Part shown: positions 1 to 64,000 of the stretch, in pieces
How positions within the stretch are numbered: the stretch's first letter is position 1
How the letters are laid out: the number at the start of each line of letters is the position of its first letter
NCBI GenBank assembly: GCA_039922695.1
Contig: JBDTEG010000013.1
Location: 6,233 to 70,232 of the forward strand
From: Rhodanobacter sp.
GTDB taxonomy: Bacteria > Pseudomonadota > Gammaproteobacteria > Xanthomonadales > Rhodanobacteraceae
Length of the DNA stretch: 64,000 nucleotides
Reading direction: 5' to 3'
Made by a program: the position numbers and the translations under genes
Notes under the pieces: model-generated
What the model was told of the DNA's origin: nothing
The model's input: only the letters and a program-made list of their open reading frames with translations
Database searches by the model: none

Positions 1-662
1 TCTGCGCCGAATTGTTCCAGTTGCACGCGCAGGCAATCGCGCAGATCCAGACTGCCCACGCCTGCTGGATCGAAGCCTTGCAGTTGACGGCGGACGCTTT
101 CGATCTCCGCGATGCTTGCGTCGAGCTCGCCCGGCAAGGCCGCCAGCACCGCGTCCAGTCCCTCGGTGAGGTAGCCCGCCGGGCTGAGTGCGTCGATCAG
201 CACGGTGGCGATCAGGTGCTCGCGCGGGGTGAACGGGGCCAGGTTGAGCTGCCACATCAGGTGTTGCTGCAACGTCTCGGGCGCCGCGTTCTGCGGTTCG
301 AAGTCGTCATCGCCACGGGAGCCGCTGCCACTGCTAGTGCTGCCTGCATGGTTGCTTGAGAAATCGATCGGCGATTCGGCCGGGCCACCGCCATCGGCCC
401 AGTCCACGGTCTCGCCGTCACTGTCCCCGTCGCTGCTGCTGGACTTGTCCGGGATCTGGTACTCGTTCTCCGCAGCGTCGCTGGTTTCAGTCTCGTCGTC
501 CTCGACCTCTTCCGCAAACTCCAGCAGGGGGTTGCTTTCGGCGATCTGGCGCAGCTCGGCTTCCAGCTCAAGCTGAGACAACTGCAACAGGCGAATCGCC
601 TGCTGCAGTTGCGGCGTCAGGGTCAGCTGCTGATGGAGGCGAAACTGTAAGGCGGGTTTCAT
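1..662 (-). CDS. rpoN: RNA polymerase sigma-54 factor (5' part; runs off window edge)
   Basis: Minus strand from ATG at 662 reads MKPALQFRLHQQLTLTPQLQQAIRLLQLSQLELEAELRQIAESNPLLE, the RpoN region I signature; lies directly downstream of lptB. Confidence 0.95.
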   Translation of the reverse strand, partial: MKPALQFRLHQQLTLTPQLQQAIRLLQLSQLELEAELRQIAESNPLLEFAEEVEDDETETSDAAENEYQIPDKSSSSDGDSDGETVDWADGGGPAESPIDFSSNHAGSTSSGSGSRGDDDFEPQNAAPETLQQHLMWQLNLAPFTPREHLIATVLIDALSPAGYLTEGLDAVLAALPGELDASIAEIESVRRQLQGFDPAGVGSLDLRDCLRVQLEQFGA

Positions 663-750
663 GCCAGCCAGATCGAGGGAACGTGCCTCCATCCTAGCGC
701 GTGGCCGGGGACGCGGCCATAGGTCTTGGCCTGGATCTTGCCGGACGATG

Positions 751-1470
751 TCAGAGGCGAAACTCGCGACCCAGATAGACCTCGCGCACTTTCTCGTCCG
801 CGAGGATGTGCGCCGGGGTGCCTCGCGAAAGCACCTCGCCCTCGTTCAGGATGTAGGCGCGGTCGCAGATGCCGAGGGTTTCGCGCACGTTGTGGTCGGT
901 GATCAGCACCCCGATCCCGCGCTCTTTCAGGTGCCGCACAATGCGCTGGATCTCCCCGACCGAGATCGGGTCGACGCCGGCGAAGGGTTCGTCTAGCAGC
1001 ATGTAGCGCGGATTGGCGGCCAGGGCACGGGCAATTTCCACGCGTCGGCGCTCACCACCGGACAGGCTGATGCCTTTCTGGTCCGCGATGTGCGCGATCT
1101 TCAATTCATCCAGCAGGCTTTCCAGTTCGCCATTGCGTTGCTGCGTGCTGAGTCCCTTGCGCAGTTCCAGCACCGCCATGACGTTGTCGGCCACGCTGAG
1201 CCGGCGGAATACCGAAGCCTCCTGTGGCAGATAACCGATACCCAGGCGTGCGCGCGCGTGCATCGGCAGGCCGGTGATGTCCTGCTTGTCCAGGGTGATG
1301 CGCCCGGCGTCGGCCTCGATCAGGCCCACCACCATGTAGAAGCAGGTGGTTTTGCCCGCACCGTTGGGACCGAGCAGGCCGACGACCTCGCCCTCCCGAA
1401 TCGAGAACGCAAAGTGACGCACGACCTGGCGCGCCTTGAAGCTTTTCTGCAGGCCTGCGGCGGAGAGCAT
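751..1470 (-). CDS. lptB: LPS export ABC transporter ATP-binding protein
   Basis: Walker [36 protein letters not shown]; kdsD-kdsC-lptC-lptA-lptB-rpoN order; start moved to MLSAAGL. Confidence 0.95.
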
Positions 1471-1474
1471 GGAT

Positions 1475-2083
1475 TCAGCGATTTCCCTGCGGTGACACGC
1501 TGCTGCTGGCAGCAGCCGGCTTGCCGCCTGGCGAGGAGGCGGCCGCGGGCTTGGCCTTGGGCAGGAACACGCCGTGTACCAGGCCATCACCACCGGAGTC
1601 GCCGGTGATCTGGCTGTTTTCGGTGTTGTAAGTCAACTTGTCGCCATGGAACTCGCCGCGACCTTGCTGTTTGACCGAAGCTTGTCCGGTGAGCACGGCG
1701 ATGTCGTGGATATTGTCGTAGTCAAGTTGCGCGGCGTTGCCGGTCATCAGGTTGCCGTTGTCGTCCAGTTGCTGGATGTGCGCCGGTTTGCCGGTCACCA
1801 CCACGCGGGAGATCGCGCTGTTGGCGTCGAGGTAGATCTTGGCGAGGTCGCCGGTAAGCAGCAGCGTGCCCTGGGTGATCTTCACGTTGCCGGTAAGTGT
1901 GGTCACCGTATTCGGTGCATTGTAGGCATCGGTGTGTCTGGCTGCGAAGTTCATCGGTTGCTGGCGGTCGGACTGCTTGGCCACGACCCACGCGGGCAGC
2001 AGCAGCAGCGAACAGGCCGCCAGCAGGCCAATGGCCCAGCGGCGGCTAGCGCTTGCGCGGCGGGAACGAGCCGTGGCTGTCAT
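1475..2083 (-). CDS. lptA: LPS transport periplasmic protein LptA
   Basis: Signal peptide, [11 protein letters not shown] and beta-jellyroll-type repeats, position between lptC and lptB; start uncertain. Confidence 0.85.
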
Positions 2084-2657
2084 CGAGCAACTCCAGGTGA
2101 TTGTCATTGAGGTTGGCACGCATGCCGACGCCGCCCATTCTACGGTCGCCCTGGGCCATCTGTACCGGTGTGGCGGTTTCCATGCGGTTCTGTCGCGGCC
2201 ATGCGGTGACGTCGGAGGTCTGCAGCGAGGCCGCCGGTTGGGCTATGCCATGCGCGTCGCTGAACGCCGGACGGTGCATGCTGACCGGTCCCTGCAGCTT
2301 CAGCAGCGTGCCGGGCTTGTTGACCCAACCGTACAGCGATTGCCCGCGCCACTCGGGCACGCCAGGCTCCCGGGCTGGCATCTGGAAGGTCGGGGTGTCG
2401 AGGTACAGCGAATCATCACCCTCGCGGCGTTCGACGCGCGGCGACTGCACATGGAGTCCCGGTTTGCCGTCGACGCCGAACTCGGTGACCTTGGCGTCGA
2501 TCAGCGTGTAGCCCGATCGCGGTGGCCCGACGAAGGCCTGGGTGCGCGGCACCGGTCCCAGCCACCACAGCAGCAACTGGCTGGCGCCCGCGGCCAGGGC
2601 AACGAGGACGATCAAGGCCGGCAGGCGCCGGTCGCGCAACCACAGGCGCAGGCTCAC
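2046..2657 (-). CDS. lptC: LPS export protein LptC
   Basis: Single N-terminal TM helix followed by a soluble domain; position between kdsC and lptA. Confidence 0.85.
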   Translation of the reverse strand: MSLRLWLRDRRLPALIVLVALAAGASQLLLWWLGPVPRTQAFVGPPRSGYTLIDAKVTEFGVDGKPGLHVQSPRVERREGDDSLYLDTPTFQMPAREPGVPEWRGQSLYGWVNKPGTLLKLQGPVSMHRPAFSDAHGIAQPAASLQTSDVTAWPRQNRMETATPVQMAQGDRRMGGVGMRANLNDNHLELLDDSHGSFPPRKR

Positions 2658-3202
2658 TGCCAGTGCTCCCGCTCCGCGTCACTCTTGCCTTGGCCGTGCA
2701 GGATGAGATCGCAAACTTCGCGGGCGGCGCCTTCACCACCGCGCTGACGGGTCTGCCAATGTGCTGCCTCGACGATCCACGGGTGCGCATTGGCGACAGC
2801 CACCGCCATCCCCACCATACGCATCGGTGCCAGGTCGGGCAGGTCGTCGCCCACGTAGGCGACCTGCTCGGCTTGCAGATGCAGCGCGTCCAGCAGTTCC
2901 CGCAGGCAGGCCCTCTTGTCGCCCTGGCCCTGGTAGACATGGGCAATGTCCAGTTCCTCGGCACGCAGGGCGACGGGATGACTGATCCGGGCGGTGATCA
3001 ACGCGACCTCCACGCCATGGGCCCGGAGGCGCTTCAGGCCGAGCCCGTCGTGCACATGGAAGACCTTGGTCTCGTGACCGTCCTCGGCGTACCAGAGCCG
3101 CCCGTCGGTCAGGGTGCCGTCCACGTCGAATACTGCCAAGCGGATTTTCGCGGCGCGGGAGAGCAAGTCGTCGGTGAAGTCGGGGGGCGAGTCGGGGAGC
3201 AT
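2654..3202 (-). CDS. kdsC: KDO 8-phosphate phosphatase (HAD family)
   Basis: FDVDGTLTDG, VHDGLG and GDDLPD motifs; adjacent to kdsD. Confidence 0.92.
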   Translation of the reverse strand: MLPDSPPDFTDDLLSRAAKIRLAVFDVDGTLTDGRLWYAEDGHETKVFHVHDGLGLKRLRAHGVEVALITARISHPVALRAEELDIAHVYQGQGDKRACLRELLDALHLQAEQVAYVGDDLPDLAPMRMVGMAVAVANAHPWIVEAAHWQTRQRGGEGAAREVCDLILHGQGKSDAEREHWQ

Positions 3203-3274
3203 GGTCCGGGCTTGCGTAATGGTGAGCGTCAAAAGCAGGCGTGCCTGATTTGTGATTCGTCCAGACGAGTCAGA

Positions 3275-4285
3275 TCAGACCACACGAGCGCGGAGCAGAT
3301 CATGAATGTTCAGTGCGCCGACCACGTGTCGCTCGTCGTCCACCACCAGCAGCGCGTGGATCTGGTGTTTTTCCATAAGCTGCGCGGCCTCGGCCGCCAG
3401 CCGGTCGGCACCGATCGTCTTGGGACCGCGAGTCATCAGCTCGGCCACGAGGGCGCCACGCAGGTTCACGCCCTCGTCGTCCAGCGCGCGACGCAGGTCA
3501 CCATCGGTGAACACCCCGACCAGGCGCTGGTCGGCATCGATCACCGCGGTCATGCCCAGATGCTTGCGGGTCATCTCCATCAGAGCGGCGGTGAGTGTGG
3601 CATCCGGCGACACCATTGGGACATCGTCGCCAGTGTGCATCACGTCGCTGATGTGCAGCAGCAGGCGGCGGCCCAGCGCGCCGGCCGGGTGTGAGCGGGC
3701 GAAATCGTCCGAGGTGAATCCGCGTGCCTCCAGCAGTGCGATCGCCAGCGCATCGCCCAGCACCAGCGCCACCGTCGTGCTGGTCGTGGGCGCCAGGCCC
3801 AGCGGACAAGCTTCGCTTGAAATGCTGCCGTCCAGGTGCACGTCTGCCTCGCGCGCCAGTGACGAGTGGGGTTTGCCGGTGATCACGATCAGTGGAATGC
3901 CCTGACGCTTGATGAGCGGCAGGATGAACAGCAATTCGTCGGTTTCGCCTGAATAGGACAATGCCAGCACCACGTCCTCAGGCAAGATCATGCCGAGGTC
4001 GCCGTGGCTTGCCTCGCCGGGATGCACGAAGAACGCCGGCGTGCCGGTGGAGGCGAGGGTCGCCGCAATCTTGCGCGCCACGTGCCCCGACTTGCCCATC
4101 CCGCTGACGACGACGCGGCCACGGCAGGCCAGGATCAGACGGCAGGCTTCGACGAAATGGGTGCCGATCCGCGGCTCGAGCGCGCCAATCGCGGTCGCTT
4201 CCGTGGCGATCACCGTGCGCGCGCTGCGCGTGATGGCTTCGGGGCTAAGGTCGGTCGGCGCGGGCGGGGCGATGCGTGCGTTCAT
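3275..4285 (-). CDS. kdsD: D-arabinose 5-phosphate isomerase (KpsF/GutQ; SIS + CBS domains)
   Basis: GMGKSGHVARKIAATLASTGTPAFFVHPGEASHGDLG, C-terminal CBS pair. Confidence 0.95.
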   Translation of the reverse strand: MNARIAPPAPTDLSPEAITRSARTVIATEATAIGALEPRIGTHFVEACRLILACRGRVVVSGMGKSGHVARKIAATLASTGTPAFFVHPGEASHGDLGMILPEDVVLALSYSGETDELLFILPLIKRQGIPLIVITGKPHSSLAREADVHLDGSISSEACPLGLAPTTSTTVALVLGDALAIALLEARGFTSDDFARSHPAGALGRRLLLHISDVMHTGDDVPMVSPDATLTAALMEMTRKHLGMTAVIDADQRLVGVFTDGDLRRALDDEGVNLRGALVAELMTRGPKTIGADRLAAEAAQLMEKHQIHALLVVDDERHVVGALNIHDLLRARVV

Positions 4286-4464
4286 GGGGGCTCGGGTGGG
4301 GGAGAGTCGACACCGGCGCCGCTGGCGGACCGCCGTCGTTTCTGTGCCACAGGAATTCCATTACCATGGCATATTCATATTTTAACGTCATATGCCAGCC
4401 ACATGGTGCCGCGCCGCGCGGAAATCCATGATCGCGCCGGCCCGACCTCCTTACGGAACGCCCG

Positions 4465-6079
<1,615 letters not shown>

Positions 6080-6105
6080 CGCGTCATCACCACCGGACAG
6101 CACAG

Positions 6106-6429
6106 TTGATGGCGTTCTATTGGCGATTGAAGGACATCCCGGAATTGCAGGCCACGCCACCGGCAATCCAGCGACGCTTGTGGAGCGAAGCGGTGACACG
6201 CAGCCTTGCCCCACGCTACCTGCTTCTGCTGTTCGCCAACTTCCTGCTCGGCATCTTGACGTGCGCGCTTGCCGTGTACCTGCTCGGATTCGGTGAGCAC
6301 GCCTGGTGGTGGGCGCTGCTCGGACTCCCGCTGGCCGGCATACTCAACGACTATCTGGTGACCCAGCCGCGAGCACGCGGCTGGTTGCGCGAGCATGCCG
6401 GCGAACTGGATCGCTACGTGACTACTTGA
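6106..6429 (+). CDS. hypothetical membrane protein (about 2 TM)
   Basis: 107-aa ORF with two hydrophobic segments following murA. Confidence 0.55.
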   Translation: MMAFYWRLKDIPELQATPPAIQRRLWSEAVTRSLAPRYLLLLFANFLLGILTCALAVYLLGFGEHAWWWALLGLPLAGILNDYLVTQPRARGWLREHAGELDRYVTT

Positions 6430-6433
6430 AGCG

Positions 6434-7135
6434 TCATGGCGACTGGAAGCTCACCAGCTCCATCACCAGGTCGCCGCCATCGTGCTGCGACAGCTTCACC
6501 GGCAGCGGGTAGCGCACGGGGGCATACCAGGCGCTGAAGCCGCGCTCGGCGTCGGTGCGGTCGACCCGTTCTGCATCGAAGCTGCCGGCCGGAACGTTCA
6601 CGGTTTCCTTGCCGGTTACCTTGAATTGCTGGGTCTCCACTTTCTGGCGCACCGCAACGGCGAGCGCTACCTGTTGCTTGCCGGCCTGCAGCGCCACGCC
6701 CAGTGCCAGCGGCAGGGTGTTGCGCTCGACGATGCCCGGCTTGGCCGCATAGGTCTCGGTGCCCTTGCTGCCATCGACGCTGACCTGGTTGGTGCTCCAG
6801 TCGACGCGCAGGTGGCGCTGCTTGCTCTTGATGCCGGTGTGCAGCTCGTAGTCATAGCCGAGTGCTTCGGGCAGGTCGCCCTTCCAGCGAAACCGTGACG
6901 TTTCGTCCGTGCTGGCGCCAAGCATTGCCGCCAGGCCAGCGGTACCCTTGATGTTCTTGTGGTAAGTCCACTGCCCGTTGCCATCGTCGTGCAGGCTGAT
7001 GGTAGCGGTCCCCAGCGGGCTGCCGCCGCGCGAAACCTTGTAGGTGGCGGTGAAGGCCGTCGGCGTAGCGGCATTTGCCGTGCCGCAGAGCAGGGCAAGT
7101 CCGAGCAGGGGGAGGAGCAGGCATTGGGTTCTCAT
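6434..7135 (-). CDS. DUF3108-like exported protein
   Basis: Signal peptide; TVNVPAGSFDA and WYAP..YPLPVK motifs typical of DUF3108; downstream of purN. Confidence 0.7.
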   Translation of the reverse strand: MRTQCLLLPLLGLALLCGTANAATPTAFTATYKVSRGGSPLGTATISLHDDGNGQWTYHKNIKGTAGLAAMLGASTDETSRFRWKGDLPEALGYDYELHTGIKSKQRHLRVDWSTNQVSVDGSKGTETYAAKPGIVERNTLPLALGVALQAGKQQVALAVAVRQKVETQQFKVTGKETVNVPAGSFDAERVDRTDAERGFSAWYAPVRYPLPVKLSQHDGGDLVMELVSFQSP

Positions 7136-7170
7136 GCGACGAGTCTGCCCATGGCCCGCTGAACGGTGCA

Positions 7171-7833
7171 TCACTCCAGCCCGTGCTCGCCCAGATGGAG
7201 CGGTACCGACAACACTCGACCGTCATAGTGCGCCGCGTTCGCCTGCCATTGCAGGCGCCGGTTGGCCAGCACGGCCAGCACCGCCGGCAGCAGGCGATGC
7301 TCCAGTGGCAACAGGCGGTTCGCCAGACGTTGTTCATCATCGCCGGGCTCGATCATGAGCCGTGCCTGCGCGATCACCGGGCCGCCGTCGAGCTCGGCGG
7401 TCACGAAGTGCACGCTCGCACCGTGTTCGGCATCGCCCGCCTCGAGCGCGCGCCGATGGGTATGCAGGCCGCGGTATTTGGGCAGCAGCGACGGGTGGAT
7501 GTTGATGATGCGGCCCACCCACGGGCGCAACGCTTCACCGTCGATGACGCGCATGAAGCCGGCCAGCACCAGCAGCTCTGCGCCGCTGCTGGTGATGCGA
7601 GCGAACAGATCGAGATCAAATGCGCGCCGGTCCGGGTAACCGCGAGGATCCATCGCCAGAGTGGGAATGTTGGCCTCTTCGGCAACGCGCAGGGCGCCCG
7701 CAGCGGCCTTGTCGCTGCCGACCAGCACGAATTCGACCGGCAGCTCGCCACGAGCCCTCGCATCGAGCAGGGCGACGAGATTGCTGCCCCGCCCGGAGGC
7801 GAGTACGGCGACTTTGGCGGGGGTATCCGACAC
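7171..7833 (-). CDS. purN: phosphoribosylglycinamide formyltransferase
   Basis: VLASGRGSNL, INIHPSLLPKYRGLHTH, VHFVTAELDGGP; probable GTG start. Confidence 0.95.
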   Translation of the reverse strand: MSDTPAKVAVLASGRGSNLVALLDARARGELPVEFVLVGSDKAAAGALRVAEEANIPTLAMDPRGYPDRRAFDLDLFARITSSGAELLVLAGFMRVIDGEALRPWVGRIINIHPSLLPKYRGLHTHRRALEAGDAEHGASVHFVTAELDGGPVIAQARLMIEPGDDEQRLANRLLPLEHRLLPAVLAVLANRRLQWQANAAHYDGRVLSVPLHLGEHGLE

Positions 7834-7840
7834 CGCGCGG

Positions 7841-8869
7841 TCAGTCGATACGCACGCGATCTGCGCCGTTCGCGGGCACCACTTCACCAATCACCGAGCT
7901 GGCCAACCCGTGCCGTGCCAGCAAGGCCGATGCGCCAACCACCGCGCCGCGCGGGAGGATGACGGTGAAGCCGACGCCGCAGTTGAACGTGCGCCACATT
8001 TCCTCGCGCGCCACATTGCCCTCGCGCATCAGCCAGTCGAACACGGGCGGCATCACGATGGCGGAAGCGTCCAGTGCCAGCCCCAGGTCGTCGGGTACCA
8101 CGCGGATGATGTTTTCCCTGAGGCCGCCGCCGGTGATGTGGGCCATGCCGTGAACTCCGCCTGACTTCATCAACTCAAGCATCGCCTTGACGTAGATCGT
8201 GGTCGGCGCCATCAGCGCATCGCCCAGCTTCACCCCGCCGAGATCCAGTTCGAGCGGGTTGCCCGCGCGCTCGAGAATCCGGCGGACCAGCGAATAGCCA
8301 TTCGAGTGCGGGCCGCTGGAGGCTATGCCGAGGACCACGTCGCCGGCGACAATCGCCGCGCCAGTCAGCATCCGCGACTTTTCCACGGCGCCAACGGTGA
8401 AGCCGGCCAGGTCGTATTCGCCCGCCGGGTACATGTCCGGCATCTCGGCAGTTTCGCCGCCAATCAGCGCGCAGCCGGCCAGCTCGCAGCCCCTGGCGAT
8501 GCCGCCGACCACGGCCACCGCGGTCTCCACATCCAGCTTCCCGGTGGCAAAGTAATCGAGGAAGAACAGCGGCTCGGCACCCTGGACCAGTACGTCGTTG
8601 ACGCACATCCCGACCAGGTCGATGCCGATGGTGTCGTGACGGTCGAGAAGCTGGGCCAGCTTCAGCTTGGTGCCAACGCCGTCGGTGCCGGACACCAGCA
8701 CCGGTTCCTGGTAACGGCCGGACAGATCGAACAGGCCGCCAAAGCCGCCCAAACCGCCCATCACCTCAGGACGGTGTGTGCGCTTCACCAGCGGCTTGAT
8801 GCGTTCGACCAGGGCATTGCCAGCGTCGATATCGACGCCGGCGGCGCGGTAGGTGAGGGCGTCAGACAT
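7841..8869 (-). CDS. purM: phosphoribosylformylglycinamidine cyclo-ligase
   Basis: [36 protein letters not shown]. Confidence 0.97.
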
Positions 8870-9026
8870 GGCGAAAACCGGCGAGTACGAAACGCAGAAT
8901 TCTAGCAGGGAGTGGCCTGGATACCCGACGAGTGGGTGTGGCTCCCGGTCGGCCCAGCTCCGTGCGGATGGACGCTGCGTGTTGGATTGGGCAGACTTCG
9001 CGTGAGTTTTCCCGAGGACGAACCCC

Positions 9027-10028
9027 GTGCCCATGCGCCTGCCCCGCCTGTTTATCGCTTTCCTGCTGCTGTGCCTCGCCGCGCTGCCGCCGTTGCACGC
9101 GCAGGCCGCCGGTTCACCTTATTCGGTTACGGTGCCGGTCCCCGATACCAGCGATGCGCAGCGCAGCCAGGCTTTCTCGACGGCGCTGGCGCAGGTCATG
9201 ACGCGTGTCGCCGGTGGCCAGGATCTGCGCAGCAACCCCGGTTATGCCGAGGCTCTGGGCAGCGCCAGTTCGCTGGTGCAGAAGTTCCAGTACCAGCGTG
9301 CCGCCACCGGACTGGTGCTGGACGTGGATTTCGCACCGGCCTCCGTGCGTCGCCTGGTGACTCAACTGGGCGTGACCAGCGCGGGCATCAAGCCGCCGGT
9401 GTTGCTGCTGGTGCAGCGCGCTGACGGCAGCATGGTTGACCAGGCCACGTTGGCGAGTCTGGCCACCACGGCGGCTGCGCGAGGCACAAACGTGGTGTAT
9501 CCGGCGCCCGCGAGCCAGATCGATACAGCCAAGGTGGCGGCGGCCGATCCGGCGGCGCTGGCGGCCATCAACCGGCAGTACCACACAGGCCTGGTGTTGT
9601 TGGGCAAACTGCATGATGGCAAAGCCGACTGGACGCTGATTTCCGGCGGCCAGGTGCAGCACTGGAGCCAGCAGGAAACCAGCGAAGAGGCGTTGCTCGC
9701 GGCAGCCGGCAACGGCATGGCTGATCGCCTCAGCCAGCAGCTGAACGTGATCGGGTCGGTTGCCAGCGAAGGCAAGCTCTGGGTGAGCGGGCTGGAGTCG
9801 GCTGCTGACTACGCCAGCCTGCTGGCCACGCTCAATGCCGACCCCTCGGTGCAGCAAGTCACGACCGCCGGCGCGCTGAACGATGGCGTGCTGCTCGACG
9901 TCAAGGCGTCGGTGCCGATGAATGCCTTGGCCGCGAACCTCGCCGCCAGCGGACGCCTGCTGCTGCAAGGGCAGCCGCATGACGGCGCGGACGCCAATCT
10001 GCGCTGGCTGCACGGAATTTCGCCATGA
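9027..10028 (+). CDS. DUF2066-like exported protein
   Basis: Signal peptide; occupies the usual slot divergent from purM and upstream of the AI-2E transporter and hda. Confidence 0.65.
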
Positions 10029-11194
10029 ACCAGACGCGTGAGGTATCGCGCCGCTGGCAACTGCTGGCGATCACGGTGGTCATCGTCTACCTGATCTGGC
10101 TGCTGTCGCCGGTGCTGATGCCGTTCGCGGTAGCAGCGATGCTGGCGTATCTGGGCGATCCGCTGGCCGATCGGCTGGAGCGGATGGGACTGAACCGCAT
10201 GTGGGCATCCACGATCGTCTTCGTGGTGTTGCTGGTCGCGGTCATTGGCGTGCTGGTGTTGTTGATTCCGTTGATTGCGCGGCAGGTCGAGAATCTCATC
10301 AGCAACCTGCCACGCTACGGCGACTGGGCACAGCACGTGGCATGGCCATGGCTGCAGGCCAAGCTGCACCTGGATGCGAACATGTTCGACAGCGATCGCC
10401 TGGTGACGATGATCAAGGCGCACATCGGCTCGATTGGCGGCGTGGCGACCGTGGTACTGGGCACGGTATCGCGCTCCGGCGTGGGTATCGCCATGTGGCT
10501 GACCAACCTGGTACTGATTCCGGTGGTGGCGTTCTACCTGCTGCGCGATTGGGATCGCCTCGTGTCCACAGTCGACGGCATGCTGCCGCGTTCGGTGCAA
10601 CCGACCATCGCGCACCTGGCGCGCGAGTCGGACCACATCCTGGGCGCCTTCGTGCGTGGCCAGCTGTTGGTCATGTTGGCACTGGGTGTGTTCTACGCTG
10701 CCGGGCTGGGTTTGACGGGGCTCTCGGTCGGGCTGCTGATCGGCATCGTCGCCGGTCTGCTCAGCTTCGTGCCTTACCTGGGTTTCATCATTGGCTTCGT
10801 TGCCGCCATCATCGCTGTGCTGGTGCAGTTCGGCGACTGGACGCATGTGTTGCTGGTCTGCGCTGTGTTTGCCGTGGGCCAGTTGCTGGAGGGATACGTC
10901 CTGGTACCCAAGCTGGTCGGCGACAAGATCGGCCTGCATCCGGTGGCAGTGATCTTCGCGGTGCTGGCCGGCGGTTACCTGTTCGGATTTCTCGGCGTGC
11001 TGCTGGCCCTGCCGGCCGCCTCGGTGATCGTGGTGTTGCTGCGCTACCTGATCGAACGGTACCGGAGGAGCGAGCTGTACACCGAGGAGGGAGCGGACGA
11101 TCCGGTGATTGCCGCAGTCGAGGTCGAAGTGCACCAGGACGGCGACACCGACACCCTCGTCGTGCCCTCGCCGGAAAGCCGACCCACCGAATGA
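10025..11194 (+). CDS. AI-2E (PerM) family transporter
   Basis: Multi-TM protein; FVRGQL, PYLG and GLHPVAVIFAVLAGG motifs. Confidence 0.88.
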   Translation: MNQTREVSRRWQLLAITVVIVYLIWLLSPVLMPFAVAAMLAYLGDPLADRLERMGLNRMWASTIVFVVLLVAVIGVLVLLIPLIARQVENLISNLPRYGDWAQHVAWPWLQAKLHLDANMFDSDRLVTMIKAHIGSIGGVATVVLGTVSRSGVGIAMWLTNLVLIPVVAFYLLRDWDRLVSTVDGMLPRSVQPTIAHLARESDHILGAFVRGQLLVMLALGVFYAAGLGLTGLSVGLLIGIVAGLLSFVPYLGFIIGFVAAIIAVLVQFGDWTHVLLVCAVFAVGQLLEGYVLVPKLVGDKIGLHPVAVIFAVLAGGYLFGFLGVLLALPAASVIVVLLRYLIERYRRSELYTEEGADDPVIAAVEVEVHQDGDTDTLVVPSPESRPTE

Positions 11195-11889
11195 ACCCGC
11201 AGTTGCCGTTGGCCTTGCGCTGGCCGCGTCGCCAGCGTTTCGAACATTTCCATGCCGACGCCAATGCTGCCGCGGTGGATGCGGTCCGAACGCTTGCCCT
11301 CGAACCGGGCGCACCATGGATCTTCCTGCACGGCCCCGGCGGTAGCGGTCGCAGCCACCTGCTGCTGGCTGCGTGCCACGCCGCCACCGCGGTCGGTCGA
11401 CGCGCGCAGTACCTGCCACTGGCCACGATGAGCGATCACGCTGATCTTCTGCGTGGCGTGACCGGCAGCGAGCTGCTGGCACTGGACGACCTCGGCGTCA
11501 TCGCGGGCGACCACGAAGCCGAACACGCCTTGTTCGACCTATACAACCGACTGCGGGCGGATGGTGCGGCGCTGTTGTTCGCTGCCGACGTGTCGCCAGC
11601 TCGTCTCCTCATTGACCTGCCCGACCTGCGCTCGCGTCTCGGCGCCTGCACCCAGTTTGGGCTGAAACCGCTTGATGACAGGGAACGTCGGAATGTGCTC
11701 CGGGCGGGGGCAGCTGCTCGCGGCATCGAACTGGACGACAGCGTGCTGGACTGGTTGTTTGCGCGCTATGCCCGGGATCTTGGGGCGTTGCTGGATCTGC
11801 TGGATCGGCTGGACCACGCCTCGCTCGCGGCGCAGCGGCGGATCACGATTCCGTTCTTGCGCGAGCTGTTGCGTGATTCCCTCGTGTAG
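11191..11889 (+). CDS. hda: DnaA regulatory inactivator Hda
   Basis: N-terminal clamp-binding QLPLAL, AAA+ core, PDLRSRL, RRITIPF; conserved purM-DUF2066-perM-hda order. Confidence 0.93.
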   Translation: MNPQLPLALRWPRRQRFEHFHADANAAAVDAVRTLALEPGAPWIFLHGPGGSGRSHLLLAACHAATAVGRRAQYLPLATMSDHADLLRGVTGSELLALDDLGVIAGDHEAEHALFDLYNRLRADGAALLFAADVSPARLLIDLPDLRSRLGACTQFGLKPLDDRERRNVLRAGAAARGIELDDSVLDWLFARYARDLGALLDLLDRLDHASLAAQRRITIPFLRELLRDSLV

Positions 11890-11908
11890 GAGCGCACCCT
11901 GTGCTCGA
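11886..11908 (+). repeat. single degenerate GTAG-type REP arm
   Basis: GTAGGAGCGCACCCTGTGCTCGA matches the REP arms at 50495 and 22720; no partner arm visible; its TAG is the hda stop. Confidence 0.75.
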
Positions 11909-12176
11909 TGCTGTTCGCGGTGTAGTTGTGATCGAATTCGCGTGAAAAACGTCGAGAGCCCGCGGCTTCAGTCACCTTTCTGGCGTGTTCGAGAGAACAG
12001 CAATCCAAAACAGAACGGACACACAACGATATGCCCGCTGCCATTTGCATACTTGCAACCTCGGCTGCGGCCAACGCAGTTGTGCATCATGGCGACGTTG
12101 CTGATGCAAACAAGCAACCAGCGCAAGCGTACACGCCGACGACCGACTGACGAGCTGGTTTTCGCGGCCAATCAGC

Positions 12177-12749
12177 TCATCCCAGTCGCCGACGCAGCGT
12201 CACGAATCCACCGATCAGCAATGCTCCCAAGGCAAACATTCCCAACGCAGCAGGCTCGGGCACGCTCGCGAAAGCAGGAGAGATGTAGCCTTTGAAATTC
12301 TGCAGAATCCTTGTGGATGTTCCGGTGTCGAGAATCCCCGAGCCGCCCTGGCGGATCACGCCTCCTTCAAATCCGACCAGCGAGCCCACCTCGGGGGTGG
12401 TAAGGAGACTGAACGACACTTGCTCCGGTGACCCAAATGGATCGAGTCTGCCATTGCCCAGACCTACAAGCCACTGGCCCGACGACGCTTGCTGGCTGAG
12501 AATCATGTTGAACGCAGGCAGCGCGGGAAAATCCGCAACCAGGATGTCCATCGACGATATCTCGCCAGCGACCGTGTCCACCAACATCACGCCGCTGAAG
12601 GTACCGCCGCCCGGGAGGAAACCGTTATTCCATTGCCCCTCGACATCGAACGACGTCGGTGTTGCCCCCGCAAGCGCCGGCAGGAATGCTGCGACAACAA
12701 GGCCCGCGAGCATGACCCGCTTCAATGATTTCAGCTTGACCTGTTTCAT
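12177..12749 (-). CDS. PEP-CTERM sorting domain protein
   Basis: Signal peptide; C-terminal VPEP + hydrophobic helix + RRR (SVPEPAALGMFALGALLIGGFVTLRRRLG); AGGAGG RBS. Confidence 0.85.
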   Translation of the reverse strand: MKQVKLKSLKRVMLAGLVVAAFLPALAGATPTSFDVEGQWNNGFLPGGGTFSGVMLVDTVAGEISSMDILVADFPALPAFNMILSQQASSGQWLVGLGNGRLDPFGSPEQVSFSLLTTPEVGSLVGFEGGVIRQGGSGILDTGTSTRILQNFKGYISPAFASVPEPAALGMFALGALLIGGFVTLRRRLG

Positions 12750-13121
12750 GCTCGACCTCCTGATGATCGCAGCGACGGGTTATCACGCTACCTGAGTGAA
12801 AGCGCCGGAGGGTTGAACACATCAACACGGCTCGCGCTTCTGCCGTGAGATGCAACGGACGCCTCCGACGTTCCCGAGCGTCACATCAGTGACGCGATTC
12901 GAGCTGTCGCCGCACTCCAGCGACCCACATGGGTTAACCGATACTCCAGCCGCGGCCGGGCCAGACGCGGTCTGCCGGAGCGGGCTCAAACGGGTGGTGA
13001 ACAACCGGTGGTTTGGCGTAGTACTTGCGTTCGCTGCGACAGGCGCATCGCGAGTTTCGCGCGGTCAATGACCAGAGCAATCTTCTCGCGAACACTTGCG
13101 ACCGCTCTCCGTGCACGGTGA

Positions 13122-14378
13122 TCACAAGGTTTTCAGGTACTGCACCAGGTCACTCTTCTGCCGGGGCGTAAGCCACAACTTCTGTTTCGTGTTGTAAGCC
13201 TCCACGACATCCGCAAGCGTCGCCGCAGAGCCATCGTGGAAGTACGGTGCGTGTTGCCACAGACCGCGCAGCGGTGTGGTGCGGTACAGGCCAGTCGCTG
13301 AACGGGCCACGTAGAGCGCGTCCTTGGCCGCCGAGGCTGTAGGCGCGTGCAGCCTCTCGTTGGCGTCGGTGAAGTGCGGGCCACTGTGGCAACTCGAGCA
13401 GCCGGCATCCTTGAACACCAGCTTTCCGCGCTTCGCTGCGGCGGGCTCGAAGCTTCCTGCCGGCGGTGGTGGCGCCGCAATCGACAGTTGATACGCCTGC
13501 AGCGAGGCCAGCGCGCTGCTGGTCATGTCCTTGGTCCCGTTTACCACCAGCATTCCCGGGTGCCAGGTCGGCGCCAGGCCTGGGGTATGCGGGTTCAAAT
13601 GGGTGCCGACCCGCGGATCCGAAAACACGCCCTGTCCGCCCATCTGGGTCACCGCCACGTAGCGGTTCCAATACGAGAGATTGGGGCCGTCGCCGGTATA
13701 TACGACGCGATTCACGCCGGCCAGTCCGTACGCCGGCGGTATTACTGCCGGACTGCTGAGACCATCGACGTTCCAGCGCGCGTCATACATGCCAGGACCC
13801 CACGAATTCAATTGGGCCTTTTGCGCGTCGGAGAGGACCGGTGACAGCGCGACGATCGCGCCGGGGTTGAGGTCGTGGTTGGGCCAGCCATCGAGCCGGT
13901 GGCCGATGCCGGGTGCGAACGAATTGTCCACCGTCGAGTGGCACAGCGCGCACGTGACACCGAAGCGGGTCAAGGTGTCCTTGCCGTTGACGTTCTCGAC
14001 CGTAGCCTGGGCGCCTACCACCGCGTTGAGTTTCAGCAGGGCGACCGTGATGGCCGGGTCATCCAGGTTGACGCTGCCGTCCGCAATGCCGTTCTTCACC
14101 GCATCGGGCAATGCGTCGACATCCACTTTCAGGCCGACTGCCAGCGCGGTTTTCGGGCTGACGGTGCTGATGACCTTGTCCATGTGCAACTGGTCCGTCC
14201 AGTGGATCTCATCGCCGAACGTGTCGTAGCGAAAGACCTGCTGGCCCTGCTTGATCAACGCTGCATGGCTTGCCGGCTGGCTCTGTCTGGTCGCCGCATA
14301 GATCGCGCCGACCGAGGTGGCGAGCAGCGAGAAACTGCCAGCGACCAGTACGGAGAAAATCTTTACCTTCTGTTCCAT
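13122..14378 (-). CDS. periplasmic di-heme c-type cytochrome (bCcP/MauG-superfamily-like)
   Basis: Signal peptide; two CxxCH motifs (CALCH, CSSCH); C-terminal YRTTPLRGLWQHAPYFHDGSA. Confidence 0.8.
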   Translation of the reverse strand: MEQKVKIFSVLVAGSFSLLATSVGAIYAATRQSQPASHAALIKQGQQVFRYDTFGDEIHWTDQLHMDKVISTVSPKTALAVGLKVDVDALPDAVKNGIADGSVNLDDPAITVALLKLNAVVGAQATVENVNGKDTLTRFGVTCALCHSTVDNSFAPGIGHRLDGWPNHDLNPGAIVALSPVLSDAQKAQLNSWGPGMYDARWNVDGLSSPAVIPPAYGLAGVNRVVYTGDGPNLSYWNRYVAVTQMGGQGVFSDPRVGTHLNPHTPGLAPTWHPGMLVVNGTKDMTSSALASLQAYQLSIAAPPPPAGSFEPAAAKRGKLVFKDAGCSSCHSGPHFTDANERLHAPTASAAKDALYVARSATGLYRTTPLRGLWQHAPYFHDGSAATLADVVEAYNTKQKLWLTPRQKSDLVQYLKTL

Positions 14379-14545
14379 CGCGTTACCCTCTGGAATTTGG
14401 TGGTGTACCGACGATTCCACTGTTGCCTTGATCCAAGCCGAAGCCGGCCACACGTCGAAGCGACCGGCATGGGTTCGTCAACCGGCGGAACAGCAGTCAC
14501 AGCCCAGCCGTATAGGCTCAACGTGACTGGCGTGGCTATGCGGGA

Positions 14546-15100
14546 TCAACGGCGAGACGTGATGCTGCCGCGAAAGTTCTGCAGATAAATGGGCCCGTAG
14601 CCATAACCGAGGTCGATCGGCCCGCTGTTGCTGCCCTGCATGAACGAGCCTCCGCTGAAGCCGACCAGCGAACCCACCGGCGTGCCGAGGCCGGGATAGC
14701 TGACTGGCGATTGCCGCGTCGTGAACTGGAACTGCACCTGCTGCCCTTTTGCATTGAGCAGCGTCACGTCGTATTTGAGCGGCGTGATGCCGCTGATTTC
14801 GGGACCTTGCGCCACGATCTGGTTGAAGGCCGGAACGCCCCAGAGAAACGGGAACCTGACCGCTATCGAGATCACGCGGCCAACGTGGCCGAAAGACGGG
14901 TCCGCGAAATTCGGGTCCACGCTCATCGTGCCGACGAACGGAGTCGCGAACCGTGCAGGACCGCTGAAGAGCTGCGCTTGTCCATGGATGTAGAAGGACT
15001 GCGTTGGCGTTGCGGCGGCTGCGATAGCCGGAGCCAAGGCACCCATCGCCAGACCGCACAGCAAGGACTGTTGCAAAGACTTCACGCTGATCGATTTCAT
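14546..15100 (-). CDS. exported protein, paralog of the PEP-CTERM protein at 12177 but without the sorting tail
   Basis: Signal peptide; shares PAFN-I--Q, VGSLVGF-GG and LQNF-G-I blocks with 12177..12749. Confidence 0.7.
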   Translation of the reverse strand: MKSISVKSLQQSLLCGLAMGALAPAIAAAATPTQSFYIHGQAQLFSGPARFATPFVGTMSVDPNFADPSFGHVGRVISIAVRFPFLWGVPAFNQIVAQGPEISGITPLKYDVTLLNAKGQQVQFQFTTRQSPVSYPGLGTPVGSLVGFSGGSFMQGSNSGPIDLGYGYGPIYLQNFRGSITSRR

Positions 15101-15496
15101 TGCCCTATCTCCCAATGGTTCGCCATACGAGGGCTGGTCAGGTGGTCGCAAACGCCGTGGAAGCGACGCTGCCATCCGACTTGAACCGTGATGACTCACC
15201 GCCACGTTCCGGTGAATTGCCCCATTGCCTTGAGGTCGTTGCAGCCGGGAGCCAGACGGACCGGGGCCACTATGCGTCCTGCACTGGGTTAGACGCGGCG
15301 ACCGCAGGAAAGGTTACAGAGCGCAATACGGGACGCCGCGAAAAGAAGTCGGCTTGGCGCGTTGAGCGAAAAATATCGTGGCGGCGTGGGATTCGGTGGT
15401 TGTGTCAAATTGCTCAAGACATCGGCATTTCGCCCAAGCTGTTCCACGGCGGCAAAGGCCGTGTCGTCGCGATCGCGCGACGCGCGATCAGGCGCT

Positions 15497-15858
15497 GGCG
15501 ACCACGAAGCCAAACACGCCTTGTTCCACCCTTGCAACCGAGTGCGGGCGGATGGTGCGGCGCTGTTGTTCGCTGCCGACGCGGCGGCAGCCCATCTCCT
15601 CACCGAGTTGCACGACCTGCGCTCGAGTCTTGGCGCGTGCACCCAGTTTGTGCTGAAGTCGCTCGATGGCAGGGAACGTCGGAACGTGCTCCGGGCGGGG
15701 GCCGCTGCTCGCGGCATCGAGCTGGACGACACCGCGCTGGACTGGCTGCTTGCGCGTAATGCGCACAGGATCCTGGAGCGTTGCTGGACCTGCTGGATCG
15801 GATCCACCACACCTCGCTGTTGGCGCGGCGGCGGATCACGATTCCATTCTTGCCCGAG
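15497..15858 (+). pseudogene. hda: decayed duplicate of the 3' half of hda
   Basis: Direct repeat of 11506..11865 (about 48 substitutions plus a 2-nt insertion over about 360 bp by manual alignment); no 5' half; frameshift near 15762. Confidence 0.9.
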
Positions 15859-15956
15859 GTCCTGCAAACGGCCGCGCAGAAACGTCCGCAGGCGCTGCGT
15901 GCTGCAGTTTGGTCGGGTCGTTCGTTCCGTCTCGGCCAACGTGTCGCATGCCACGG

Positions 15957-16673
15957 TCAGCCGGGACAGGTGCCGGCTTCTTCGGCGTCAAGCTGAGCCA
16001 TCACGGCGTCGGTGACGCGGGCACAGCGCAAGCCCATGAAGGGAAATGCTTCGCCCAAGGTGCTGGCCAGGCGATCATGCAGCGACAGGCGCAACAGGCG
16101 GCGCGCACGATGCAGGCGAGTCTTCACCGTTTCCGCCTTGATGCCGAGCTGGCTGGCGGTCTCTTCCACAGTGTATTCCTCGACCTCGCGCATCATGTAG
16201 ACAACGCGAAAGGCCGTCGGCAGCTTGTCGATGGCGTGCTCGAGCAAATGACGGATCTCCGTGCGCGCCGCAGCGGCAGCGGGGTCCTCGCTACCGTATT
16301 TCGAAGGAAACTGGATGATCTGATGGGTATCCTCAGACGCCGCGTCGACCTGCTCCAGCCCGACCGTGGTGCGGCGCTTGCGCAAGCGGCCGCGGGCCTC
16401 GTTCAGCACGATGGTGGTCAGCCAGGTCAACAGGGTCGAATCGCCGCGGAACGAACCCAGCTTGTGGTATGCACGCATATATGACTCCTGCAACACATCC
16501 TCGGCCTCCGAGTCCTCGCCGATCACGGCACGCGCGACACGGAACAGGCGCTGGTTGCAGCGCTGCATGATGTGGCGGAATGCTTCGCGCTCGCCGCTAC
16601 GGACGAGTGCGACCAGCGCGTAGTCGCCCAGCGTGGTGTAGTCGACGGCGGCAACACGGGCATGAATTGGCAT
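15957..16673 (-). CDS. ECF-type sigma-70 factor with short Cys-containing C-terminal extension
   Basis: Region 2 (AEDVLQESYMRAY, TWLTTIVLNEAR), region 4 (ETVKTRLHRARR), tail EAFPFMGLRCARVTDAV; AAGGAG RBS. Confidence 0.9.
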   Translation of the reverse strand: MPIHARVAAVDYTTLGDYALVALVRSGEREAFRHIMQRCNQRLFRVARAVIGEDSEAEDVLQESYMRAYHKLGSFRGDSTLLTWLTTIVLNEARGRLRKRRTTVGLEQVDAASEDTHQIIQFPSKYGSEDPAAAAARTEIRHLLEHAIDKLPTAFRVVYMMREVEEYTVEETASQLGIKAETVKTRLHRARRLLRLSLHDRLASTLGEAFPFMGLRCARVTDAVMAQLDAEEAGTCPG

Positions 16674-16693
16674 GGTCTTCTCCTTCTACACCG

Positions 16694-16724
16694 ATTCGAT
16701 GCATTTGCACGCCCCGAGGTTCCC
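16694..16724 (-). promoter_or_regulatory. putative ECF promoter (autoregulatory) GGGAACC-N15-GCATC-GAAT
   Basis: Motif repeated at 17388-17418 (-) and 17430-17459 (+); ends about 20 nt upstream of the sigma ATG. Confidence 0.75.
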
Positions 16725-16728
16725 GCGC

Positions 16729-17364
16729 TCAGCCGGCCAGCGTCGACAGGATCTCCCCCCGCAGCGGCTCCAGCGCGAATTCGCCCAGCAGTCGACGGGT
16801 CTGCATCGACACGTTATGCAGGCGCACCCCGCGCGATGACAGGCATTCGTGGCTCGCCTGCACGATCACGGCCACGGCGCGAGGTTTCAGCGCCCGGGCC
16901 AGGGTGTCGGCGATCTCCGTGGTCAGCCGCTCCTGGATCTGCAGGCGCCGTCCGAATGCCTCGACCAGCCTCGCGAGCTTGGAGATCCCGACCACGCGCC
17001 GGCGGGGAAGATAGGCGATGTGGACGACGCCGCGGATCGCCGCCATGTGGTGTTCGCACGTCGATTGCAACGGGATGTCGCGCAGGATCACCATGTCGTC
17101 ATAACCGCCGACTTCACCGAAGGTTCGGCTGAGCAGGTTGACCGGATTCTGTCGGTAGCCCGCAAACCATTCCTCGTAAGCACGTACCACGCGCGCGGGC
17201 GTGGCCAGCAGACCTTCGCGCGCCGGATCGTCGCCGGCCCAGCGAATCAGCGTCCGTACCGCCGATTCCGCTTCGGCGCGCGTGGGTTGTGGACGTTCGC
17301 CAGCGGCGGACTGAAGTGCGGCCGGGAGCGCCACAAGTGTCTGGTCGGACTCGAGCATGGGCAT
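16729..17364 (-). CDS. folE: GTP cyclohydrolase I (type IA)
   Basis: REGLLATPARV, TCEHH, GISKLARLV, RRLQIQERLT, HECLSSRG; Zn ligands Cys/His/Cys present. Confidence 0.92.
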   Translation of the reverse strand: MPMLESDQTLVALPAALQSAAGERPQPTRAEAESAVRTLIRWAGDDPAREGLLATPARVVRAYEEWFAGYRQNPVNLLSRTFGEVGGYDDMVILRDIPLQSTCEHHMAAIRGVVHIAYLPRRRVVGISKLARLVEAFGRRLQIQERLTTEIADTLARALKPRAVAVIVQASHECLSSRGVRLHNVSMQTRRLLGEFALEPLRGEILSTLAG

Positions 17365-17387
17365 GGTTTCGTTGGTGATGATGATCC

Positions 17388-17418
17388 ATGCGATGCGACT
17401 GCTGCCGTCCCGGTTCCC
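17388..17418 (-). promoter_or_regulatory. putative ECF promoter for folE GGGAACC-N15-GCATC-GCAT
   Basis: Second copy of the shared motif, oriented toward folE. Confidence 0.75.
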
Positions 17419-17429
17419 GCGGTCCGGAC

Positions 17430-17459
17430 GGGAACCTGACCGCTGGCGCCGCATCAGAT
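17430..17459 (+). promoter_or_regulatory. putative ECF promoter for the DUF4142 operon GGGAACC-N14-GCATC-AGAT
   Basis: Third copy, back-to-back with the folE copy, oriented toward DUF4142. Confidence 0.7.
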
Positions 17460-17509
17460 GGGCACTGGCGACTCTTCCTCGCCTCCCAACCGCCAAGGAA
17501 ACATCAGTC

Positions 17510-18046
17510 ATGAACAAGCCGCTGTTTGCCATCGCCCTCGGCCTCGCCTTTGTCGCCGGTTCCGCGGGTGGCATGAACGCCGCCACCGCAGCTCCCGCCA
17601 TGAACGATGCACAGATCGCGCACATTGCCTACACCGCCGGTGCAATCGACGTCACCGCAGCGAAGCAGGCATTGCGGAAATCACAAAACCCCGAGGTTCG
17701 GGCGTTCGCCAAGGAGATGGCACGTGATCACGCCGCGGTCAACGACCAGGCGCTCGCGCTGGTGAAAAAGCTGGGGGTGACGCCTCAGGACAACCCCGTC
17801 AGCCAGTCGCTCACCAGCAACGCGGTCGCCGAGCAGGAGAAGCTCGCCATGCTCAGCGACAACGCGTACGACAAGGCCTACGCCGCAAACGAGGTCGCTT
17901 ATCACCAGGCGGTCAATACCGCACTCAGCGGCACGCTGATTCCGTCGGCGCAGAATGCGGAATTGAAATCTCTGCTGGAAACCGGTCTGAAGCTGTTCGA
18001 GTCGCACCAGATGCACGCCGAGCATCTTTCGCAGAGCCTGAAGTAA
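17510..18046 (+). CDS. DUF4142 (ferritin-like) exported protein
   Basis: Signal peptide; MNDAQIA, VRAFAKEMARDH, YDKAYAANEVAYH, HQMHAEHL. Confidence 0.8.
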   Translation: MNKPLFAIALGLAFVAGSAGGMNAATAAPAMNDAQIAHIAYTAGAIDVTAAKQALRKSQNPEVRAFAKEMARDHAAVNDQALALVKKLGVTPQDNPVSQSLTSNAVAEQEKLAMLSDNAYDKAYAANEVAYHQAVNTALSGTLIPSAQNAELKSLLETGLKLFESHQMHAEHLSQSLK

Positions 18047-18057
18047 GGGGCCGTGCC

Positions 18058-18390
18058 ATGTTTCGTCTCGTGGCCGTGCTCGCCGGGCTGTTGCTGGCAA
18101 GCGCCTGGGCATCGCCTGCCGCCGCCGTCGGCGCGAGCCAGTCACAGCGCGTGCACGTGATCGTGATGGACAAGATGCTGTTTGGCCCCATGCCTGCCGG
18201 CGTTCGCGCCGGAGACACCATCGAATGGGTCAATCTCGACATGTTCGAACACACCGCCACCGCTCGCGATGGCAGCTTCGATGTTGACCTCAAGCCTGGC
18301 GCGACCATGCGCACGACGGCTGCGAGCGGCAGCTTCGCGTTCTTCTGCAAGTTTCATCCCACGATGCAGGGAACACTGGTGGTGAAGTAG
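18058..18390 (+). CDS. small cupredoxin (plastocyanin/amicyanin-like)
   Basis: Signal peptide; type-1 Cu ligands H (EHTAT), C, H, M (FCKFHPTMQG). Confidence 0.88.
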   Translation: MFRLVAVLAGLLLASAWASPAAAVGASQSQRVHVIVMDKMLFGPMPAGVRAGDTIEWVNLDMFEHTATARDGSFDVDLKPGATMRTTAASGSFAFFCKFHPTMQGTLVVK

Positions 18391-18502
18391 CTCATTGGCC
18401 GCACGCACATTCCGAATGGGCCGGCGCGCAGCAGGTGCGGGTCGGCCGCACGGTTGGTGCACGAATGCGCGCGACCTTTATCGTTGCCGAAGGAGTTCCC
18501 TG

Positions 18503-19168
18503 ATGAATCACGCAACAAGTCTGTTGATGAAGGAGTTTGTTACCCACGACGTCCTTCGCTTCATCCTGTTCCGCCCTGAAGGATTCACCTTCGAGCCCGG
18601 GCAGGGAGTGGATCTGGCTATTGACGCTGACGGCTGGCGCGATCAGTCCCGTCCGTTTACGCCAACCTCGTCAACCATGGCGGCGGTGCTGGAATTCACG
18701 ATCAAGATCTATCCCGGACACGCGGGCATGACTCGTGCGCTGGCCGCGTTGCAACCGGGCGCGGCGCTGACCATCTCCGACCCTTGGGGCACGATCGGCT
18801 ATCACGGCCCGGGCGTGTTCATCGCCGGCGGCGCCGGGATCACGCCGTTTCTCGCGATCGTGCGTCACCTGCGTGACGAGGGACGGCTGCCCGGCCATGG
18901 CTTGATCTTCGCCAACAAGACCGTCGCAGATGTCATCTGCGAAAAGGAATTGCGCGCAGCGTTTGGCAGGCGTGCACACTTCGTCGTCGAGCGTGACGCC
19001 AGCTCCGGCTTCGAGTCGGGTTTCGTGGGCGAGGATCTGCTGAAGCGTTGCATCGATGACTGGACCCAGCACTTCTATGTCTGCGGACCGCCCCCGTTCA
19101 ACGATGCGGTGATCCAGACCCTGCGGCGGCTCGGCGCCCAGCCCGAAGCCCTGGTGTTTGAGCAGTAG
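18503..19168 (+). CDS. FAD/NAD(P)-binding oxidoreductase (FNR-like, no Fe-S domain)
   Basis: RPFTPTS, FIAGGAGITPF, FYVCGPPPF motifs. Confidence 0.85.
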   Translation: MNHATSLLMKEFVTHDVLRFILFRPEGFTFEPGQGVDLAIDADGWRDQSRPFTPTSSTMAAVLEFTIKIYPGHAGMTRALAALQPGAALTISDPWGTIGYHGPGVFIAGGAGITPFLAIVRHLRDEGRLPGHGLIFANKTVADVICEKELRAAFGRRAHFVVERDASSGFESGFVGEDLLKRCIDDWTQHFYVCGPPPFNDAVIQTLRRLGAQPEALVFEQ

Positions 19169-19225
19169 GGTGGCGCGATCTCGGCCGTTGGCGCACTGGA
19201 TGCCTGCGCTGCTGTCGCCGCGCGA

Positions 19226-20005
19226 TCAAGCCGCGGTTCGTTGCTCCGGGTCGGCGTCCCAGGTCAGCCGCTTGTAGTTGAAACCCTGGGTCAGCGACGG
19301 CTTGATGACGTCGAAATAAGGTGAAACGTCGAAGTCGCGCGGTGTGTACAGGCTGTGGTCGCGGATGTGGAAGATTTCGCGGATGCAGTCGTGGCATTCG
19401 GGCGTGGCGGCCGACTCGGTGCGAACGACCGGCAGGATCGGGAACGGTATCGACTGGAAGGCCTCCGCCACCAGGGTGGAGCAGATCGCACGCGTGGGGT
19501 CACCGCTGCCCAGCGCCAGCATGCGCCGCCGCCAGGGGCCGGGCACCGGCGGTGTAGGCAGCAGGTAGCGGGCGAGGTCGAAAACGTTTTTCAGGTCGTA
19601 GCACTGGCCCAGCCGGGCCATGGCGTAATTCACGACGCGGTGCGCGTCGTCGTCACTCAAGCCCATCGGTCGGCAGATGCGCAAGTGATAGCCGCCGAAA
19701 TCCTGCAAGTCGAGCAGATGCACGCCTTGCTCGGTGTCGGCCTCAACCAACAGGTGCGGGCGACCGGCAAACGCGTTCCCGGCGTAGTCGCCCACGTAGA
19801 GCGCCACGTGCGACCAAGTGGATTGGGTCAGGTACTTGATCGCGGTGCTGATGCGTGCGCGGCCGTCGACCAGCACGACGTCGGCCGGACGCAGGATTTT
19901 CCGCAGCTCGGTCAGGTCAGCCGGCAGGTGCGGGTAGGGTCCGCGTGCCGGCTGGTTCAGGTAACGCGCCAGGGCGCCGCCCATACGTCGTGCAAGGCCG
20001 TTCAT
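19226..20005 (-). CDS. YiiX/YebB-like permuted NlpC/P60 cysteine hydrolase
   Basis: LRPADVVL, WSHVALY (His), ICSTLVAEAF (Cys) in permuted order. Confidence 0.78.
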   Translation of the reverse strand: MNGLARRMGGALARYLNQPARGPYPHLPADLTELRKILRPADVVLVDGRARISTAIKYLTQSTWSHVALYVGDYAGNAFAGRPHLLVEADTEQGVHLLDLQDFGGYHLRICRPMGLSDDDAHRVVNYAMARLGQCYDLKNVFDLARYLLPTPPVPGPWRRRMLALGSGDPTRAICSTLVAEAFQSIPFPILPVVRTESAATPECHDCIREIFHIRDHSLYTPRDFDVSPYFDVIKPSLTQGFNYKRLTWDADPEQRTAA

Positions 20006-20354
20006 CGGACGCTCCAGGCATGACCACGTTCACTGCACGCGAGGTAGCGTGTGGCTGATCGGCGATGGAACGGGACGGGCGGCGGAGACACATCGCGGGC
20101 CTGCGAAGGCGGTGGCAACCTGGCGGCCTGATGTGACTGCGCGGAGTGGGTTGCGTGAGCAGCTTCGCGTGCGGCCTTGCATGCCAGTAGATGGATCCGG
20201 ATGCCGCGGGGTTCCCGTGCCCAAGGCCGGCGGGCACGCTGGAGTTGTGCAGAATCAAGGCGTCTGGTGCGCCTTCGTTGACGATCCAAGAGCGGGCGCA
20301 CAGTGGCGTCCTTGTGGGCGCATTCGCGTACGCGCATGATCCCGATCGCGAGCA

Positions 20355-20936
20355 GTGTCGAGGATCAACGTCATGGCATGGCTATTTTCGGGCGTGTTCG
20401 TCGTGGCCGCGGTGCTTGGCAGCGCGGTCGAGCCTTATTCGGCAACTCATCCCGCTGTTTATGCGGGAACCTATGCGGTCCGCATCTGCCATGGATCTTG
20501 CGCAGGATCGTCAGCCATCGCCTTTCGCACAGGAACGATCATTCTTTTCGACCAACCACTGCTGCAGGACCAGAACGGCAACACGTTTCGCAGGCATCTT
20601 GATAGCGACCCCTCCAACGCCTGCTTCGTGCTCAACCACACGGCGGTCTCAACCGACCAGAATTCCTACATCCCGACGGACGGATTCTTTTCCTGGGCAT
20701 TACAGGAACACGCCGTCGCACTGGAGCTCGAGCGTTCGCCCGATGGTGGTTACGGAGTGAGGCTGCACCTCACTCCCAAGGGGCTTGGCGGTACTGGCTC
20801 GATATGGGGTGGCGTCCCTCCTGCCAAGCCTATGACGCCCGATTCACCTACCGTACCGCCAGACACCATTTCGGCGGTTCGCATGGGTGAGCCCGATATT
20901 GCGAAATGTCCGCCGCTTTCAGATTTGAACAGGTGA
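20355..20936 (+). CDS. hypothetical exported protein
   Basis: Hydrophobic N-terminus, 4 Cys, Pro-rich C-terminus; no recognisable family. Confidence 0.55.
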   Translation: MSRINVMAWLFSGVFVVAAVLGSAVEPYSATHPAVYAGTYAVRICHGSCAGSSAIAFRTGTIILFDQPLLQDQNGNTFRRHLDSDPSNACFVLNHTAVSTDQNSYIPTDGFFSWALQEHAVALELERSPDGGYGVRLHLTPKGLGGTGSIWGGVPPAKPMTPDSPTVPPDTISAVRMGEPDIAKCPPLSDLNR

Positions 20937-20966
20937 GTCGGTCAGGTACAGTCAGGCGCGGATACC

Positions 20967-21770
20967 TCAGACCTTGAGCAAGTCCGGCGTCGCCTGCTGC
21001 CCGATCGTGTCGACCATCGCCTTCGCCACATGCAGGTTGCCGGCGATGATGTTGCCGCTGGCCGGAATGCCGTCTCGGCCGGCGAAGTCGCAATAGTGGC
21101 CGCCGGCTTCGCGCACCAGCAGTACGCCAGCGGCCATGTCCCACGGTTTCAGGCCGATCTCGAAGTAGGCGTCGTAGCGGGCGGCGGCGACGTAGGCCAG
21201 GTCCAGCGCGGCGGAGCCGGAGCGGCGGATGTCCTCGGCCTGGTCCAGGATGGCGCGGGTCATGTCGAGCTGGGCATCGAGGTGCGCGCGCTGGCGGAAC
21301 GGGAAGCCGGTGGCGACCATTGCACCACTCAGGCTTTCGCGCTTGCCCACGCGCATGCGGCGGTCGTTGAGATAGGCGCCGTCGCCCTTGCTGGCGGTGT
21401 AAAGCTCGTCGCGCAGCGGGTCGAACACCACGGCATGGATTGGCACGCCCTTGTCCAGCAACGCGATGGAGACGCTGAAATGAGGGATGCCGCGCAGGTA
21501 GTTGTGGGTGCCGTCGAGCGGATCGATGACCCAGGTCAGCGGGCCCTTGCCGGTCTGGCCGCTTTCCTCGGCGAGGATCGCATGGTCGGGATAGGCTCGG
21601 CGCAGTTCCTTGATGATCTCCGCCTCGGCCAGCTTGTCGACTTCGGAGACGAAGTCCCACTGCTGCTTTTCCACGACGTTGAGCCCGTCGATGCGGTTCA
21701 TGTAGCGCAGGATCACATTGCCTGCAGAACGCGCGGCGCGCGCCGCGATCGTGACGTGTGGTCTGGCCAT
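20967..21770 (-). CDS. suhB: inositol monophosphatase family protein SuhB
   Basis: WVIDPLDGTHN, RRSGSAALDLAYVA, WDMAAG; divergent from trmJ. Confidence 0.95.
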   Translation of the reverse strand: MARPHVTIAARAARSAGNVILRYMNRIDGLNVVEKQQWDFVSEVDKLAEAEIIKELRRAYPDHAILAEESGQTGKGPLTWVIDPLDGTHNYLRGIPHFSVSIALLDKGVPIHAVVFDPLRDELYTASKGDGAYLNDRRMRVGKRESLSGAMVATGFPFRQRAHLDAQLDMTRAILDQAEDIRRSGSAALDLAYVAAARYDAYFEIGLKPWDMAAGVLLVREAGGHYCDFAGRDGIPASGNIIAGNLHVAKAMVDTIGQQATPDLLKV

Positions 21771-21883
21771 GGTTTCGACTTTGGAAGAGAGCGGGATTAC
21801 GGTCGGTGATTCTAACAGAGGCGGCCATGCGCCGCCCCGCGTCCGTTATCCTTGGCCGCTTCCGTTGCCAAGCCGTTCCGCGC

Positions 21884-22642
21884 ATGCCCGACCGTTCCGA
21901 ACTCGCCTCCCGCCTCCGCTTCGTGCTGGTGCGCACTTCCCATCCCGGCAATATCGGCAGCGCGGCACGGGCCATCCGCACCATGGGTTTCGATCGGCTC
22001 GAGCTGATCACGCCAGCGCGCTTTCCCGACCGTGAAGCGAACGCACTGGCGGCCGGGGCCGACGACGTGCTGGCCAGCGCGACTGTGCATGGCGAACTGG
22101 TCGACGGGCTGGCGGGCTGCAATTTCATCCTCGGCCTGTCGGCGCGCCGGCGCGGGGTGACGCTGGCGGAGTTGGGTCCGCGCGAGGCGGCGCATCAGGC
22201 GCTGGCCGCCGCCGCGCGCGGCGAGCAGGTGGCGCTGCTGTTTGGCAACGAACGCAGCGGACTGGACAACGAGGAGCTGGCACGCTGCAACGCCATGGTG
22301 CGGATTCCCAGCGTGGACGATTTCAGCTCGCTCAACCTGTCACAGGCCGTGCAGGTGATGGCCTACGAACTGCGCATGGCGATGCTCGGCGAGGAGCTGC
22401 CGGCGCCGCCGCCCGAACACGACGAGCCGCCCGCCGATGCGACGCAGATGGAGCAGTTCTACCTGCATCTGGGGCAGATGCTGGACGACATCGAGTTCCA
22501 CAAGGGTCGCGAAGCCACCACGATCATGCTGCGCCTGCGCAAGCTGTTCCAGCGCGCGCGTCCGGATGCGCACGAGTTGCGCGTGCTGCACGGCATCCTG
22601 GCCGACGCGCAGCGCATGGCGGCATTAGCCAAGGAAAAATGA
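21884..22642 (+). CDS. trmJ: tRNA (C/U32-2'-O)-methyltransferase TrmJ family (SPOUT)
   Basis: TSHPGNIGSAARA, LLFGNERSGL, SSLNLSQAVQV. Confidence 0.88.
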   Translation: MPDRSELASRLRFVLVRTSHPGNIGSAARAIRTMGFDRLELITPARFPDREANALAAGADDVLASATVHGELVDGLAGCNFILGLSARRRGVTLAELGPREAAHQALAAAARGEQVALLFGNERSGLDNEELARCNAMVRIPSVDDFSSLNLSQAVQVMAYELRMAMLGEELPAPPPEHDEPPADATQMEQFYLHLGQMLDDIEFHKGREATTIMLRLRKLFQRARPDAHELRVLHGILADAQRMAALAKEK

Positions 22643-22660
22643 CGCACCTCGCGCAAACCC

Positions 22661-22745
22661 TGCAGGGCCCACCCTGTGGGCGATGCTCTTGCCGGCGAAT
22701 CCCGAATCCCGGACGAACGGCATCGCCCACAGGGTGGGCTCCTAC
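22661..22745. repeat. REP doublet (inverted GTAG-type arms)
   Basis: GCAGGGCCCACCCTGTGGGCGATGC ... GCATCGCCCACAGGGTGGGCTCCTAC between convergent trmJ and the hlyC-like gene. Confidence 0.85.
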
Positions 22746-24049
22746 GGATCGGACGTTTCCGGGGCGGGGGTGACCAGCAGTTTGTCGATGCGGGCGCCGT
22801 CGAGGTCGACCACCTCGAAGCGGACACCGCGCCAGATGAACACCTCGCCGGTCTGTGGCACATGGCCCAGTGCGGTCATTACCATGCCGGCGACGGTACG
22901 GAAGTCGTGCTCGTCCTCGCCGGGGAGTTCGCTGGTGCGCAGCAGTTCGCGCAGGTCGTCGGTGGAGAGGCTGCCGTCGATCAGCCAGCTGCCGTCGGGG
23001 CGTTGCGTGATGGGAGCCTCGTCGTTGCCGCCGTGGCCGATCTGGCTGGCGCCGACCACGGCCGCCAGCAGATCGTTCACGGTGACCACGCCCTCGATGT
23101 CGCCGTACTCGTCGACCACCAGGGCCAACGGCGTTTCGGCATCGCGAAACTCCTCCAGCAGGTCCAGCGCGCGCGCCGTGGCGGGCACGAACAACGGCTT
23201 GGACAGATGAGTGAACAGCTCCGGACTGCCGTCGGCAAAGCTGTGAAGCATCAGCTTGACCTCGGCCACGCCGACCACGTCGCTCTCGTCATTGCGATAC
23301 ACGGGGTAACGGGAATACGGCGTCTCCCGCATCACCTCGATGTTTTCTTCGCGCGGCGCGGCCATGTCCAGCCAGGCGATGCGCATGCGCGGCGTCATGA
23401 CGCTGTCGACCGTGCGGTCTCCCAGGCGCAGCACGCGGTTGACCATGTTGTGCTCGTCCGCGTCGAGCACGCCCTGCTCGGCGCTTTCGGCGACCAGCAG
23501 ACGGATCTCGTCCTCGGTGACAACGCCCCGGCCCAGCGAGTTGACGCGCAGCAGGCGCAGCAGCAGGTTGCTGGAGGCATTCAGCAGCCACACGAACGGC
23601 GAGGCGATCCTGGACAGCACGAGCATCGGGATCGCCACGTAGGACGACAACTTCTCCGGTGCCGACAGGGCCAGCCGCTTGGGCACCAGTTCGCCGATCA
23701 CCACCTGGATGAACGAGATCAGGATGAAGCCGAGCACGATGCCGATGATCCTGGCGTACGGCAGCAGCCAGCCCAGCCGGTCGCCGGCCAGCGCGGTGGC
23801 GATGTGCCCTCCCAGCGCATCGCCGGCGATCGCACCGGTAATCAGCATCACCATGGTGATGCCGACCTGCACGGTGGAGAGGAAGTATTCCGGCGCTTCG
23901 GCGTGGCGCAGGGCCAGCGCCGCCTTGCGGCTGGACCGTGCCATCTGCTTGAGTCGGCTCTTGCGCGACACCACCAGGGCCATCTCGGACAACGCGAAGA
24001 ATCCGTTGCACAGGGAAAGCAACAGGACGAGCGCGATTTCGGTCAGCAT
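22742..24049 (-). CDS. HlyC/CorC family membrane protein (DUF21 + CBS + CorC)
   Basis: NGFFALSEMALV, GELVPKRLAL, SVMTPR, VVDEYG, FEVVDLDGARIDK. Confidence 0.9.
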   Translation of the reverse strand: MLTEIALVLLLSLCNGFFALSEMALVVSRKSRLKQMARSSRKAALALRHAEAPEYFLSTVQVGITMVMLITGAIAGDALGGHIATALAGDRLGWLLPYARIIGIVLGFILISFIQVVIGELVPKRLALSAPEKLSSYVAIPMLVLSRIASPFVWLLNASSNLLLRLLRVNSLGRGVVTEDEIRLLVAESAEQGVLDADEHNMVNRVLRLGDRTVDSVMTPRMRIAWLDMAAPREENIEVMRETPYSRYPVYRNDESDVVGVAEVKLMLHSFADGSPELFTHLSKPLFVPATARALDLLEEFRDAETPLALVVDEYGDIEGVVTVNDLLAAVVGASQIGHGGNDEAPITQRPDGSWLIDGSLSTDDLRELLRTSELPGEDEHDFRTVAGMVMTALGHVPQTGEVFIWRGVRFEVVDLDGARIDKLLVTPAPETSDP

Positions 24050-24183
24050 CGGCGGGATGATGGCGGGGGGTGCATGGGCACAGTGTAAGGGCAGTGGTGC
24101 CTGTACTTCATCCTGCCGTTGGTGCATGGCAGCATGGCCGTCCTGTACCATGGCCGCATTTGGTTTCCTCGGGCGCGCCACGC

Positions 24184-24813
24184 ATGTTTTCATTGCAGAC
24201 GATTTTCGGCAAGGGCGACAAGTTCTACGGCCTGCTGGAACAGAGCGCCGCCACCGCCTGCGAAAGCGCCCAGGCGCTGCATGATCTGCTGACCAAACCG
24301 GACCAGGGCTCGCTGATGGCAGCTTTTTCCGCCACCCGCGCGCGCGAGAAGGAGCTGGCCGCGCAGATCAGCGAAGGCCTGGTGAACACCTTTGTCACCG
24401 CACTGGACCGCGAGGACATCGAGTCGCTCAATTCCTCCCTGTACAAGATCCCGAAGACCATCGAGAAGTTCGCCGAGCGCTACGAGATCGTCGCGACGCG
24501 TCTGCATGGGGTGGATTTCGCCCAGCGCGCGCAGGTGCTGCTGCATTCCAGCGAAGTGGTGGTGGAGATGGTCCACGAGCTGCGCCGCGGCCTGCGCATC
24601 GACCGCGTGAAGAAACTGCAGGATCGCCTGCAGGCGTTGGAGTCCGAAGGCGATCGCATGTTGCTGGCGCCGTACCGCACCCTTTACGTCGAAGGCAATG
24701 ACGCGATGCGCGCGATGCTGGCCAAGGATCTTTTCGAGCTGATCGAGAAGGCCATCGACAAGTGCCGGGATGTCGGCAACATCGTCTATTCGATCGTGTT
24801 GAAGAACTCCTGA
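24184..24813 (+). CDS. DUF47/PhoU-like phosphate transport regulator
   Basis: FVTALDREDI, ESEGD, IDKCRDV; directly upstream of pit. Confidence 0.85.
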   Translation: MFSLQTIFGKGDKFYGLLEQSAATACESAQALHDLLTKPDQGSLMAAFSATRAREKELAAQISEGLVNTFVTALDREDIESLNSSLYKIPKTIEKFAERYEIVATRLHGVDFAQRAQVLLHSSEVVVEMVHELRRGLRIDRVKKLQDRLQALESEGDRMLLAPYRTLYVEGNDAMRAMLAKDLFELIEKAIDKCRDVGNIVYSIVLKNS

Positions 24814-24909
24814 GGAGCTCGCCGTGATTCCGCGAATTTCGCTTCACGATCCGGCGCTGCTGCCGTTGACCCGTCCCGGTACCCGCCGGTGTCCGACAGG
24901 GATCCACGC

Positions 24910-26022
24910 ATGAGTGTCGTCATCGCGGTGGTGGTGATCGCCCTCCTGTTCACCTACATCAACGGTTTCCACGACACCGCCAATTCCATTGCCACGGTGG
25001 TTGCCACCAAGGTGCTCAGCCCCGGCCAGGCGGTGCTGATGGCCGCTGGCACCAACCTGGTGGGTGCCTTCATGGGCACGGCGGTGGCGGCCACGATCGC
25101 GTCCGGGCTGATCAATTCCGGCGTGATCGAGATGAGTTCGCAACTGCTCATCTGCGCGCTGCTGGCGGCGATCGTGTGGAACCTGATCACCTGGTGGCTG
25201 GGCCTGCCATCGAGTTCCAGCCACGCGCTGATCGGCGCGCTGGTCGGGGCGGCACTGGCGGCCTCGCACAACAATTTCGATTCGGTGATCTGGGTGCAGG
25301 GCGGCTGGCTGGACGGCGACGGCGTGATTCCCAAGGTCATCATTCCGATGGTGTTGTCGCCGGTTGGCGGGTTCGTGATCGCCTTCATCGTGATGGGGGC
25401 GCTGTATGCGCTGCTGGCCTGGTTCGCGCGACGACAGGGCTGGTTGCGCCGCCTGGGCCGCACTCCGTTCGTCAACGCCTTCTTTGGCAAGGCCCAGATC
25501 GTCTCGGCCGCCGCGATGGGCGTGGCGCACGGCATGAACGATGCGCAGAAGAGCATGGGCATCATCGCGCTGGCGTTGGCCGGCGCGACCGCAGCCCATC
25601 AGTTCGACCACCTGCCGGAGGTATTCTCCTTCCTGCGCATCAACGAGAGCTCCGCCGGCGGTTTTGTCATCCCCGGATGGGTGAAGGTGGTGTCCGCACT
25701 GACCATGGCTGCGGGTACCGCCGGCGGTGGTTGGCGCATCATCAAGACGCTGGGCCACAAGATGGTGAAGCTGCATCCGATCAATGGTTTCGCGGCCGAA
25801 ACCAGCGCGGCCGTGGTGATTCTGACGGCCTCGGTGTTCGGCATCCCGGTATCCACCACCCACAACGTGTCTGCTTCGATCATGGGCGTGGGTTCGGCCA
25901 AGCGCTTCAGCGCGATCCGCTGGTCGGTGGTGGAACGCATGGTGTGGGCCTGGATCCTGACCCTGCCGATCACCGCGTTGGTGGCCTATGGCTTCGTGCT
26001 GGGATACCGCGTGCTGTTCTGA
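24910..26022 (+). CDS. pit: inorganic phosphate transporter (PiT family)
   Basis: NGFHDTANSIAT, AHGMNDAQKSMG, GGWRIIKTLG, PVSTTH. Confidence 0.92.
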   Translation: MSVVIAVVVIALLFTYINGFHDTANSIATVVATKVLSPGQAVLMAAGTNLVGAFMGTAVAATIASGLINSGVIEMSSQLLICALLAAIVWNLITWWLGLPSSSSHALIGALVGAALAASHNNFDSVIWVQGGWLDGDGVIPKVIIPMVLSPVGGFVIAFIVMGALYALLAWFARRQGWLRRLGRTPFVNAFFGKAQIVSAAAMGVAHGMNDAQKSMGIIALALAGATAAHQFDHLPEVFSFLRINESSAGGFVIPGWVKVVSALTMAAGTAGGGWRIIKTLGHKMVKLHPINGFAAETSAAVVILTASVFGIPVSTTHNVSASIMGVGSAKRFSAIRWSVVERMVWAWILTLPITALVAYGFVLGYRVLF

Positions 26023-26050
26023 GTGCGCCGGTTGCTCCCGGGCGCGGCGC

Positions 26051-26455
26051 CTACAGGGCGTCGTCGGCGCTGGCGACCACCTGCTCCAGCTGGTCGCCCA
26101 GCGAGCCCAGCTCGTGGATGACGCGCTCCAGCTCGGTGGCATCGAGAAATTCGTACAGGCGGTTTTCGCACAGGTGCAGGTAAGGGGAGCCGTCGAGATC
26201 GGCCACCGCCAGGAACCCGGTGCGCTGCTGCCAGTTGAAACGCAGGCAGCGCTGCGGGTCCGCGCCTGCCAGCGGACCGATCGGGGTGGATACGCGCAGG
26301 TAGCGGCGGCCGGACTCGCCCTCCAGCTCGGCCAGATAGATGCCCTGGTGACGGTCTCCGCCGAGGCTCAGGTCGAAGCTGATCAGGTACGGATCGTTGT
26401 GGTGCAGCTGGTGCTGGCTGCCGAGGTGCGAGCGCACCGCTTCGAAGTGGCGCAT
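26051..26455 (-). CDS. hypothetical protein (possible YbjN/T3SS-chaperone-like fold)
   Basis: About 134 aa; beta-rich N-terminal half then a helix, N-x-(W/F) motif; family call tentative. Confidence 0.55.
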   Translation of the reverse strand: MRHFEAVRSHLGSQHQLHHNDPYLISFDLSLGGDRHQGIYLAELEGESGRRYLRVSTPIGPLAGADPQRCLRFNWQQRTGFLAVADLDGSPYLHLCENRLYEFLDATELERVIHELGSLGDQLEQVVASADDAL

Positions 26456-26534
26456 GGTGCCGTTACCGATCAAATAAGCCGAGGTTACTCTGTCGGAGAA
26501 CACTTGCCGAGTTGCATACCGTGCCGGAGAGCGC

Positions 26535-26876
26535 ATGAAAGATTGCAATGACCGCATCTACGCCGCCATCGCTGCGATCCCGGCTGGCCGGGTGGCCAGC
26601 TATGGGGCCATCGCCGCCCGCGCAGGGCTGCCCGGGCGGGCGCGGCTGGTCGGTCGCCTGCTCGGCGAGGTGCCCGCCGGCATGGACTTGCCCTGGTTCC
26701 GCGTGCTGCGCGCCAGCGGGCAGATCGCCTTGCCGCCCGGTAGTCGCGGGTTCCGCGAGCAGTGCCGACGGCTGCGCGCCGAAGGGGTCGAGGTACGTCA
26801 TGGCCGCGTGCCGCTGGCGCGGTTCGGCCTGGATGGCGACCTCGACCAGGCGCTGTGGGGGATGCCTGGCGAGTAG
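26535..26876 (+). CDS. MGMT family / alkyltransferase-like protein (Atl)
   Basis: IPAGRVASYGAIA, RLVG, LPWFRV (Trp where MGMT has the PCHR Cys). Confidence 0.85.
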   Translation: MKDCNDRIYAAIAAIPAGRVASYGAIAARAGLPGRARLVGRLLGEVPAGMDLPWFRVLRASGQIALPPGSRGFREQCRRLRAEGVEVRHGRVPLARFGLDGDLDQALWGMPGE

Positions 26877-26883
26877 CCGCTAC

Positions 26884-28182
26884 TCAGGCTGCCGTCGAGC
26901 GGCCTCGCTTGCGTCGCGCGGTGCTGATCGCCTTCATCGGTCGATCGAACTCGCGGATGAAGTCACGCACCTGCGGGTATACCGTTTCGCGCCAGCGTCG
27001 CCCGCTGAAGATGCCGTAGTGGCCGGCTCCGTCGATCACCTGGTGCAGACTCCGTTTCGCCGGGATGCTGCTGCACAGGTCGTGCGCCGCCTCGGTCTGG
27101 CCGAGGCCGGAGATGTCATCCAGTTCGCCCTCGATGGTCAGCAGTGCGCTGGTCTTGATCGCGCCCGGGTCGACTCGTTCGCCGGCCACATCCCATAGTC
27201 CGCGCGGCAGCACAAACTGCTGGAATACCTTCTCGATGGTATCCAGGTAGAACCGTGCCGGCATGTCCAGCACCGCGTTGTACTCGTCGTAGAACTTGCG
27301 GTGCGCCTCGGCGTCTTCCTGGTCGCCACGCAGGAGATCCTGGTAGAAGTCCCAATGCGAGTTCATGTGCCTGCCGGGGTTCATCGCAATGAACCCGGCG
27401 TGCTGCAGGAAGCCCGGGTAGACTTCGCGCCCGCGTCCGGGATAGTTCGGCGGTACCGTCTGGATCACGTTGCCCTGGAACCACGACAGCGGCTGGCGGG
27501 TGGCCAGGTTGTCGACACTGGTGGGGCTGCGCCGCGGATCGATCGGGCCGCCCATCATGGTCAGGCTGCGCGGGGTGGTTTCGCCACGCGCGGCCATCAG
27601 CGACACCGCCGCCAGCACCGGCACGGTGGGCTGGCACACCGAAATCACATGCAGTGATTCGGCTCCGATATGCCGGATGAAGTCCTCCACGTAGGCGACG
27701 TAATCATCCAGGCCGAAAGTGCCGTCGCTTGCCGGCACCATGCGCGCGTCGACCCAGTCCGTGATGTACACCTTGTGGTCACGCAACAGGGTGCGCACGG
27801 TGTCTCGCAGCAAGGTGGCGTGATGGCCGGACATCGGCGCCACCACCAGTACCACGGGGTCGATCTTCATCTTCTCGATGGTGGCCGGATCGTCGCTGAA
27901 GCGCTTGAAGCGCTTGAGCTGGCAGAACGGTTTGGCCATCGCCACGCGCTCGATCACCGCGATCTCCTGATCGTGGGCGCGTGCGACATGGATGCCGAAC
28001 TCGGGTTTTTCGTATTCCTTGCCCAGGCGGTAGATCAGCTCGTTGCCGGCCGCCACGCGCTGCACGCCGGGAAACTGGGCGAGCGGATTGGTGGGCGCGC
28101 TGAGCATGCGTGCGCTGGCTTCGGCGAAGTAGCTCAGCGGGCCGAGCAGCGAACGCTGCCATTCATGGATTTGATAAAGCAT
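26884..28182 (-). CDS. phaZ: intracellular polyhydroxyalkanoate depolymerase
   Basis: MLYQIHE start, VAPMSGHHATLLRDTV, VYITDW, SVCQP, GHYGIFSG. Confidence 0.92.
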   Translation of the reverse strand: MLYQIHEWQRSLLGPLSYFAEASARMLSAPTNPLAQFPGVQRVAAGNELIYRLGKEYEKPEFGIHVARAHDQEIAVIERVAMAKPFCQLKRFKRFSDDPATIEKMKIDPVVLVVAPMSGHHATLLRDTVRTLLRDHKVYITDWVDARMVPASDGTFGLDDYVAYVEDFIRHIGAESLHVISVCQPTVPVLAAVSLMAARGETTPRSLTMMGGPIDPRRSPTSVDNLATRQPLSWFQGNVIQTVPPNYPGRGREVYPGFLQHAGFIAMNPGRHMNSHWDFYQDLLRGDQEDAEAHRKFYDEYNAVLDMPARFYLDTIEKVFQQFVLPRGLWDVAGERVDPGAIKTSALLTIEGELDDISGLGQTEAAHDLCSSIPAKRSLHQVIDGAGHYGIFSGRRWRETVYPQVRDFIREFDRPMKAISTARRKRGRSTAA

Positions 28183-28277
28183 CGAGCAGGGGAAACCTTG
28201 GGTGCGAAGCGTCCGATAGTAGCGGGTTTGCCCGACGCATGTTGCGATGCCGCAGACAGTGCAGCGCTGCGCACCGA

Positions 28278-29027
28278 TCAACCGGCGTAGCGGCAACGCA
28301 GCAGCAATTCGTCGACACCCCGGGTCTCACCCAGCCCGTCGCGCCAGCGCAGGGGCTTCTGGAAGCGCAGCCCCAGCGGCATGAATACCCGGTTGTACCA
28401 CCACATCGCCCGTTCGCGCTGATGGGTCAGGTACCACTGGCCAAGGTCCAGCAGGCGCGAGGACTTCGGCTGCATGCCATACACGGCGCTGTGTTCGAGC
28501 TGCAGGCCGTGCAGCTCCAGCAGGGCCAGGATCCGTGCCGGCTCGTAACGGCGGCAGTGGCCGACGAACTCGTCAAAGGCGGTCCATGCCTCGGGGTGCA
28601 GAGGCACCGACAACAGGACAAGGGCTCCCGGCGCCGCCACCCGCGCAATTTCGCTCAGTGCACCGGTGTCGTCGGCGACATGTTCGAGTATGTCCAGCGC
28701 GCAGACCAGGTCGAAGCTGGCATCGCGGCACGGCAGCGCGCCGATCATGCCGTGGACCGCGTTGGCTCCGCTCGCGCGCAGGCGGCGCAGCGCCGCATGG
28801 CTCAGGTCAACGAAACAGGTGCCCTCCAGCGGCAGTCGCGGTCGCAGCCCGGGCGCCACTTCCAGCCGGCGCGGTGCGTGGTGTGCCAGTTCGCGCAGCA
28901 ACGGCCAGGTGTTGAAGCGTGCCGGATCGACCAGCTTTGCCCGCGCCCACAGCGACTCGTAGAAGCCGCGATTGCTGCGGATCAGTTCGGCGTCGCTGCG
29001 GTTTTCGGCGGGGCGCGGTGGCGGCAT
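28278..29027 (-). CDS. class I SAM-dependent methyltransferase
   Basis: LEVAPG variant motif I, FDLVCALDILEHVADD. Confidence 0.75.
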   Translation of the reverse strand: MPPPRPAENRSDAELIRSNRGFYESLWARAKLVDPARFNTWPLLRELAHHAPRRLEVAPGLRPRLPLEGTCFVDLSHAALRRLRASGANAVHGMIGALPCRDASFDLVCALDILEHVADDTGALSEIARVAAPGALVLLSVPLHPEAWTAFDEFVGHCRRYEPARILALLELHGLQLEHSAVYGMQPKSSRLLDLGQWYLTHQRERAMWWYNRVFMPLGLRFQKPLRWRDGLGETRGVDELLLRCRYAG

Positions 29028-29068
29028 CGATCGATTGAACCGTGCCGGCGCTGATCAGGACGTGAAAC

Positions 29069-29575
29069 TCAGCCGATCTGGTGCAGTTCGGTGCCGGCCG
29101 CCATATCGTGCATCGCGCGACGACGCGGATCGACCAGCGCCACGACAAACCAGGCACCCCATACCACCAGCAAGGTCCAGAGCGTGGTGCGCAGTCCCCA
29201 GGGGGCGGCCAGCATCAGCACCAGCATCGGCGCGGCAGCCACCAGCAGACGCAACACGGCCTGCTGTGCAGAGAGGCTGCCGCCGTCGCGTCGGGCCAGC
29301 CGGATATGCCATGGCCGCATGCCCACGGTCTGTCCGCCCAGCAACCAGGAGCTGATGAAGTACGCCGACACCACCAGTCCCTGCAGCGGCCGATACCAGA
29401 CCGGGATGACGGTGTGTCCGTCGGTGCGGATCAGCTGGCCGTGAGTCGCCAGCTGGCACAGCAAGCCCACCACCATCACGATCGCCACCACGATCAACAG
29501 GTCGTAGACCAGCGCCAGCAGGCGGCGCCACAACGGGCAGGGCACGGAGGACACGGCAGCGGGCATGGTCGGCAT
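29069..29575 (-). CDS. RDD family membrane protein
   Basis: WRRLLALVYD, GQTVGMR, RRAMHDMAAGT. Confidence 0.88.
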   Translation of the reverse strand: MPTMPAAVSSVPCPLWRRLLALVYDLLIVVAIVMVVGLLCQLATHGQLIRTDGHTVIPVWYRPLQGLVVSAYFISSWLLGGQTVGMRPWHIRLARRDGGSLSAQQAVLRLLVAAAPMLVLMLAAPWGLRTTLWTLLVVWGAWFVVALVDPRRRAMHDMAAGTELHQIG

Positions 29576-29601
29576 CGGATCGCTTGCGTGGAGGGCGCGC
29601 G

Positions 29602-30537
29602 ATGGTCAGCATCGTACGCATGGAGAAAGGAGACAGTCCCGCCAGTATCGCCGAAGCCGACCAGCGCAGCATCGCCGCGTTCCTCGAACGGGTGTGGTCA
29701 GAGGATGGTCTGGCCGAGCGCACGCTGGAGGCCTACCGACGCGACCTCGAAGCACTCGCGCGCTGGCTCGCCACGCGTGGCCGTGAACTGCACTCCGCCA
29801 CGCGCGAGGACATCTCCGCTTACCACGGCGCACAGCGGGCGGCCATCCGCTCGATGGCGCGTCGTCAATCGGCGTTTCGTCGCTATTACGCGTTCGTCAT
29901 CCGCGACGAACCGGATTTCGTCGATCCCACCTTGTTGATCGAGCGGCCGAAGATGCCGCGCAGCCTGCCCAAGGCGCTGGCCGAGCGCGAGATCGAAAGC
30001 CTGCTGCAGGCGCCGGATATCGGTAGCACGCTGGGCCTGCGTGATCGCGCCATGCTGGAGCTGATGTACGCCTCGGGTCTGCGGGTGTCCGAACTGGTCG
30101 AACTGCCCCTGGCCGCGCTGAACACACGCCAGGGTGTGCTGCGGGTCACCGGCAAGGGCGGCAAGGACCGGTTGGTGCCGGTCGGCGAGGTGGCGCTGGA
30201 GCGTATCGATGCATACCTTGCCGGCGCGCGCCCCGCCTTGGCCAAGGGCCGACAGCCGGCCGCCTTGTTCCTCAGCAATCGAGGCGAAGGCATGAGTCGG
30301 CAGATGTTCTGGATGCTGGTGAAACGCTACGCGCTCAAGGTCGGCATCCATCCCAAACGCATCTCGCCCCACGTATTGCGCCACTCGTTCGCCACCCACC
30401 TGCTCAATCACGGTGCCGACCTGCGCGCCCTGCAGATGCTGCTGGGCCACAGCTCACTCAGTACCACGCAGATCTACACGCTGGTGGCGAAGGAAGGATT
30501 GAAGCGGCTGCACGCACAGCATCATCCGCGCGGCTGA
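29602..30537 (+). CDS. xerD: chromosomal site-specific tyrosine recombinase XerD
   Basis: RDRAMLELMYASGLRVSELV, GKGGKDRLVP, SPHVLRHSFATHLLNHGADLR, STTQIYT, terminal HHPRG; start uncertain (29602 or 29620). Confidence 0.93.
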   Translation: MVSIVRMEKGDSPASIAEADQRSIAAFLERVWSEDGLAERTLEAYRRDLEALARWLATRGRELHSATREDISAYHGAQRAAIRSMARRQSAFRRYYAFVIRDEPDFVDPTLLIERPKMPRSLPKALAEREIESLLQAPDIGSTLGLRDRAMLELMYASGLRVSELVELPLAALNTRQGVLRVTGKGGKDRLVPVGEVALERIDAYLAGARPALAKGRQPAALFLSNRGEGMSRQMFWMLVKRYALKVGIHPKRISPHVLRHSFATHLLNHGADLRALQMLLGHSSLSTTQIYTLVAKEGLKRLHAQHHPRG

Positions 30538-30712
30538 TGCTCGGGAAGGACAGGCCAAAGCCGTGCCTTCCCGAAAGTTTCACGCTTGCCCGTCGTCAGC
30601 CTTTGAGCTCGACGCGCCCTCGATGCATCGACCAGCTCTTGTCATCGGACGCGAACGCCACCAGCACGCCGGTTTCCAGATTGAACGACGATCAACGTAT
30701 GGCCCGGGCGGG

Positions 30713-31315
30713 TCATTGTTCCTGCATGACATCCACGCTTTCCACATAGATCAACTCACAAGCCCCCGCGCCGGTATCGTTGCGGGTCATCGAGGTGTTC
30801 CAGTGCCAGCCGCCGGGGCGCGTGGCGTCGACCAGGAAGCCTTCGAGATGGATGACCTGACCCGCCCGTACTTTTTCGAGCTGACGTTCCACGCCGGGGT
30901 CGGCGGGGATCATGTGCATGTTGGCGCTGGAGGTTTCGATTTCGCGGCGAGGGATCGGGAATTCCTTCACATGCCAGTAGTAGAAACGACCGGACTGGCT
31001 GATGTCGATTTTTGCCAACACGGCGCTGTCGGACATGCGGCCCCAACCCAGCGCAAGGTCGATGGGCACCAGATCGGCGCCATCGCCCCGGGAATAGTCC
31101 TTGCGCGAGAGTACGCGGGCGGTGATGTCGAAGTGCGCGCGGGTGGCGAGGGTGGTGTCGCCTTGCTGCAACTGGGCGCCGTGACGAAGATCGACCTGGA
31201 CGGGTGCCTCGGCGGCAAGCACGCCGGGTCCGGGATGCAACGGGCTGTGTTGGCAATGTTTGAGCACGCCCAACATCACCAACAATGAGGCGGCAAGTAG
31301 CAGAAGCTTGCGCAT
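30713..31315 (-). CDS. conserved-looking hypothetical exported protein
   Basis: Signal/anchor helix; DLALGWG, SANMHMIPA and GACE blocks; host-like codon usage. Confidence 0.65.
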   Translation of the reverse strand: MRKLLLLAASLLVMLGVLKHCQHSPLHPGPGVLAAEAPVQVDLRHGAQLQQGDTTLATRAHFDITARVLSRKDYSRGDGADLVPIDLALGWGRMSDSAVLAKIDISQSGRFYYWHVKEFPIPRREIETSSANMHMIPADPGVERQLEKVRAGQVIHLEGFLVDATRPGGWHWNTSMTRNDTGAGACELIYVESVDVMQEQ

Positions 31316-31485
31316 GCGAACGGTGCCCCGGTGCTCCCTGGTATGCGTGGATATTAAGGGAGATCGCGTCGCTCGAGACCAGGCCAAGCCAATCTGCCGC
31401 GTCCAGCGGCTCTTGTCGGCGGCTCAGGGTTGCCGATCGCGGCTGAGCAGGCAGCGGAAGCGTCGCCTTGCGCCAGGCGGTCTTG

Positions 31486-32454
31486 TCATCCGGCGCGTTT
31501 GCGTGCCGCGGAATGATTGCTCGATGAGCGCGGTGAGGTGGCAGCCGGATGAGGGTCAAGCAGTTCTGGAGGCAGTTTCCTGAGTACGCCCGCGAGCCGC
31601 TTCAGGAAATCATCCATCGATGAACTCTTGCGCCAGACCAGCGCGATGCGCCGGCTTGGCGGGTGGCCTTTGAACTCGATCAGGTGCAAACCTTCGACAG
31701 GGGCCACTGGCGGCTTGACCGCCATCACCGGGAGCAGGGTGATGCCCACGTTCGCCGCCACCATCTGGCGCAGCGTCTCCAGACTGGTGGCGCGAAAACC
31801 GCTGTGCTCGCCGGCGCCGGCCATGTGACAGACTTCCAGCGCCTGATCGCGCAGGCAATGGCCGTCCTCCAGCAGCAACAGGTTCTGGTTGGACAGGTCG
31901 CGCAGCTTCAGCAGGCCTTGCTGGTGCGCCAGCGGATGCTGCTCGGACACTGCCAGCAGGAATGGCTCTTCAAACAGGAACTCGCTATGCATGCTGTCTT
32001 CGTGCAGCGGCAAGGCAAGGATGCCCGCATCGAGCCGGCCCTCGCGCAGCAAGCGCAGCACGGATTCGGTCTTCTCCTCGACCAGCAGCAATTCGAGCTT
32101 GGGAAAGGCCGCGCGCAGCAACGGCAGCGCGTGGGGCAACAGGTACGGCCCCAAGGTAGGAAAGATGCCCAGCCGCACGGTGCCGGATTCCGGGTCGAGC
32201 GTGCGCCGGGCCACCGCGCGGATCTGCTCCACGCCGCCCAGCACGTCGCGCGCACGAACCGCGATGTCGCGCCCCACCTCGGTCATCAACACCTTGCGCG
32301 GCGTGCGTTCGACCAAGGGCACACCGAGCTCTTCCTCCAGCTTCTTGATCTGGGTCGACAGTGTCGGCTGGCTGACGAAACACGCTTCCGCAGCGCGCCC
32401 GAAGTGGCGGTGCTCGGCCAGGGCGACGAGATACTGGAGGTCGCGCAGGTTCAT
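31486..32454 (-). CDS. oxyR: hydrogen-peroxide-sensing LysR regulator OxyR
   Basis: MNLRDLQYLVALAEHRHFGRAA HTH; redox Cys pair LLEDGHCLRDQALEVC; ATSLETLRQMV. Confidence 0.95.
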   Translation of the reverse strand: MNLRDLQYLVALAEHRHFGRAAEACFVSQPTLSTQIKKLEEELGVPLVERTPRKVLMTEVGRDIAVRARDVLGGVEQIRAVARRTLDPESGTVRLGIFPTLGPYLLPHALPLLRAAFPKLELLLVEEKTESVLRLLREGRLDAGILALPLHEDSMHSEFLFEEPFLLAVSEQHPLAHQQGLLKLRDLSNQNLLLLEDGHCLRDQALEVCHMAGAGEHSGFRATSLETLRQMVAANVGITLLPVMAVKPPVAPVEGLHLIEFKGHPPSRRIALVWRKSSSMDDFLKRLAGVLRKLPPELLDPHPAATSPRSSSNHSAARKRAG

Positions 32455-32472
32455 CGAGAGCTCGTCCAATCA

Positions 32473-32509
32473 ATAGTCAGAAACTATGGTGATGACACCA
32501 ACAATCAAT
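32473..32509. promoter_or_regulatory. putative OxyR binding site
   Basis: ATAG-N7-CTAT perfect at 32473-32487, then N7-ACAC-N7-CAAT in register with the ATAG-N7-CTAT-N7-ATAG-N7-CTAT consensus; 19 nt upstream of the oxyR ATG. Confidence 0.7.
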
Positions 32510-32615
32510 TGGGACAATACACCGGCAGAACGTATGGTGCATCCCGTACTCGCTGCGATGGCTCGCGTGCCTTGCCCTTTCCTGGTTTTCCGCAGGCGCG
32601 CAGATTCCACCACCG

Positions 32616-32646
32616 GCGCGAGGTTTCCCTCGCAGGCGCTTTTTTT
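32616..32646 (+). terminator. candidate intrinsic terminator in the oxyR/aminopeptidase intergenic region
   Basis: GCGAGG-TTTC-CCTCGC hairpin (alternative fold: 8-bp stem with a 4-nt bulge) followed by T7. Confidence 0.55.
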
Positions 32647-32751
32647 GCGCGGCAAGTTGTCGGCACGCGGGTGCGTCGTGCCTTCTGGCACTGTGCCGAA
32701 AATCATGCGGACTCTACGGTGGGTTCTTTTGGACCACGCCGGAGCGTCGCC

Positions 32752-35433
32752 ATGTATCGTCTTGCCCGCCCACTCATCTCCACGGCGCTGGCCGCGTGCT
32801 GTGTCGCTGCGTTTGCGGCCACCGCCAACAAGGCGCCGCAGGGGCGGCTGCCTGGTTGGGCGGTGCCGCAGTCGTACCAGATCGCATTCAAGGTGGATCC
32901 CGCGCAGCAGGATTTTTCCGGCACCACCACGATCAAGGTCAAGCTGACCAAGGCTTCCGATCATCTGTGGCTGGACGGCAAGGACCTGAAAGTGTCGAAG
33001 GTGACCATCACCGACGCCGCGGGCACGGCGCATGACGGCCAGTACGTCGACGTGGACGCCCACGCCGGCGTGGTGCGTGTGGATTTCGGCAGCACGCTGC
33101 AGCCACAGATACTGAGCCTGAAGTTCGAGTACAGCGCGCCGCTCAACGGGCAGTTGCAGGGACTGTACAAGGTCAGCGCCAAGGGCCAGCCGTATGCGAT
33201 GACCCAGATGGAGCCGATCAGCGCGCGCTTTGCCTTCCCCAGTTTCGACGAACCCGGCTTCAAGACCCCGTTCGACATCAGTCTGACCCTCCCGGACGCT
33301 GACGTGGGCGTGGCAAACACCAGGCAGATCAGCGAGACACCTGCGGGCAACGGTTGGAAGACGCTCGCGTTTGCACCGACGCAGCCGCTGCCGACCTATC
33401 TGGTCGCCTTCGCCGTGGGCCCCTGGAGCATCGCCGACGCGCCGGACATTTCGTCGGATGCGTATCGATCCACGCCGCTGCCCTTGCGCGGCATCGCGCC
33501 CGCCGGCCAGGCGCAGCGCATGAAACATGTGCTGGGCGAAACGCCGAGCATCATCCATGCGCTGGAGAACTACTACGGCTTCGGTTATCCCTTCGGCAAG
33601 CTCGACCTGGTGGCCGCGCCGGACTTCGCCGCCGGTGCGATGGAGAACGCCGGTTTGGTCACCTTCCGCGACTGGCTGCTGCTGCTCGACAAGGATTCTC
33701 CGGCGCGCAACATCCGCGGTTCGTTCAACGTCACCGCACACGAGCTGGCGCACCAGTGGACCGGCGATACGGTGACGCTGGAATGGTGGAACGACATCTG
33801 GCTGAACGAGGCGTTCGCCACCTGGATGCAGCAGAAGGTGACCATGGAAGTGCATCCCGAATACCGTGCCGACCTGGATCGGGTACGCGGGGCGGAAGGC
33901 GCGATGAGCAGCGATGCGCTGGTCAGCGCGCGCAGCATCCGCCAGCCAATCACCGGCAATGGCGACATTCTCACCGCGTTCGATGGCATCACCTACCAGA
34001 AGGGTGCCGGCGTGATCGCGATGTTCGAAAACTATGTCGGTGAGAAGACCTTCCAGAAAGGCATGCGTGCCTACATCCAGGCGCACAAGTTTGGCAACGC
34101 CACGGCCAGCGACCTGGTTGGTGCCATCGCCACCGCCGCCGGCAAGGGCGATGCATTCAAACACGCCTTCAACAGTTTCCTCGACCAGTCCGGCGTGCCC
34201 TACGTGCAGACCAGGCTGGAGCAGAAGGATGGCAAGACCGTGCTGCAACTGAGCCAGAGCCGCTACCTGCCGCTGGGCAGCAAGGGTGATGCAAAGCGGA
34301 TCTGGGGTGTGCCGGTATGCGTGCGCTACGGCATCGCCGACGGCAGCAAGGTCGAGTGCAAGATGCTGGACAAAGCTACCGGTTCGATGGCACTTGATGG
34401 TGCCAGCCCACCGACCTGGATCATGCCGAACGCGAACGCCAACGGCTATTACCGGTTCAGCCTGGACAAACGACAGCTGACAAGTCTCACCGCCGAAATC
34501 GGCAAGCTCAGCGATACCGAGCAACTGGCCTATGCAGATGCGGTCAGCGCCAGTTTCCGTCGCGGCGATCTCGACGCGGGTGACGTTCTGGCTGCGTTCA
34601 AGCCGCTGGTCAGTTCGAACGTGCGCGAAGTGGCCACTGCGCCGCTGACCCAGATCGAGTGGATCTACCACCACGAAGCGACCACCAACGCGCAGCGAGC
34701 GCGTCTGGCCGTCTGGGTGAAGGACGCCTATCTGCCGCGTCTCGAACAGCTGGGTTACCAGCGCAAAGCGGGTGAGTCGGAGGATGCCTCCTTGCTGCGC
34801 AGCACGCTCGCCGGCGCTCTGGCATTCGACTTCAAGCTGCCCGAAGTGCGTGCGGCGCTGTTGAAGCAAGGTGAGGCGGTGCTGAAGCCAGGCGCCGACC
34901 AGACGCTTGATTTTGCTGCCGCCGACCCGGATCTGCTTGACGACGCGCTGGGCGTGGCCGTGCAAACCCAAGGCAAGCGCGCCGTCGACACCTTGATTGC
35001 CACGTTGCCCAGGACCAGTGACGCGGCCCTGCGCAACGGCATCCTGGGTGGTCTGGCGCACGCGGATGATCCGGCATTGAGCACGCAAGTGCGCGACTTC
35101 GCGCTGGACAAGCAGGTCAAGGTGGGCGAGATGGGCTCGCTGTTGATGGGTGGTCGCGATACTGCGGCGGGACGGGACGCCATGTGGCAGTGGTTCACTT
35201 CGCACTACAAGCAAGTGCTCGGCCGTACCGGCAGCTTTGCCGGCGGCCGCCTGCCGCGTCTGGCGGCTGGTGGTGGTTGCTCCACGCCCGAGGTTGAGCG
35301 GCTGCAGACATTCTTCCAGCCGCGCATGAATGACGCAGCCGGCATATCGCGTGGCGTGGCCCAGACCAGCGAATCGATCCAGCTGTGCGCGGCACTGAAG
35401 AAGGCGCAGGACCCCGCGGCCATTTTGAAGTAG
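32752..35433 (+). CDS. M1 family zinc aminopeptidase (secreted, ERAP1-like C-terminus)
   Basis: Signal peptide; GAMEN, HELAH-x18-E (WLNEAFA), TYQKG. Confidence 0.93.
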   Translation: MYRLARPLISTALAACCVAAFAATANKAPQGRLPGWAVPQSYQIAFKVDPAQQDFSGTTTIKVKLTKASDHLWLDGKDLKVSKVTITDAAGTAHDGQYVDVDAHAGVVRVDFGSTLQPQILSLKFEYSAPLNGQLQGLYKVSAKGQPYAMTQMEPISARFAFPSFDEPGFKTPFDISLTLPDADVGVANTRQISETPAGNGWKTLAFAPTQPLPTYLVAFAVGPWSIADAPDISSDAYRSTPLPLRGIAPAGQAQRMKHVLGETPSIIHALENYYGFGYPFGKLDLVAAPDFAAGAMENAGLVTFRDWLLLLDKDSPARNIRGSFNVTAHELAHQWTGDTVTLEWWNDIWLNEAFATWMQQKVTMEVHPEYRADLDRVRGAEGAMSSDALVSARSIRQPITGNGDILTAFDGITYQKGAGVIAMFENYVGEKTFQKGMRAYIQAHKFGNATASDLVGAIATAAGKGDAFKHAFNSFLDQSGVPYVQTRLEQKDGKTVLQLSQSRYLPLGSKGDAKRIWGVPVCVRYGIADGSKVECKMLDKATGSMALDGASPPTWIMPNANANGYYRFSLDKRQLTSLTAEIGKLSDTEQLAYADAVSASFRRGDLDAGDVLAAFKPLVSSNVREVATAPLTQIEWIYHHEATTNAQRARLAVWVKDAYLPRLEQLGYQRKAGESEDASLLRSTLAGALAFDFKLPEVRAALLKQGEAVLKPGADQTLDFAAADPDLLDDALGVAVQTQGKRAVDTLIATLPRTSDAALRNGILGGLAHADDPALSTQVRDFALDKQVKVGEMGSLLMGGRDTAAGRDAMWQWFTSHYKQVLGRTGSFAGGRLPRLAAGGGCSTPEVERLQTFFQPRMNDAAGISRGVAQTSESIQLCAALKKAQDPAAILK

Positions 35434-35471
35434 GCGTGCCGCCGATCTTGTCGCCTCGGCAAGCGTCATGC

Positions 35472-35499
35472 GGCGCGCCAGTGGTCTGACTGGCGCGCC
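35472..35499. terminator. GC-rich hairpin after the aminopeptidase
   Basis: GGCGCGCCAGT-ggtctg-ACTGGCGCGCC perfect 11-bp stem; weak U-tract. Confidence 0.45.
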
Positions 35500-35930
35500 A
35501 CTCCTTGGTTGAGCATCACCTTGGTCCGGCCACTGCATCACCGATCAGGTCATCCAGACTCCGCGCTCTTTTTCCAGCGTCGTCCAGTGCGACGTGCCAT
35601 GCCGCCGTCTTGCGACTCATCACCGGGTCGTCCGTCTGGTTCGCGCCACCATACAGCGGCAACCAGATGGACGTCCAAACCATCCTTCGTTTGATCCCCG
35701 TGCACCGGACAGTCCGATGGGCGAATGAGGTCTTCCGATGCGGTTCATGCGCAGGTGCGAATCGGCAGCATCGACTCCAAAAGACCGATTACGGGAAAGA
35801 AGTCTGACCTTCGTTGCAGCACGCAAAGCACTGACACGTACGACGCAGCAAGGGGGAAAGCACGATGAGCCGCAGTGGCCAGGGAGCTCAGGGCAACAGC
35901 ATCATGCGCCTGCAGTTGACGGGACGTCTC

Positions 35931-36380
35931 TCACGGACTGTCAGCTGCCACCTGAAGAACGAATAGGTAGTGGGGACCGGTGACAGGGTCAAAAAACTCA
36001 TCTCCGATGGCAGAAAACCCGTGGCGTTCGTAGAACGATCGTGCCGACACCCGACCATGGCACCACAGTACGTTTACCCCAGCGCGGAATGCGCGATCTA
36101 CGCCCTGCGTGAGAAGCTGGCTGCCAAGACCGTGACCACGGGCGGATTCGAGGACGGCCATGCCACGAAGACGCCATGCGCTGACCTCCAGGTTACTCGT
36201 GCATTTTTCGGGAAAGAATGTGGCGACACCCATAAGGCGGCCGTCCTCAAAGGCGCCCAAGTGAATCGCAAACTCGGAGTCATCGGAAGGATAGGTGATC
36301 TCTGACTCAGGGCGACCTGGCCTTAGTACTTCCCGGCGGAATGAGCGTGCTTCCGAGACCGAAATATTGCGAATGTCCAT
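35931..36380 (-). CDS. GNAT family N-acetyltransferase
   Basis: FRREVLRPG, LRGMAV...RGHGLGSQLL (motif A), FYERHGF; visibly AT-richer than flanks. Confidence 0.85.
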   Translation of the reverse strand: MDIRNISVSEARSFRREVLRPGRPESEITYPSDDSEFAIHLGAFEDGRLMGVATFFPEKCTSNLEVSAWRLRGMAVLESARGHGLGSQLLTQGVDRAFRAGVNVLWCHGRVSARSFYERHGFSAIGDEFFDPVTGPHYLFVLQVAADSP

Positions 36381-36679
36381 TTGCGATGATGATGCTTGCT
36401 GGGGGCTAACGAGGTGTAAAAAAAGTCCGTCGCCAAGTTGCGTTCTTCAAAGCTCTGGAAAAATTGTTCGCGAGAGTTCGGTTGCAGCGGAAATTTGTCG
36501 TAAAAATGGATTTGAAGAAACTCTCACGGTCATTTCAAACTTCCCAATCGGCTGCCCGAACTTGTTTTACTGCCGCAACGCTTTAGACAAGCCGCTTGAG
36601 TCAGCACGTAGTCCTGATTGAGGGGTTAGCACACAGACCGCGGGGCACGAACACGCAGCCCAGCCCATTGCGTGCTACC

Positions 36680-38077
36680 TCATCCCGCCAACTGCACCAG
36701 CACCCGATGCCAGAATTCCAGCCCCGCTTCGACTTCCGAAGCAGGCAGCTTCTCGTTGAGTCCATGGGCGAAGGTATCGTCGGGTTTGGTGAAGGCGGCA
36801 TCGATGCCGTAGCTGGGGACGCCGGCGTTGCGGAAGTACATGCTGTCGGAGGCGCCGGCGGACATGCCGGGGACGATTTCCACGCCTGGGAAGCGGTGGT
36901 GGACGGCGGCCGTGACGGCGGCGATCACGTCCTTGCGCAGGGGTGAGGCGGGGCTGGCCACTGGCGGTGGCGGTTGCACGGTGACGGTGGCGGACTTGTC
37001 GGCAACCACCTTGATCAGGGTGTCGCGCACGCTGTCGACCGAGGTGCCGGGGAAGATCCTGCAGTTGATGTTGACGGTGGCGCTCTGCGGCAGCGCGTTG
37101 AGCGCGTGGCCGCCGTTGAGCATGGTGGCCACGCAGGTGGTGCGGATTTGGCCGACGTAGGCTGGGTCGGCGGAAATGGTGGCGGCGGCCGCGGCATCGT
37201 CCGGGTGAGCGGCGAATTGGGTCATCGCCGCGCCCATCGGACCAGGCATGTGGGCGCCCAGCGCACGCAGCGAGGCGAGGGTGATCTCGTTGCTCATGGG
37301 CGGAAACTGGTAGCCGGCGACGCGATCAAGGATGCGCGCCAGCCGATAGATGGCGTTGTCGTTGTTCGGTTCACTGGAGTGGCCGCCGGCTGAAGTCAGG
37401 CCGATCTGGAAGTCCGCATAAGTCTTTTCGGCGGCCTGGATTTGGTACAGCACCGGTTTGCCGGTGGTGGCGTCCAGCGTGCCGCCGCCAGCGTCGGCGT
37501 TGAGCAGGAACTCGGCGTCGTGATAGCGCTTCGCCAGCTCGCGGGTGGAGGCCATCGCGGTCTCCTCGTCCCCGGACAGCAGCAGGATCAGGTCGTGACG
37601 TGGCTTGAAGCCTTCGTGCTTGAGCCGAATCAGCGTCTCCACCAGCACCACCACCGCGGTCTTCATGTCGGCGCTGCCGCGGCCATACATATAGCCGTTC
37701 TCCTCGATCAGGGTGAACGGGTCGCGCGTCCAGTCCTTGCGATTGGCTGCCACCACGTCCATGTGCCCGGACAGCAGGATCGGCTTGCCCTCGCCGGTGC
37801 CGCGGTAGCGCGCCACCAGGGCGGCCGTCTCGCCCACAGGAATGATCTGGACATCGTCGGCCGCGAAACCGCCGGCCTTCAACTTGTCGGCCAGATACGC
37901 GGCCAGCACCGGCACCTGGTGCTGGCCCTCGACCGTGTGGATGCCTATCGCATGCTTGAGCATGGCCATGGTGTCGGGCAGCGCGTCGGCGCTGCTGCCG
38001 GCTTTCGCCATTCCGATGCCGGCGCAAAAGACCAGGGTGGCTGCCGTGGCGGAGCCGATGGCTCGTGCTGCTTTCAT
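36680..38077 (-). CDS. M20/M25/M40 family metallopeptidase (secreted)
   Basis: Signal peptide; GHMDVV, GRGSADMK, GDEE, GGHSS, AHGLNE. Confidence 0.9.
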   Translation of the reverse strand: MKAARAIGSATAATLVFCAGIGMAKAGSSADALPDTMAMLKHAIGIHTVEGQHQVPVLAAYLADKLKAGGFAADDVQIIPVGETAALVARYRGTGEGKPILLSGHMDVVAANRKDWTRDPFTLIEENGYMYGRGSADMKTAVVVLVETLIRLKHEGFKPRHDLILLLSGDEETAMASTRELAKRYHDAEFLLNADAGGGTLDATTGKPVLYQIQAAEKTYADFQIGLTSAGGHSSEPNNDNAIYRLARILDRVAGYQFPPMSNEITLASLRALGAHMPGPMGAAMTQFAAHPDDAAAAATISADPAYVGQIRTTCVATMLNGGHALNALPQSATVNINCRIFPGTSVDSVRDTLIKVVADKSATVTVQPPPPVASPASPLRKDVIAAVTAAVHHRFPGVEIVPGMSAGASDSMYFRNAGVPSYGIDAAFTKPDDTFAHGLNEKLPASEVEAGLEFWHRVLVQLAG

Positions 38078-38225
38078 TTGAATTTCCCTGTGCATGGTTT
38101 TGGCGATGCCCGATTATGCGCGGCGGATCGCTCGCTTGCATCTGCCTGATCGGCCTCCGCCGGCTTGCTCCGCCAGCGTGTTAATCTTGCCGCCGCGCTG
38201 TTGGCGATGCCGTCAGCGCGATAAC

Positions 38226-38330
38226 CCCTGGGGAGTAGCCTGCCTCGTTGCGACGAGGCGTATTCGTCAACACGCTCAGGTTATCCTGCCGTGGCGAAGA
38301 CACCGATCACGGCTGGCGAGACCAGCGGCT
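38226..38330 (+). ncRNA. yybP-ykoY (Mn2+) riboswitch
   Basis: GGGGAGTAGC ... CGTCAACAC ... GTGGCG ... GGCGAGACC core in the mntP leader. Confidence 0.85.
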
Positions 38331-38397
38331 GACGACGCCACGGCGGTGGGGCACGTCGTCGCGCTGTGGCGTCCAGCCCCGTCGTTCGAGACCACGC

Positions 38398-38964
38398 ATG
38401 AATCCTCTTTCCATACTGTTGCTCGGCTTCGCCATGTCCGCGGACGCGTTCGCGGCGGCGATCGGCAAGGGCGCGGCGATGACTCGTCCACGGCTCGGCC
38501 AGGCGCTGCGCGCCGGCCTGATCTTCGGCGTGATCGAGGCAATCACCCCGGTCATTGGCTGGTTGCTGGGCAAGGGTGCCTCGCATTACATCGAAGTCTG
38601 GGACCACTGGGTAGCGTTTGTTTTGCTGCTGGGGCTCGGCCTGCACATGGTCTGGAACGGGGTGAAGCCGGAGTCGGACGAGGTGTTCGACGAGGCGAAG
38701 AGGCACGGCTTTGTTGGCCTCGCGCTCACCGGTCTTTCCACCAGCATCGACGCACTGGCCGTAGGCGTGGGCCTGGCCTTCGTCGACACGCCGATTGTGG
38801 TGGTCGCGGTGGTGATCGGCCTGTGCACCTTCAGCATGGTCACCTTGGGCGTCATGCTCGGTCGCGTGCTCGGCGCGATGGTCGGCAGGCGCGCGGAAGT
38901 GATCGGCGGAATCACCCTGATCGGGGTGGGCGCGGCGATCGTGTACGAACATCTGTCGAGATGA
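38398..38964 (+). CDS. mntP: manganese efflux pump
   Basis: [29 protein letters not shown]; preceded by the yybP-ykoY riboswitch. Confidence 0.93.
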
Positions 38965-39217
38965 GGTCACGCCACGCGGCCTGCAACGCGACAATGGAAC
39001 GGGACGATGCTTCGCCTGCGGCGCGTTTCCTGAAGCCACGCTCATCATGAAGGTCAGACCGGGAAAGGGTTCGGCGCATAATCGGAGTCCGCAGGTCACG
39101 TTCCCCGCGGATCCCGATGAGGTAACCACAACGCGGCTTTCCACGCATACACAGGTAGTTCCGTCGATGCAATCGCAGGCTTCCCCTCCAGCGGAAGCAC
39201 CCACCAGGAGATAGACC

Positions 39218-39523
39218 ATGTTTGACATGAAGAATCTGGGTCGTCTGAAAAAACTGGACGAGAACGCAACCGATGCAATGAAGGCATTCTGGGCTTTTGA
39301 CAAGGCGGCGTTTGCCGAAGGCGCACTCAGTGCGCGCGAGAAGCAGCTGATGGCGGTAGCCGTGGCGTTGACGACCCAGTGTCCGTATTGCATCGAACTC
39401 CACAACAAGGCTGCCCGTGAAGCGGGCGCAACCGACGCCCAGCTGGCCGAGGCTGCGGTCGTGGCGGCTGCGATCCGTGCCGGCGGCGCGATAACGCACG
39501 CCACCCACCTGTTTGCCGGTTGA
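39218..39523 (+). CDS. carboxymuconolactone decarboxylase / AhpD-like protein
   Basis: REKQLMAVAVA..TQCPYCIELH (CxxC + His). Confidence 0.85.
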   Translation: MFDMKNLGRLKKLDENATDAMKAFWAFDKAAFAEGALSAREKQLMAVAVALTTQCPYCIELHNKAAREAGATDAQLAEAAVVAAAIRAGGAITHATHLFAG

Positions 39524-39584
39524 TGATTCGGTCAGGCAGCGGGTGAGTCATCTGGCGTTCGCCCGCTGCCCGATACCGGCAGCT

Positions 39585-40304
39585 TCAGGTGCCTTGATTC
39601 GTCGTGCCGGATTCCAGAAACCGGTAGCCCACGCCCGGCTCGGTCTTCAGCCAGCGCGGTGCGCCGGGATCGTCGCCCAGCTTCTGGCGCAGGCGACCCA
39701 GCACAATGCGCAGGTAGTGCGTATCTTGCACATGCGTGGCGCCCCACACCTCGCGCAGCAATTGTTGCTGGCTGACCACGCGGCCGGCATGGCGCAGCAG
39801 CAGGGCTAGCACGGCGTATTCCTTGCGCGTGAGCGCAACCCCGTGGCCGTCGAGGCTCACTTCGCGACGGATCAGGTCCACGCGCAGCCTGCCGTCGTCG
39901 TAAAGCGGTGGCACGTCGGCGGGACCGGTGGAGGGGTGATGGCGCAGCAGCGCGCGCAGCCGCGCCATCAGTTCCTGCATGCCGAATGGCTTGGTCACAT
40001 AATCGTTGGCGCCGTTGTCGAGCGCACGCACCTTCTCGCTCTCGGCGCTGCGTACGGACAGCATCAGCACCGGTACCGCGCTCCACTGGCGCAGTTCGGC
40101 CAGCACCTCGTGGCCTTCGCGGTCGGGCAGGCCGAGATCGAGGATGACCAGATCCGGCGATTGCGTGGCGGCAAGCGCAAGTCCCTCGGCGGCGTTGGCC
40201 GCCTGCAGCACCTGATAACCTTCCGCGCGCAGGCCGATGTCGAGGAAGCGACGGATCTGCATCTCGTCATCGATCACCAGCACGCGTGGCGCGGAAGTAT
40301 TCAA
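39585..40304 (-). CDS. kdpE: KdpE-type response regulator
   Basis: PDLVILDLGLPD, GANDYVTKPFG, LLREVWG, HYLRIVLGRLRQKLGDDPGAPRW, TEPGVGYR. Confidence 0.88.
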   Translation of the reverse strand: MNTSAPRVLVIDDEMQIRRFLDIGLRAEGYQVLQAANAAEGLALAATQSPDLVILDLGLPDREGHEVLAELRQWSAVPVLMLSVRSAESEKVRALDNGANDYVTKPFGMQELMARLRALLRHHPSTGPADVPPLYDDGRLRVDLIRREVSLDGHGVALTRKEYAVLALLLRHAGRVVSQQQLLREVWGATHVQDTHYLRIVLGRLRQKLGDDPGAPRWLKTEPGVGYRFLESGTTNQGT

Positions 40305-41752
40305 GCGGTCGTCTCCGGTGCCGGTGGCAGCGGCAGGATGATGCGGATGGTGGTACCGGCGCCATCACGTGGCAAGGCCTCCACCGAGCCTCCGTGTGCG
40401 CCAATCATCCCGCGGCAGATGGACAGGCCCAGGCCGGTGCCCTTGTTGCCGCCGTCGCCTCGCGAGACCGAGTAGAACATGTCGAAGATGCGCGCGCGCT
40501 CGTCGGGTGGAATGCCCGGGCCGCGATCGATCACGTCGATCTGCAGCAGTGCGCCTCGCAAGCTCAGCTCGATTCGCACGGCCTCGCCGGGCGGCGAAAA
40601 ATGTGCGGCGTTTTCCAGCACGTTGAACAGCGCCTGTTCGATCAGCGCCGGGTGCACGTAGAGCAGCACGGTGTCGCGTGGCAGCGCCGTCTGCAGTACC
40701 AGCTCCGGGAAGAACCGGCGCAGACGATCGGTGGCGGCGACCACCACTTCGGTGGCGTCGACCCAGTCGCGGTGCAGCTGCAGCGTCCCGTGCCCGAGCC
40801 GGGTCATGTCGAGCAGGTTCTGGATGTAGCGGTCCAGACGTTGACCTTCGTGCAGGATCGCCTGTAGCAGTTCCTGCCGCTCATCGCGCGGCAGTTGCAT
40901 CTCGTACACGGCCAGGGTGTCTGCGGCACCGATCATCGAGGCCAGCGGCGAGCGCAGGTCGTGCGATACGGACGAGAGCAAGGCATTGCGCAGGCGTTCG
41001 GTTTCGCCCTGCACGCGAGCCTGCTCCAGTTCCTCGGCCAGCCGGGCCCGGTCCAGCGCGAGTGCGATATCCTGCCCCATGGCGTGCGCGAGTTCGCACT
41101 TGTCATGGTCGTGGACAGCCGCTGTATCGGGCGGAAACACGATCACGCCGTGCTGGTGCGTGCCGACAACCAGCGGAATGACCCACGCGCCGGATGGGTC
41201 CGCGCCATCACCATCGCGCGCGGCGGTTGCGGAGGCGCTCGGGCCTTCGTCCCGCACTTCCACCTGTGCATCCATGGCTTGTCGCAAGGTCAGCGTGGCG
41301 ACTTTGCGAATGCTCGCTGCTTCGGTGGCGGTAGCCAGTTGCTTGCCGAGCTGGAGCAAGGTGCGCGCGCGTATTTGCGCTGCCCGCAGCGAGGCCACCT
41401 GGCTGGAAAGCCGGGTGGCCATGCGACTGCAGACCAGGGCGACGACCAGGAACAGCCCGATCGCCAGCACATCGTCGACACTGTCGATGGCCAGCGTGTG
41501 CCGCGGTCGGGTGAAGAAGAAATTGTCGCCGAGGAAACACAGCACGGCCGTATAAACCGCCACGGTCATGCGCTTGCGCACAGCAACCGCCAGCACGGCG
41601 GTCAACAGGATCAGTGACAGGTTGGCAGCCGAGAAATAGTGGTCGGCGGCGAAAGCGACCGCGAAGGCCAGCAGCACCACGGCGGTGGCAAAAAGGTAAT
41701 CGCCCGCATGGGAGCGCAGGACTCGCGCAACGGTGGACGCCCGGTTACGCAT
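40301..41752 (-). CDS. kdpD: KdpD-like sensor kinase lacking the N-terminal KdpD/USP domains
   Basis: 4-TM DUF4118-like block (NFFFTRPRHTLAI), GAF-like segment, LLSSVSHDLRSPL, GTGLGLSIC; only about 483 aa. Confidence 0.75.
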   Translation of the reverse strand: MRNRASTVARVLRSHAGDYLFATAVVLLAFAVAFAADHYFSAANLSLILLTAVLAVAVRKRMTVAVYTAVLCFLGDNFFFTRPRHTLAIDSVDDVLAIGLFLVVALVCSRMATRLSSQVASLRAAQIRARTLLQLGKQLATATEAASIRKVATLTLRQAMDAQVEVRDEGPSASATAARDGDGADPSGAWVIPLVVGTHQHGVIVFPPDTAAVHDHDKCELAHAMGQDIALALDRARLAEELEQARVQGETERLRNALLSSVSHDLRSPLASMIGAADTLAVYEMQLPRDERQELLQAILHEGQRLDRYIQNLLDMTRLGHGTLQLHRDWVDATEVVVAATDRLRRFFPELVLQTALPRDTVLLYVHPALIEQALFNVLENAAHFSPPGEAVRIELSLRGALLQIDVIDRGPGIPPDERARIFDMFYSVSRGDGGNKGTGLGLSICRGMIGAHGGSVEALPRDGAGTTIRIILPLPPAPETTA

Positions 41753-41865
41753 GCATGGGCGCCTCCGGCGCTCCGTGCTTGCGGCAGTCGCCACGCTGCC
41801 GTACCCGCGTGCCGTCCGGGCGCCCTTTCAATCGAGGCCTGGTGCCTGGCATGGCTGGTCTGGTT

Positions 41866-43851
41866 TCATATCTCGACCTCCGATCCCAGTTCAATGCGCC
41901 GGTTGCCGGGAATCTGGAAGAAGGCGGTGGCGGAGAGCGCATTGTGCGCCATGAAGGCGAACAGGCGGTCACGCCACAATGCCATGCCATGCCGTTGCTT
42001 GCCGGCCACCACGGTCTCGCGCGAGAGAAAGAAGGTGGTGTCCATCATGTCGAACGGCAGCCCGTCGCGGCCGCACTTTGCCAACCGCGATGGTACATCG
42101 GGATCTTCGCCGAAGCCGAAGCGCAATCGCAACCGGATGAAACCCTCGCCCAGCGTCGACCACTCGCATTGCTCGCCCGGTTCGGCCAGCGGAGTATCAA
42201 GCGTCTCCACAGTCAGCAACACGTTGCGCTCATGCAGCACCTTGTTGTGCTTGAGGTTGTGCAGCAGGGAGCTCGGGATGGCATCCGCATTGGCGGTGAG
42301 GAAGACGGCAGTGCCGGCCACCCGCGTCAGGGGATAGTCAGCCAGGTTCAGGATGAACGGCGCCAGCGCCAGGCCACCTTGCTGGATCTCGCGCACGACC
42401 AGCTCGCGTCCACGTCGCCATGTGGTCATTGCCACGAACACGCACAGGCCCAGCGCCAGTGGAAACCAGCCGCCATGCGCCACCTTGACCAGGTTCGCGC
42501 TGAAGAAGCCCAGATCCACGCTGAGCAGGAAGGCACCGGTGGCAAGTACGGCCGGCAGACTCCAGTGCCACTGGAAGCGTGCCACCACCAGGGCCAGCAA
42601 GGTGGTGGTGACCATGGTGCCGGTGACCGCTATGCCATAGGCCGCGCCGAGGTTGTCCGACGAGCGGAAGCCCAGTACGGCCGCCACGATGAGGATCATC
42701 AGGATCCAGTTGATCCATGGCACGAAGATCTGCCCGGACATCTCGTGCGAGGTGTGCACGACGCGCATGCGCGGCATGTAGCCCAGCTGCATCGCCTCGC
42801 GGGTCATCGAGAATGCGCCGGAGATGACCGCTTGCGAGGCGATCACCGTGGCCGCGGTGGCCAGGGCGATCATCGGATACAGCATGAAGCGTGGCACCAG
42901 GTGATAGAACGGATTGGCCACGGCGGCGGGATCCTGCAGGACCTGCGCACCCTGGCCGAAGTAATTCAGCACCAGTGCCGGCAACACGAAGTTGAACCAT
43001 GCCAGCTGGATCGGACGCCGGCCGAAGTGTCCCATGTCCGCATACAGCGCCTCGGTGCCCGTGACGGCGAGCACCACCGCGCCCAGCGCGAAGAACGCCT
43101 CGGCATGGTTGTGCAGGAAGAAAGCCACGCCATAGGTGGGGCTGATCGCCAGCAGCACTGCGGGGTGTCGCGCGATGCCCAACACGCCCAGGCCGGCGAT
43201 GGTGATGAACCAGACCGCGCAAACCGGGCCGAACAAGGCACCGATCTGGCTGGTTCCGCGCTTCTGCAGCCAGCAGAGCGCGACGATCACGCTGATCGTG
43301 ATCGGCACCACCCACCGTTGCAGATCGGGTGCCGCCACCTGCAGGCCCTCGACTGCCGACAGGACCGAGATTGCCGGCGTGATCACGCCGTCGCCGTAGA
43401 ACAGTGCCGCGCCGAACAGACCGAGCACGATGATGGTCAGGCGCAGCCGCGGTATGTGACGGGCGCTGCGCTGGGCCAACGCCAGCAGCGCCATGATGCC
43501 GCCCTCGCCCTTGTTGTCGGCGCGCATGATGAAGAGCAGGTACTTGATCGACACCACGATGATCAGCGACCAGAAGATCAGGCTCAGCGCGCCGAGCACG
43601 TTTACCGGCGTCGCCGCCATGCCGTGGTCGCCGAACACCTCCTTGAGCGTATACAGCGGGCTGGTGCCGATATCGCCGTAAACCACGCCCACGGCGCCAA
43701 GGGCAAGGGTGGCCAGCCGCCGCGATGGCAGCTTCGTGGTCACCTCGGTCCGCGGAACGTCAGCATCGATTGTTCGGCCGCCGACGGGGGAACGAGGTGG
43801 GTCGCCGGCGCTGGCGCGCGGATACTGACTGCCAAAAAACATCGCCGACAC
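41866..43851 (-). CDS. kup: KUP/HAK/KT potassium transporter
   Basis: GVVYGDIGTSPLY, DNKGEGG, GTEALYADMGHFG, AYGIAVTG; true start may be the GTG at 43743. Confidence 0.96.
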   Translation of the reverse strand: MSAMFFGSQYPRASAGDPPRSPVGGRTIDADVPRTEVTTKLPSRRLATLALGAVGVVYGDIGTSPLYTLKEVFGDHGMAATPVNVLGALSLIFWSLIIVVSIKYLLFIMRADNKGEGGIMALLALAQRSARHIPRLRLTIIVLGLFGAALFYGDGVITPAISVLSAVEGLQVAAPDLQRWVVPITISVIVALCWLQKRGTSQIGALFGPVCAVWFITIAGLGVLGIARHPAVLLAISPTYGVAFFLHNHAEAFFALGAVVLAVTGTEALYADMGHFGRRPIQLAWFNFVLPALVLNYFGQGAQVLQDPAAVANPFYHLVPRFMLYPMIALATAATVIASQAVISGAFSMTREAMQLGYMPRMRVVHTSHEMSGQIFVPWINWILMILIVAAVLGFRSSDNLGAAYGIAVTGTMVTTTLLALVVARFQWHWSLPAVLATGAFLLSVDLGFFSANLVKVAHGGWFPLALGLCVFVAMTTWRRGRELVVREIQQGGLALAPFILNLADYPLTRVAGTAVFLTANADAIPSSLLHNLKHNKVLHERNVLLTVETLDTPLAEPGEQCEWSTLGEGFIRLRLRFGFGEDPDVPSRLAKCGRDGLPFDMMDTTFFLSRETVVAGKQRHGMALWRDRLFAFMAHNALSATAFFQIPGNRRIELGSEVEI

Positions 43852-43918
43852 CTGGAATGAATCAGACGTGCATTCTGGGTATCAAGTCGTAATGGCGGCA
43901 TAGCCGCGCCGGTCTGCA

Positions 43919-43938
43919 GCATAAAATTAACGTAAAAA
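43919..43938 (-). promoter_or_regulatory. putative KdpE binding site upstream of kup
   Basis: Minus strand TTTTTACGTTAATTTTATGC: TTTAC/TTTAT direct repeat with 11-bp period, as in the E. coli kdpFABC KdpE site; AT-rich island in GC-rich DNA. Confidence 0.65.
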
Positions 43939-44064
43939 TTGTCCTCGACACCGGCCAGACGGATCGCCGATTGATGGAAAGGTCAGGGGAGCCTTTCGGC
44001 TTCCATTCACAGTTTCCCGCACCGGACGCCGCGCTTGCCGTCATCCCGTGGCTTCGCCATGGAC

Positions 44065-44093
44065 AAAAAAGCCCGGGACACGAATCCCGGGCC
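44065..44093 (-). terminator. intrinsic terminator of the EF-G gene
   Basis: GCCCGGGA-TTCGTG-TCCCGGGC stem-loop followed by T6 on the minus strand, 56 nt after the stop. Confidence 0.85.
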
Positions 44094-44148
44094 TTTCCAT
44101 CGGCGCCGACTGCAGACAGTCCGCGTCAATGAGGAGGCAGGGCAGGGC

Positions 44149-46278
44149 CTACTTCGACTCCTTCTCCATCAGCTTCTCGACCATGCTGGCCGGCACTTCC
44201 TCGTAGTGATCGAAGATCATCGAATAGTTGCCGCGCCCGCTGGTGGCCGAGCGCAGGAAGTTGATGTAGCCGAACATTTCGGACAGCGGGACGAAGCCTT
44301 GCACGAAGGCCGAGATGCCTTTCTGGCCCTGGTCGGTGATCTGCCCACGACGACGGTTGATGTCGCCGATGATGTCGCCGAGATAGGTCGCCTCGGTGAC
44401 CACTTCCAGCGCCATGATCGGCTCCAGCAGCTTCGGCCTGGACAGCCTCTGCGCTTCGCGGAAGCACGCGCGGCCCGCGATTTCGAAGGCCAGTGCCGAG
44501 GAGTCGACGTCGTGGTACTTGCCATCGATCAGGCGCGCCTTGAAGTCGAGTACTTCGTAGCCGGCGACCTGACCCTGGCGCGACTCCACCGTGACGGCAT
44601 GTTCGACCGACGGGATGTACTCGCGTGGCACGCGGCCACCCACCACTTCGTCGGAAAACACCACGCCGGAGCCCGGTTCGCCTGGCTCGAAGATCATCTT
44701 CACTTCGGCGAACTGGCCCGAGCCGCCGGACTGCTTCTTGTGCGTGTAGGTGTGCTCGACGGTCTGGCCGAACGCTTCGCGGAAGCTGACCTTGGGCTTG
44801 CCCATGTTCGCTTCCACGCCCAGTTCGCTGCGCATGCGGTCGATGGTGATTTCCAGATGCAGTTCGCCCATGCCCTTGAGCACGGTCTGCCCAGTCTCCT
44901 GGTCCACTTCCATGCGCAGAGACGGGTCGGCCTTGACCATCTTGTAGAGCGCGGTGGACAGCTTGTCGACGTCGTTGCGGCTCTTCGGCTCGACCGACAC
45001 GCTGATGACGGGGTCCGGAAAGCGCATGCGCTCGAGCAGGGCCGGATGGTTCGGGTCGGACAGGGAATCGCCGGTCTCCGTATCCTTCATCGACACGAAG
45101 GCGCAGATGTCGCCGGCGCGCACTTCGTCGATCTCGCGGGTGTGGTCGGCCTGCACCTCGACGATGCGGCCCACGCGCTCCTTCTTGCCGCGGGTGACGT
45201 TCTGCAGGGTGTCGCCCTTCTTGATCACGCCCGAATAAATGCGGCAGAAGGTCAGCGTGCCGAACTGGTCGTTGATCACCTTGAACGCCAGCGCGCGTGC
45301 CGGTGCATCGTCGGTGACTTCCTGCTCGCCGATGATGTTGCCGTCCTCGTCGACCATCGAGATACCACCGTTCTCGCCGGGGTAGGGCATGTAATCCACG
45401 ACGGCATCAAGCAACTGCTGCACGCCCTTGTTCTTGTACGACGAGCCGCAGAACACGGGCACCAGCTTGCCGCTGACGCAGCCCTTGCGGATGCATTTCT
45501 TCAACATGTCCGGATCATGCTCGCCGGTCTCGATGAGGCGCCCGAACGCGTCGTCGTCCATCGCCAGCGCGGTCTCCAGCATTTCCTCACGCAGCGTGGG
45601 CAGTTGCGCGAGCCATTCGTTGTCGGCAACGGACGCAAATTTCAGCCGGTCCTTGGCCTCCTCGAAGGACACGGTTTCCCACTTGCTGTCCTTGTCGTCG
45701 GACTGCCAGATGTAGGCCACGTTCGCGACCAGGTCGGCCATGCCGCAAAATTCGTCGCTGCTCCCCAACGGAATCTGGCACAGCAGGGCCGGCGCATTGA
45801 GGCGCTCGCGTATGCCCTTCACGCAGTGGCCGAAATTGGCGCCAATGCGGTCCATCTTGTTGATGTAGCACATGCGTGGCACGTGATACTGGTCGGCCAG
45901 GCGCCAGTTGGTCTCGGTCTGCGGCTCCACTCCGGCGACGCCGTCGAACACCACCACGGCGCCGTCAAGCACGCGCAGCGACCGATTCACCTCGATGGTG
46001 AAGTCGACGTGTCCCGGCGTGTCGATCACGTTGATCTGGTGTCCCTTCCACTCGGTCGACACCGCAGCAGACTGGATCGTGATGCCGCGCTTGCGCTCCT
46101 GCTCCATGTAGTCGGTGGTCGTGGAGCCCTTGCCTTCCTTGGTGTCGTGCACGTCGACAATCTGGTGTTTGCGGCCGGTGTAATACAGTACGCGCTCGGT
46201 GGTGGTCGTCTTGCCGGCATCAATGTGCGCGATGATGCCGACGTTGCGGTAGAGCTTCAGGGGTTTCTGGCGGGCCAC
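44149..46278 (-). CDS. fusA: elongation factor G paralog (not in the str operon)
   Basis: AHIDAGKTT, RGITI, DTPGHVDF, NKMD, GMGELHLEI, GGSGQFA, YHDVDSS; GTG start; no rpsL/rpsG/tuf neighbours. Confidence 0.93.
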   Translation of the reverse strand: MARQKPLKLYRNVGIIAHIDAGKTTTTERVLYYTGRKHQIVDVHDTKEGKGSTTTDYMEQERKRGITIQSAAVSTEWKGHQINVIDTPGHVDFTIEVNRSLRVLDGAVVVFDGVAGVEPQTETNWRLADQYHVPRMCYINKMDRIGANFGHCVKGIRERLNAPALLCQIPLGSSDEFCGMADLVANVAYIWQSDDKDSKWETVSFEEAKDRLKFASVADNEWLAQLPTLREEMLETALAMDDDAFGRLIETGEHDPDMLKKCIRKGCVSGKLVPVFCGSSYKNKGVQQLLDAVVDYMPYPGENGGISMVDEDGNIIGEQEVTDDAPARALAFKVINDQFGTLTFCRIYSGVIKKGDTLQNVTRGKKERVGRIVEVQADHTREIDEVRAGDICAFVSMKDTETGDSLSDPNHPALLERMRFPDPVISVSVEPKSRNDVDKLSTALYKMVKADPSLRMEVDQETGQTVLKGMGELHLEITIDRMRSELGVEANMGKPKVSFREAFGQTVEHTYTHKKQSGGSGQFAEVKMIFEPGEPGSGVVFSDEVVGGRVPREYIPSVEHAVTVESRQGQVAGYEVLDFKARLIDGKYHDVDSSALAFEIAGRACFREAQRLSRPKLLEPIMALEVVTEATYLGDIIGDINRRRGQITDQGQKGISAFVQGFVPLSEMFGYINFLRSATSGRGNYSMIFDHYEEVPASMVEKLMEKESK

Positions 46279-46400
46279 GATTCAACTCCGTTCGATGGAT
46301 GGTCCGGCGCCACCGCGCCGAGCCGCAAGCCCATCATTGTAGCGGGCGCGACCGTGAAGGCCACTCATGGCGCAGCCTGTGGCCCGTTGCCATTCGGCAC

Positions 46401-46844
46401 CTAGGCCCTGATGCCGTAGTTGCCGTCATTTCTCGCCGGTTCGCCAAGCTGGCTCAGCAGGATGGCGGTGCGCACCGTGAAGTCGTGCCAGCTCGGCAGT
46501 GACGCGAGTTCCAGCCAGTCGGTCCATTCCGGCAGCAGGGAGCGATCGGCGCGCCGTGCGGCGGCCTTGCGGCCGGCCGCGATGGCCTCGCGGATTTCCG
46601 GCATGCAGTTGAGTAAGGGGCGCAGAGCTTCCTTCTCACCGTCGGCAAGCCGGCTTGCTGGCGATTCGACCAGCCAGCGGCAGGATGATTCCATTTCCCA
46701 CTGGTACTCGATGGCGAGAAACCAGGTGAAAACATCCCCCTCTGCTTCGCCGGCTGCGATCGCCCGCGCGTGCTCAAGAAAGTTGCGCACGGCAGCACCG
46801 TGTTGATCGGATACCGAAGCCGAGCCCCCCGTCATTGCCAGCAT
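46401..46844 (-). CDS. hypothetical protein (about 147 aa, helical)
   Basis: ORF from MLAMTGG; no family recognised. Confidence 0.45.
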   Translation of the reverse strand: MLAMTGGSASVSDQHGAAVRNFLEHARAIAAGEAEGDVFTWFLAIEYQWEMESSCRWLVESPASRLADGEKEALRPLLNCMPEIREAIAAGRKAAARRADRSLLPEWTDWLELASLPSWHDFTVRTAILLSQLGEPARNDGNYGIRA

Positions 46845-47097
46845 GTTCCTGTCCTCGCCTGAAAGTATCGAACGGCCGGATACGCAACCTCGAACCGGCT
46901 GCGGCCATCCGCTTTGCGAAGACTCATGCATAGGCAGTGCCAAAGCTGGGCTCAGGATGGGTGCGCGCCGCGCGGGCGCCGCGCGCGCCAGCGAGCGCGG
47001 CAAATGCGGGCAGAGGTGACGGTTGGACGTGCCAGCGGGCCGCGCGAGCCAGCGGCCGCCAGCGACGTCCTGCGTCAGGTTCTGACCGAGGTCGGAT

Positions 47098-47787
47098 TCA
47101 CCCCGACGTGGCGTTGTCGAGCAGATCCTCGTAGAACGCACCGAACGGCTCGTCCGGGTGGGCAATCTGGATTTCCAGGATCCACAGGCCGCTGGCCGGG
47201 GTCTTCTCCAGATCGCCGAGATCCCCGCCGTGGTGGATCGCATGCGGGAAATCACTGATCCGGTGACCCTTGATCGCGTGATTCAGCCGCCAGCCCATCG
47301 CTTGCGCCCGCTCCTGCGCAAATGCATACAGCGCGCGTCCACTCAAACCTTCGCTGCGCCAGGTCGCGGCGACCTGCCGGAACAGGTCGCGTGCAGCCTC
47401 GGCACAGGCTTGCCGCTGCGGCGCGTGGCCCTGCACGAAAGTGTCGCCCACATCGCCCTCGTGCGCATCGAACACCAGGCCGAGGTCGATGAAATAGCTG
47501 TCGTTCTCAGCCAGCCGCACGCTGGGGTCCGAGCGCTGGCGAAAGGTCTTGGTGGTGTTCGGGCCGATCCGGATGAGCGGCTGGTGCCACAGTCGCTGGC
47601 AACCAAGTTCGTCGAATACCTCGGCGGCGACGAGCTTGGCCTCGGCCTCGCTGATGCCTGGATGCATCCGGGCGCGGATGCCGTGCAGCGCTGCCCAGCT
47701 GCGCTCGCGCGCCTGCTGCATCACGACGGGATCGAAGTGGGGACCGACCGCCTCGCGGGGGGAGTTTGCTCCGCTGGCGGTGGTCAC
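47098..47787 (-). CDS. M24 family metallopeptidase, catalytic domain only
   Basis: Metal ligands D (FIDLG), D (EGDVG), H (KGHRI), E (ILEIQ), E (FYEDL); GTG start overlaps the upstream TGA. Confidence 0.8.
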   Translation of the reverse strand: MTTASGANSPREAVGPHFDPVVMQQARERSWAALHGIRARMHPGISEAEAKLVAAEVFDELGCQRLWHQPLIRIGPNTTKTFRQRSDPSVRLAENDSYFIDLGLVFDAHEGDVGDTFVQGHAPQRQACAEAARDLFRQVAATWRSEGLSGRALYAFAQERAQAMGWRLNHAIKGHRISDFPHAIHHGGDLGDLEKTPASGLWILEIQIAHPDEPFGAFYEDLLDNATSG

Positions 47788-48143
47788 GCCGCCACCAGCA
47801 CCAACAGCAACGCGATGGCGGCCGGTAGCGCCTGGAACCACAGGATCCTGCGCGCCGCGGTAAGCCCGCCAAAGACACCCGCCACCAACACGCAAGCGAG
47901 GAAAAACACCTTGATTTCGACGCCGCCGTCGCCCAGCCACAGCCCCCACGCCAGCCCTGCGGCGAGAAAGCCGTTGTAAAGCCCCTGGTTGGCAGCCAGC
48001 ACGCTGGTCTGCTCGGCGAATTCCCGCGTGAGGCCAAACGCTTTTCGACCGGACGGCCGGGTCCACAGGAACATTTCCAGGATCAGGAACCAGACGTGCA
48101 TCAGCGCGATCAGGGCGATCAGGACATTGGCGGCGATGGACAT
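47784..48143 (-). CDS. DUF1304 membrane protein
   Basis: HVWFLILEMFLW, ANQGLYNGFLAAGL. Confidence 0.85.
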   Translation of the reverse strand: MSIAANVLIALIALMHVWFLILEMFLWTRPSGRKAFGLTREFAEQTSVLAANQGLYNGFLAAGLAWGLWLGDGGVEIKVFFLACVLVAGVFGGLTAARRILWFQALPAAIALLLVLVAA

Positions 48144-48217
48144 GGGTTCCCCGGTCTGGCTCGATGTCCCAGTGTTGCAGCCCGGGCCTCGGGCGGCAAC
48201 GCCGCGCTGTGACTCGA

Positions 48218-48958
48218 TCACTCCACGGATGGCTCGATCGCCTTGAGCGTCACCACCAGCACGTCGCGGTGCGCAGGCTGGCCCGGGTCGATCGGCGTTA
48301 CCGGCGTTACCCCATGGCGCACGCGGGCGTCGTCGACCAGCGCGGCGTCGAATGGGTGGGCCAGGGTGAAGCTGCCCAGCAGGCAGCCGTCGTTGGCGTG
48401 GATGGTGGTTGTGCCGCTCTCGATGTTGAGACGATCGATCAGCAGTACCAGCACGTAGTCCACGCCATCGCGATGTACGCCCTCGGGGGTGGGTTCGCCC
48501 GGTTCGTCGGCGCGAGCCTCGATCCGGAACTGGTGGGCCTCGACATGCCAGCGCCGCGGGCCGCCGGCCTTCATCGGCGTGAACAGCGCATGCGCGAAAC
48601 GCAGGATCGCTTGCAGGCTGGCACCCTTGGCAATCGCCGGGCGGATCGGCAGAAACCAGCGCTGGGTGCCGCCCTGCAACGGATTGTAGAGCGCACTCTG
48701 CCAGTGTGGCTGGTGCTGCTCGCGCTGCACGGTGCCATCGGGCTCGATCGTGAATGTGGCGTGGCGCCGGCGCCGATGTCGGCCCAGCTCGGCCAGGTAG
48801 GTGTCGGGGGCCAGGTCATTCCAGCTGGCGCTGAACACATCCCAGTCGGGCATGTCCTGCCTGCGCAGAAGCTGGCGCACGGTGTCGGCAGTGACGAAGG
48901 CAAAACCGTCGCGATGCACGGGAGCCTGCAAGGCGGCGAGGGCGGAGCGCGTGGTCAT
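48218..48958 (-). CDS. 2-oxoglutarate/Fe(II) dioxygenase family protein
   Basis: RRRRHA, EAHQFRI, PTPEGVHRDG (HxD), RHGVTP (distal His), RDVLVVT. Confidence 0.82.
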   Translation of the reverse strand: MTTRSALAALQAPVHRDGFAFVTADTVRQLLRRQDMPDWDVFSASWNDLAPDTYLAELGRHRRRRHATFTIEPDGTVQREQHQPHWQSALYNPLQGGTQRWFLPIRPAIAKGASLQAILRFAHALFTPMKAGGPRRWHVEAHQFRIEARADEPGEPTPEGVHRDGVDYVLVLLIDRLNIESGTTTIHANDGCLLGSFTLAHPFDAALVDDARVRHGVTPVTPIDPGQPAHRDVLVVTLKAIEPSVE

Positions 48959-49204
48959 GGGCGCCACGTTAGCAGGATCGCCCGTAGCGGCCAATCTGTT
49001 CGTGGGCGCGTCGACGTCCGACGCTATCTCGCCCTGTCGCCAGGGTCTGGCAACCGGATCAACGCTTATCGGGTGTGTACTCACGGGGAATAACCGGGGC
49101 GGCCCTGGCTGTTTCCGGCTTGGGGCGGAGATGCTCCTCGCAGGCCAGGCTGGCGGGCCCGGATACGTGCGCTGGATCACGTCGAACCACTTTCATGGGT
49201 ATCC

Positions 49205-49228
49205 GGACGTTTAGATGTTTAGACGTCT
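49205..49228. promoter_or_regulatory. three tandem MetJ-type Met boxes
   Basis: GGACGTTT-AGATGTTT-AGACGTCT in exact 8-bp register (consensus AGACGTCT), abutting TTGACA at 49230. Confidence 0.75.
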
Positions 49229-49229
49229 A

Positions 49230-49258
49230 TTGACAACGTTTGTTAGAACAATCACTAT
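49230..49258 (+). promoter_or_regulatory. sigma-70 promoter of the met operon
   Basis: Perfect TTGACA (-35), 17 nt spacer, CACTAT (-10-like), immediately before the riboswitch. Confidence 0.6.
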
Positions 49259-49264
49259 CTATCC

Positions 49265-49381
49265 CACTCATCGAGACCGGCTGAGGGACAGGCCCTTCGA
49301 AGCCGGGGCAACCTGCGGAACGTTTCCGTCACGGTGCCAACTCCTGCGGAGGTGCCTGGTGCACCTGCCGGTAGATGGGCG
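49265..49381 (+). ncRNA. SAM-I (S-box) riboswitch
   Basis: CTCATC-GAG...GGCTGAGGGACAGGCCC..GAAGCC.GGGCAACC...GGTGCCAACTCCTGC...GATGGG; P1 ends pair. Confidence 0.9.
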
Positions 49382-49466
49382 TCATCGGTCCGCAGCAGCC
49401 AGCTGCCGGTGCCATGGCGACCTTTCCGGCACCCGCGGGGCGATGCCAGCCGGAGAGGATTTCCCG

Positions 49467-50498
49467 ATGTTGCAGAGCCAAACCAGTCACGCCGAAGGCC
49501 CCGATACCATCTTTGAGGGCATGTCAGAGGCGCTGCGCAGCGCACCGGGCATTCCGGTGCAGCACGGCACGCGTCGCGTGACGCTGGTGCCGAAGTACGC
49601 TGATGGCCAGCGCGAGGTCGACGTCAGTTACTCCTGGTTTGGCGCGGTGGGGGCCCCGACCATCGTCGTGCAAGGTGGGATCTCCGCCGATCGCAATATC
49701 ACCGCGCTGGATGAACAGGCTCCCGCCGGTTGGTGGCAGGCCCTGGTTGGCGACGGCGCGGCGATCGATCTGGCCTGCTGGCGGGTGCTGGTCATTGACT
49801 GGCTGGATGGCGCCCAACTGGGCGTGAGCGCGGTCTCCAGCGAGGATCAGGCGGATGCTTTGGCAGCCTTGCTGCGGGCGCTGGGCGTGGCGCAGGTGCA
49901 TGCGTTTGTGGGCGCATCCTATGGCGCGATGGTGGCGTTGGCCTTCGGCGCCCGGCATGCGCGCCTGGTAGGCAAGTTGGTGCTGCTGGCCGGCGCACAC
50001 CGACCGCACCCGCTGAGCACTGCGCAGCGCAGCGTGCAGCGTGGCATCGTGCGGCTTGGCCAGGCCAGTGGCCAGGTCGATGAGGCGCTGGCGCTGGCAC
50101 GTCAACTGGCGATCACCACCTACCGCGGTAGTGCGGAATTCGGTCGCCGCTTCGCCGGTGCACCCGAGCAACGCGATGGACGCTTCCATTTCCCGGTCGA
50201 GGATTATCTCGCGCACCAGGGCCACCGCTTCGTGGAGCGCTTCGATGCCGAGCGCTTCCTGGTGCTGTCCGAGTCAATCGACCTGCACAACGTGGAGCCG
50301 GAGGAAGTCCCCACGCCCGCCACCCTGATCGGGTTTCCGTCGGACCGGCTGGTGCCGCTGGCCGACCTGTGCGAACTGCAGCGGCGCCTGCGCGGGCCGG
50401 CCACGCTTGAAGTGGTCGAGTCGCCCTATGGCCACGATGCCTTCCTGAAAGAACCCGAACAGCTCGCGCCGCTGTTGCGCGAGGCCCTCACCGTGTAG
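49467..50498 (+). CDS. metX: homoserine O-acyltransferase (MetX family, probably succinyl-type)
   Basis: GGISAD, GWWQALVG, GASYGAM nucleophile elbow, YGHDAFLKE; GGAGAGG RBS. Confidence 0.88.
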   Translation: MLQSQTSHAEGPDTIFEGMSEALRSAPGIPVQHGTRRVTLVPKYADGQREVDVSYSWFGAVGAPTIVVQGGISADRNITALDEQAPAGWWQALVGDGAAIDLACWRVLVIDWLDGAQLGVSAVSSEDQADALAALLRALGVAQVHAFVGASYGAMVALAFGARHARLVGKLVLLAGAHRPHPLSTAQRSVQRGIVRLGQASGQVDEALALARQLAITTYRGSAEFGRRFAGAPEQRDGRFHFPVEDYLAHQGHRFVERFDAERFLVLSESIDLHNVEPEEVPTPATLIGFPSDRLVPLADLCELQRRLRGPATLEVVESPYGHDAFLKEPEQLAPLLREALTV

Positions 50499-50570
50499 GA
50501 GCGCACCCCGTGCGCGAATGCCCTTTCGGCACGTGACGGAAAAGCATTCGCGCACAGGGTGCGCTCCTAC
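50495..50570. repeat. REP doublet (inverted GTAG-type arms)
   Basis: GTAGGAGCGCACCCCGTGCGCGAATGC ... GCATTCGCGCACAGGGTGCGCTCCTAC between metX and metB. Confidence 0.92.
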
Positions 50571-50606
50571 GCAAATGAAATCACGATGCATGAGCTGGAG
50601 ATTCAC

Positions 50607-51797
50607 ATGAGCAAAACGTCCGCCCCGTGTACCCGCGCCGTGCGCGCCGGCATCGAGAGTGACACCCAGCACGGCGCCGTGGTGCCGGCGCTGCACTTGT
50701 CGACCAACTACAGCTTCGAGGGTTTCGGACGCAAGCGCGTCTACGACTATTCGCGCAGCGGCAACCCCACGCGCGACCTGCTTGCCGAGGCCTTGGCGGA
50801 CCTGGAGCAGGGCGCCGGTGCGGTGGTGACGTCCAGCGGCATGTCGGCCGTGGCGCTGGCGCTGGAACTGATACCAGCCGGTGCCACCGTGCTGGCGGCG
50901 CACGACTGCTATGGCGGCACCTGGCGGCTGCTCGATGCATGGGCGAAGAAGGGCCGTTTAAAGGTCGAGTTCGCCGACCTCACCGACAGCGTCGCCCTGG
51001 CTGCCGGGCTGGCGCACCGGCCCGCCCTGGTCTGGGTGGAGACGCCGTCCAATCCACTGCTGCGGATCACCGACATCCGCCACGTGGCACAGGCGGCGCA
51101 CGCCGTCGGCGCCTTGCTGCTGGTCGACAACACCTTTCTCTCGCCCGCGTTGCAGCAGCCGCTGCTACTCGGCGCCGACGTGGTGCTGCATTCGACTACC
51201 AAGTACATCAACGGTCACAGCGACGTGGTGGGTGGCGCGGTGGTGGCCCACGACGCAGCGATGTTCGAGCAACTGAAGTGGTGGGCCAACTGCTGCGGTG
51301 TCGCGGGTGCGCCGTTCGACAGCTACCTGACCCTGCGCGGGCTGCGTACGCTGGGCGTGCGCCTGCGCCAGCATCAGGAGAACGCCGCGCGGGTCGCCGC
51401 TCAACTGGAGGCCCATCCGGCCGTGCGCAAGGTGTACTACCCGGGGCTGGCGAGCCATCCCGGCCATGCGCTGGCCTCGCGTCAGCAGCAGGGCTTCGGC
51501 GCCATGTTGAGCTTCGAGCTGGATGGGGACGTCGCCCAGATCGAGGCGTTCATCCATGGGCTCGAATACTTTTCGCTGGCCGAATCCCTGGGCGGGGTGG
51601 AAAGCCTGATCGCCCACCCGGCCAGCATGACGCATGCGTCGATGGCGCCCGAAGCGCGTCGCACCGCCGGCATCACCGACAGCCTGTTGCGAATCTCGGT
51701 GGGCATCGAAGACGGCGACGACCTGCTGCGCGATCTTGATGCGGCGCTGGTGCGTGCAGCTTCCGTGGCACAGTCCAAACGTCGGGTCGTGGCATGA
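50607..51797 (+). CDS. metB: cystathionine gamma-synthase / O-succinylhomoserine (thiol)-lyase
   Basis: YDYSRSGNPTR, ETPSNP, DNTF, HSTTKYINGHSD (PLP Lys), AESLGGVESL. Confidence 0.92.
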   Translation: MSKTSAPCTRAVRAGIESDTQHGAVVPALHLSTNYSFEGFGRKRVYDYSRSGNPTRDLLAEALADLEQGAGAVVTSSGMSAVALALELIPAGATVLAAHDCYGGTWRLLDAWAKKGRLKVEFADLTDSVALAAGLAHRPALVWVETPSNPLLRITDIRHVAQAAHAVGALLLVDNTFLSPALQQPLLLGADVVLHSTTKYINGHSDVVGGAVVAHDAAMFEQLKWWANCCGVAGAPFDSYLTLRGLRTLGVRLRQHQENAARVAAQLEAHPAVRKVYYPGLASHPGHALASRQQQGFGAMLSFELDGDVAQIEAFIHGLEYFSLAESLGGVESLIAHPASMTHASMAPEARRTAGITDSLLRISVGIEDGDDLLRDLDAALVRAASVAQSKRRVVA

Positions 51798-52876
51798 GTG
51801 CGGTGCTGGCCGAACGATCGGTACAGCCCCGCCGGGGAGCGTCCTCCACCTGCGCGGTGGTGTTGCTCGGTACCGGCGTGGTGGGTGGTGCACTGCTCAA
51901 GCTGCTGAACACGTCAGCTGCCGATTCTCTGCGGCTGGTCGGCGCCGCGAACTCGCGCCGGCAGCAGACCGATCCGGTCCGGCTCAAGCAGCGCAATCTG
52001 CGCGACCAGTTGAACCTGCACGGCGATCCGCGCGACAACACCCAACTGCTGGCGGCGCTCGACGCCAGTGATTCGCCGTGCAAGGTCATCATCGACGCCA
52101 GCGCCAGTGGCGCGATCGCCGCGTGCCATGCCGAATGGCTGGTCCGCGGCTATCACGTCGTCACCGCCAACAAGGCACTGGCCGGCGGCGAACTGGCCGG
52201 TTGGCGCGCACTGCAGGCGGCGCTGGCGGATGGCGCGCAGTACGGTGATTCGGCCACTGTCGGTGCCGGCCTGCCGGTGCTTTCCACGCTGCGCCGGTTG
52301 CGTCGTTGCGGCGATGCGCTGCTGACCCTGGAGGGCGTATTCAGCGGCTCGCTGTCGTGGTTGTTCAACCAGTATGACGGCAGCCGACCGTTCTCCGACC
52401 TGCTGCGCGAGGCGCGCCAACTCGGCTATACCGAACCCGATCCGCGCTCGGACCTGTCAGGCGAGGACGTGGCGCGCAAACTGTTGATCATCGCCCGCCA
52501 CGCCGGCTTCTCCCTCAGCAGCGAAGAGGTGGTGGTGGAAAGCCTGGTGCCGGAAGCCTTGCGTCATATCGACAGTGAGGCATTCCTCACTCGGCTGGAC
52601 GAGCTTGATGCGCCGTTGGCGGCGCGCCACGCCGAGGCGGCCAGTCGCGGCCACGTGCTGCGATTCATGGCCCGGCTCAATCAGCGCGGCCATGCGCGTG
52701 TCGGTCTGGTCGAAGTGGCCACCTCTCACCCGGCCGCACGGTTGTACGGCACCGACAACCAGTTCGCGCTCAGCACCACCCGCTACAACACCCAGCCGCT
52801 GGTGATCCAGGGGCCGGGCGCGGGACCGGAAGTCACGGCGCAGGCGTTGCTCGGGGACGTGCTGGCATTGATCTGA
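51794..52876 (+). CDS. homoserine dehydrogenase (MetL-HDH-like, monofunctional)
   Basis: GTGVVGG, HVVTANK, TVGAGLP, GVFSGSLS, GYTEPDPRSDLSGEDVARK, GPGAG. Confidence 0.9.
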   Translation: MSAVLAERSVQPRRGASSTCAVVLLGTGVVGGALLKLLNTSAADSLRLVGAANSRRQQTDPVRLKQRNLRDQLNLHGDPRDNTQLLAALDASDSPCKVIIDASASGAIAACHAEWLVRGYHVVTANKALAGGELAGWRALQAALADGAQYGDSATVGAGLPVLSTLRRLRRCGDALLTLEGVFSGSLSWLFNQYDGSRPFSDLLREARQLGYTEPDPRSDLSGEDVARKLLIIARHAGFSLSSEEVVVESLVPEALRHIDSEAFLTRLDELDAPLAARHAEAASRGHVLRFMARLNQRGHARVGLVEVATSHPAARLYGTDNQFALSTTRYNTQPLVIQGPGAGPEVTAQALLGDVLALI

Positions 52877-52899
52877 AAGCCGCGTTGATCATGCCGGCT

Positions 52900-54564
52900 T
52901 CAATGGCCGGTGATCTTTTCCGCGGTCTCTTCGTCCGGTGGCACCAGGAGGTCACCGGGGTGGGCGTGCGCTTCCAGTTGCGCTGCTTCCACCGACGGCG
53001 TTCGCCAGCCGGACTTCACGCCCCACAGAAAAAACACCAGGCCGATCACGGCGACCACCCCCAGGTCGATGCCGTAGGGCAGATAACCTTTGCCACCGAA
53101 GGTAGTGCTGCCGGCCCACGACACCAGGGCCAGTGAGGGCAGGTAGAAGATCAGCCACCAGGCGCCTTTCAGCTGGCGCCCGAAATCGTGCCAGCCGGCC
53201 TTGGCCTGGTAGTAGAAGTACACCGGAAGCGCGACCACCATCAGCAGGATGATTTCGCCGGTCAGCGGCCACCGCGCCCAGTACAGCAGTTCGGTGGACA
53301 TGATGAAGGCCACGCCGGCCAGGATCGGCAGGCCAGCCAGCCGGAACGGGCGGTTGAGTTCAGGCGCGGTGCGTCGCAGCGTCATCACGCTGACCGGCCC
53401 GGTCAGGTAGGAGATGATCGTGGCCACCGAGATCACCGCCGCCAGCGAGCCCCAGCCGCGGAAGAAGAACAGGAACAGGAACGACACGGCCAGGTTCACC
53501 CACATCGCCGGACGCGGCACGCCCCAGCGCGGATGCACGCGGCCGAGGATCTTCGGCAAGGTGCCGTTGCGCTCCATGCCGTACAGCATGCGCGCGGTGG
53601 TCGCGGTGTAGGTCATGCCGGTACCGCTGGGGCTGATCACCGCGTCGATGAACAGCAGCGTGGCCAGCCACTGCAGACCGAGGATGATCGCCAGGTCGGC
53701 GAACGGCGAACTGAAGTCGATCCCGTGCCAGCCCACGTTGGCCAGCATCTCGCGCGGCACCGCACCGATGAACGACACCTGCAGCAATACGTAGACCACG
53801 GTGGCCAACGCAATCGAGCAGACGATCGCGAACGGAATGCTGCGGCCGGGATTGCGCGCTTCGCCGGCCAGGTTCACCGGACTCTGGAAGCCGTTGAAGC
53901 TGAACACGATGCCGGCGATCGCCACGGCGGTGAGGATCGAGGCGAAGTCCGTCTTGTGCAGCTCGCCGTGGATGCCGACGCTGAAATTTTCCGGATGGAA
54001 GCCGGTCATCATCAGCAGCACCGCAGTCAGTGCGGGGATGACCAGCTTGAACAGCGTGATCGCCGTGTTCGAGCGCGCGAACAGCTTCACGCTCCAGAAG
54101 TTGAACAGGAAATACATCACGACCAGCGCAGCGGCGATCAGCAGGCCATTGGTGCTCAGCTCGCCGTGGCCACCGGGAACCTTGTGATACAGATCCCTTG
54201 CCCATTGCCACTTCCACGAAGACATGTATTGCGCCGACGCTTCTGCCTCGACCGAAATCACCGAGACGATCGCGATCCAGTTCGCCCACGCCGCGATGAA
54301 ACCGACCAGCGAACCGTGCGAGTAGTGCCCGTAACGCACCATGCCGCCGGACTCCGGAAACATCGCGCCCAGTTCGGCATAGGTCAGCGCGATCGTCATG
54401 ATGATCGCCGCGCCCAGGATCCATGCCCAGATCGCGCCGGGGCCGGCGATCTGCGCGGCGCGCCAGGCACCGAACAGCCAGCCCGAGCCGATGATCGAGC
54501 CCAACCCGGTAAGCATCAGGGCAAGCGGTCCTACGTCGCGGCGAATCGCGCGTTCCTGGGTCAT
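52900..54564 (-). CDS. APC family amino acid permease
   Basis: GSIIGSGWLFG, AELGAMFP.SGG, FSFNGFQ; about 12-14 TM. Confidence 0.9.
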   Translation of the reverse strand: MTQERAIRRDVGPLALMLTGLGSIIGSGWLFGAWRAAQIAGPGAIWAWILGAAIIMTIALTYAELGAMFPESGGMVRYGHYSHGSLVGFIAAWANWIAIVSVISVEAEASAQYMSSWKWQWARDLYHKVPGGHGELSTNGLLIAAALVVMYFLFNFWSVKLFARSNTAITLFKLVIPALTAVLLMMTGFHPENFSVGIHGELHKTDFASILTAVAIAGIVFSFNGFQSPVNLAGEARNPGRSIPFAIVCSIALATVVYVLLQVSFIGAVPREMLANVGWHGIDFSSPFADLAIILGLQWLATLLFIDAVISPSGTGMTYTATTARMLYGMERNGTLPKILGRVHPRWGVPRPAMWVNLAVSFLFLFFFRGWGSLAAVISVATIISYLTGPVSVMTLRRTAPELNRPFRLAGLPILAGVAFIMSTELLYWARWPLTGEIILLMVVALPVYFYYQAKAGWHDFGRQLKGAWWLIFYLPSLALVSWAGSTTFGGKGYLPYGIDLGVVAVIGLVFFLWGVKSGWRTPSVEAAQLEAHAHPGDLLVPPDEETAEKITGH

Positions 54565-54738
54565 GGGGGTTCCTGTGGCCGGGCGGAGTGCACCGTGAAG
54601 GGTCGGATGTTTGCAGAAACGGGCGGCAGCTGTCATCTACCCGTGGTCGTCGGGGCGTTCTGGTACCTCACCCCGGCACGGCCGGAGAGAGGATTCGGCC
54701 CGGAGGCGCGCACACGCTGGTTTCTTTGAAGATGCCTG

Positions 54739-55090
54739 CAAGAGTGGCGTTGTTTCCTCTTGATTCGACATGAAAGCAAGAGCTTTGGTGGGCCGGCAGC
54801 GCCCGAGTCACTCTTCGCTTGTGCCCACGCACACGTCAGCAACGTGTGCGAACAGCGCAGCTGGCCCGAACGGCGTAGGGCAGGATGCCCGGAGTAAAGA
54901 GAAGAGGAATCGGCATCGTGCCGATTCGCCCCGCGGGCCCTGTCGCCCCCGCCTCAGCGCCGCAAAGGGGCTGAGGCACACCACCGCCGCGCGGTGGCGA
55001 AAGAACCGGTCGCCAGAGCATTTCCCTTGAGCACCATCCCCCGAATGCGAACGCCTCAGTTCGGCCAGGAAGCGACAGCCGCCACATCAA
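54739..55090. other. highly structured non-coding segment at the edge of an accessory cluster
   Basis: At least five inverted repeats (54739/54757, 54829/54842, 54907/54919, 54951/54970, 54981/54991). Confidence 0.55.
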
Positions 55091-55100
55091 CCAAGCTGTC

Positions 55101-55991
55101 CTAAAGCCGCCGCTCACCTATGTCAGCGTAACCGGCTTTTCGTAATTCGTGGTGACTTTGATTGAAGCCCTGCTCCGGAACGAGCTCTCCCTTCCTGTCT
55201 GCAACGTGAGCCCACTGCGCAAGCAAATTCTCGGCAGAAAGCATCGTACCCGAGAGATGGATCCCTCGGGTCAAGGTGATATTTGCCACCTCGAAGCCGC
55301 CAGCGCCGGCGCAGAGGATGGCGTGCGTTGGCGCGGATTCCGACACCAGCGCGAGCACGGCCGGACTGACCAGCTCGGGTCGCAGCAAGGCCAACTGTGC
55401 GTCTGGAAGGAGGCCTTCCATCATCTGGGTGGCTGCGGTCGGCGCGATGCAATTGACCCGGATGTCATGCTTCACACCCTCGAGCGCAAGGGTCTGCATC
55501 AACCCGACCAGACCCATCTTTGCGGCGGCGTAGTTTGCCTGCCCGAAATTGCCATAAAGACCCGAGGACGATGTCGTCATGACGATGCGCCCGTATTTTT
55601 GGGTCCGCATCGTCTCCCAGACGGCCTTGGTGCAATTGGCGCTGCCCATCAGATGAACTTCAATCACCAGGCGAAAATCGTCGAGGGTCATTTTCGCGAA
55701 CGACTTGTCGCGCAGGATGCCAGCGTTGTTGACCAGAATGTCGACACGTCCCCACGTGGACAGTGCGGTATCCACCATCCGTTGGACAAAGGCGACATCG
55801 GTCACCGAACCCTGGGCTGGATAGGCTTCCCCGCCCGCATCGTTGATCTCCCCGGCCACCGCCGCGCCACCGGCGCCCAGGTCATTGACCACCACGCGCG
55901 CGCCGTGCTTGGCGAGCAGCAGAGCATGCGAGCGGCCCAAGCCGCCCCCCGCGCCAGTCACAATCGCCACACGGCCTTTTAGATCGATCAT
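55101..55991 (-). CDS. SDR oxidoreductase (MFE-2-like 3-hydroxyacyl-CoA dehydrogenase type)
   Basis: TGAGGGLGRSHA, VVVNDLG, NNAGILRD, GNFGQANYAAAK. Confidence 0.88.
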   Translation of the reverse strand: MIDLKGRVAIVTGAGGGLGRSHALLLAKHGARVVVNDLGAGGAAVAGEINDAGGEAYPAQGSVTDVAFVQRMVDTALSTWGRVDILVNNAGILRDKSFAKMTLDDFRLVIEVHLMGSANCTKAVWETMRTQKYGRIVMTTSSSGLYGNFGQANYAAAKMGLVGLMQTLALEGVKHDIRVNCIAPTAATQMMEGLLPDAQLALLRPELVSPAVLALVSESAPTHAILCAGAGGFEVANITLTRGIHLSGTMLSAENLLAQWAHVADRKGELVPEQGFNQSHHELRKAGYADIGERRL

Positions 55992-56242
55992 TGGAGCCTC
56001 CTGATAGTTTGCGGCCCTGGATCCGGGCTGCAAATTTCGGTCCGTGACACCCACGGCGGCAGGGCATTGGACGCACACCCTAGCATCCCGGAAAGCGCTG
56101 GTAAATATATTCACTCTAAACATAGTGAAAATTGACTCGGGAGCAAAAACAGCGCCAAATTGCCACCGGGGGTCTGCCGAGCCATAACGGCGCCGCCAAT
56201 TACGCCGATTTACCAAGCAAGCCGATCTATTGGAGGGGAGAC

Positions 56243-58447
56243 ATGAAAATCAATTCCAGGAATAGCCGCGCACGGTGGTTGGGGCTCGCGCTCCTGACGT
56301 TGCCGTGGTGCGGTTCGATGCAAGCGCAGACGACGGCGGCACCGTCCGATACCGAGTCCGATCAGACTCCACCGAAGGCCAAGGCCTCGGAGAAAGTCAC
56401 TACGCTCAAGACCGTCACCGTCTCGGCGGAACGTCGAAACGAAGCGTTGCAGACCACGCCGATTGCGGCGACGGTGCTGACCGGCGACGATCTGCTCAAC
56501 CGGGGCGTCAACGTGATTGACCAACTCCAGTTCACGTCGCCTTCGGCTACCGTGAACAACTTTGGCCAGGGTATCGATTTCGACATCCGCGGGATCGGCA
56601 AGGCCGAGCACAACTCGCAGACCGGCACCGGCGTCGTCGTCTACCGCGATGGCGTACCGACGTTTCCCGGCTACTTCACCGAGGAGCCCTACTACGACAT
56701 TGCGTCGGTGCAGATCCTGCGCGGCCCGCAGGGCACGTTCGGCGGTCAGAATGCCGTCGGCGGCGCGGTCCTCGTCAACTCGAACGATCCGATCATCAAT
56801 GGCGGCTACCAGGGCTACGTGTCAGGCCAGGCTGGCAATTACAGCGACGCGGCCTTGCAGGGCGCGATCAATCTCCCGATCAGCAACACGTTTGCGGCGC
56901 GGGTCGCGGTCAACAGCGACAACCGGAGCAGTTTCTGGAACATCACCGGTCCCTATAGCGGCTCCAACGCCCGCTTGCGCTCACGCAGCGCCCGCATCGG
57001 CCTGCTCTGGCAGCCCAGTGATGCTCTCTCGGTTCTGCTCAAGACCGACTACAACCATATCGACATGGGCGCGTACCCGGCCGATCCGGTGAACTCGCCC
57101 AACGATCCGTTCGACATCACCGCCAACGCCCCACTGAAGGCGCTGGACCGTTTCTCGCGGACCGTACTGAAGATCGACTACAAGTTTCACAACGGCGTCA
57201 AATTCCGTGCGACCTCCGGCTACCAGCATGGCAACACCGCCTATCAGGCCGATCTGGATGGAACTGAACTGGGTTACTCCACCTTCCGCGATTCGGTGTA
57301 CGAAACCATTTACTCGCAGGAGCTCAATCTCATTTCGCCGGATACCGGCAGGTTTACCTGGATCCTCGGTGCGTACTGGCAGAAGGACACCTACACGTTC
57401 CCGACCGGTCAATTCCTGATCGGCGTGCCGGCAGGCAATCCGGCGTCCGAATACGTGCTGCAGGGAACCAATCCGAAAAAGAACAGCGCCCTGTTCGGTC
57501 AGGTCGGCTACCAACTTTCCGACGAGCTCAAGCTCACGGTAGGCGGGCGCTACTCCAAGGATCGTACGGCCAACAACGTTTACGTCGTCCAATATGGCCT
57601 GCCGTTGATTGACGATCAGTCCGCCAAATACTCGAACTTCTCCGGCAAGGTGTCGCTCGACTGGACGGTGAGCGATAGAAACTTCCTGTATGCCTTCGCG
57701 GCCAGCGGCTATCGCCCCGGCGGGTTGAATGTGCCGGTGGGCCTGGGACTACCCGCTCCATTCAAGGGTGAGACGGTGACGAGTCTGGAAGCCGGCTGGA
57801 AGGCAACCTGGCTGGACGATCACCTGCGCACCCAGATCGACGCGTTCCACAACAACTACAAGAATTTCCAGGTCACCATTGGCTACCCGGACTATCCCAC
57901 GTTCGGGATCGAGCTCAATACGCCCAATCCCACCAAGATGTACGGCTTTGAAGCGCAGGCCCAAGCGGTATTCGGCGACTGGTCGATTTACGGCAACCTC
58001 GGCTGGTTGCACAGCGACCTGGGGCAGTTCTACGCCACCGACCCCAGACTTCCCTCGGTGGCATTTTGCGACCCGGCGACCGGTCCGGAGAGCGCCACCT
58101 GTCCCAACCTGGGCGGAAGCGAACAGACCTATGCGCCGAAACTGACGTTCAATACGGGCGTGCAGCGCACCTTCCGCGTCGGCCCCGACACGATCACCCC
58201 GCGTATCAATTACGCGCATATTGCGGGGCAGTGGGCCACCTTGTTCGAGAATGAGGCGCTCGGCGACCGCATCGGAAGCCGCAACCTGCTCGGTGCCCAA
58301 ATCGACTGGGCTCACGGCAGTTGGCTGACGACGCTGTACGGCACCAACCTGACCAACCAGCACTACATCGGGGCCATCAATTCGGGGCTCCGGTTCGCCG
58401 GTTACCCGCGCCAGTACGGCATACGCGCCACTCTATTTTTCCAGTGA
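56243..58447 (+). CDS. TonB-dependent receptor
   Basis: Signal peptide, TVTVSAERR TonB-box region, plug (LRGPQGT..GQNAVGG), C-terminal PRQYGIRATLFF-type end. Confidence 0.93.
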   Translation: MKINSRNSRARWLGLALLTLPWCGSMQAQTTAAPSDTESDQTPPKAKASEKVTTLKTVTVSAERRNEALQTTPIAATVLTGDDLLNRGVNVIDQLQFTSPSATVNNFGQGIDFDIRGIGKAEHNSQTGTGVVVYRDGVPTFPGYFTEEPYYDIASVQILRGPQGTFGGQNAVGGAVLVNSNDPIINGGYQGYVSGQAGNYSDAALQGAINLPISNTFAARVAVNSDNRSSFWNITGPYSGSNARLRSRSARIGLLWQPSDALSVLLKTDYNHIDMGAYPADPVNSPNDPFDITANAPLKALDRFSRTVLKIDYKFHNGVKFRATSGYQHGNTAYQADLDGTELGYSTFRDSVYETIYSQELNLISPDTGRFTWILGAYWQKDTYTFPTGQFLIGVPAGNPASEYVLQGTNPKKNSALFGQVGYQLSDELKLTVGGRYSKDRTANNVYVVQYGLPLIDDQSAKYSNFSGKVSLDWTVSDRNFLYAFAASGYRPGGLNVPVGLGLPAPFKGETVTSLEAGWKATWLDDHLRTQIDAFHNNYKNFQVTIGYPDYPTFGIELNTPNPTKMYGFEAQAQAVFGDWSIYGNLGWLHSDLGQFYATDPRLPSVAFCDPATGPESATCPNLGGSEQTYAPKLTFNTGVQRTFRVGPDTITPRINYAHIAGQWATLFENEALGDRIGSRNLLGAQIDWAHGSWLTTLYGTNLTNQHYIGAINSGLRFAGYPRQYGIRATLFFQ

Positions 58448-58513
58448 TCGAAGCAGTCATCCCCGCGTCGCCACGCGGCGACACGGGGATGCCGCGACAG
58501 GTGCTTTTTCTGC

Positions 58514-60117
58514 ATGCAATCCTATTCTCTGACCATCGACAAATTTCTCGAGCACGCCGCCAAATGGTGGGGGCAGCGTGAAGTCGTTTCTGTGCAGGCA
58601 ACAGCGAAGAATCACATCAGTTATGCCGCCCTCAGGGATCGCAGCAACAGCCTTTCCGGGGCGCTGCAATCATTGGGCCTGCGCCTCGGCGATCGCGTAG
58701 GCACGCTGGGCTGGAATACCCAGCATCACCTCGAGATGTATTACGCGACCATGGGCGCCGGGTACGTCTGCATACGCTCAATCCGCGCTACACCGTTGAG
58801 CACCTGGGCGTGATCATCAACGAGGCAGAAGATCGGGTGCTCGCCGTGACGTCGAGCCTGACTTCCGTGCTGAATGAACTGCTGCCGCTTTGTCCCACGA
58901 TTGAACACGTCGTGATCATTGACGGGGCGTTGCCGGACGGCTTCTCCGCCAACGGATGGACGGCCAGGTTGTGGCTCCTCGACGCCCTGCTCGACCAACG
59001 CGGAGTGGCGGCTGTCTGGGGCGATTTTGACGAGCACGCGCCTGCCGGGCTTTGCTACACCTCCGGCACGACGGGGCCACCCAAGGGCGTGCTTTACACC
59101 CATCGCGCCAACTACCTGCATACGCTGCGAGTGCTGCAGGCCGACGCTATCGCACTGACAGACCGGGATGTCGTGCTGGTGGCCGTGCCCATGTTCCACG
59201 CCAATGGGTGGGGCCTGCCGTTCGCTGTGCCCGCCGTGGGCGCCAAGCTCGTGTTGCCGGGACGTCACGCCGATGGCGCGAGTCTGGCGGCGCTGTTGCG
59301 CGATGAGGAAGTGACTGTCGCCGTCGGCGTCCACACGCTTTGGTCGGGAGTAATTGATCATCTCGATGCCGTTGGCGGCGAACTGCCTGCCTTGGAACGC
59401 ATAGTCATCGGCGGCTCAAAATGTCCGGAGACGCTGATCCGGCGAATGGAAGAACGGCTGGGTGTCCGAGTCCAAACCAGTTGGGGCATGACCGAGCTCT
59501 GCCCCACCGGCACGATTGCTTCTGCCGCGACTCCATCGCCCGGCAATCAGACATCCGGCCGTCCCAGCCTGGGCATCGACCTCAAGCTGACCGATGCCGA
59601 CGGAAAAGCGCTGCCTCGCCAACGGGGCGTGACCGGCTACCTCAAGGTCAAGGGTGCCAGCGTCATTGATCGCTACTACAAGAGCGACATCGATGTGCTC
59701 GACGCCGACGGCTACTTCGATACCGGCGACCTGGCAAGCATCGATGACGAAGGCAACATCGCCATTCGTGGGCGGTCGAAGGACCTGATCAAGTCTGGTG
59801 GTGAGTGGATCAACCCTTCAGAAATCGAGGATATCGTGGGTCAACATCCTGCCGTCAGTCTGGTGGCGGTGATCGGCCGAGCTGACGCCAAATGGGGTGA
59901 ACGCCCTGTACTCGTGGTTGAGCCGCGTGCTGGAACGACGCTCAAATCCGAGGAGTTGCTGGATTGCCTGAAGGGCAAAGTTGCGGACTGGTGGGTCCCG
60001 GACCAGGTCGAGCTCGTCAGTGCCATGCCGCTGGCAGCCACAGGCAAAATCGACAAGCTGCAGCTGCGTGCGATATTCGGCGGGTTGGACGTCGACGCTG
60101 AGTGCACCGACTGTTGA
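58514..60117 (+). pseudogene. acyl-CoA synthetase (AMP-binding), split by an apparent single-base deletion near 58771
   Basis: ORF1 ends GYVC and the shifted frame continues HTLNPRYTVEHLGVIINEAEDR; later [33 protein letters not shown]; pseudogene or sequencing error. Confidence 0.8.
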
Positions 60118-60177
60118 CGCACCGCAACAGCGTTGCATAGACTGACCGACACCCGTCAATCTGGTTGCCGTATCGCG

Positions 60178-60846
60178 ATGCCAAAGGAAATCAAAAAGCG
60201 TGCCCCTCGCCGGAAGGCAGAGCAACGCGCTGAGAGCATGGAGCAGATCCTCGACGCCGCCGAATTCCTCTTTTCCAAAAATGGACTTTACGGTGTCACC
60301 CTCGGCGATGTGGCCAAGCGCGTTGGAATCCATACGACGCTCGTCCATTATTACTTCCAGGACAAGCAGACCCTGTTTGAAGCGGTCTTTGCCCGACGCG
60401 CCGGCGTCACCAGCAGCCGCCGGATGGCAGCACTGGAGCAATATGAGGCAGAGGCGGGCGACTCACCCACCGTCGAAGGCGCGCTGCACGCGTTCCTGGA
60501 TACTGATCTTGACCTCTACTACGAAGGCGGCGAGCACTGGATGAACTATGGCGCCTTCGGTGCGCGGGTAAGCAATACGCCCGAAGGCGCTGCGCTGATG
60601 GACGTCCATTTCGATCCGGTCGTGCTCAAGCTCGTGGGCATTCTGAAGCGTGCGCTACCCGATTATCCCGCAGAGGATATTTTCTGGGGCTACCATTTCG
60701 TGACCGGCGCCTTGATGAATACGCTTGCCCGTACCGGCCGCATCGATCGCCTCTCAGGCGGGATCTGTCACTCTGATGACTTTCCGGCCGTCAAGCAGCG
60801 GATCACTCGGTTCATGGCTGCCGGGTTTCTGGCTCTGAGGCAGTGA
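60178..60846 (+). CDS. TetR/AcrR family transcriptional regulator
   Basis: ILDAAEFLFSKNGLYGVTLGDVAKRVG...HYYFQDK HTH. Confidence 0.9.
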   Translation: MPKEIKKRAPRRKAEQRAESMEQILDAAEFLFSKNGLYGVTLGDVAKRVGIHTTLVHYYFQDKQTLFEAVFARRAGVTSSRRMAALEQYEAEAGDSPTVEGALHAFLDTDLDLYYEGGEHWMNYGAFGARVSNTPEGAALMDVHFDPVVLKLVGILKRALPDYPAEDIFWGYHFVTGALMNTLARTGRIDRLSGGICHSDDFPAVKQRITRFMAAGFLALRQ

Positions 60847-60968
60847 GGGATCGCGGTCAATTTCGTGGTGATATACCCAGCTGATCTGTTGCCCAAGCCA
60901 AACTGCTTCCACCAACGCCGACCTGGGCGTCAGCGGATGTCGGCGTCACCGACATCCGCCTGGCTGAC

Positions 60969-62651
60969 TCAATGCGGCGCGCATTGCGCGGTCGGCTCCG
61001 GCAGCTTGGGCGCGGCGATGCCCACGTTCCAGATCCACGCTTGATCTCCACTTGCCTTGCGGCGGCACACAACGTCGTTGACGAGCTTGTACATGCCCGG
61101 CAGCAGATCGTGCGATGGGTGCGGAGCGTCAGTGAATGCCATGTAGGCCTTGTTCGAGCCAAACGCCGGCCAGTCGGGTTCGCCATTGGCGATCGGCTTT
61201 CCCGTGCGCGCGAAGCTGGTCCAGTAACCGATCATCGCGTCGGAAAGCTTGCGTTGCTGCAGCGTATCGGGAACTTTCGGCCACAGCGGTGGGGTGCCAT
61301 CGAAGTTGCCAAACACGTAGGGCAGTTCGCTGGCATGGAACCCGTGCAGATGGGCGGCATCGGCCGCCGGATAGCCATGGTCGAAGAAATAGAGATAACC
61401 CGGTTGGCCGGTCGTCGCCTGCTTTCGGACCAATTCCTCCGCGGTCCAGCCATACAGCGCGTCCCGGGTCGTGGCGAGGATGCTCTCCTCCATAGTGGCA
61501 CTGGGATACAGGCGCAGGAATTCGTCTGCAAGATCACCGTAGCGGTCACGAATGATGCTTTCATATTCCGCAGCGCTCGCAGGCGGAGGTGGCGCCAGGA
61601 TCCTGAGTGAGCGGATTTCGCCGCTGTTGAAGCCGGCCAGCAGCGGGACAGGCGCCTGTTCGCCTTTTTCGAAAGTATCGACAAGCTGGTGCGGTACCAC
61701 GTGGCCGTCGATGGTTACCCAAGGTGCGAATCCGACGGCCGCCGCGGCTTCGGTCAGCTTGTCTGCGTCCATGGCCCGCAGGGCGGCGAGGTCCGGTGCA
61801 TGCAGTGCGGCGGCAAGCTTGGTGCCACCTTCTTCGGCGGGCGCCATTCCGTACTTGGTCTTTTTCAGTTCTGGCATGGAGATCATGTACGCGCTTTCCG
61901 CGATCGCCTTCGCGAACAAGCCGCGAGCTTCAGGCGAGGCCATCAGGTACATGACGCTCAAGCCGCCCGCGGACTCTCCCGCAATCGTGACATAGCCCGG
62001 GTCGCCGCCGAAGGCGCCGATGTTGTCCTTGACCCAGCGCAGCGCGGCAATCTGATCCAGCAGACCGTAATTGCCAGACACGCCGAGCGGGGACTCCGCG
62101 CTGAGCGCGGGAAGCGCGAGCCAGCCGAGTGGTCCCAACCGATAATTGATGGAGACCACGATGACGCCGCGCTCGGCCAGACGCGCCCCGTCGTAGAGGG
62201 GATCCCGGTTCGAGCCACCCCACAAGGCACCGCCGTAGATCCAGAAAAACACGGGTGCGTGGCGCGCATCCTTGGGCGCCCAGACGTTCAGCGTCAGGCA
62301 GTCCTCACTCATCGGCACGGGCTTGCCCTCGTAAATGTTCGAGAGCTTGGGCTTGGGCTGAACGCAGGCAGGGCCGAACTCCGTGGCTTTCCGGACCCCC
62401 GACCATGCCGGCATCGCTACGGGTGGCTTCCAACGCAGCGGGCCCACGGGTGGCGCGGCGTAGGGGATGCCCTTGAACACGTGCAGCGTGCCCGCCGTCA
62501 GTCCCTGCAAGCGGCCGGCGGACGTGTCCACGACGGGAGCGAATTTGGTCTTCGAGGTAGAGGACATGGCGGGACCTTCGTGCGAGTAGGACGGAGCCAG
62601 GCTGGCAAGACAAACGATCAGGACGCCCAAGGCGCCCGTGCGAAGTGGCAT
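60969..62651 (-). CDS. carboxylesterase type B (secreted alpha/beta hydrolase)
   Basis: FKGIPYAAPPVG, SEDCLTLNVW, GESAGG, HASELPYVFG; ATG overlaps the MFS stop (TGATG). Confidence 0.9.
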   Translation of the reverse strand: MPLRTGALGVLIVCLASLAPSYSHEGPAMSSTSKTKFAPVVDTSAGRLQGLTAGTLHVFKGIPYAAPPVGPLRWKPPVAMPAWSGVRKATEFGPACVQPKPKLSNIYEGKPVPMSEDCLTLNVWAPKDARHAPVFFWIYGGALWGGSNRDPLYDGARLAERGVIVVSINYRLGPLGWLALPALSAESPLGVSGNYGLLDQIAALRWVKDNIGAFGGDPGYVTIAGESAGGLSVMYLMASPEARGLFAKAIAESAYMISMPELKKTKYGMAPAEEGGTKLAAALHAPDLAALRAMDADKLTEAAAAVGFAPWVTIDGHVVPHQLVDTFEKGEQAPVPLLAGFNSGEIRSLRILAPPPPASAAEYESIIRDRYGDLADEFLRLYPSATMEESILATTRDALYGWTAEELVRKQATTGQPGYLYFFDHGYPAADAAHLHGFHASELPYVFGNFDGTPPLWPKVPDTLQQRKLSDAMIGYWTSFARTGKPIANGEPDWPAFGSNKAYMAFTDAPHPSHDLLPGMYKLVNDVVCRRKASGDQAWIWNVGIAAPKLPEPTAQCAPH

Positions 62652-63979
62652 CACGACATGATTCCCCCGTTTTTGGTTGCACGATCTTGACGGCGTAGCA
62701 CTCGCGCCAGAAACAGAAACAGCACGATGGCCACGAGGTAGAAAGGTACGAGCATATACAGCGCGATCTGAAGCGAATGCGCGGGATCGCTGGCATGGAA
62801 GTAATCGCTGACGAATCCCACGTACGTCGGACCCAGGCCCAGGCCGATGAAGTTCATGACCAACAACAGCAATGCGCCCGACATGACGCGCTGGTCCGGC
62901 CGGACTTCCTGCTGGACAAGGGTCACCGACGCGGTGAGATAAAAGTAGTTCAGAAACGCCACGCCGAGCAGGAACCATAGCGAAAGCGACCATCCGGGTG
63001 CCCAGACGAAGCCCACGTAAAGTGGCATGGCGACCACGAGCGAGATGGCGGGAAGCAGGCCGTATGCGGCCTTGGAGCGGCGGCTGAAGTGATCCAGCAT
63101 TCTGCCCGAAACAAGCATTCCCCCGCCCATCCCAACGGCTATAACCAGCGCGTAGTACACCGCGACCTCGTCCAGTGTCATGCCTTTCTCGCGCATCAGG
63201 AACAGAGTGGTGAAGTTGCCCATTCCATAAGTGATCATCTGCGTCGCGGCGCTGCCGAATGCAGCAAGCATCAGCGCGGGGTGTGAAACGAACATCTTCA
63301 GGGTTTCGAGAAATCCCGATGTACGTGCGTCGCTTCTGGCGGCGTCATCAAGTCCGCCCTTCCGCGGCTCGCGCACCGTGAGGCTCAGGACGCCAGCCGT
63401 CAACACGCCCACGCCTCCGAGAATGATGAAGGCGTATCGCCAACCCAAGGTGACCGCGATGAATGCCCCAAAAGCGACACCAAGGGCCGCGCCGATGGGT
63501 GGACCGAGGTTGTATATACCCAGTGCCCTGCCGCGCCACGTAGGCGGGAAATAGTCGGAAATGATGGCGTAGGACGGAGGAACGCCACCAGCCTCGCCAA
63601 AGCCCGACGTCATGCGGGCAATCGCCAGCTCGGGGTAGCTGCGCGCCATGCCGCAAGCCATGGTGGCGGCGCTCCAGACGACGCAGGCAAGCGACAACAC
63701 CCTGATACGGTTGGTCCGGTCGGCCAGCCAGCCGATCGGAATCGATATGAACGTGTAGAACACCGCGAAGTAGAGGCCGCCGATCAACCCCAGTTGGCCA
63801 TCTGACAGACCAAGCGCGTCCTGAATGGGCTTCGCGAGGATGGCCAGAAGCTGCCGATCCAGAAAATTCAGAACGTACACAAAGCAAAGCATGCCAAGCG
63901 CGACCCAGGCTCGGACGCCGGGGATCAACGGCGCGGTGTGCGCCGGAAAATTGGACCCGCCGTCGTCCAAGATCGTCAC
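62651..63979 (-). CDS. MFS transporter (spinster-like)
   Basis: LNFLDRQLL, GWLADRTNR motif A, GEAGGVPPSYAIISDYFP. Confidence 0.9.
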   Translation of the reverse strand: MTILDDGGSNFPAHTAPLIPGVRAWVALGMLCFVYVLNFLDRQLLAILAKPIQDALGLSDGQLGLIGGLYFAVFYTFISIPIGWLADRTNRIRVLSLACVVWSAATMACGMARSYPELAIARMTSGFGEAGGVPPSYAIISDYFPPTWRGRALGIYNLGPPIGAALGVAFGAFIAVTLGWRYAFIILGGVGVLTAGVLSLTVREPRKGGLDDAARSDARTSGFLETLKMFVSHPALMLAAFGSAATQMITYGMGNFTTLFLMREKGMTLDEVAVYYALVIAVGMGGGMLVSGRMLDHFSRRSKAAYGLLPAISLVVAMPLYVGFVWAPGWSLSLWFLLGVAFLNYFYLTASVTLVQQEVRPDQRVMSGALLLLVMNFIGLGLGPTYVGFVSDYFHASDPAHSLQIALYMLVPFYLVAIVLFLFLARVLRRQDRATKNGGIMS

Positions 63980-64000
63980 CAGGGTTGGGATTCGACGGAA

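What the first reader, a model, noticed from the sequence alone, without database searches (positions are those of the whole stretch)
11506..15858. 3.6-kb cargo bracketed by two copies of the hda 3' half
Seen: 11506-11865 (intact hda) and 15497-15858 form a direct repeat of about 360 bp, with about 48 substitutions and a 2-nt insertion (manual count, about 86% identity). The second copy has no 5' half and is frameshifted. Many differences are synonymous third-position changes (aat/aac, gca/gcc, gaa/gag, ccg/cca), mixed with non-synonymous ones. Between the copies lie three minus-strand genes for exported proteins. The REP after hda has lost its partner arm. No integrase or transposase is present. 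Inference: the block was captured by recombination into hda, with a related lineage's hda end either replacing or trailing the native one. A replication-control gene would thus act as an anchor for gene acquisition without an integrase.
Basis: partly seen in the sequence, partly recalled or inferred. Interest (0 to 1): 0.68.

Follow-up and report, generated by a model that had tools for sequence, protein, structure and literature searches.

The report
Old insertion flanked by duplicated hda end
A 3.6-kb block of three exported-protein genes sits between the replication-control gene hda and a sigma-factor gene in one Rhodanobacter lineage, flanked by two copies of hda's own 3' part; this is an old in-lineage duplication with one copy decaying, not a captured foreign hda allele, so it is a fairly ordinary structural scar.

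Summary
11502-11872, inside the intact hda, and 15493-15865 are direct repeats, 86% identical, with a 2-nt insertion in the second copy. They flank three minus-strand genes and no mobility gene.

In an ML tree with 20 relatives' sequences the two copies are sisters (support 100/99) on a long shared stem. They share 19-22 derived bases that the nearest relatives lack. Copy A evolves under purifying selection (omega about 0.16). Copy B evolves neutrally (omega about 1.2) and continues colinearly into the native intergenic region and the ECF sigma gene. All nearest relatives (hda 84-87% aa) have hda, then about 80-105 bp, then the ECF gene: an empty site.

So a lineage-specific insertion duplicated about 370 bp of the lineage's own hda. 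Copy B is the decaying leftover.

The cargo is composite: two separately distributed units, p190 and p219 plus a di-haem cytochrome. Each carries its own conserved ECF-type promoter, and both landed beside the matching sigma gene.

The mechanism is inferred, not shown. My best guess is a single crossover with a circular DNA carrying an hda piece. Only 2 of about 370 family genomes have any extra hda 3' copy, so hda is not a general anchor.

The parts
11191..11889 (+). Intact hda (DnaA regulatory inactivator), 232 aa. The last codons and the TAG stop are supplied by a REP element.
   Evidence: TIGR03420 scores 241.5 bits (cut-off 194.8), covering profile positions 1-225 of 226. Pfam finds Hda_lid and Bac_DnaA. 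Omega is 0.16 on its branch since the duplication.
11502..11872 (+). Repeat copy A: the 3' part of the working hda.
   Evidence: It has 12 synonymous and 5 non-synonymous derived changes.
11886..11942 (+). Truncated REP doublet (REPIN). The left arm and loop are intact. The right arm is cut after TCGCG.
   Evidence: Aligned to nine intact doublets from the same genome. The family has 140 copies, 112 of them paired.
11943..12176 (-). 3' flank of p190, with two terminator-like hairpins (12039-12014 and 12140-12117).
   Evidence: Homology to other p190 loci begins at 12114-12169.
12177..12749 (-). p190: an exported protein with a PEP-CTERM sorting tail.
   Evidence: PF07589 and TIGR02595. Homologues at 72-91% aa are solitary genes in three other genomic contexts.
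12849..12875 (-). ECF-type promoter motif GGGAAC-N16-GCATC upstream of p190.
   Evidence: The same motif lies upstream of ECF, folE and DUF4142. Four of the 10 genome hits fall in this 4.6-kb stretch. The motif is conserved 126-137 nt upstream of p190 homologues in L198, L202 and L205.
13122..14378 (-). Di-haem cytochrome c enzyme, distantly like RoxA, MauG and cytochrome c peroxidase.
   Evidence: PF21419 and PF00034. The NCBIfam matches are partial and below cut-off. Orthologues at 84-86% aa occur in two Rhodanobacter MAGs.
14546..15100 (-). p219: 184 aa from the conserved ATG, with a signal-peptide-like N-terminus. It is a paralogue of p190 without the PEP-CTERM tail.
   Evidence: Always found directly upstream of the cytochrome in L032-L037.
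15288..15318 (-). Conserved ECF-type promoter TGTAACC-N15-GCGTCTAAC of the p219-cytochrome unit.
   Evidence: Conserved in G000, L032 and L033, while the sequence further upstream is unrelated.
15373..15492 (.). About 120 bp of unplaced filler between the p219 unit and copy B.
   Evidence: No similarity to L032 or L033, to the own genome, or to relatives. No Pfam match.
15493..15865 (+). Repeat copy B: an hda 3' pseudogene at the native position, with a 2-nt insertion near 15767.
   Evidence: It has 23 non-synonymous and 7 synonymous derived changes, omega 1.23. It is the sister of A.
15866..15956 (.). Native hda-ECF intergenic region, continuing from copy B.
   Evidence: It aligns colinearly with the intergenic region of L118 (shuffle p = 0.002) and with G005.
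15957..16673 (-). ECF sigma factor, orthologous to the gene that abuts hda in relatives.
   Evidence: Pfam and NF008888. 96% aa to L118 and 85% to G008.

Best explanation
This is an old insertion-duplication specific to this Rhodanobacter lineage.

Shown:
- The ancestral state was hda, then about 80-105 bp, then the convergent ECF sigma gene.
- In this lineage 3.6 kb now separates the two genes.
- About 370 bp of the lineage's own hda 3' part is present twice.
- The upstream copy completes the working gene and is under purifying selection.
- The downstream copy is the leftover, still attached to the native intergenic region. It has decayed neutrally for about 0.08-0.15 substitutions per site.
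- The cargo is two separately distributed promoter-gene units: p190, and p219 plus a di-haem cytochrome. Each has a conserved ECF-type promoter like those of the adjacent ECF/folE/DUF4142 cluster. The block probably extends that sigma factor's regulon.

Inferred:
- The duplication arose in one step. A circular or circularised DNA carried the cargo next to a piece of same-lineage hda and recombined once inside hda (Campbell-type integration).
- The crossover used either RecA or a site-specific recombinase whose gene was later lost.
- A REP doublet later landed on hda's tail, giving the present stop codon. A further deletion then cut that doublet, erasing the original left junction.
For: Empty site:
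- G005, G008 and G011.
- L118 is 89% nt identical over DUF2066-perM-hda and 96% aa in ECF.
- L208-L212 show the same empty site.

Sister copies:
- 22 derived sites are shared by A and B, against 2 and 1 for the alternatives.
- 19 remain when L210 is added.
- ML tree support is 100/99.

Selection:
- A has pS 0.124 and pN 0.019.
- B has pS 0.072 and pN 0.088.
- Fisher p = 0.002.
- Codon-position spread of derived changes: B 13/13/6, A 3/2/8.

B is at the native position.

The Campbell signature is present: the upstream copy keeps the gene's 5' side, and the downstream copy keeps the native 3' flank.

Cargo units and promoters.

GC content dips to 58-61% in the cargo, against 64-68% in the flanks.

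REP history.
Against: - No circle, integrase, att core or plasmid relative was found.
- The left junction has been overwritten by the REP doublet, and both junctions are too old to read microhomology.
- The cargo is composite, so more than one insertion may have occurred. A one-step model is then no longer clearly the most parsimonious.
- The source of a circle carrying an hda piece is unexplained.
- No closer relative exists in any searched collection to show an intermediate state.
- Reads could not be inspected.
Confidence: 0.5

Rival explanations
1. Duplication and insertion were separate or replicative events. One version: a plain tandem duplication of hda's 3' end arose first, and the ECF-promoter units were later inserted at or near its join. 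Another version: a replication template switch copied the cargo from elsewhere in the same cell and then re-entered hda 370 bp upstream.
For: A family member, G196, has a plain 1.79-kb tandem duplication whose left edge lies about 150 nt before the end of hda. This leaves an hda 3' fragment downstream. The cargo is composite: p190 and p219-cytochrome occur separately elsewhere. The REP doublet was also inserted and cut, so several events hit this spot anyway.
Against: Unselected tandem duplications are usually lost quickly by recombination. Two or more independent hits on one join need a hotspot or selection. No second copy of the cargo exists in the 90%-complete assembly to serve as a template.
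Confidence: 0.25
2. Decayed integrase-borne island of the e14/icd type. An element that targets hda and carries a replacement 3' end integrated site-specifically. The integrase and most of the element were later deleted. Copy A's 3' part would then be element-borne and B native.
For: The geometry is the same as icd-e14-icdC: the gene is completed by the proximal copy, and the displaced C-terminal pseudogene lies at the far end (PMC13626634; Hill et al. 1989, PMC210168). Homology starts abruptly with a 15-nt identical block at 11506-11520. A's pS (0.124) is slightly above B's overall rate (0.084), leaving room for a few per cent of divergence before the event.
Against: No recombinase gene or fragment is present. 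A and B are sisters on a long private stem, so any element must have picked up its hda piece within this same lineage. No other Rhodanobacter or family genome has an hda-targeted island. 370 bp is long for such a carried gene end.
Confidence: 0.12
3. Linear DNA from a related lineage was captured by one-sided homologous recombination in hda (homology-facilitated illegitimate recombination). One of the two hda ends would then be a foreign allele.
For: This is the model proposed for displaced 3' ends in V. cholerae T6SS and Rhs arrays (PMC5361080). The cargo has lower GC and is rare in the genus, in 3 of 96 species genomes.
Against: The two copies share 19-22 derived sites that every relative lacks, and they form a 100/99 clade. 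B's branch has omega 1.23 and B is colinear with the native flank, so it is not an imported working allele. A's 5' and 3' halves show no break in similarity to relatives beyond what all relatives show.
Confidence: 0.06
4. Assembly artefact: a chimeric metagenome-assembled contig joining two strains at hda.
For: G000 is a 221-contig, 90%-complete assembly. No identical proteins exist on other contigs.
Against: At 86% identity with one 39-nt exact block, the copies are too different to confuse an assembler. B is frameshifted and carries 23 non-synonymous changes, many at positions invariant in 17 relatives. That is pseudogene behaviour, not a co-existing strain's allele. Both flanks of the block are syntenic with relatives.
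Confidence: 0.03

Closest known systems
Campbell-type insertion-duplication: single-crossover integration of a circle carrying an internal gene fragment, as in laboratory suicide-vector integration and in F' or specialised-transducing-element re-integration. This description rests on my own knowledge.
   Same: An insert is flanked by direct repeats of one contiguous gene segment. The upstream copy is joined to the gene's 5' part and the downstream copy to the native 3' flank. Both repeats derive from one sequence.
   Different: No vector, element backbone or replication or mobility gene remains. It is natural and old, at about 0.1 neutral substitutions per site. The upstream copy stayed functional because the segment reached almost to the stop codon. 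The circle itself is hypothetical.
e14 / phage 21 integration into icd of E. coli: icd - prophage - icdC pseudogene (PMC13626634; Hill, Gray and Brody 1989, PMC210168).
   Same: A housekeeping gene is kept intact by the proximal copy of its 3' end. The displaced C-terminal fragment survives as a pseudogene at the far end of the insert, in direct orientation.
   Different: No integrase and no prophage genes are present. The repeat is 370 bp. The two copies are sister sequences from the same lineage, not a host allele plus an element-borne allele. Excision was not tested.
Displaced ('orphan') 3' ends in Rhs, CDI and T6SS effector-immunity arrays, proposed to arise by homology-facilitated illegitimate recombination (PMC5361080; PMC3967940).
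   Same: An intact gene is followed by newer DNA and then by an old 3' fragment of the same gene. No mobility genes are needed.
   Different: In those arrays the incoming 3' end is a different allele with a new function. Here the copies are the same allele, and nothing in hda is variable or polymorphic.
Plain tandem duplication reaching into hda's 3' end, as seen in family member G196 (locus L213).
   Same: An hda 3' fragment in direct orientation lies downstream of the intact gene. The copies diverged to 72-90%.
   Different: In G196 the whole 1.79-kb unit, including the neighbouring gene, is repeated. In the window only the hda segment is repeated and the 3.6 kb between is unique.

Membership tests
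Integrase-mediated island with a carried gene 3' end (e14/icd type) | A tyrosine or serine recombinase gene, or a remnant of one, inside the insert | tested here: not met
   Pfam on the three genes and on nine spare ORFs of the non-coding parts found no recombinase or transposase.
Integrase-mediated island with a carried gene 3' end (e14/icd type) | Direct repeats of the target gene's 3' end at both borders, with the gene intact at the proximal border | tested here: met
Integrase-mediated island with a carried gene 3' end (e14/icd type) | The proximal 3' end is element-borne, so it has a different history from the native 5' part and from the displaced copy | tested here: not met
   A and B are sisters (support 100/99). 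There is no break between A's 5' and 3' halves relative to outgroups.
Integrase-mediated island with a carried gene 3' end (e14/icd type) | An identical att core at the start of the repeat, and excision as a circle | tested here: inconclusive
   A 15-nt identical block sits at the left edge, but the only long exact block (39 nt) is internal. Excision cannot be tested without reads.
Campbell-type insertion-duplication | One contiguous target segment in direct repeat around a unique insert, with the outer flanks colinear with the empty site | tested here: met
Campbell-type insertion-duplication | Both repeat copies derive from the same or nearly the same sequence at the time of the event | tested here: met
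   Shared stem of 0.14. B is neutral throughout. A's pS is comparable with B's rate.
Campbell-type insertion-duplication | Existence of the circular donor carrying the segment | not testable with these tools
   No plasmid match beyond distant cytochrome homologues. No closer relatives were found.
Homology-facilitated illegitimate recombination with a foreign anchor | The anchor-derived copy is a donor allele distinguishable from the recipient's | tested here: not met
Homology-facilitated illegitimate recombination with a foreign anchor | Microhomology of a few bases at the illegitimate junction | tested here: inconclusive
   The right junction (about 15475-15493) is GC-rich and eroded. The left junction is overwritten by the REP doublet.
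Simple tandem duplication | The entire unit between the repeat starts is present twice | tested here: not met
   Only 370 bp is repeated. The 3.6 kb between is single-copy in the genome. Contrast G196.
Regulon of the adjacent ECF (ECF29-like) sigma factor | The GGGAAC-N15-16-GCATC type promoter, upstream and correctly oriented | tested here: met
   For p190, an exact motif lies 126 nt upstream, conserved in three other genomes. For p219-cytochrome, a related TGTAACC-N15-GC(G/A)TC is conserved in three Rhodanobacter. Transcription itself was not tested.

The most novel reading that the evidence does not exclude
Self-contained ECF-promoter gene units (promoter, gene, terminator, no mobility functions) may be repeatedly relocated next to their sigma-factor gene. 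The route would be integrase-free and RecA-dependent insertion-duplication, using a piece of the neighbouring core gene (here hda) as the homology handle. This would be a general way for a regulon to collect its members at one locus.
Probability: 0.06. Interest if true: 0.6.

Novelty: new member of a known kind. Interest (0 to 1): 0.27.

Why it matters
The main value is as a corrected reading. A striking repeat of a replication-control gene's end is not a recombination anchor bearing a foreign allele. It is the scar of one old rearrangement, and simple outgroup polarisation tells the two apart.

Two modest points remain of interest:
- The displaced 370-bp pseudogene has survived roughly 0.1 neutral substitutions per site. 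The working hda meanwhile acquired a REP-supplied stop codon, which shows how tolerant Hda's C-terminal tail is.
- Both inserted units carry conserved promoters of the class used by the adjacent ECF sigma cluster. The event therefore physically gathered regulon members next to their regulator. It also gives testable candidates for the still unexplained function of this ECF group: a di-haem cytochrome enzyme and two paralogous exported proteins.

Tried and rejected
1. Extending the repeat past hda's stop into the intergenic region. A's downstream 'TGATCGAATTCGCGTG' resembled G005's intergenic region. The shuffle test gave p = 0.076, and the stretch turned out to be the loop and right arm of a REP doublet. 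Rejected.
2. Mobility-gene remnants or RNA genes in the non-coding parts: none found.
3. The cargo on plasmids: only distant cytochrome homologues on megaplasmids.
4. Independent assemblies of the same locus through exact-protein look-ups of hda and p190: none on record. The nearest hda among 5.8 billion proteins is 87% identical.
6. Target-gene duplications flanking the p219-cytochrome unit in other genomes (L032-L037): none, so the hda scar is not a property of that unit.
7. An 'old home' of the unit in G000. The site syntenic with L033's ECF-paralogue-p219-cytochrome locus (C29, between an SDR gene and an FAD monooxygenase gene) holds other genes. There is no empty scar.
8. The idea that relatives lost the cargo by recombination between the repeats. 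Rejected because the A/B split is younger than the split from those relatives.
9. Second matches of the hda C-terminus in other family genera: these are DnaA (27-30% identity), except in G196.
Full report
**Observation.**
The window has perM (10025-11194), an intact hda (11191-11889), and three minus-strand genes. A second hda-like stretch follows, then a minus-strand ECF sigma gene (15957-16673), folE and DUF4142. The repeat finder reports direct repeats 11502-11771/15493-15762 (87%) and 11770-11872/15763-15865 (83%). The spacing changes from 3991 to 3993, so copy B carries a 2-nt insertion (alignment). Over 371 columns the identity is 85.7%. Only one exact block is 20 nt or longer: 39 nt at 11552-11590. 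hda is complete by NCBIfam TIGR03420, at 241.5 bits against a cut-off of 194.8.

**The site in relatives.**
The organism is a Rhodanobacter, judging from the record titles of related loci. In G005, G008 and G011, hda is followed within about 40-105 bp by the convergent orthologue of this ECF gene. The closest sequence found anywhere is metagenome contig L118. It is 89% nt identical over DUF2066-perM-hda and 96% aa in ECF, and it has the same empty arrangement. So do the contigs carrying the two nearest Hda proteins in a 5.8-billion-protein collection (86-87% aa): L208/L209 and L210-212. There hda is followed after about 80 bp by ECF, then folE, DUF4142 and cupredoxin. The 3.6 kb plus copy B is thus an insertion specific to this lineage.

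**Which copy is native, and is either foreign?**
- Copy B continues colinearly into the native intergenic region and ECF. Its downstream 95 nt align with L118's intergenic region (shuffle p = 0.002) and with G005's.
- I polarised every A/B difference against 17 same-genus hda genes. B has 34 derived changes spread 13/13/6 over codon positions, plus the indel. A has 13, of which 8 are at third positions.
- Adding L118, A and B share 22 derived states. A shares 2 with L118 and B shares 1. With L210 added, 19 shared states remain.
- An ML tree of the repeat places A and B as sisters with 100/99 support, on a stem of 0.14. The branches are 0.06 (A) and 0.15 (B).
- By parsimony counts, A has 12 synonymous and 5 non-synonymous changes (pS 0.124, pN 0.019, omega about 0.16). 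B has 7 and 23 (pS 0.072, pN 0.088, omega about 1.2). Fisher p = 0.002.
- Both copies therefore descend from one sequence of this lineage. B has been non-functional for essentially its whole separate history.
- The neutral distances on the two branches are similar, so the copies were identical or nearly so when they formed. This contradicts the idea that a related lineage's hda end came in with the cargo.

**The left junction has been rewritten.**
- hda's homology to B and to relatives stops at about 11872. The last codons and the TAG stop come from a REP element (core 11886-11908).
- This REP family has 140 copies in the genome. 112 of them are in inverted pairs about 73 nt apart.
- Aligned to nine intact doublets, the copy after hda has its left arm and loop. 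It is cut after the first five bases of the right arm, at 11942/11943.
- So a REP doublet was inserted on hda's tail, and a later deletion removed its end and whatever lay beyond. The original junction is lost.
- An apparent extension of the repeat into this stretch was not significant (p = 0.076). The REP doublet explains it.

**The cargo.**
The cargo is not one mobile block.
- The p219 plus di-haem cytochrome pair (13083-15372) has 79-82% nt counterparts in two other Rhodanobacter MAGs (L032, L033). More distant ones occur in Luteimonas and other Lysobacterales.
- Only 3 of 96 Rhodanobacter species genomes carry p219, each in a different context. In L033 it follows a paralogous ECF sigma gene (55% aa) on the same strand.
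- Cytochrome homologues lie within 8 kb of an ECF gene in 33 of 80 loci. In G001, G003, G015 and G031 they lie beside an ECF paralogue.
- p190 has 72-91% aa homologues that are solitary genes in three other contexts. Nucleotide homology is confined to about 12114-12897, that is, promoter to terminator.
- The adjacent ECF, folE and DUF4142 genes share GGGAAC-N15-16-GCATC upstream. Four of the 10 genome-wide hits (8 expected by chance) lie in this 4.6-kb stretch. The fourth is 126 nt upstream of p190 in the right orientation. The motif is conserved at the same distance in all three foreign p190 contexts.
- p219 has a related TGTAACC-N15-GC(G/A)TCTAAC, conserved in the three Rhodanobacter carriers while the sequence further upstream is unrelated.
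- GC content is 58-61% in the cargo against 64-68% in the flanks.
- The block probably adds members to the neighbouring sigma factor's regulon. Transcription was not tested.

**No mobility functions.**
- Pfam finds nothing in the spare ORFs, and Rfam finds nothing.
- A plasmid search finds only distant cytochrome homologues.
- No flanking target duplications surround the p219-cytochrome unit in other genomes.

**Is hda a recurrent anchor?**
- Among 24 genus relatives searched with DNA and 300 family genomes searched with protein, second matches are DnaA, with one exception.
- The exception is G196, in another genus. There a 1.79-kb unit made of the last 150 nt of hda plus a 410-aa exported repeat protein gene is tandemly duplicated.
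- That is a plain tandem duplication. It shows hda 3' fragments can arise without any capture mechanism.

**Mechanism.**
- What is shown is geometry and history, not enzymology.
- The geometry is the classical product of one crossover between the chromosome and a circle carrying that segment: a unique insert between direct repeats of one contiguous segment, the proximal copy attached to the gene's 5' side, and the distal copy attached to the native flank. I take this as the most economical single-event explanation (confidence about 0.5). The catalyst could be RecA or a lost recombinase.
- The geometry equals icd-e14-icdC (PMC13626634). It also resembles the displaced 3' ends of Rhs and T6SS arrays, attributed to homology-facilitated illegitimate recombination (PMC5361080). 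Those involve, respectively, an integrase and a different incoming allele. The first is absent here and the second is contradicted.
- The cargo is composite and the locus has suffered at least two later events. A duplication-first, insertion-later history, or a replicative template switch, therefore remains a serious rival (about 0.25).
- An assembly artefact is unlikely on evolutionary grounds.

**Verdict.**
The insertion is real and no integrase is present. The foreign-allele and general-anchor ideas are not supported.
- This is a new instance of a known kind of scar.
- Two side points are mildly interesting: the clustering of ECF-promoter units beside their sigma gene, and the REP-derived stop codon of hda.

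Noticed in passing
window 11886-11942: hda's TAG stop codon and last residues come from a REP element. The REP doublet is truncated inside its right arm. The family (core GTAGGAGCGCACCCTGTGCGCGA) has 140 copies in the genome, 112 of them in inverted pairs about 73 nt apart.
   Followed up: yes
window 12849-12875; L198 about 7875, L202 about 7864, L205 about 7875: The p190 family (PEP-CTERM protein) keeps GGGAAC-N16-GCATC 126-137 nt upstream of its start in three unrelated genomic contexts. It looks like a conserved, self-contained target of this ECF sigma class.
   Followed up: partly
window 15288-15318; L032 and L033 upstream of the p219 homologue: A conserved TGTAACC-N15-GC(G/A)TCTAAC promoter-like element precedes p219-cytochrome in all three Rhodanobacter carriers. 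In L033 the unit follows a paralogous ECF sigma gene (55% aa) that G000 lacks.
   Followed up: partly
L213 (G196:C4) 3201-6745: A different genus of the family has a tandem duplication of a 1.79-kb unit: the last 150 nt of hda plus a 410-aa exported repeat protein gene. The copies are 72-90% identical, and the duplication sits between hda and suhB.
   Followed up: partly
80 loci L032-L111: Homologues of the di-haem cytochrome lie within 8 kb of an ECF sigma gene in 33 of 80 genomes. These are mostly Burkholderiales, and DUF4142, cupredoxin and FNR-like genes are often nearby. This suggests the cytochrome is a frequent member of this regulon.
   Followed up: partly
G000 contig C29:6190-9005 (outside the window): L033 has ECF-paralogue-p219-cytochrome between an SDR (PhaB-like) gene and an FAD monooxygenase gene. 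At the syntenic site G000 has other genes, including a 298-aa protein with a CxxCH motif. This is a variable locus.
   Followed up: no
window 15373-15492: About 120 bp between the p219 promoter region and copy B matches nothing in relatives, in the other p219 loci, or in the own genome. Its origin is unknown.
   Followed up: partly

Follow-up and report, generated by a model that had tools for sequence, protein, structure and literature searches.

The K+ importers Kup and Trk are treated in textbooks as constitutive systems. KdpE is counted among the single-target regulators (PMC5934670), and in E. coli it recognizes TTTATA/TTTACA half-sites separated by a 5-bp spacer, in the arrangement TTTATA-N5-TTTACA (PMC3264566). 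Sinorhizobium fredii has both Kup and Kdp, and its KdpE binds the kdpFABC promoter and not those of kup or trkA, while kup drops at low K+ (PMC9239096); a link between KdpE and kup is therefore not general. Caulobacter crescentus likewise has both transporters and an examined KdpE regulon, and the accessible part of that source reports no kup peak among the KdpE targets (10.1101/2023.07.05.547876). In Geobacter sulfurreducens, kup (GSU2485) is physically joined to kdp regulatory genes, downstream of a kdpABCDE cluster with its usual kinase, and its predicted control is assigned to a riboswitch (PMC2700814). Split and shortened KdpDs were surveyed by Silberberg et al. in 2024, exclusively in species with an annotated Kdp(F)ABC; in these proteins K+ is believed to control a chain of TM, GAF, DHp and CA parts, and the KdpD/Usp serine kinase forms a separate chain (PMC11018627).

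We analyzed a 64,000-nucleotide stretch of DNA from Rhodanobacter sp. (hereafter the window) in which kup, a short KdpD-type kinase and kdpE stand together. The locus resembles the E. coli KdpD/KdpE-kdpFABC system in its regulator family, in the pattern and spacing of its half-sites and in its DNA-contact residues, as well as in having a predicted activator site upstream of a promoter with no -35 consensus and an operon that closes with the regulator genes at its 3' end. It differs in its proposed target, which is a secondary carrier of the KUP family instead of a P-type pump, in a kinase with no KdpD-N or Usp domain, and in a second conserved box over the -35 region. Unlike the kup genes of S. 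fredii and C. crescentus, the kup paralog here sits behind a kdp-type promoter, and it has a KdpE box where GSU2485 has a riboswitch. In contrast to the split KdpDs, the kinase is tied to kup, and the Kdp-less genomes that we checked have no KdpD-N of any kind. A limited search for papers on the regulation of kup or trk by KdpE and on K+ uptake in Rhodanobacter found no description of this module, which appears to be a well-supported natural counter-example to both the constitutive Kup and the single-target KdpE.

Genes of the kup-kinase-kdpE locus

A sequence-only reading of this DNA had described kup, a short KdpD-like kinase and kdpE as co-directional genes in a cluster without kdpFABC, and both statements hold. 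Three ORFs run in the same direction on the minus strand, with kup at 41866-43851, the kinase at 40301-41794 and kdpE at 39585-40304, and no kdpFABC lies in the cluster. The kinase and kdpE reading frames share 4 bases, at the stop of the former and the start of the latter, and between kup and the kinase we found no convincing terminator, only weak candidates within coding sequence. The upstream neighbor of the module is a stand-alone EF-G paralog on the same strand (44149-46278; TIGR00484, 887 bits), which also precedes the module in loci L034-L039, a synteny kept in a Rhodanobacter subgroup. The EF-G gene ends in an intrinsic terminator (44062-44095, minus strand), a hairpin of GGCCCGGGA...TCCCGGGCC followed by T6 with a folding energy of -35.2 kcal/mol (z -3.6), and this terminator insulates kup from upstream transcription. 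A search of the kup leader for riboswitches and other known RNAs returned only sub-threshold chance matches, which fall over the EF-G terminator.

The kup product is a KUP-family K+ importer, matching PF02705 (624 bits) and PF22776 (165 bits) with an E-value of 1.6e-187. Its score of 594.8 bits against TIGR00794 exceeds the cut-off of 539.6, and its score against the E. coli-type equivalog NF008015 (769.7) is under that model's cut-off of 883. The longest ORF encodes 661 aa; a start at GTG 43746, giving 626 aa as in the orthologs, or at ATG 43842 is more likely. The gene is under purifying selection (dN/dS 0.08-0.27), and the Kups of the co-directional modules form one clade (SH-aLRT 99).

KdpE, the sole copy in the assembly, is an OmpR-family response regulator with a receiver domain (PF00072) and a winged helix (PF00486). 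Its best model is NF007820; the score of 248.5 bits is well ahead of the next model, at 186, and below the equivalog cut-off of 325. The protein is 70-97% identical to the KdpEs of relatives, encoded in classical kdpFABCDE operons or in short-kinase loci, and its best matches in the PDB include E. coli KdpE (4KNY/4KFC, 1e-67). In E. coli KdpE, residues R193, R200 and T215 contact DNA and are required for binding to the TTTATA/TTTACA half-sites (PMC3264566). The equivalents of all three are kept here when the protein is aligned with 6LGQ_D, which we read as E. coli KdpE preceded by a tag of 16 residues (4KNY scores equally), and the recognition helix is nearly identical to its E. coli counterpart. 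Purifying selection is also evident for kdpE (dN/dS 0.06-0.17).

The kinase ORF encodes 497 aa (483 aa from ATG 41752, the start chosen by the gene caller), of which the first ~26 residues resemble no part of KdpD. A DUF4118 domain with four hydrophobic helices follows (PF13493, residues 33-137, E 1.4e-20), then a KdpD-type GAF region, HisKA (PF00512) and HATPase_c (PF02518). Searches of the protein for KdpD-N (PF02702) and Usp (PF00582) matched neither. The four-TM, HisKA and ATPase parts and the missing N-terminal domains are thus as the sequence-only reading had them, and its GAF-like part is seen solely through homology to the GAF region of KdpD, as Pfam GAF gives no match at E <= 0.001 here and does give matches in orthologs. 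The best NCBIfam model is KdpD, aligned at positions 597-887 of 895, and the score against the full-length model NF007793 is 215.8 bits, where the cut-off is 1123. Residues ~27-497 are 58-65% identical to residues ~400-900 of the relatives' full-length KdpDs, and the short kinases form one clade inside the full-length KdpDs of the Rhodanobacteraceae (SH-aLRT 98-99). From these comparisons, the short kinase is a descendant of KdpD and a recent derivative within one family. Many database clusters share this architecture, at about 480-550 aa.

The earlier reading had also taken the kinase to be a sensor deprived of the ATP/USP inputs of full KdpD. The domains are indeed gone, but the lost KdpD-N is more than an input: it is an output domain whose serine-kinase activity inhibits KdpB (PMC11018627), and its loss can be explained by the fact that it acts on KdpB and the module has no pump target. 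Decay of the kinase to a pseudogene, which that reading had also considered, is contradicted by intact H, N, G1, F and G2 boxes in the translation (SHDLRSPL, NVLENA, DRGPG, FDMFY and GTGLGL) and by a dN/dS of 0.19-0.31. These values indicate purifying selection, yet the kinase, at a dN/dS of ~0.25-0.3, evolves faster than kup and kdpE, which leaves room for an altered signal.

The promoter region upstream of kup

Two TTTAY repeats 11 bp apart had been noted upstream of kup in a 20-mer that we place at 43919-43938 on the minus strand. They are present, and we annotate them as Box 1 (43920-43936, minus strand; TTTACG-TTAAT-TTTATG, TTTACGTTAATTTTATG), a predicted KdpE dimer site of two half-sites in an 11-bp register, lying at about -59 to -75 relative to the predicted transcription start. 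TTTAYG-N5-TTTAYG has a single match in the window, at this position, and was seen in 0 of 100 shuffles. A looser version of this pattern has 12 sites in the 3.7-Mb assembly, and among these potential KdpE targets only the kup site is accompanied by the second element described below. The region shows what would be expected of a kdp-type promoter, namely a TTTAYR direct repeat, a 5-bp spacer and no -35 consensus.

The second element, Box 2 (43888-43904, minus strand; GCTATGCCGCCATTACG), is conserved over the -35 region and is in helical phase with Box 1 (+33/+44). The kup promoters share the consensus GCTATgCCG.T.TTACG for this box and the kdp promoters CGCTACCCCgTTCTTATgCG, with identical spacing, and it is possibly a second, weaker KdpE site. 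Further downstream is a -10-like hexamer, CAGAAT (43872-43877, minus strand), in a conserved block of columns that reads TAGAGT, CAGACT or TACAGT in relatives. A sigma-70 consensus scan upstream of kup found no complete promoter, and there is no -35 consensus, both as expected for an activator-dependent promoter. The -10 element and the transcription start of kup are guesses, placed without a sigma-70 match. Conservation extends to the beginning of the leader, CTGATTCATTCCAGG, and to the ATG belonging to a small upstream ORF (43840-43865, minus strand); this ORF is fused in frame to kup here, and in G011/L039 it has 23 codons and an ATGA end that overlaps the kup start.

The earlier reading had asked for a test of synteny and motif conservation in relatives. 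Box 1 is kept in all 21 co-directional kup-kinase-kdpE loci examined, from Rhodanobacter, Dyella, Fulvimonas, Oleiagrimonas and other relatives, and Box 2 and the -10-like hexamer are kept in nearly all of them, with variable flanks. The region upstream of kup can be aligned gaplessly with congeners' kdpFABC promoters, in which every element is spaced as it is here, and in the relatives' kdpF promoters the position of Box 1 is occupied by TTTACG-N5-TATACG. Upstream of kup paralogs outside the module (eight in seven relatives and two in this genome), the box was found in 0 of 10 cases, even with the loose pattern.

Proposed induction by low K+ and competing explanations

We consider it likely that kup, the short kinase (KdpD') and kdpE form one operon under a kdp-type, KdpE-dependent promoter that is induced by low K+, and low K+ very probably turns on Kup in this Rhodanobacter lineage. 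The comparison with relatives lends support to the original idea of a Kdp-type system re-aimed at kup as an inducible module, and from the sequence features above we infer that KdpE binds, that the signal is K+, where transcription starts and that the three genes are co-transcribed. Under limiting K+, the short membrane kinase KdpD' would phosphorylate KdpE. KdpE~P would then bind TTTACG-N5-TTTATG some 60-75 bp upstream of the start, and perhaps also Box 2, and recruit RNA polymerase to a promoter with no -35 consensus, inducing kup together with its own regulators in a positive feedback akin to that of kdpFABCDE. The N-terminal domain of KdpD, which phosphorylates KdpB and shuts the pump at high K+, may have been lost where its substrate was absent. 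The module probably has a single origin in the Rhodanobacteraceae, where a kup paralog already present would have been combined with a kdpD-kdpE pair of the family type and a promoter of the kdp type.

The module might instead be inducible by a kinase signal other than K+, such as low pH, osmotic upshift or membrane state, with Kup as a stress-induced importer. The kinase is without the two cytoplasmic domains of KdpD and evolves faster than its neighbors, and E. coli KdpD is known to integrate several signals (PMC11018627). E. coli Kup has been tied to low-pH hyperosmotic growth, as cited in PMC9239096 (its ref. 48), and some Rhodanobacter isolates and bins come from the FW-series wells at Oak Ridge, in a highly stressed aquifer (PMC12036129). 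We nonetheless think such a signal unlikely, as KdpD' retains the four TM helices and the GAF region in which the K+-sensing sites of E. coli KdpD have been proposed (PMC11018627), at 58-65% identity to the family's full-length KdpDs, and the KdpE of genomes with both systems would drive the kdp pump promoter too.

Another explanation is that this is an ordinary KdpD/KdpE pair that targets a kdpFABC elsewhere, with kup as a constitutive neighbor and the box serving only autoregulation of the regulators. We searched the assembly (90% complete, 221 contigs) for KdpA, KdpB, KdpC and KdpD-N and found none, the only matches being distant P-type ATPases with 26-27% identity. A search for TrkH in the assembly was also negative. 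The sequence-only reading had called for a check for a separate kdpFABC-kdpDE, and the answer is mixed: none is assembled, but there is a second kdpD of the long type, of which the last 360 codons (G000:C13:75115-76195) run off the contig end. This fragment lies 4.9 kb past the end of the window and 27 kb from the short-kinase locus, and it is 84% identical to a congener's 900-aa KdpD. We sought its N-terminal half on other contigs and did not find it, and the contig end matches nothing else. Given its position, a kdpFABCD operon could lie in unassembled sequence.

Relatives bear on both sides of this question. Eight genomes carry kdpFABC together with the short-kinase locus. Five genomes with kdpFABCD and the short kinase have exactly one kdpE each, located beside the short kinase, and their kdp promoters keep the box. 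In genomes with kdpFABC-kdpD, the module's KdpE probably serves both promoters and takes input from two kinases, and kdpFABC could be the main reason that the KdpDE pair is retained there. Rhodanobacter sp. B05 has lost the promoter and most of kup and keeps the short kinase and kdpE, so the regulators must have a use and some promoter that are independent of kup. An apparent short kinase beside kdpA and kdpC in a metagenome (P0108) is likely a fragmented ordinary kdp operon, and we set it aside.

Against a target confined to kdpFABC stand several essentially complete genomes in which the module occurs without KdpA or KdpD-N. Neither is present in the complete chromosome NZ_CP170721.1 or in the genome G011, and G128 and G228 (99-100% complete) have no KdpA. 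In such pump-less genomes the module is the sole recognizable KdpE target. The box is also upstream of kup and not of the kinase, and as there is no convincing terminator between the two genes, a KdpE-driven transcript must cross kup. Kup, kinase and promoter have, moreover, been co-inherited as one clade. On this evidence a pair that serves only a pump encoded elsewhere seems distinctly improbable, and an operon that places Kup under KdpE control remains our preferred reading. That the short kinase is a decaying kdpD remnant, and the cluster a functionless scar of kdp operon loss, would agree with an N-terminally truncated paralog and with the deletion of kup in one relative, but it is scarcely credible for an intact ORF with all kinase boxes, a dN/dS of 0.19-0.31, a conserved promoter and an architecture found in one clade across at least four genera and in the many database clusters of ~480-550 aa.

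Short KdpD kinases beside other K+ importers

In other parts of the order and class, too, kup or trkH genes have short KdpD/KdpE pairs as neighbors. In a second family (G244, L119), kup is divergent from a short kdpD-kdpE pair, and a TTTACG-N5-TTTACG box lies on the kup side; this kup belongs to a different Kup clade, and the short kinase is separately derived. Short kinases linked to TrkH(-TrkA) are also divergent from the transporter gene, with back-to-back boxes, and form one old clade spread over at least five gammaproteobacterial families. We looked for KdpA in five of the TrkH-linked genomes (family f8) and found none. Monophyly of all short kinases is rejected in an AU test (p 5e-68, for a group that was named after the tree had been seen), and the trees are evidence for at least three apparently separate short-kinase lineages, co-directional with Kup, divergent from Kup and divergent from TrkH.

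A broader proposal, on which we are evenly divided, is that a TM-GAF-HK KdpD, KdpE and a TTTAYG-N5-TTTAYG box make up a portable switch for low K+, joined anew several times to secondary K+ importers, each time losing the KdpB-directed serine kinase and often with loss of the pump. If this is true, Kup and Trk systems that are called constitutive would be inducible by K+ limitation in many bacteria, and natural minimal KdpDs would offer a clean system for the study of K+ sensing by KdpD. That the serine-kinase half disappears where the pump target is gone may also be taken as a check, by evolution, on the tandem-kinase model of 2024 (PMC11018627). The genomes with both systems point to possible networks in which a long and a short kinase feed one KdpE that controls two transporters. 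In Rhodanobacter, with no TrkH in this assembly and Kdp often absent, the module may be the sole inducible route of K+ uptake. Culturable carriers of the module include R. spathiphylli B39, Rhodanobacter sp. FW102-FHT14D07 and Dyella ginsengisoli LA-4.

The module and its promoter

On the minus strand of the window, we identified a kup gene (longest ORF 41866-43851; PF02705 and PF22776, with the KUP-family transporter model TIGR00794 above its cut-off), a 497-aa histidine kinase (40301-41794; DUF4118, HisKA and HATPase_c) and a response regulator whose best model is KdpE (39585-40304) and whose start overlaps the kinase stop. ORFs and Pfam/NCBIfam identities agree with the sequence-only reading, which had described kup, a short KdpD-like kinase and kdpE as co-directional. 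The best NCBIfam model for the kinase is KdpD, with a match confined to positions 597-887 of 895, and a Pfam/NCBIfam search of the protein found neither the serine-kinase domain KdpD-N (PF02702) nor Usp. Read from the translation, residues ~33-126 form four hydrophobic helices, and none of the H, N, G1, F and G2 boxes is disrupted. Upstream, on the same strand, lies a stand-alone EF-G paralog (44149-46278) closed by its own terminator, a strong hairpin with a T-run (44062-44095), and an intergenic stretch of 210-300 bp separates this terminator from the three co-directional genes.

The element TTTACGTTAATTTTATG at 43920-43936 (minus strand), with its TTTAY repeat, occurs once in the window and in 0 of 100 shuffles, confirming that the repeat is real. 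Its layout matches that of the E. coli KdpE site, in which the 6-bp half-sites TTTATA and TTTACA are 5 bp apart (PMC3264566). R193, R200 and T215 of E. coli KdpE are required for DNA binding (PMC3264566); the window KdpE retains their equivalents, and its recognition helix is almost identical to that of E. coli. We compared kup upstream regions at loci with the same gene order, drawn from the congeners G018, G011, G014 and G007, further Rhodanobacter records and bins, family-level bins, Dyella ginsengisoli LA-4, Fulvimonas yonginensis, Oleiagrimonas soli and three more genomes of the family. TTTACG-N5-TTTAYG or a close variant (box 1) is present upstream of kup in all of them. In nearly all, a second box with the consensus GCTATgCCG.T.TTACG lies 16 bp downstream, followed by a -10-like hexamer (CAGAAT, TAGAGT or CAGACT), and the leader start CTGATYCATTCCAGG is conserved within the Rhodanobacter subgroup. 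The sequence around these elements differs between loci.

In congeners, kdpF(ABC) promoters have the sequence cTTTACGCGTTCTATACG ... CGCTACCCCgTTCTTATgCG ... TACAGT and align with the kup-module promoters without gaps over about 75 columns, with identical spacing of every element. Judged by this alignment, the module promoter copies the layout of a kdp promoter. A loose box pattern has 12 matches in the whole assembly, with box 2 present at the kup site only, and ten non-module kup genes (eight in seven relatives, two in the source genome) have no upstream box, even a loose one. That KdpE binds here, that K+ is the signal, where transcription starts and that the three genes are co-transcribed are inferences.

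Several further features of the locus were observed. The kup leader (window 43746-43865, minus strand, and the relatives' loci L023 and L039) opens with the conserved CTGATYCATTCCAGG and the ATG of a short, poorly conserved ORF. In G011 (L039) this ORF has 23 codons and its end, ATGA, sits on the kup start; in the source genome it is joined in frame to kup, giving a 661-aa ORF. The EF-G paralog (44149-46278) lies away from rpsL, rpsG and tuf, and its site upstream of the module is kept in the Rhodanobacter subgroup. On the 3' side of kdpE are an MntP-type manganese efflux gene (38248-38964, plus strand) and an M20 peptidase gene (36680-38095, minus strand), and the module of Rhodanobacter sp. 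B05 has the same downstream neighbors.

Origin of the short kinase and of its kup

A maximum likelihood tree built from the last 470 residues of 87 KdpD-type kinases groups all 13 short kinases in one clade (SH-aLRT 98), which lies within the full-length Rhodanobacteraceae KdpDs, and a second tree covering more genera supports this. kup has pairwise dN/dS values of 0.08-0.27, the kinase 0.19-0.31 and kdpE 0.06-0.17. On this evidence, the short kinase derives once from the KdpD of Rhodanobacteraceae and is under selection. That the kinase might be a decayed pseudogene fragment, as the sequence-only reading had allowed, is rejected given its dN/dS of 0.19-0.31 and intact boxes.

The Kups of co-directional modules (n = 15) likewise form one clade (SH-aLRT 99), whose sisters are ordinary kup genes of congeners. 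The module looks like one invention, presumably put together from what the family already had: a promoter of kdp type, a kup of the genome and the 3' half of kdpD along with kdpE. The 66-71% Kup type of most other congeners is missing from module-bearing genomes, so the module kup may be its replacement or its descendant. Tandem kup paralog pairs occur in several Rhodanobacter genomes (e.g., G006:C26:23233-27033 and G008:C18:74004-77789).

KdpD-N acts as an atypical serine kinase: at high K+ it phosphorylates KdpB and thereby shuts the pump, and the TM and GAF domains of KdpD are the suggested location of its K+-sensing sites (PMC11018627). Chains with only TM, GAF and DHpCA domains have been catalogued in species with Kdp, always with a separate KdpD/Usp chain (PMC11018627). 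With Kup as its partner, KdpD lacks a KdpB substrate, and the model predicts just this outcome: the KdpD-N half lost, the sensing and histidine-kinase half kept. The earlier proposal that the sensor cannot use ATP/USP inputs is better recast as the loss of a pump-specific output arm.

Relation to the Kdp pump

Most sampled Rhodanobacteraceae have the classical order kdpA-kdpB-(extra gene)-kdpC-kdpD-kdpE. We examined five genomes with both a kdpFABC pump operon and a short-kinase locus (G007, G008, R. spathiphylli B39, D. ginsengisoli LA-4 and bin 15-68-25). All five have exactly one kdpE, adjoining the short kinase, and in all five the long kdpD of the pump operon lacks an adjacent kdpE; G007 and G008 retain the box in their kdp promoters. 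Most simply, a single KdpE would take input from both kinases and act on both promoters. The module occurs without KdpA or KdpD-N in the complete chromosome (NZ_CP170721.1) of Rhodanobacter sp. FW102-FHT14D07 and in the 100% complete G011, and without KdpA in G128 and G228. In such pump-less genomes, the module is the only recognizable KdpE target. On this reading, KdpE would have the module as its sole target in some genomes and would share itself between module and pump in others.

Rhodanobacter sp. B05 (L022/L038) has a clean ~2.03-kb deletion, equivalent to window 42031-44062. The strain has lost the kdp-type promoter and nine tenths of kup from the 5' end, keeping ~55 terminal codons of the gene along with the short kinase and kdpE. 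Elsewhere, this genome encodes kdpFABC-kdpD without a kdpE there. As read from this genome, the kinase and kdpE kept after loss of kup show that the regulators are useful independently of it, and they must then have another, weaker promoter.

The source assembly (3.7 Mb, 221 contigs, 90% complete) contains three kup paralogs and one kdpE, and no KdpA, KdpB, KdpC, KdpD-N or TrkH was found in it. On the same contig, at C13:75115-76195, 4.9 kb past the window end, a second kdpD is cut by the contig end, with its 3' 360 codons present. It is of the long type, being 84% identical to a congener's 900-aa KdpD and grouping with it in the tree, and has no kdpE downstream; its remainder and any kdpFABC are absent from the assembly. 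Since this kdpD runs off the contig, a kdpFABCD operon may sit in unassembled sequence. The lack of kdpFABC is a finding on the 90%-complete assembly and may not extend to the whole genome. IS5-like transposase ORFs are present at C13:71.0-72.6 kb.

Two additional ORFs were seen in kdp operons of relatives. Those of Rhodanobacter have a hydrophobic ORF of ~30 codons (MDFVYLLFLLVLCAAALGFLLICDRLNPRK) between promoter and kdpF (L027:4440-4700, L030:4080-4330 and other relatives' kdp loci). In most Rhodanobacteraceae, the gene between kdpB and kdpC encodes a signal-peptide-bearing protein of ~280 aa (MKLRSIAAAAAFLS...; e.g., L030:8530-9381 and L027:8767-9639), which looks like an outer-membrane porin.

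Proposed rewiring to kup and short pairs in other families

The proposed re-aiming of a Kdp-type two-component system at kup is supported, on comparative grounds, by promoter architecture, phylogeny, selection and kdpE copy number. In S. fredii, KdpE binds the kdpFABC promoter and not those of trkA or kup, and kup is down at low K+ (PMC9239096), whereas the module kup carries a kdp-type promoter. KdpE is discussed in a genomic SELEX study of E. coli single-target regulators (PMC5934670). In Caulobacter, kdp is the top KdpE ChIP target, and in the section consulted kup is unmentioned among the targets (10.1101/2023.07.05.547876). Geobacter sulfurreducens has a kup 3' of kdpABCDE whose control is assigned to a riboswitch (PMC2700814). 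In the literature searched, neither the module nor any kup or trkH operon controlled through a KdpE box is described, which does not prove that no such account exists.

We also surveyed 300 genomes of the order and 400 of the class for short KdpD-type kinases (<690-aa frame). In a second family (G244, locus L153, and the metagenome contig L119), kup is divergent from a short kdpD-kdpE pair, and TTTACG-N5-TTTACG faces kup. This Kup falls in another Kup clade, the kinase clusters with the long KdpDs of its own family, and no KdpA was found in G244. In a third family (G151, L149), kup is again divergent from the pair and the box faces the regulator genes instead. Both families belong to the order, and their short pairs are separately derived. 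In the family labeled f8, a Pfam-confirmed trkH is divergent from the pair in four of six fetched loci, from four genomes; the other two contigs end so near the kinase that its neighbor is not visible. The same arrangement occurs in four genomes of four other gammaproteobacterial families (TrkH-linked loci L146-L148, L152 and L172-L175). TTTAYG-N5-TTTAYG boxes lie between trkH and the kinase gene, with a back-to-back arrangement in L146-L148 and L173, and trkA follows trkH in L146 (by Pfam) and L173 (by similarity only). The f8 regulators have KdpE as best-scoring model, and KdpA is absent from all five f8 genomes tested.

The TrkH-linked kinases (n = 9) form one clade with support of 100. A single clade for all short kinases is rejected (delta lnL 177, AU p 5e-68), with the group defined post hoc from the tree, quick searches and some long branches. 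If the pattern holds up, short KdpD/KdpE pairs would have been repeatedly re-targeted to Kup and TrkH.
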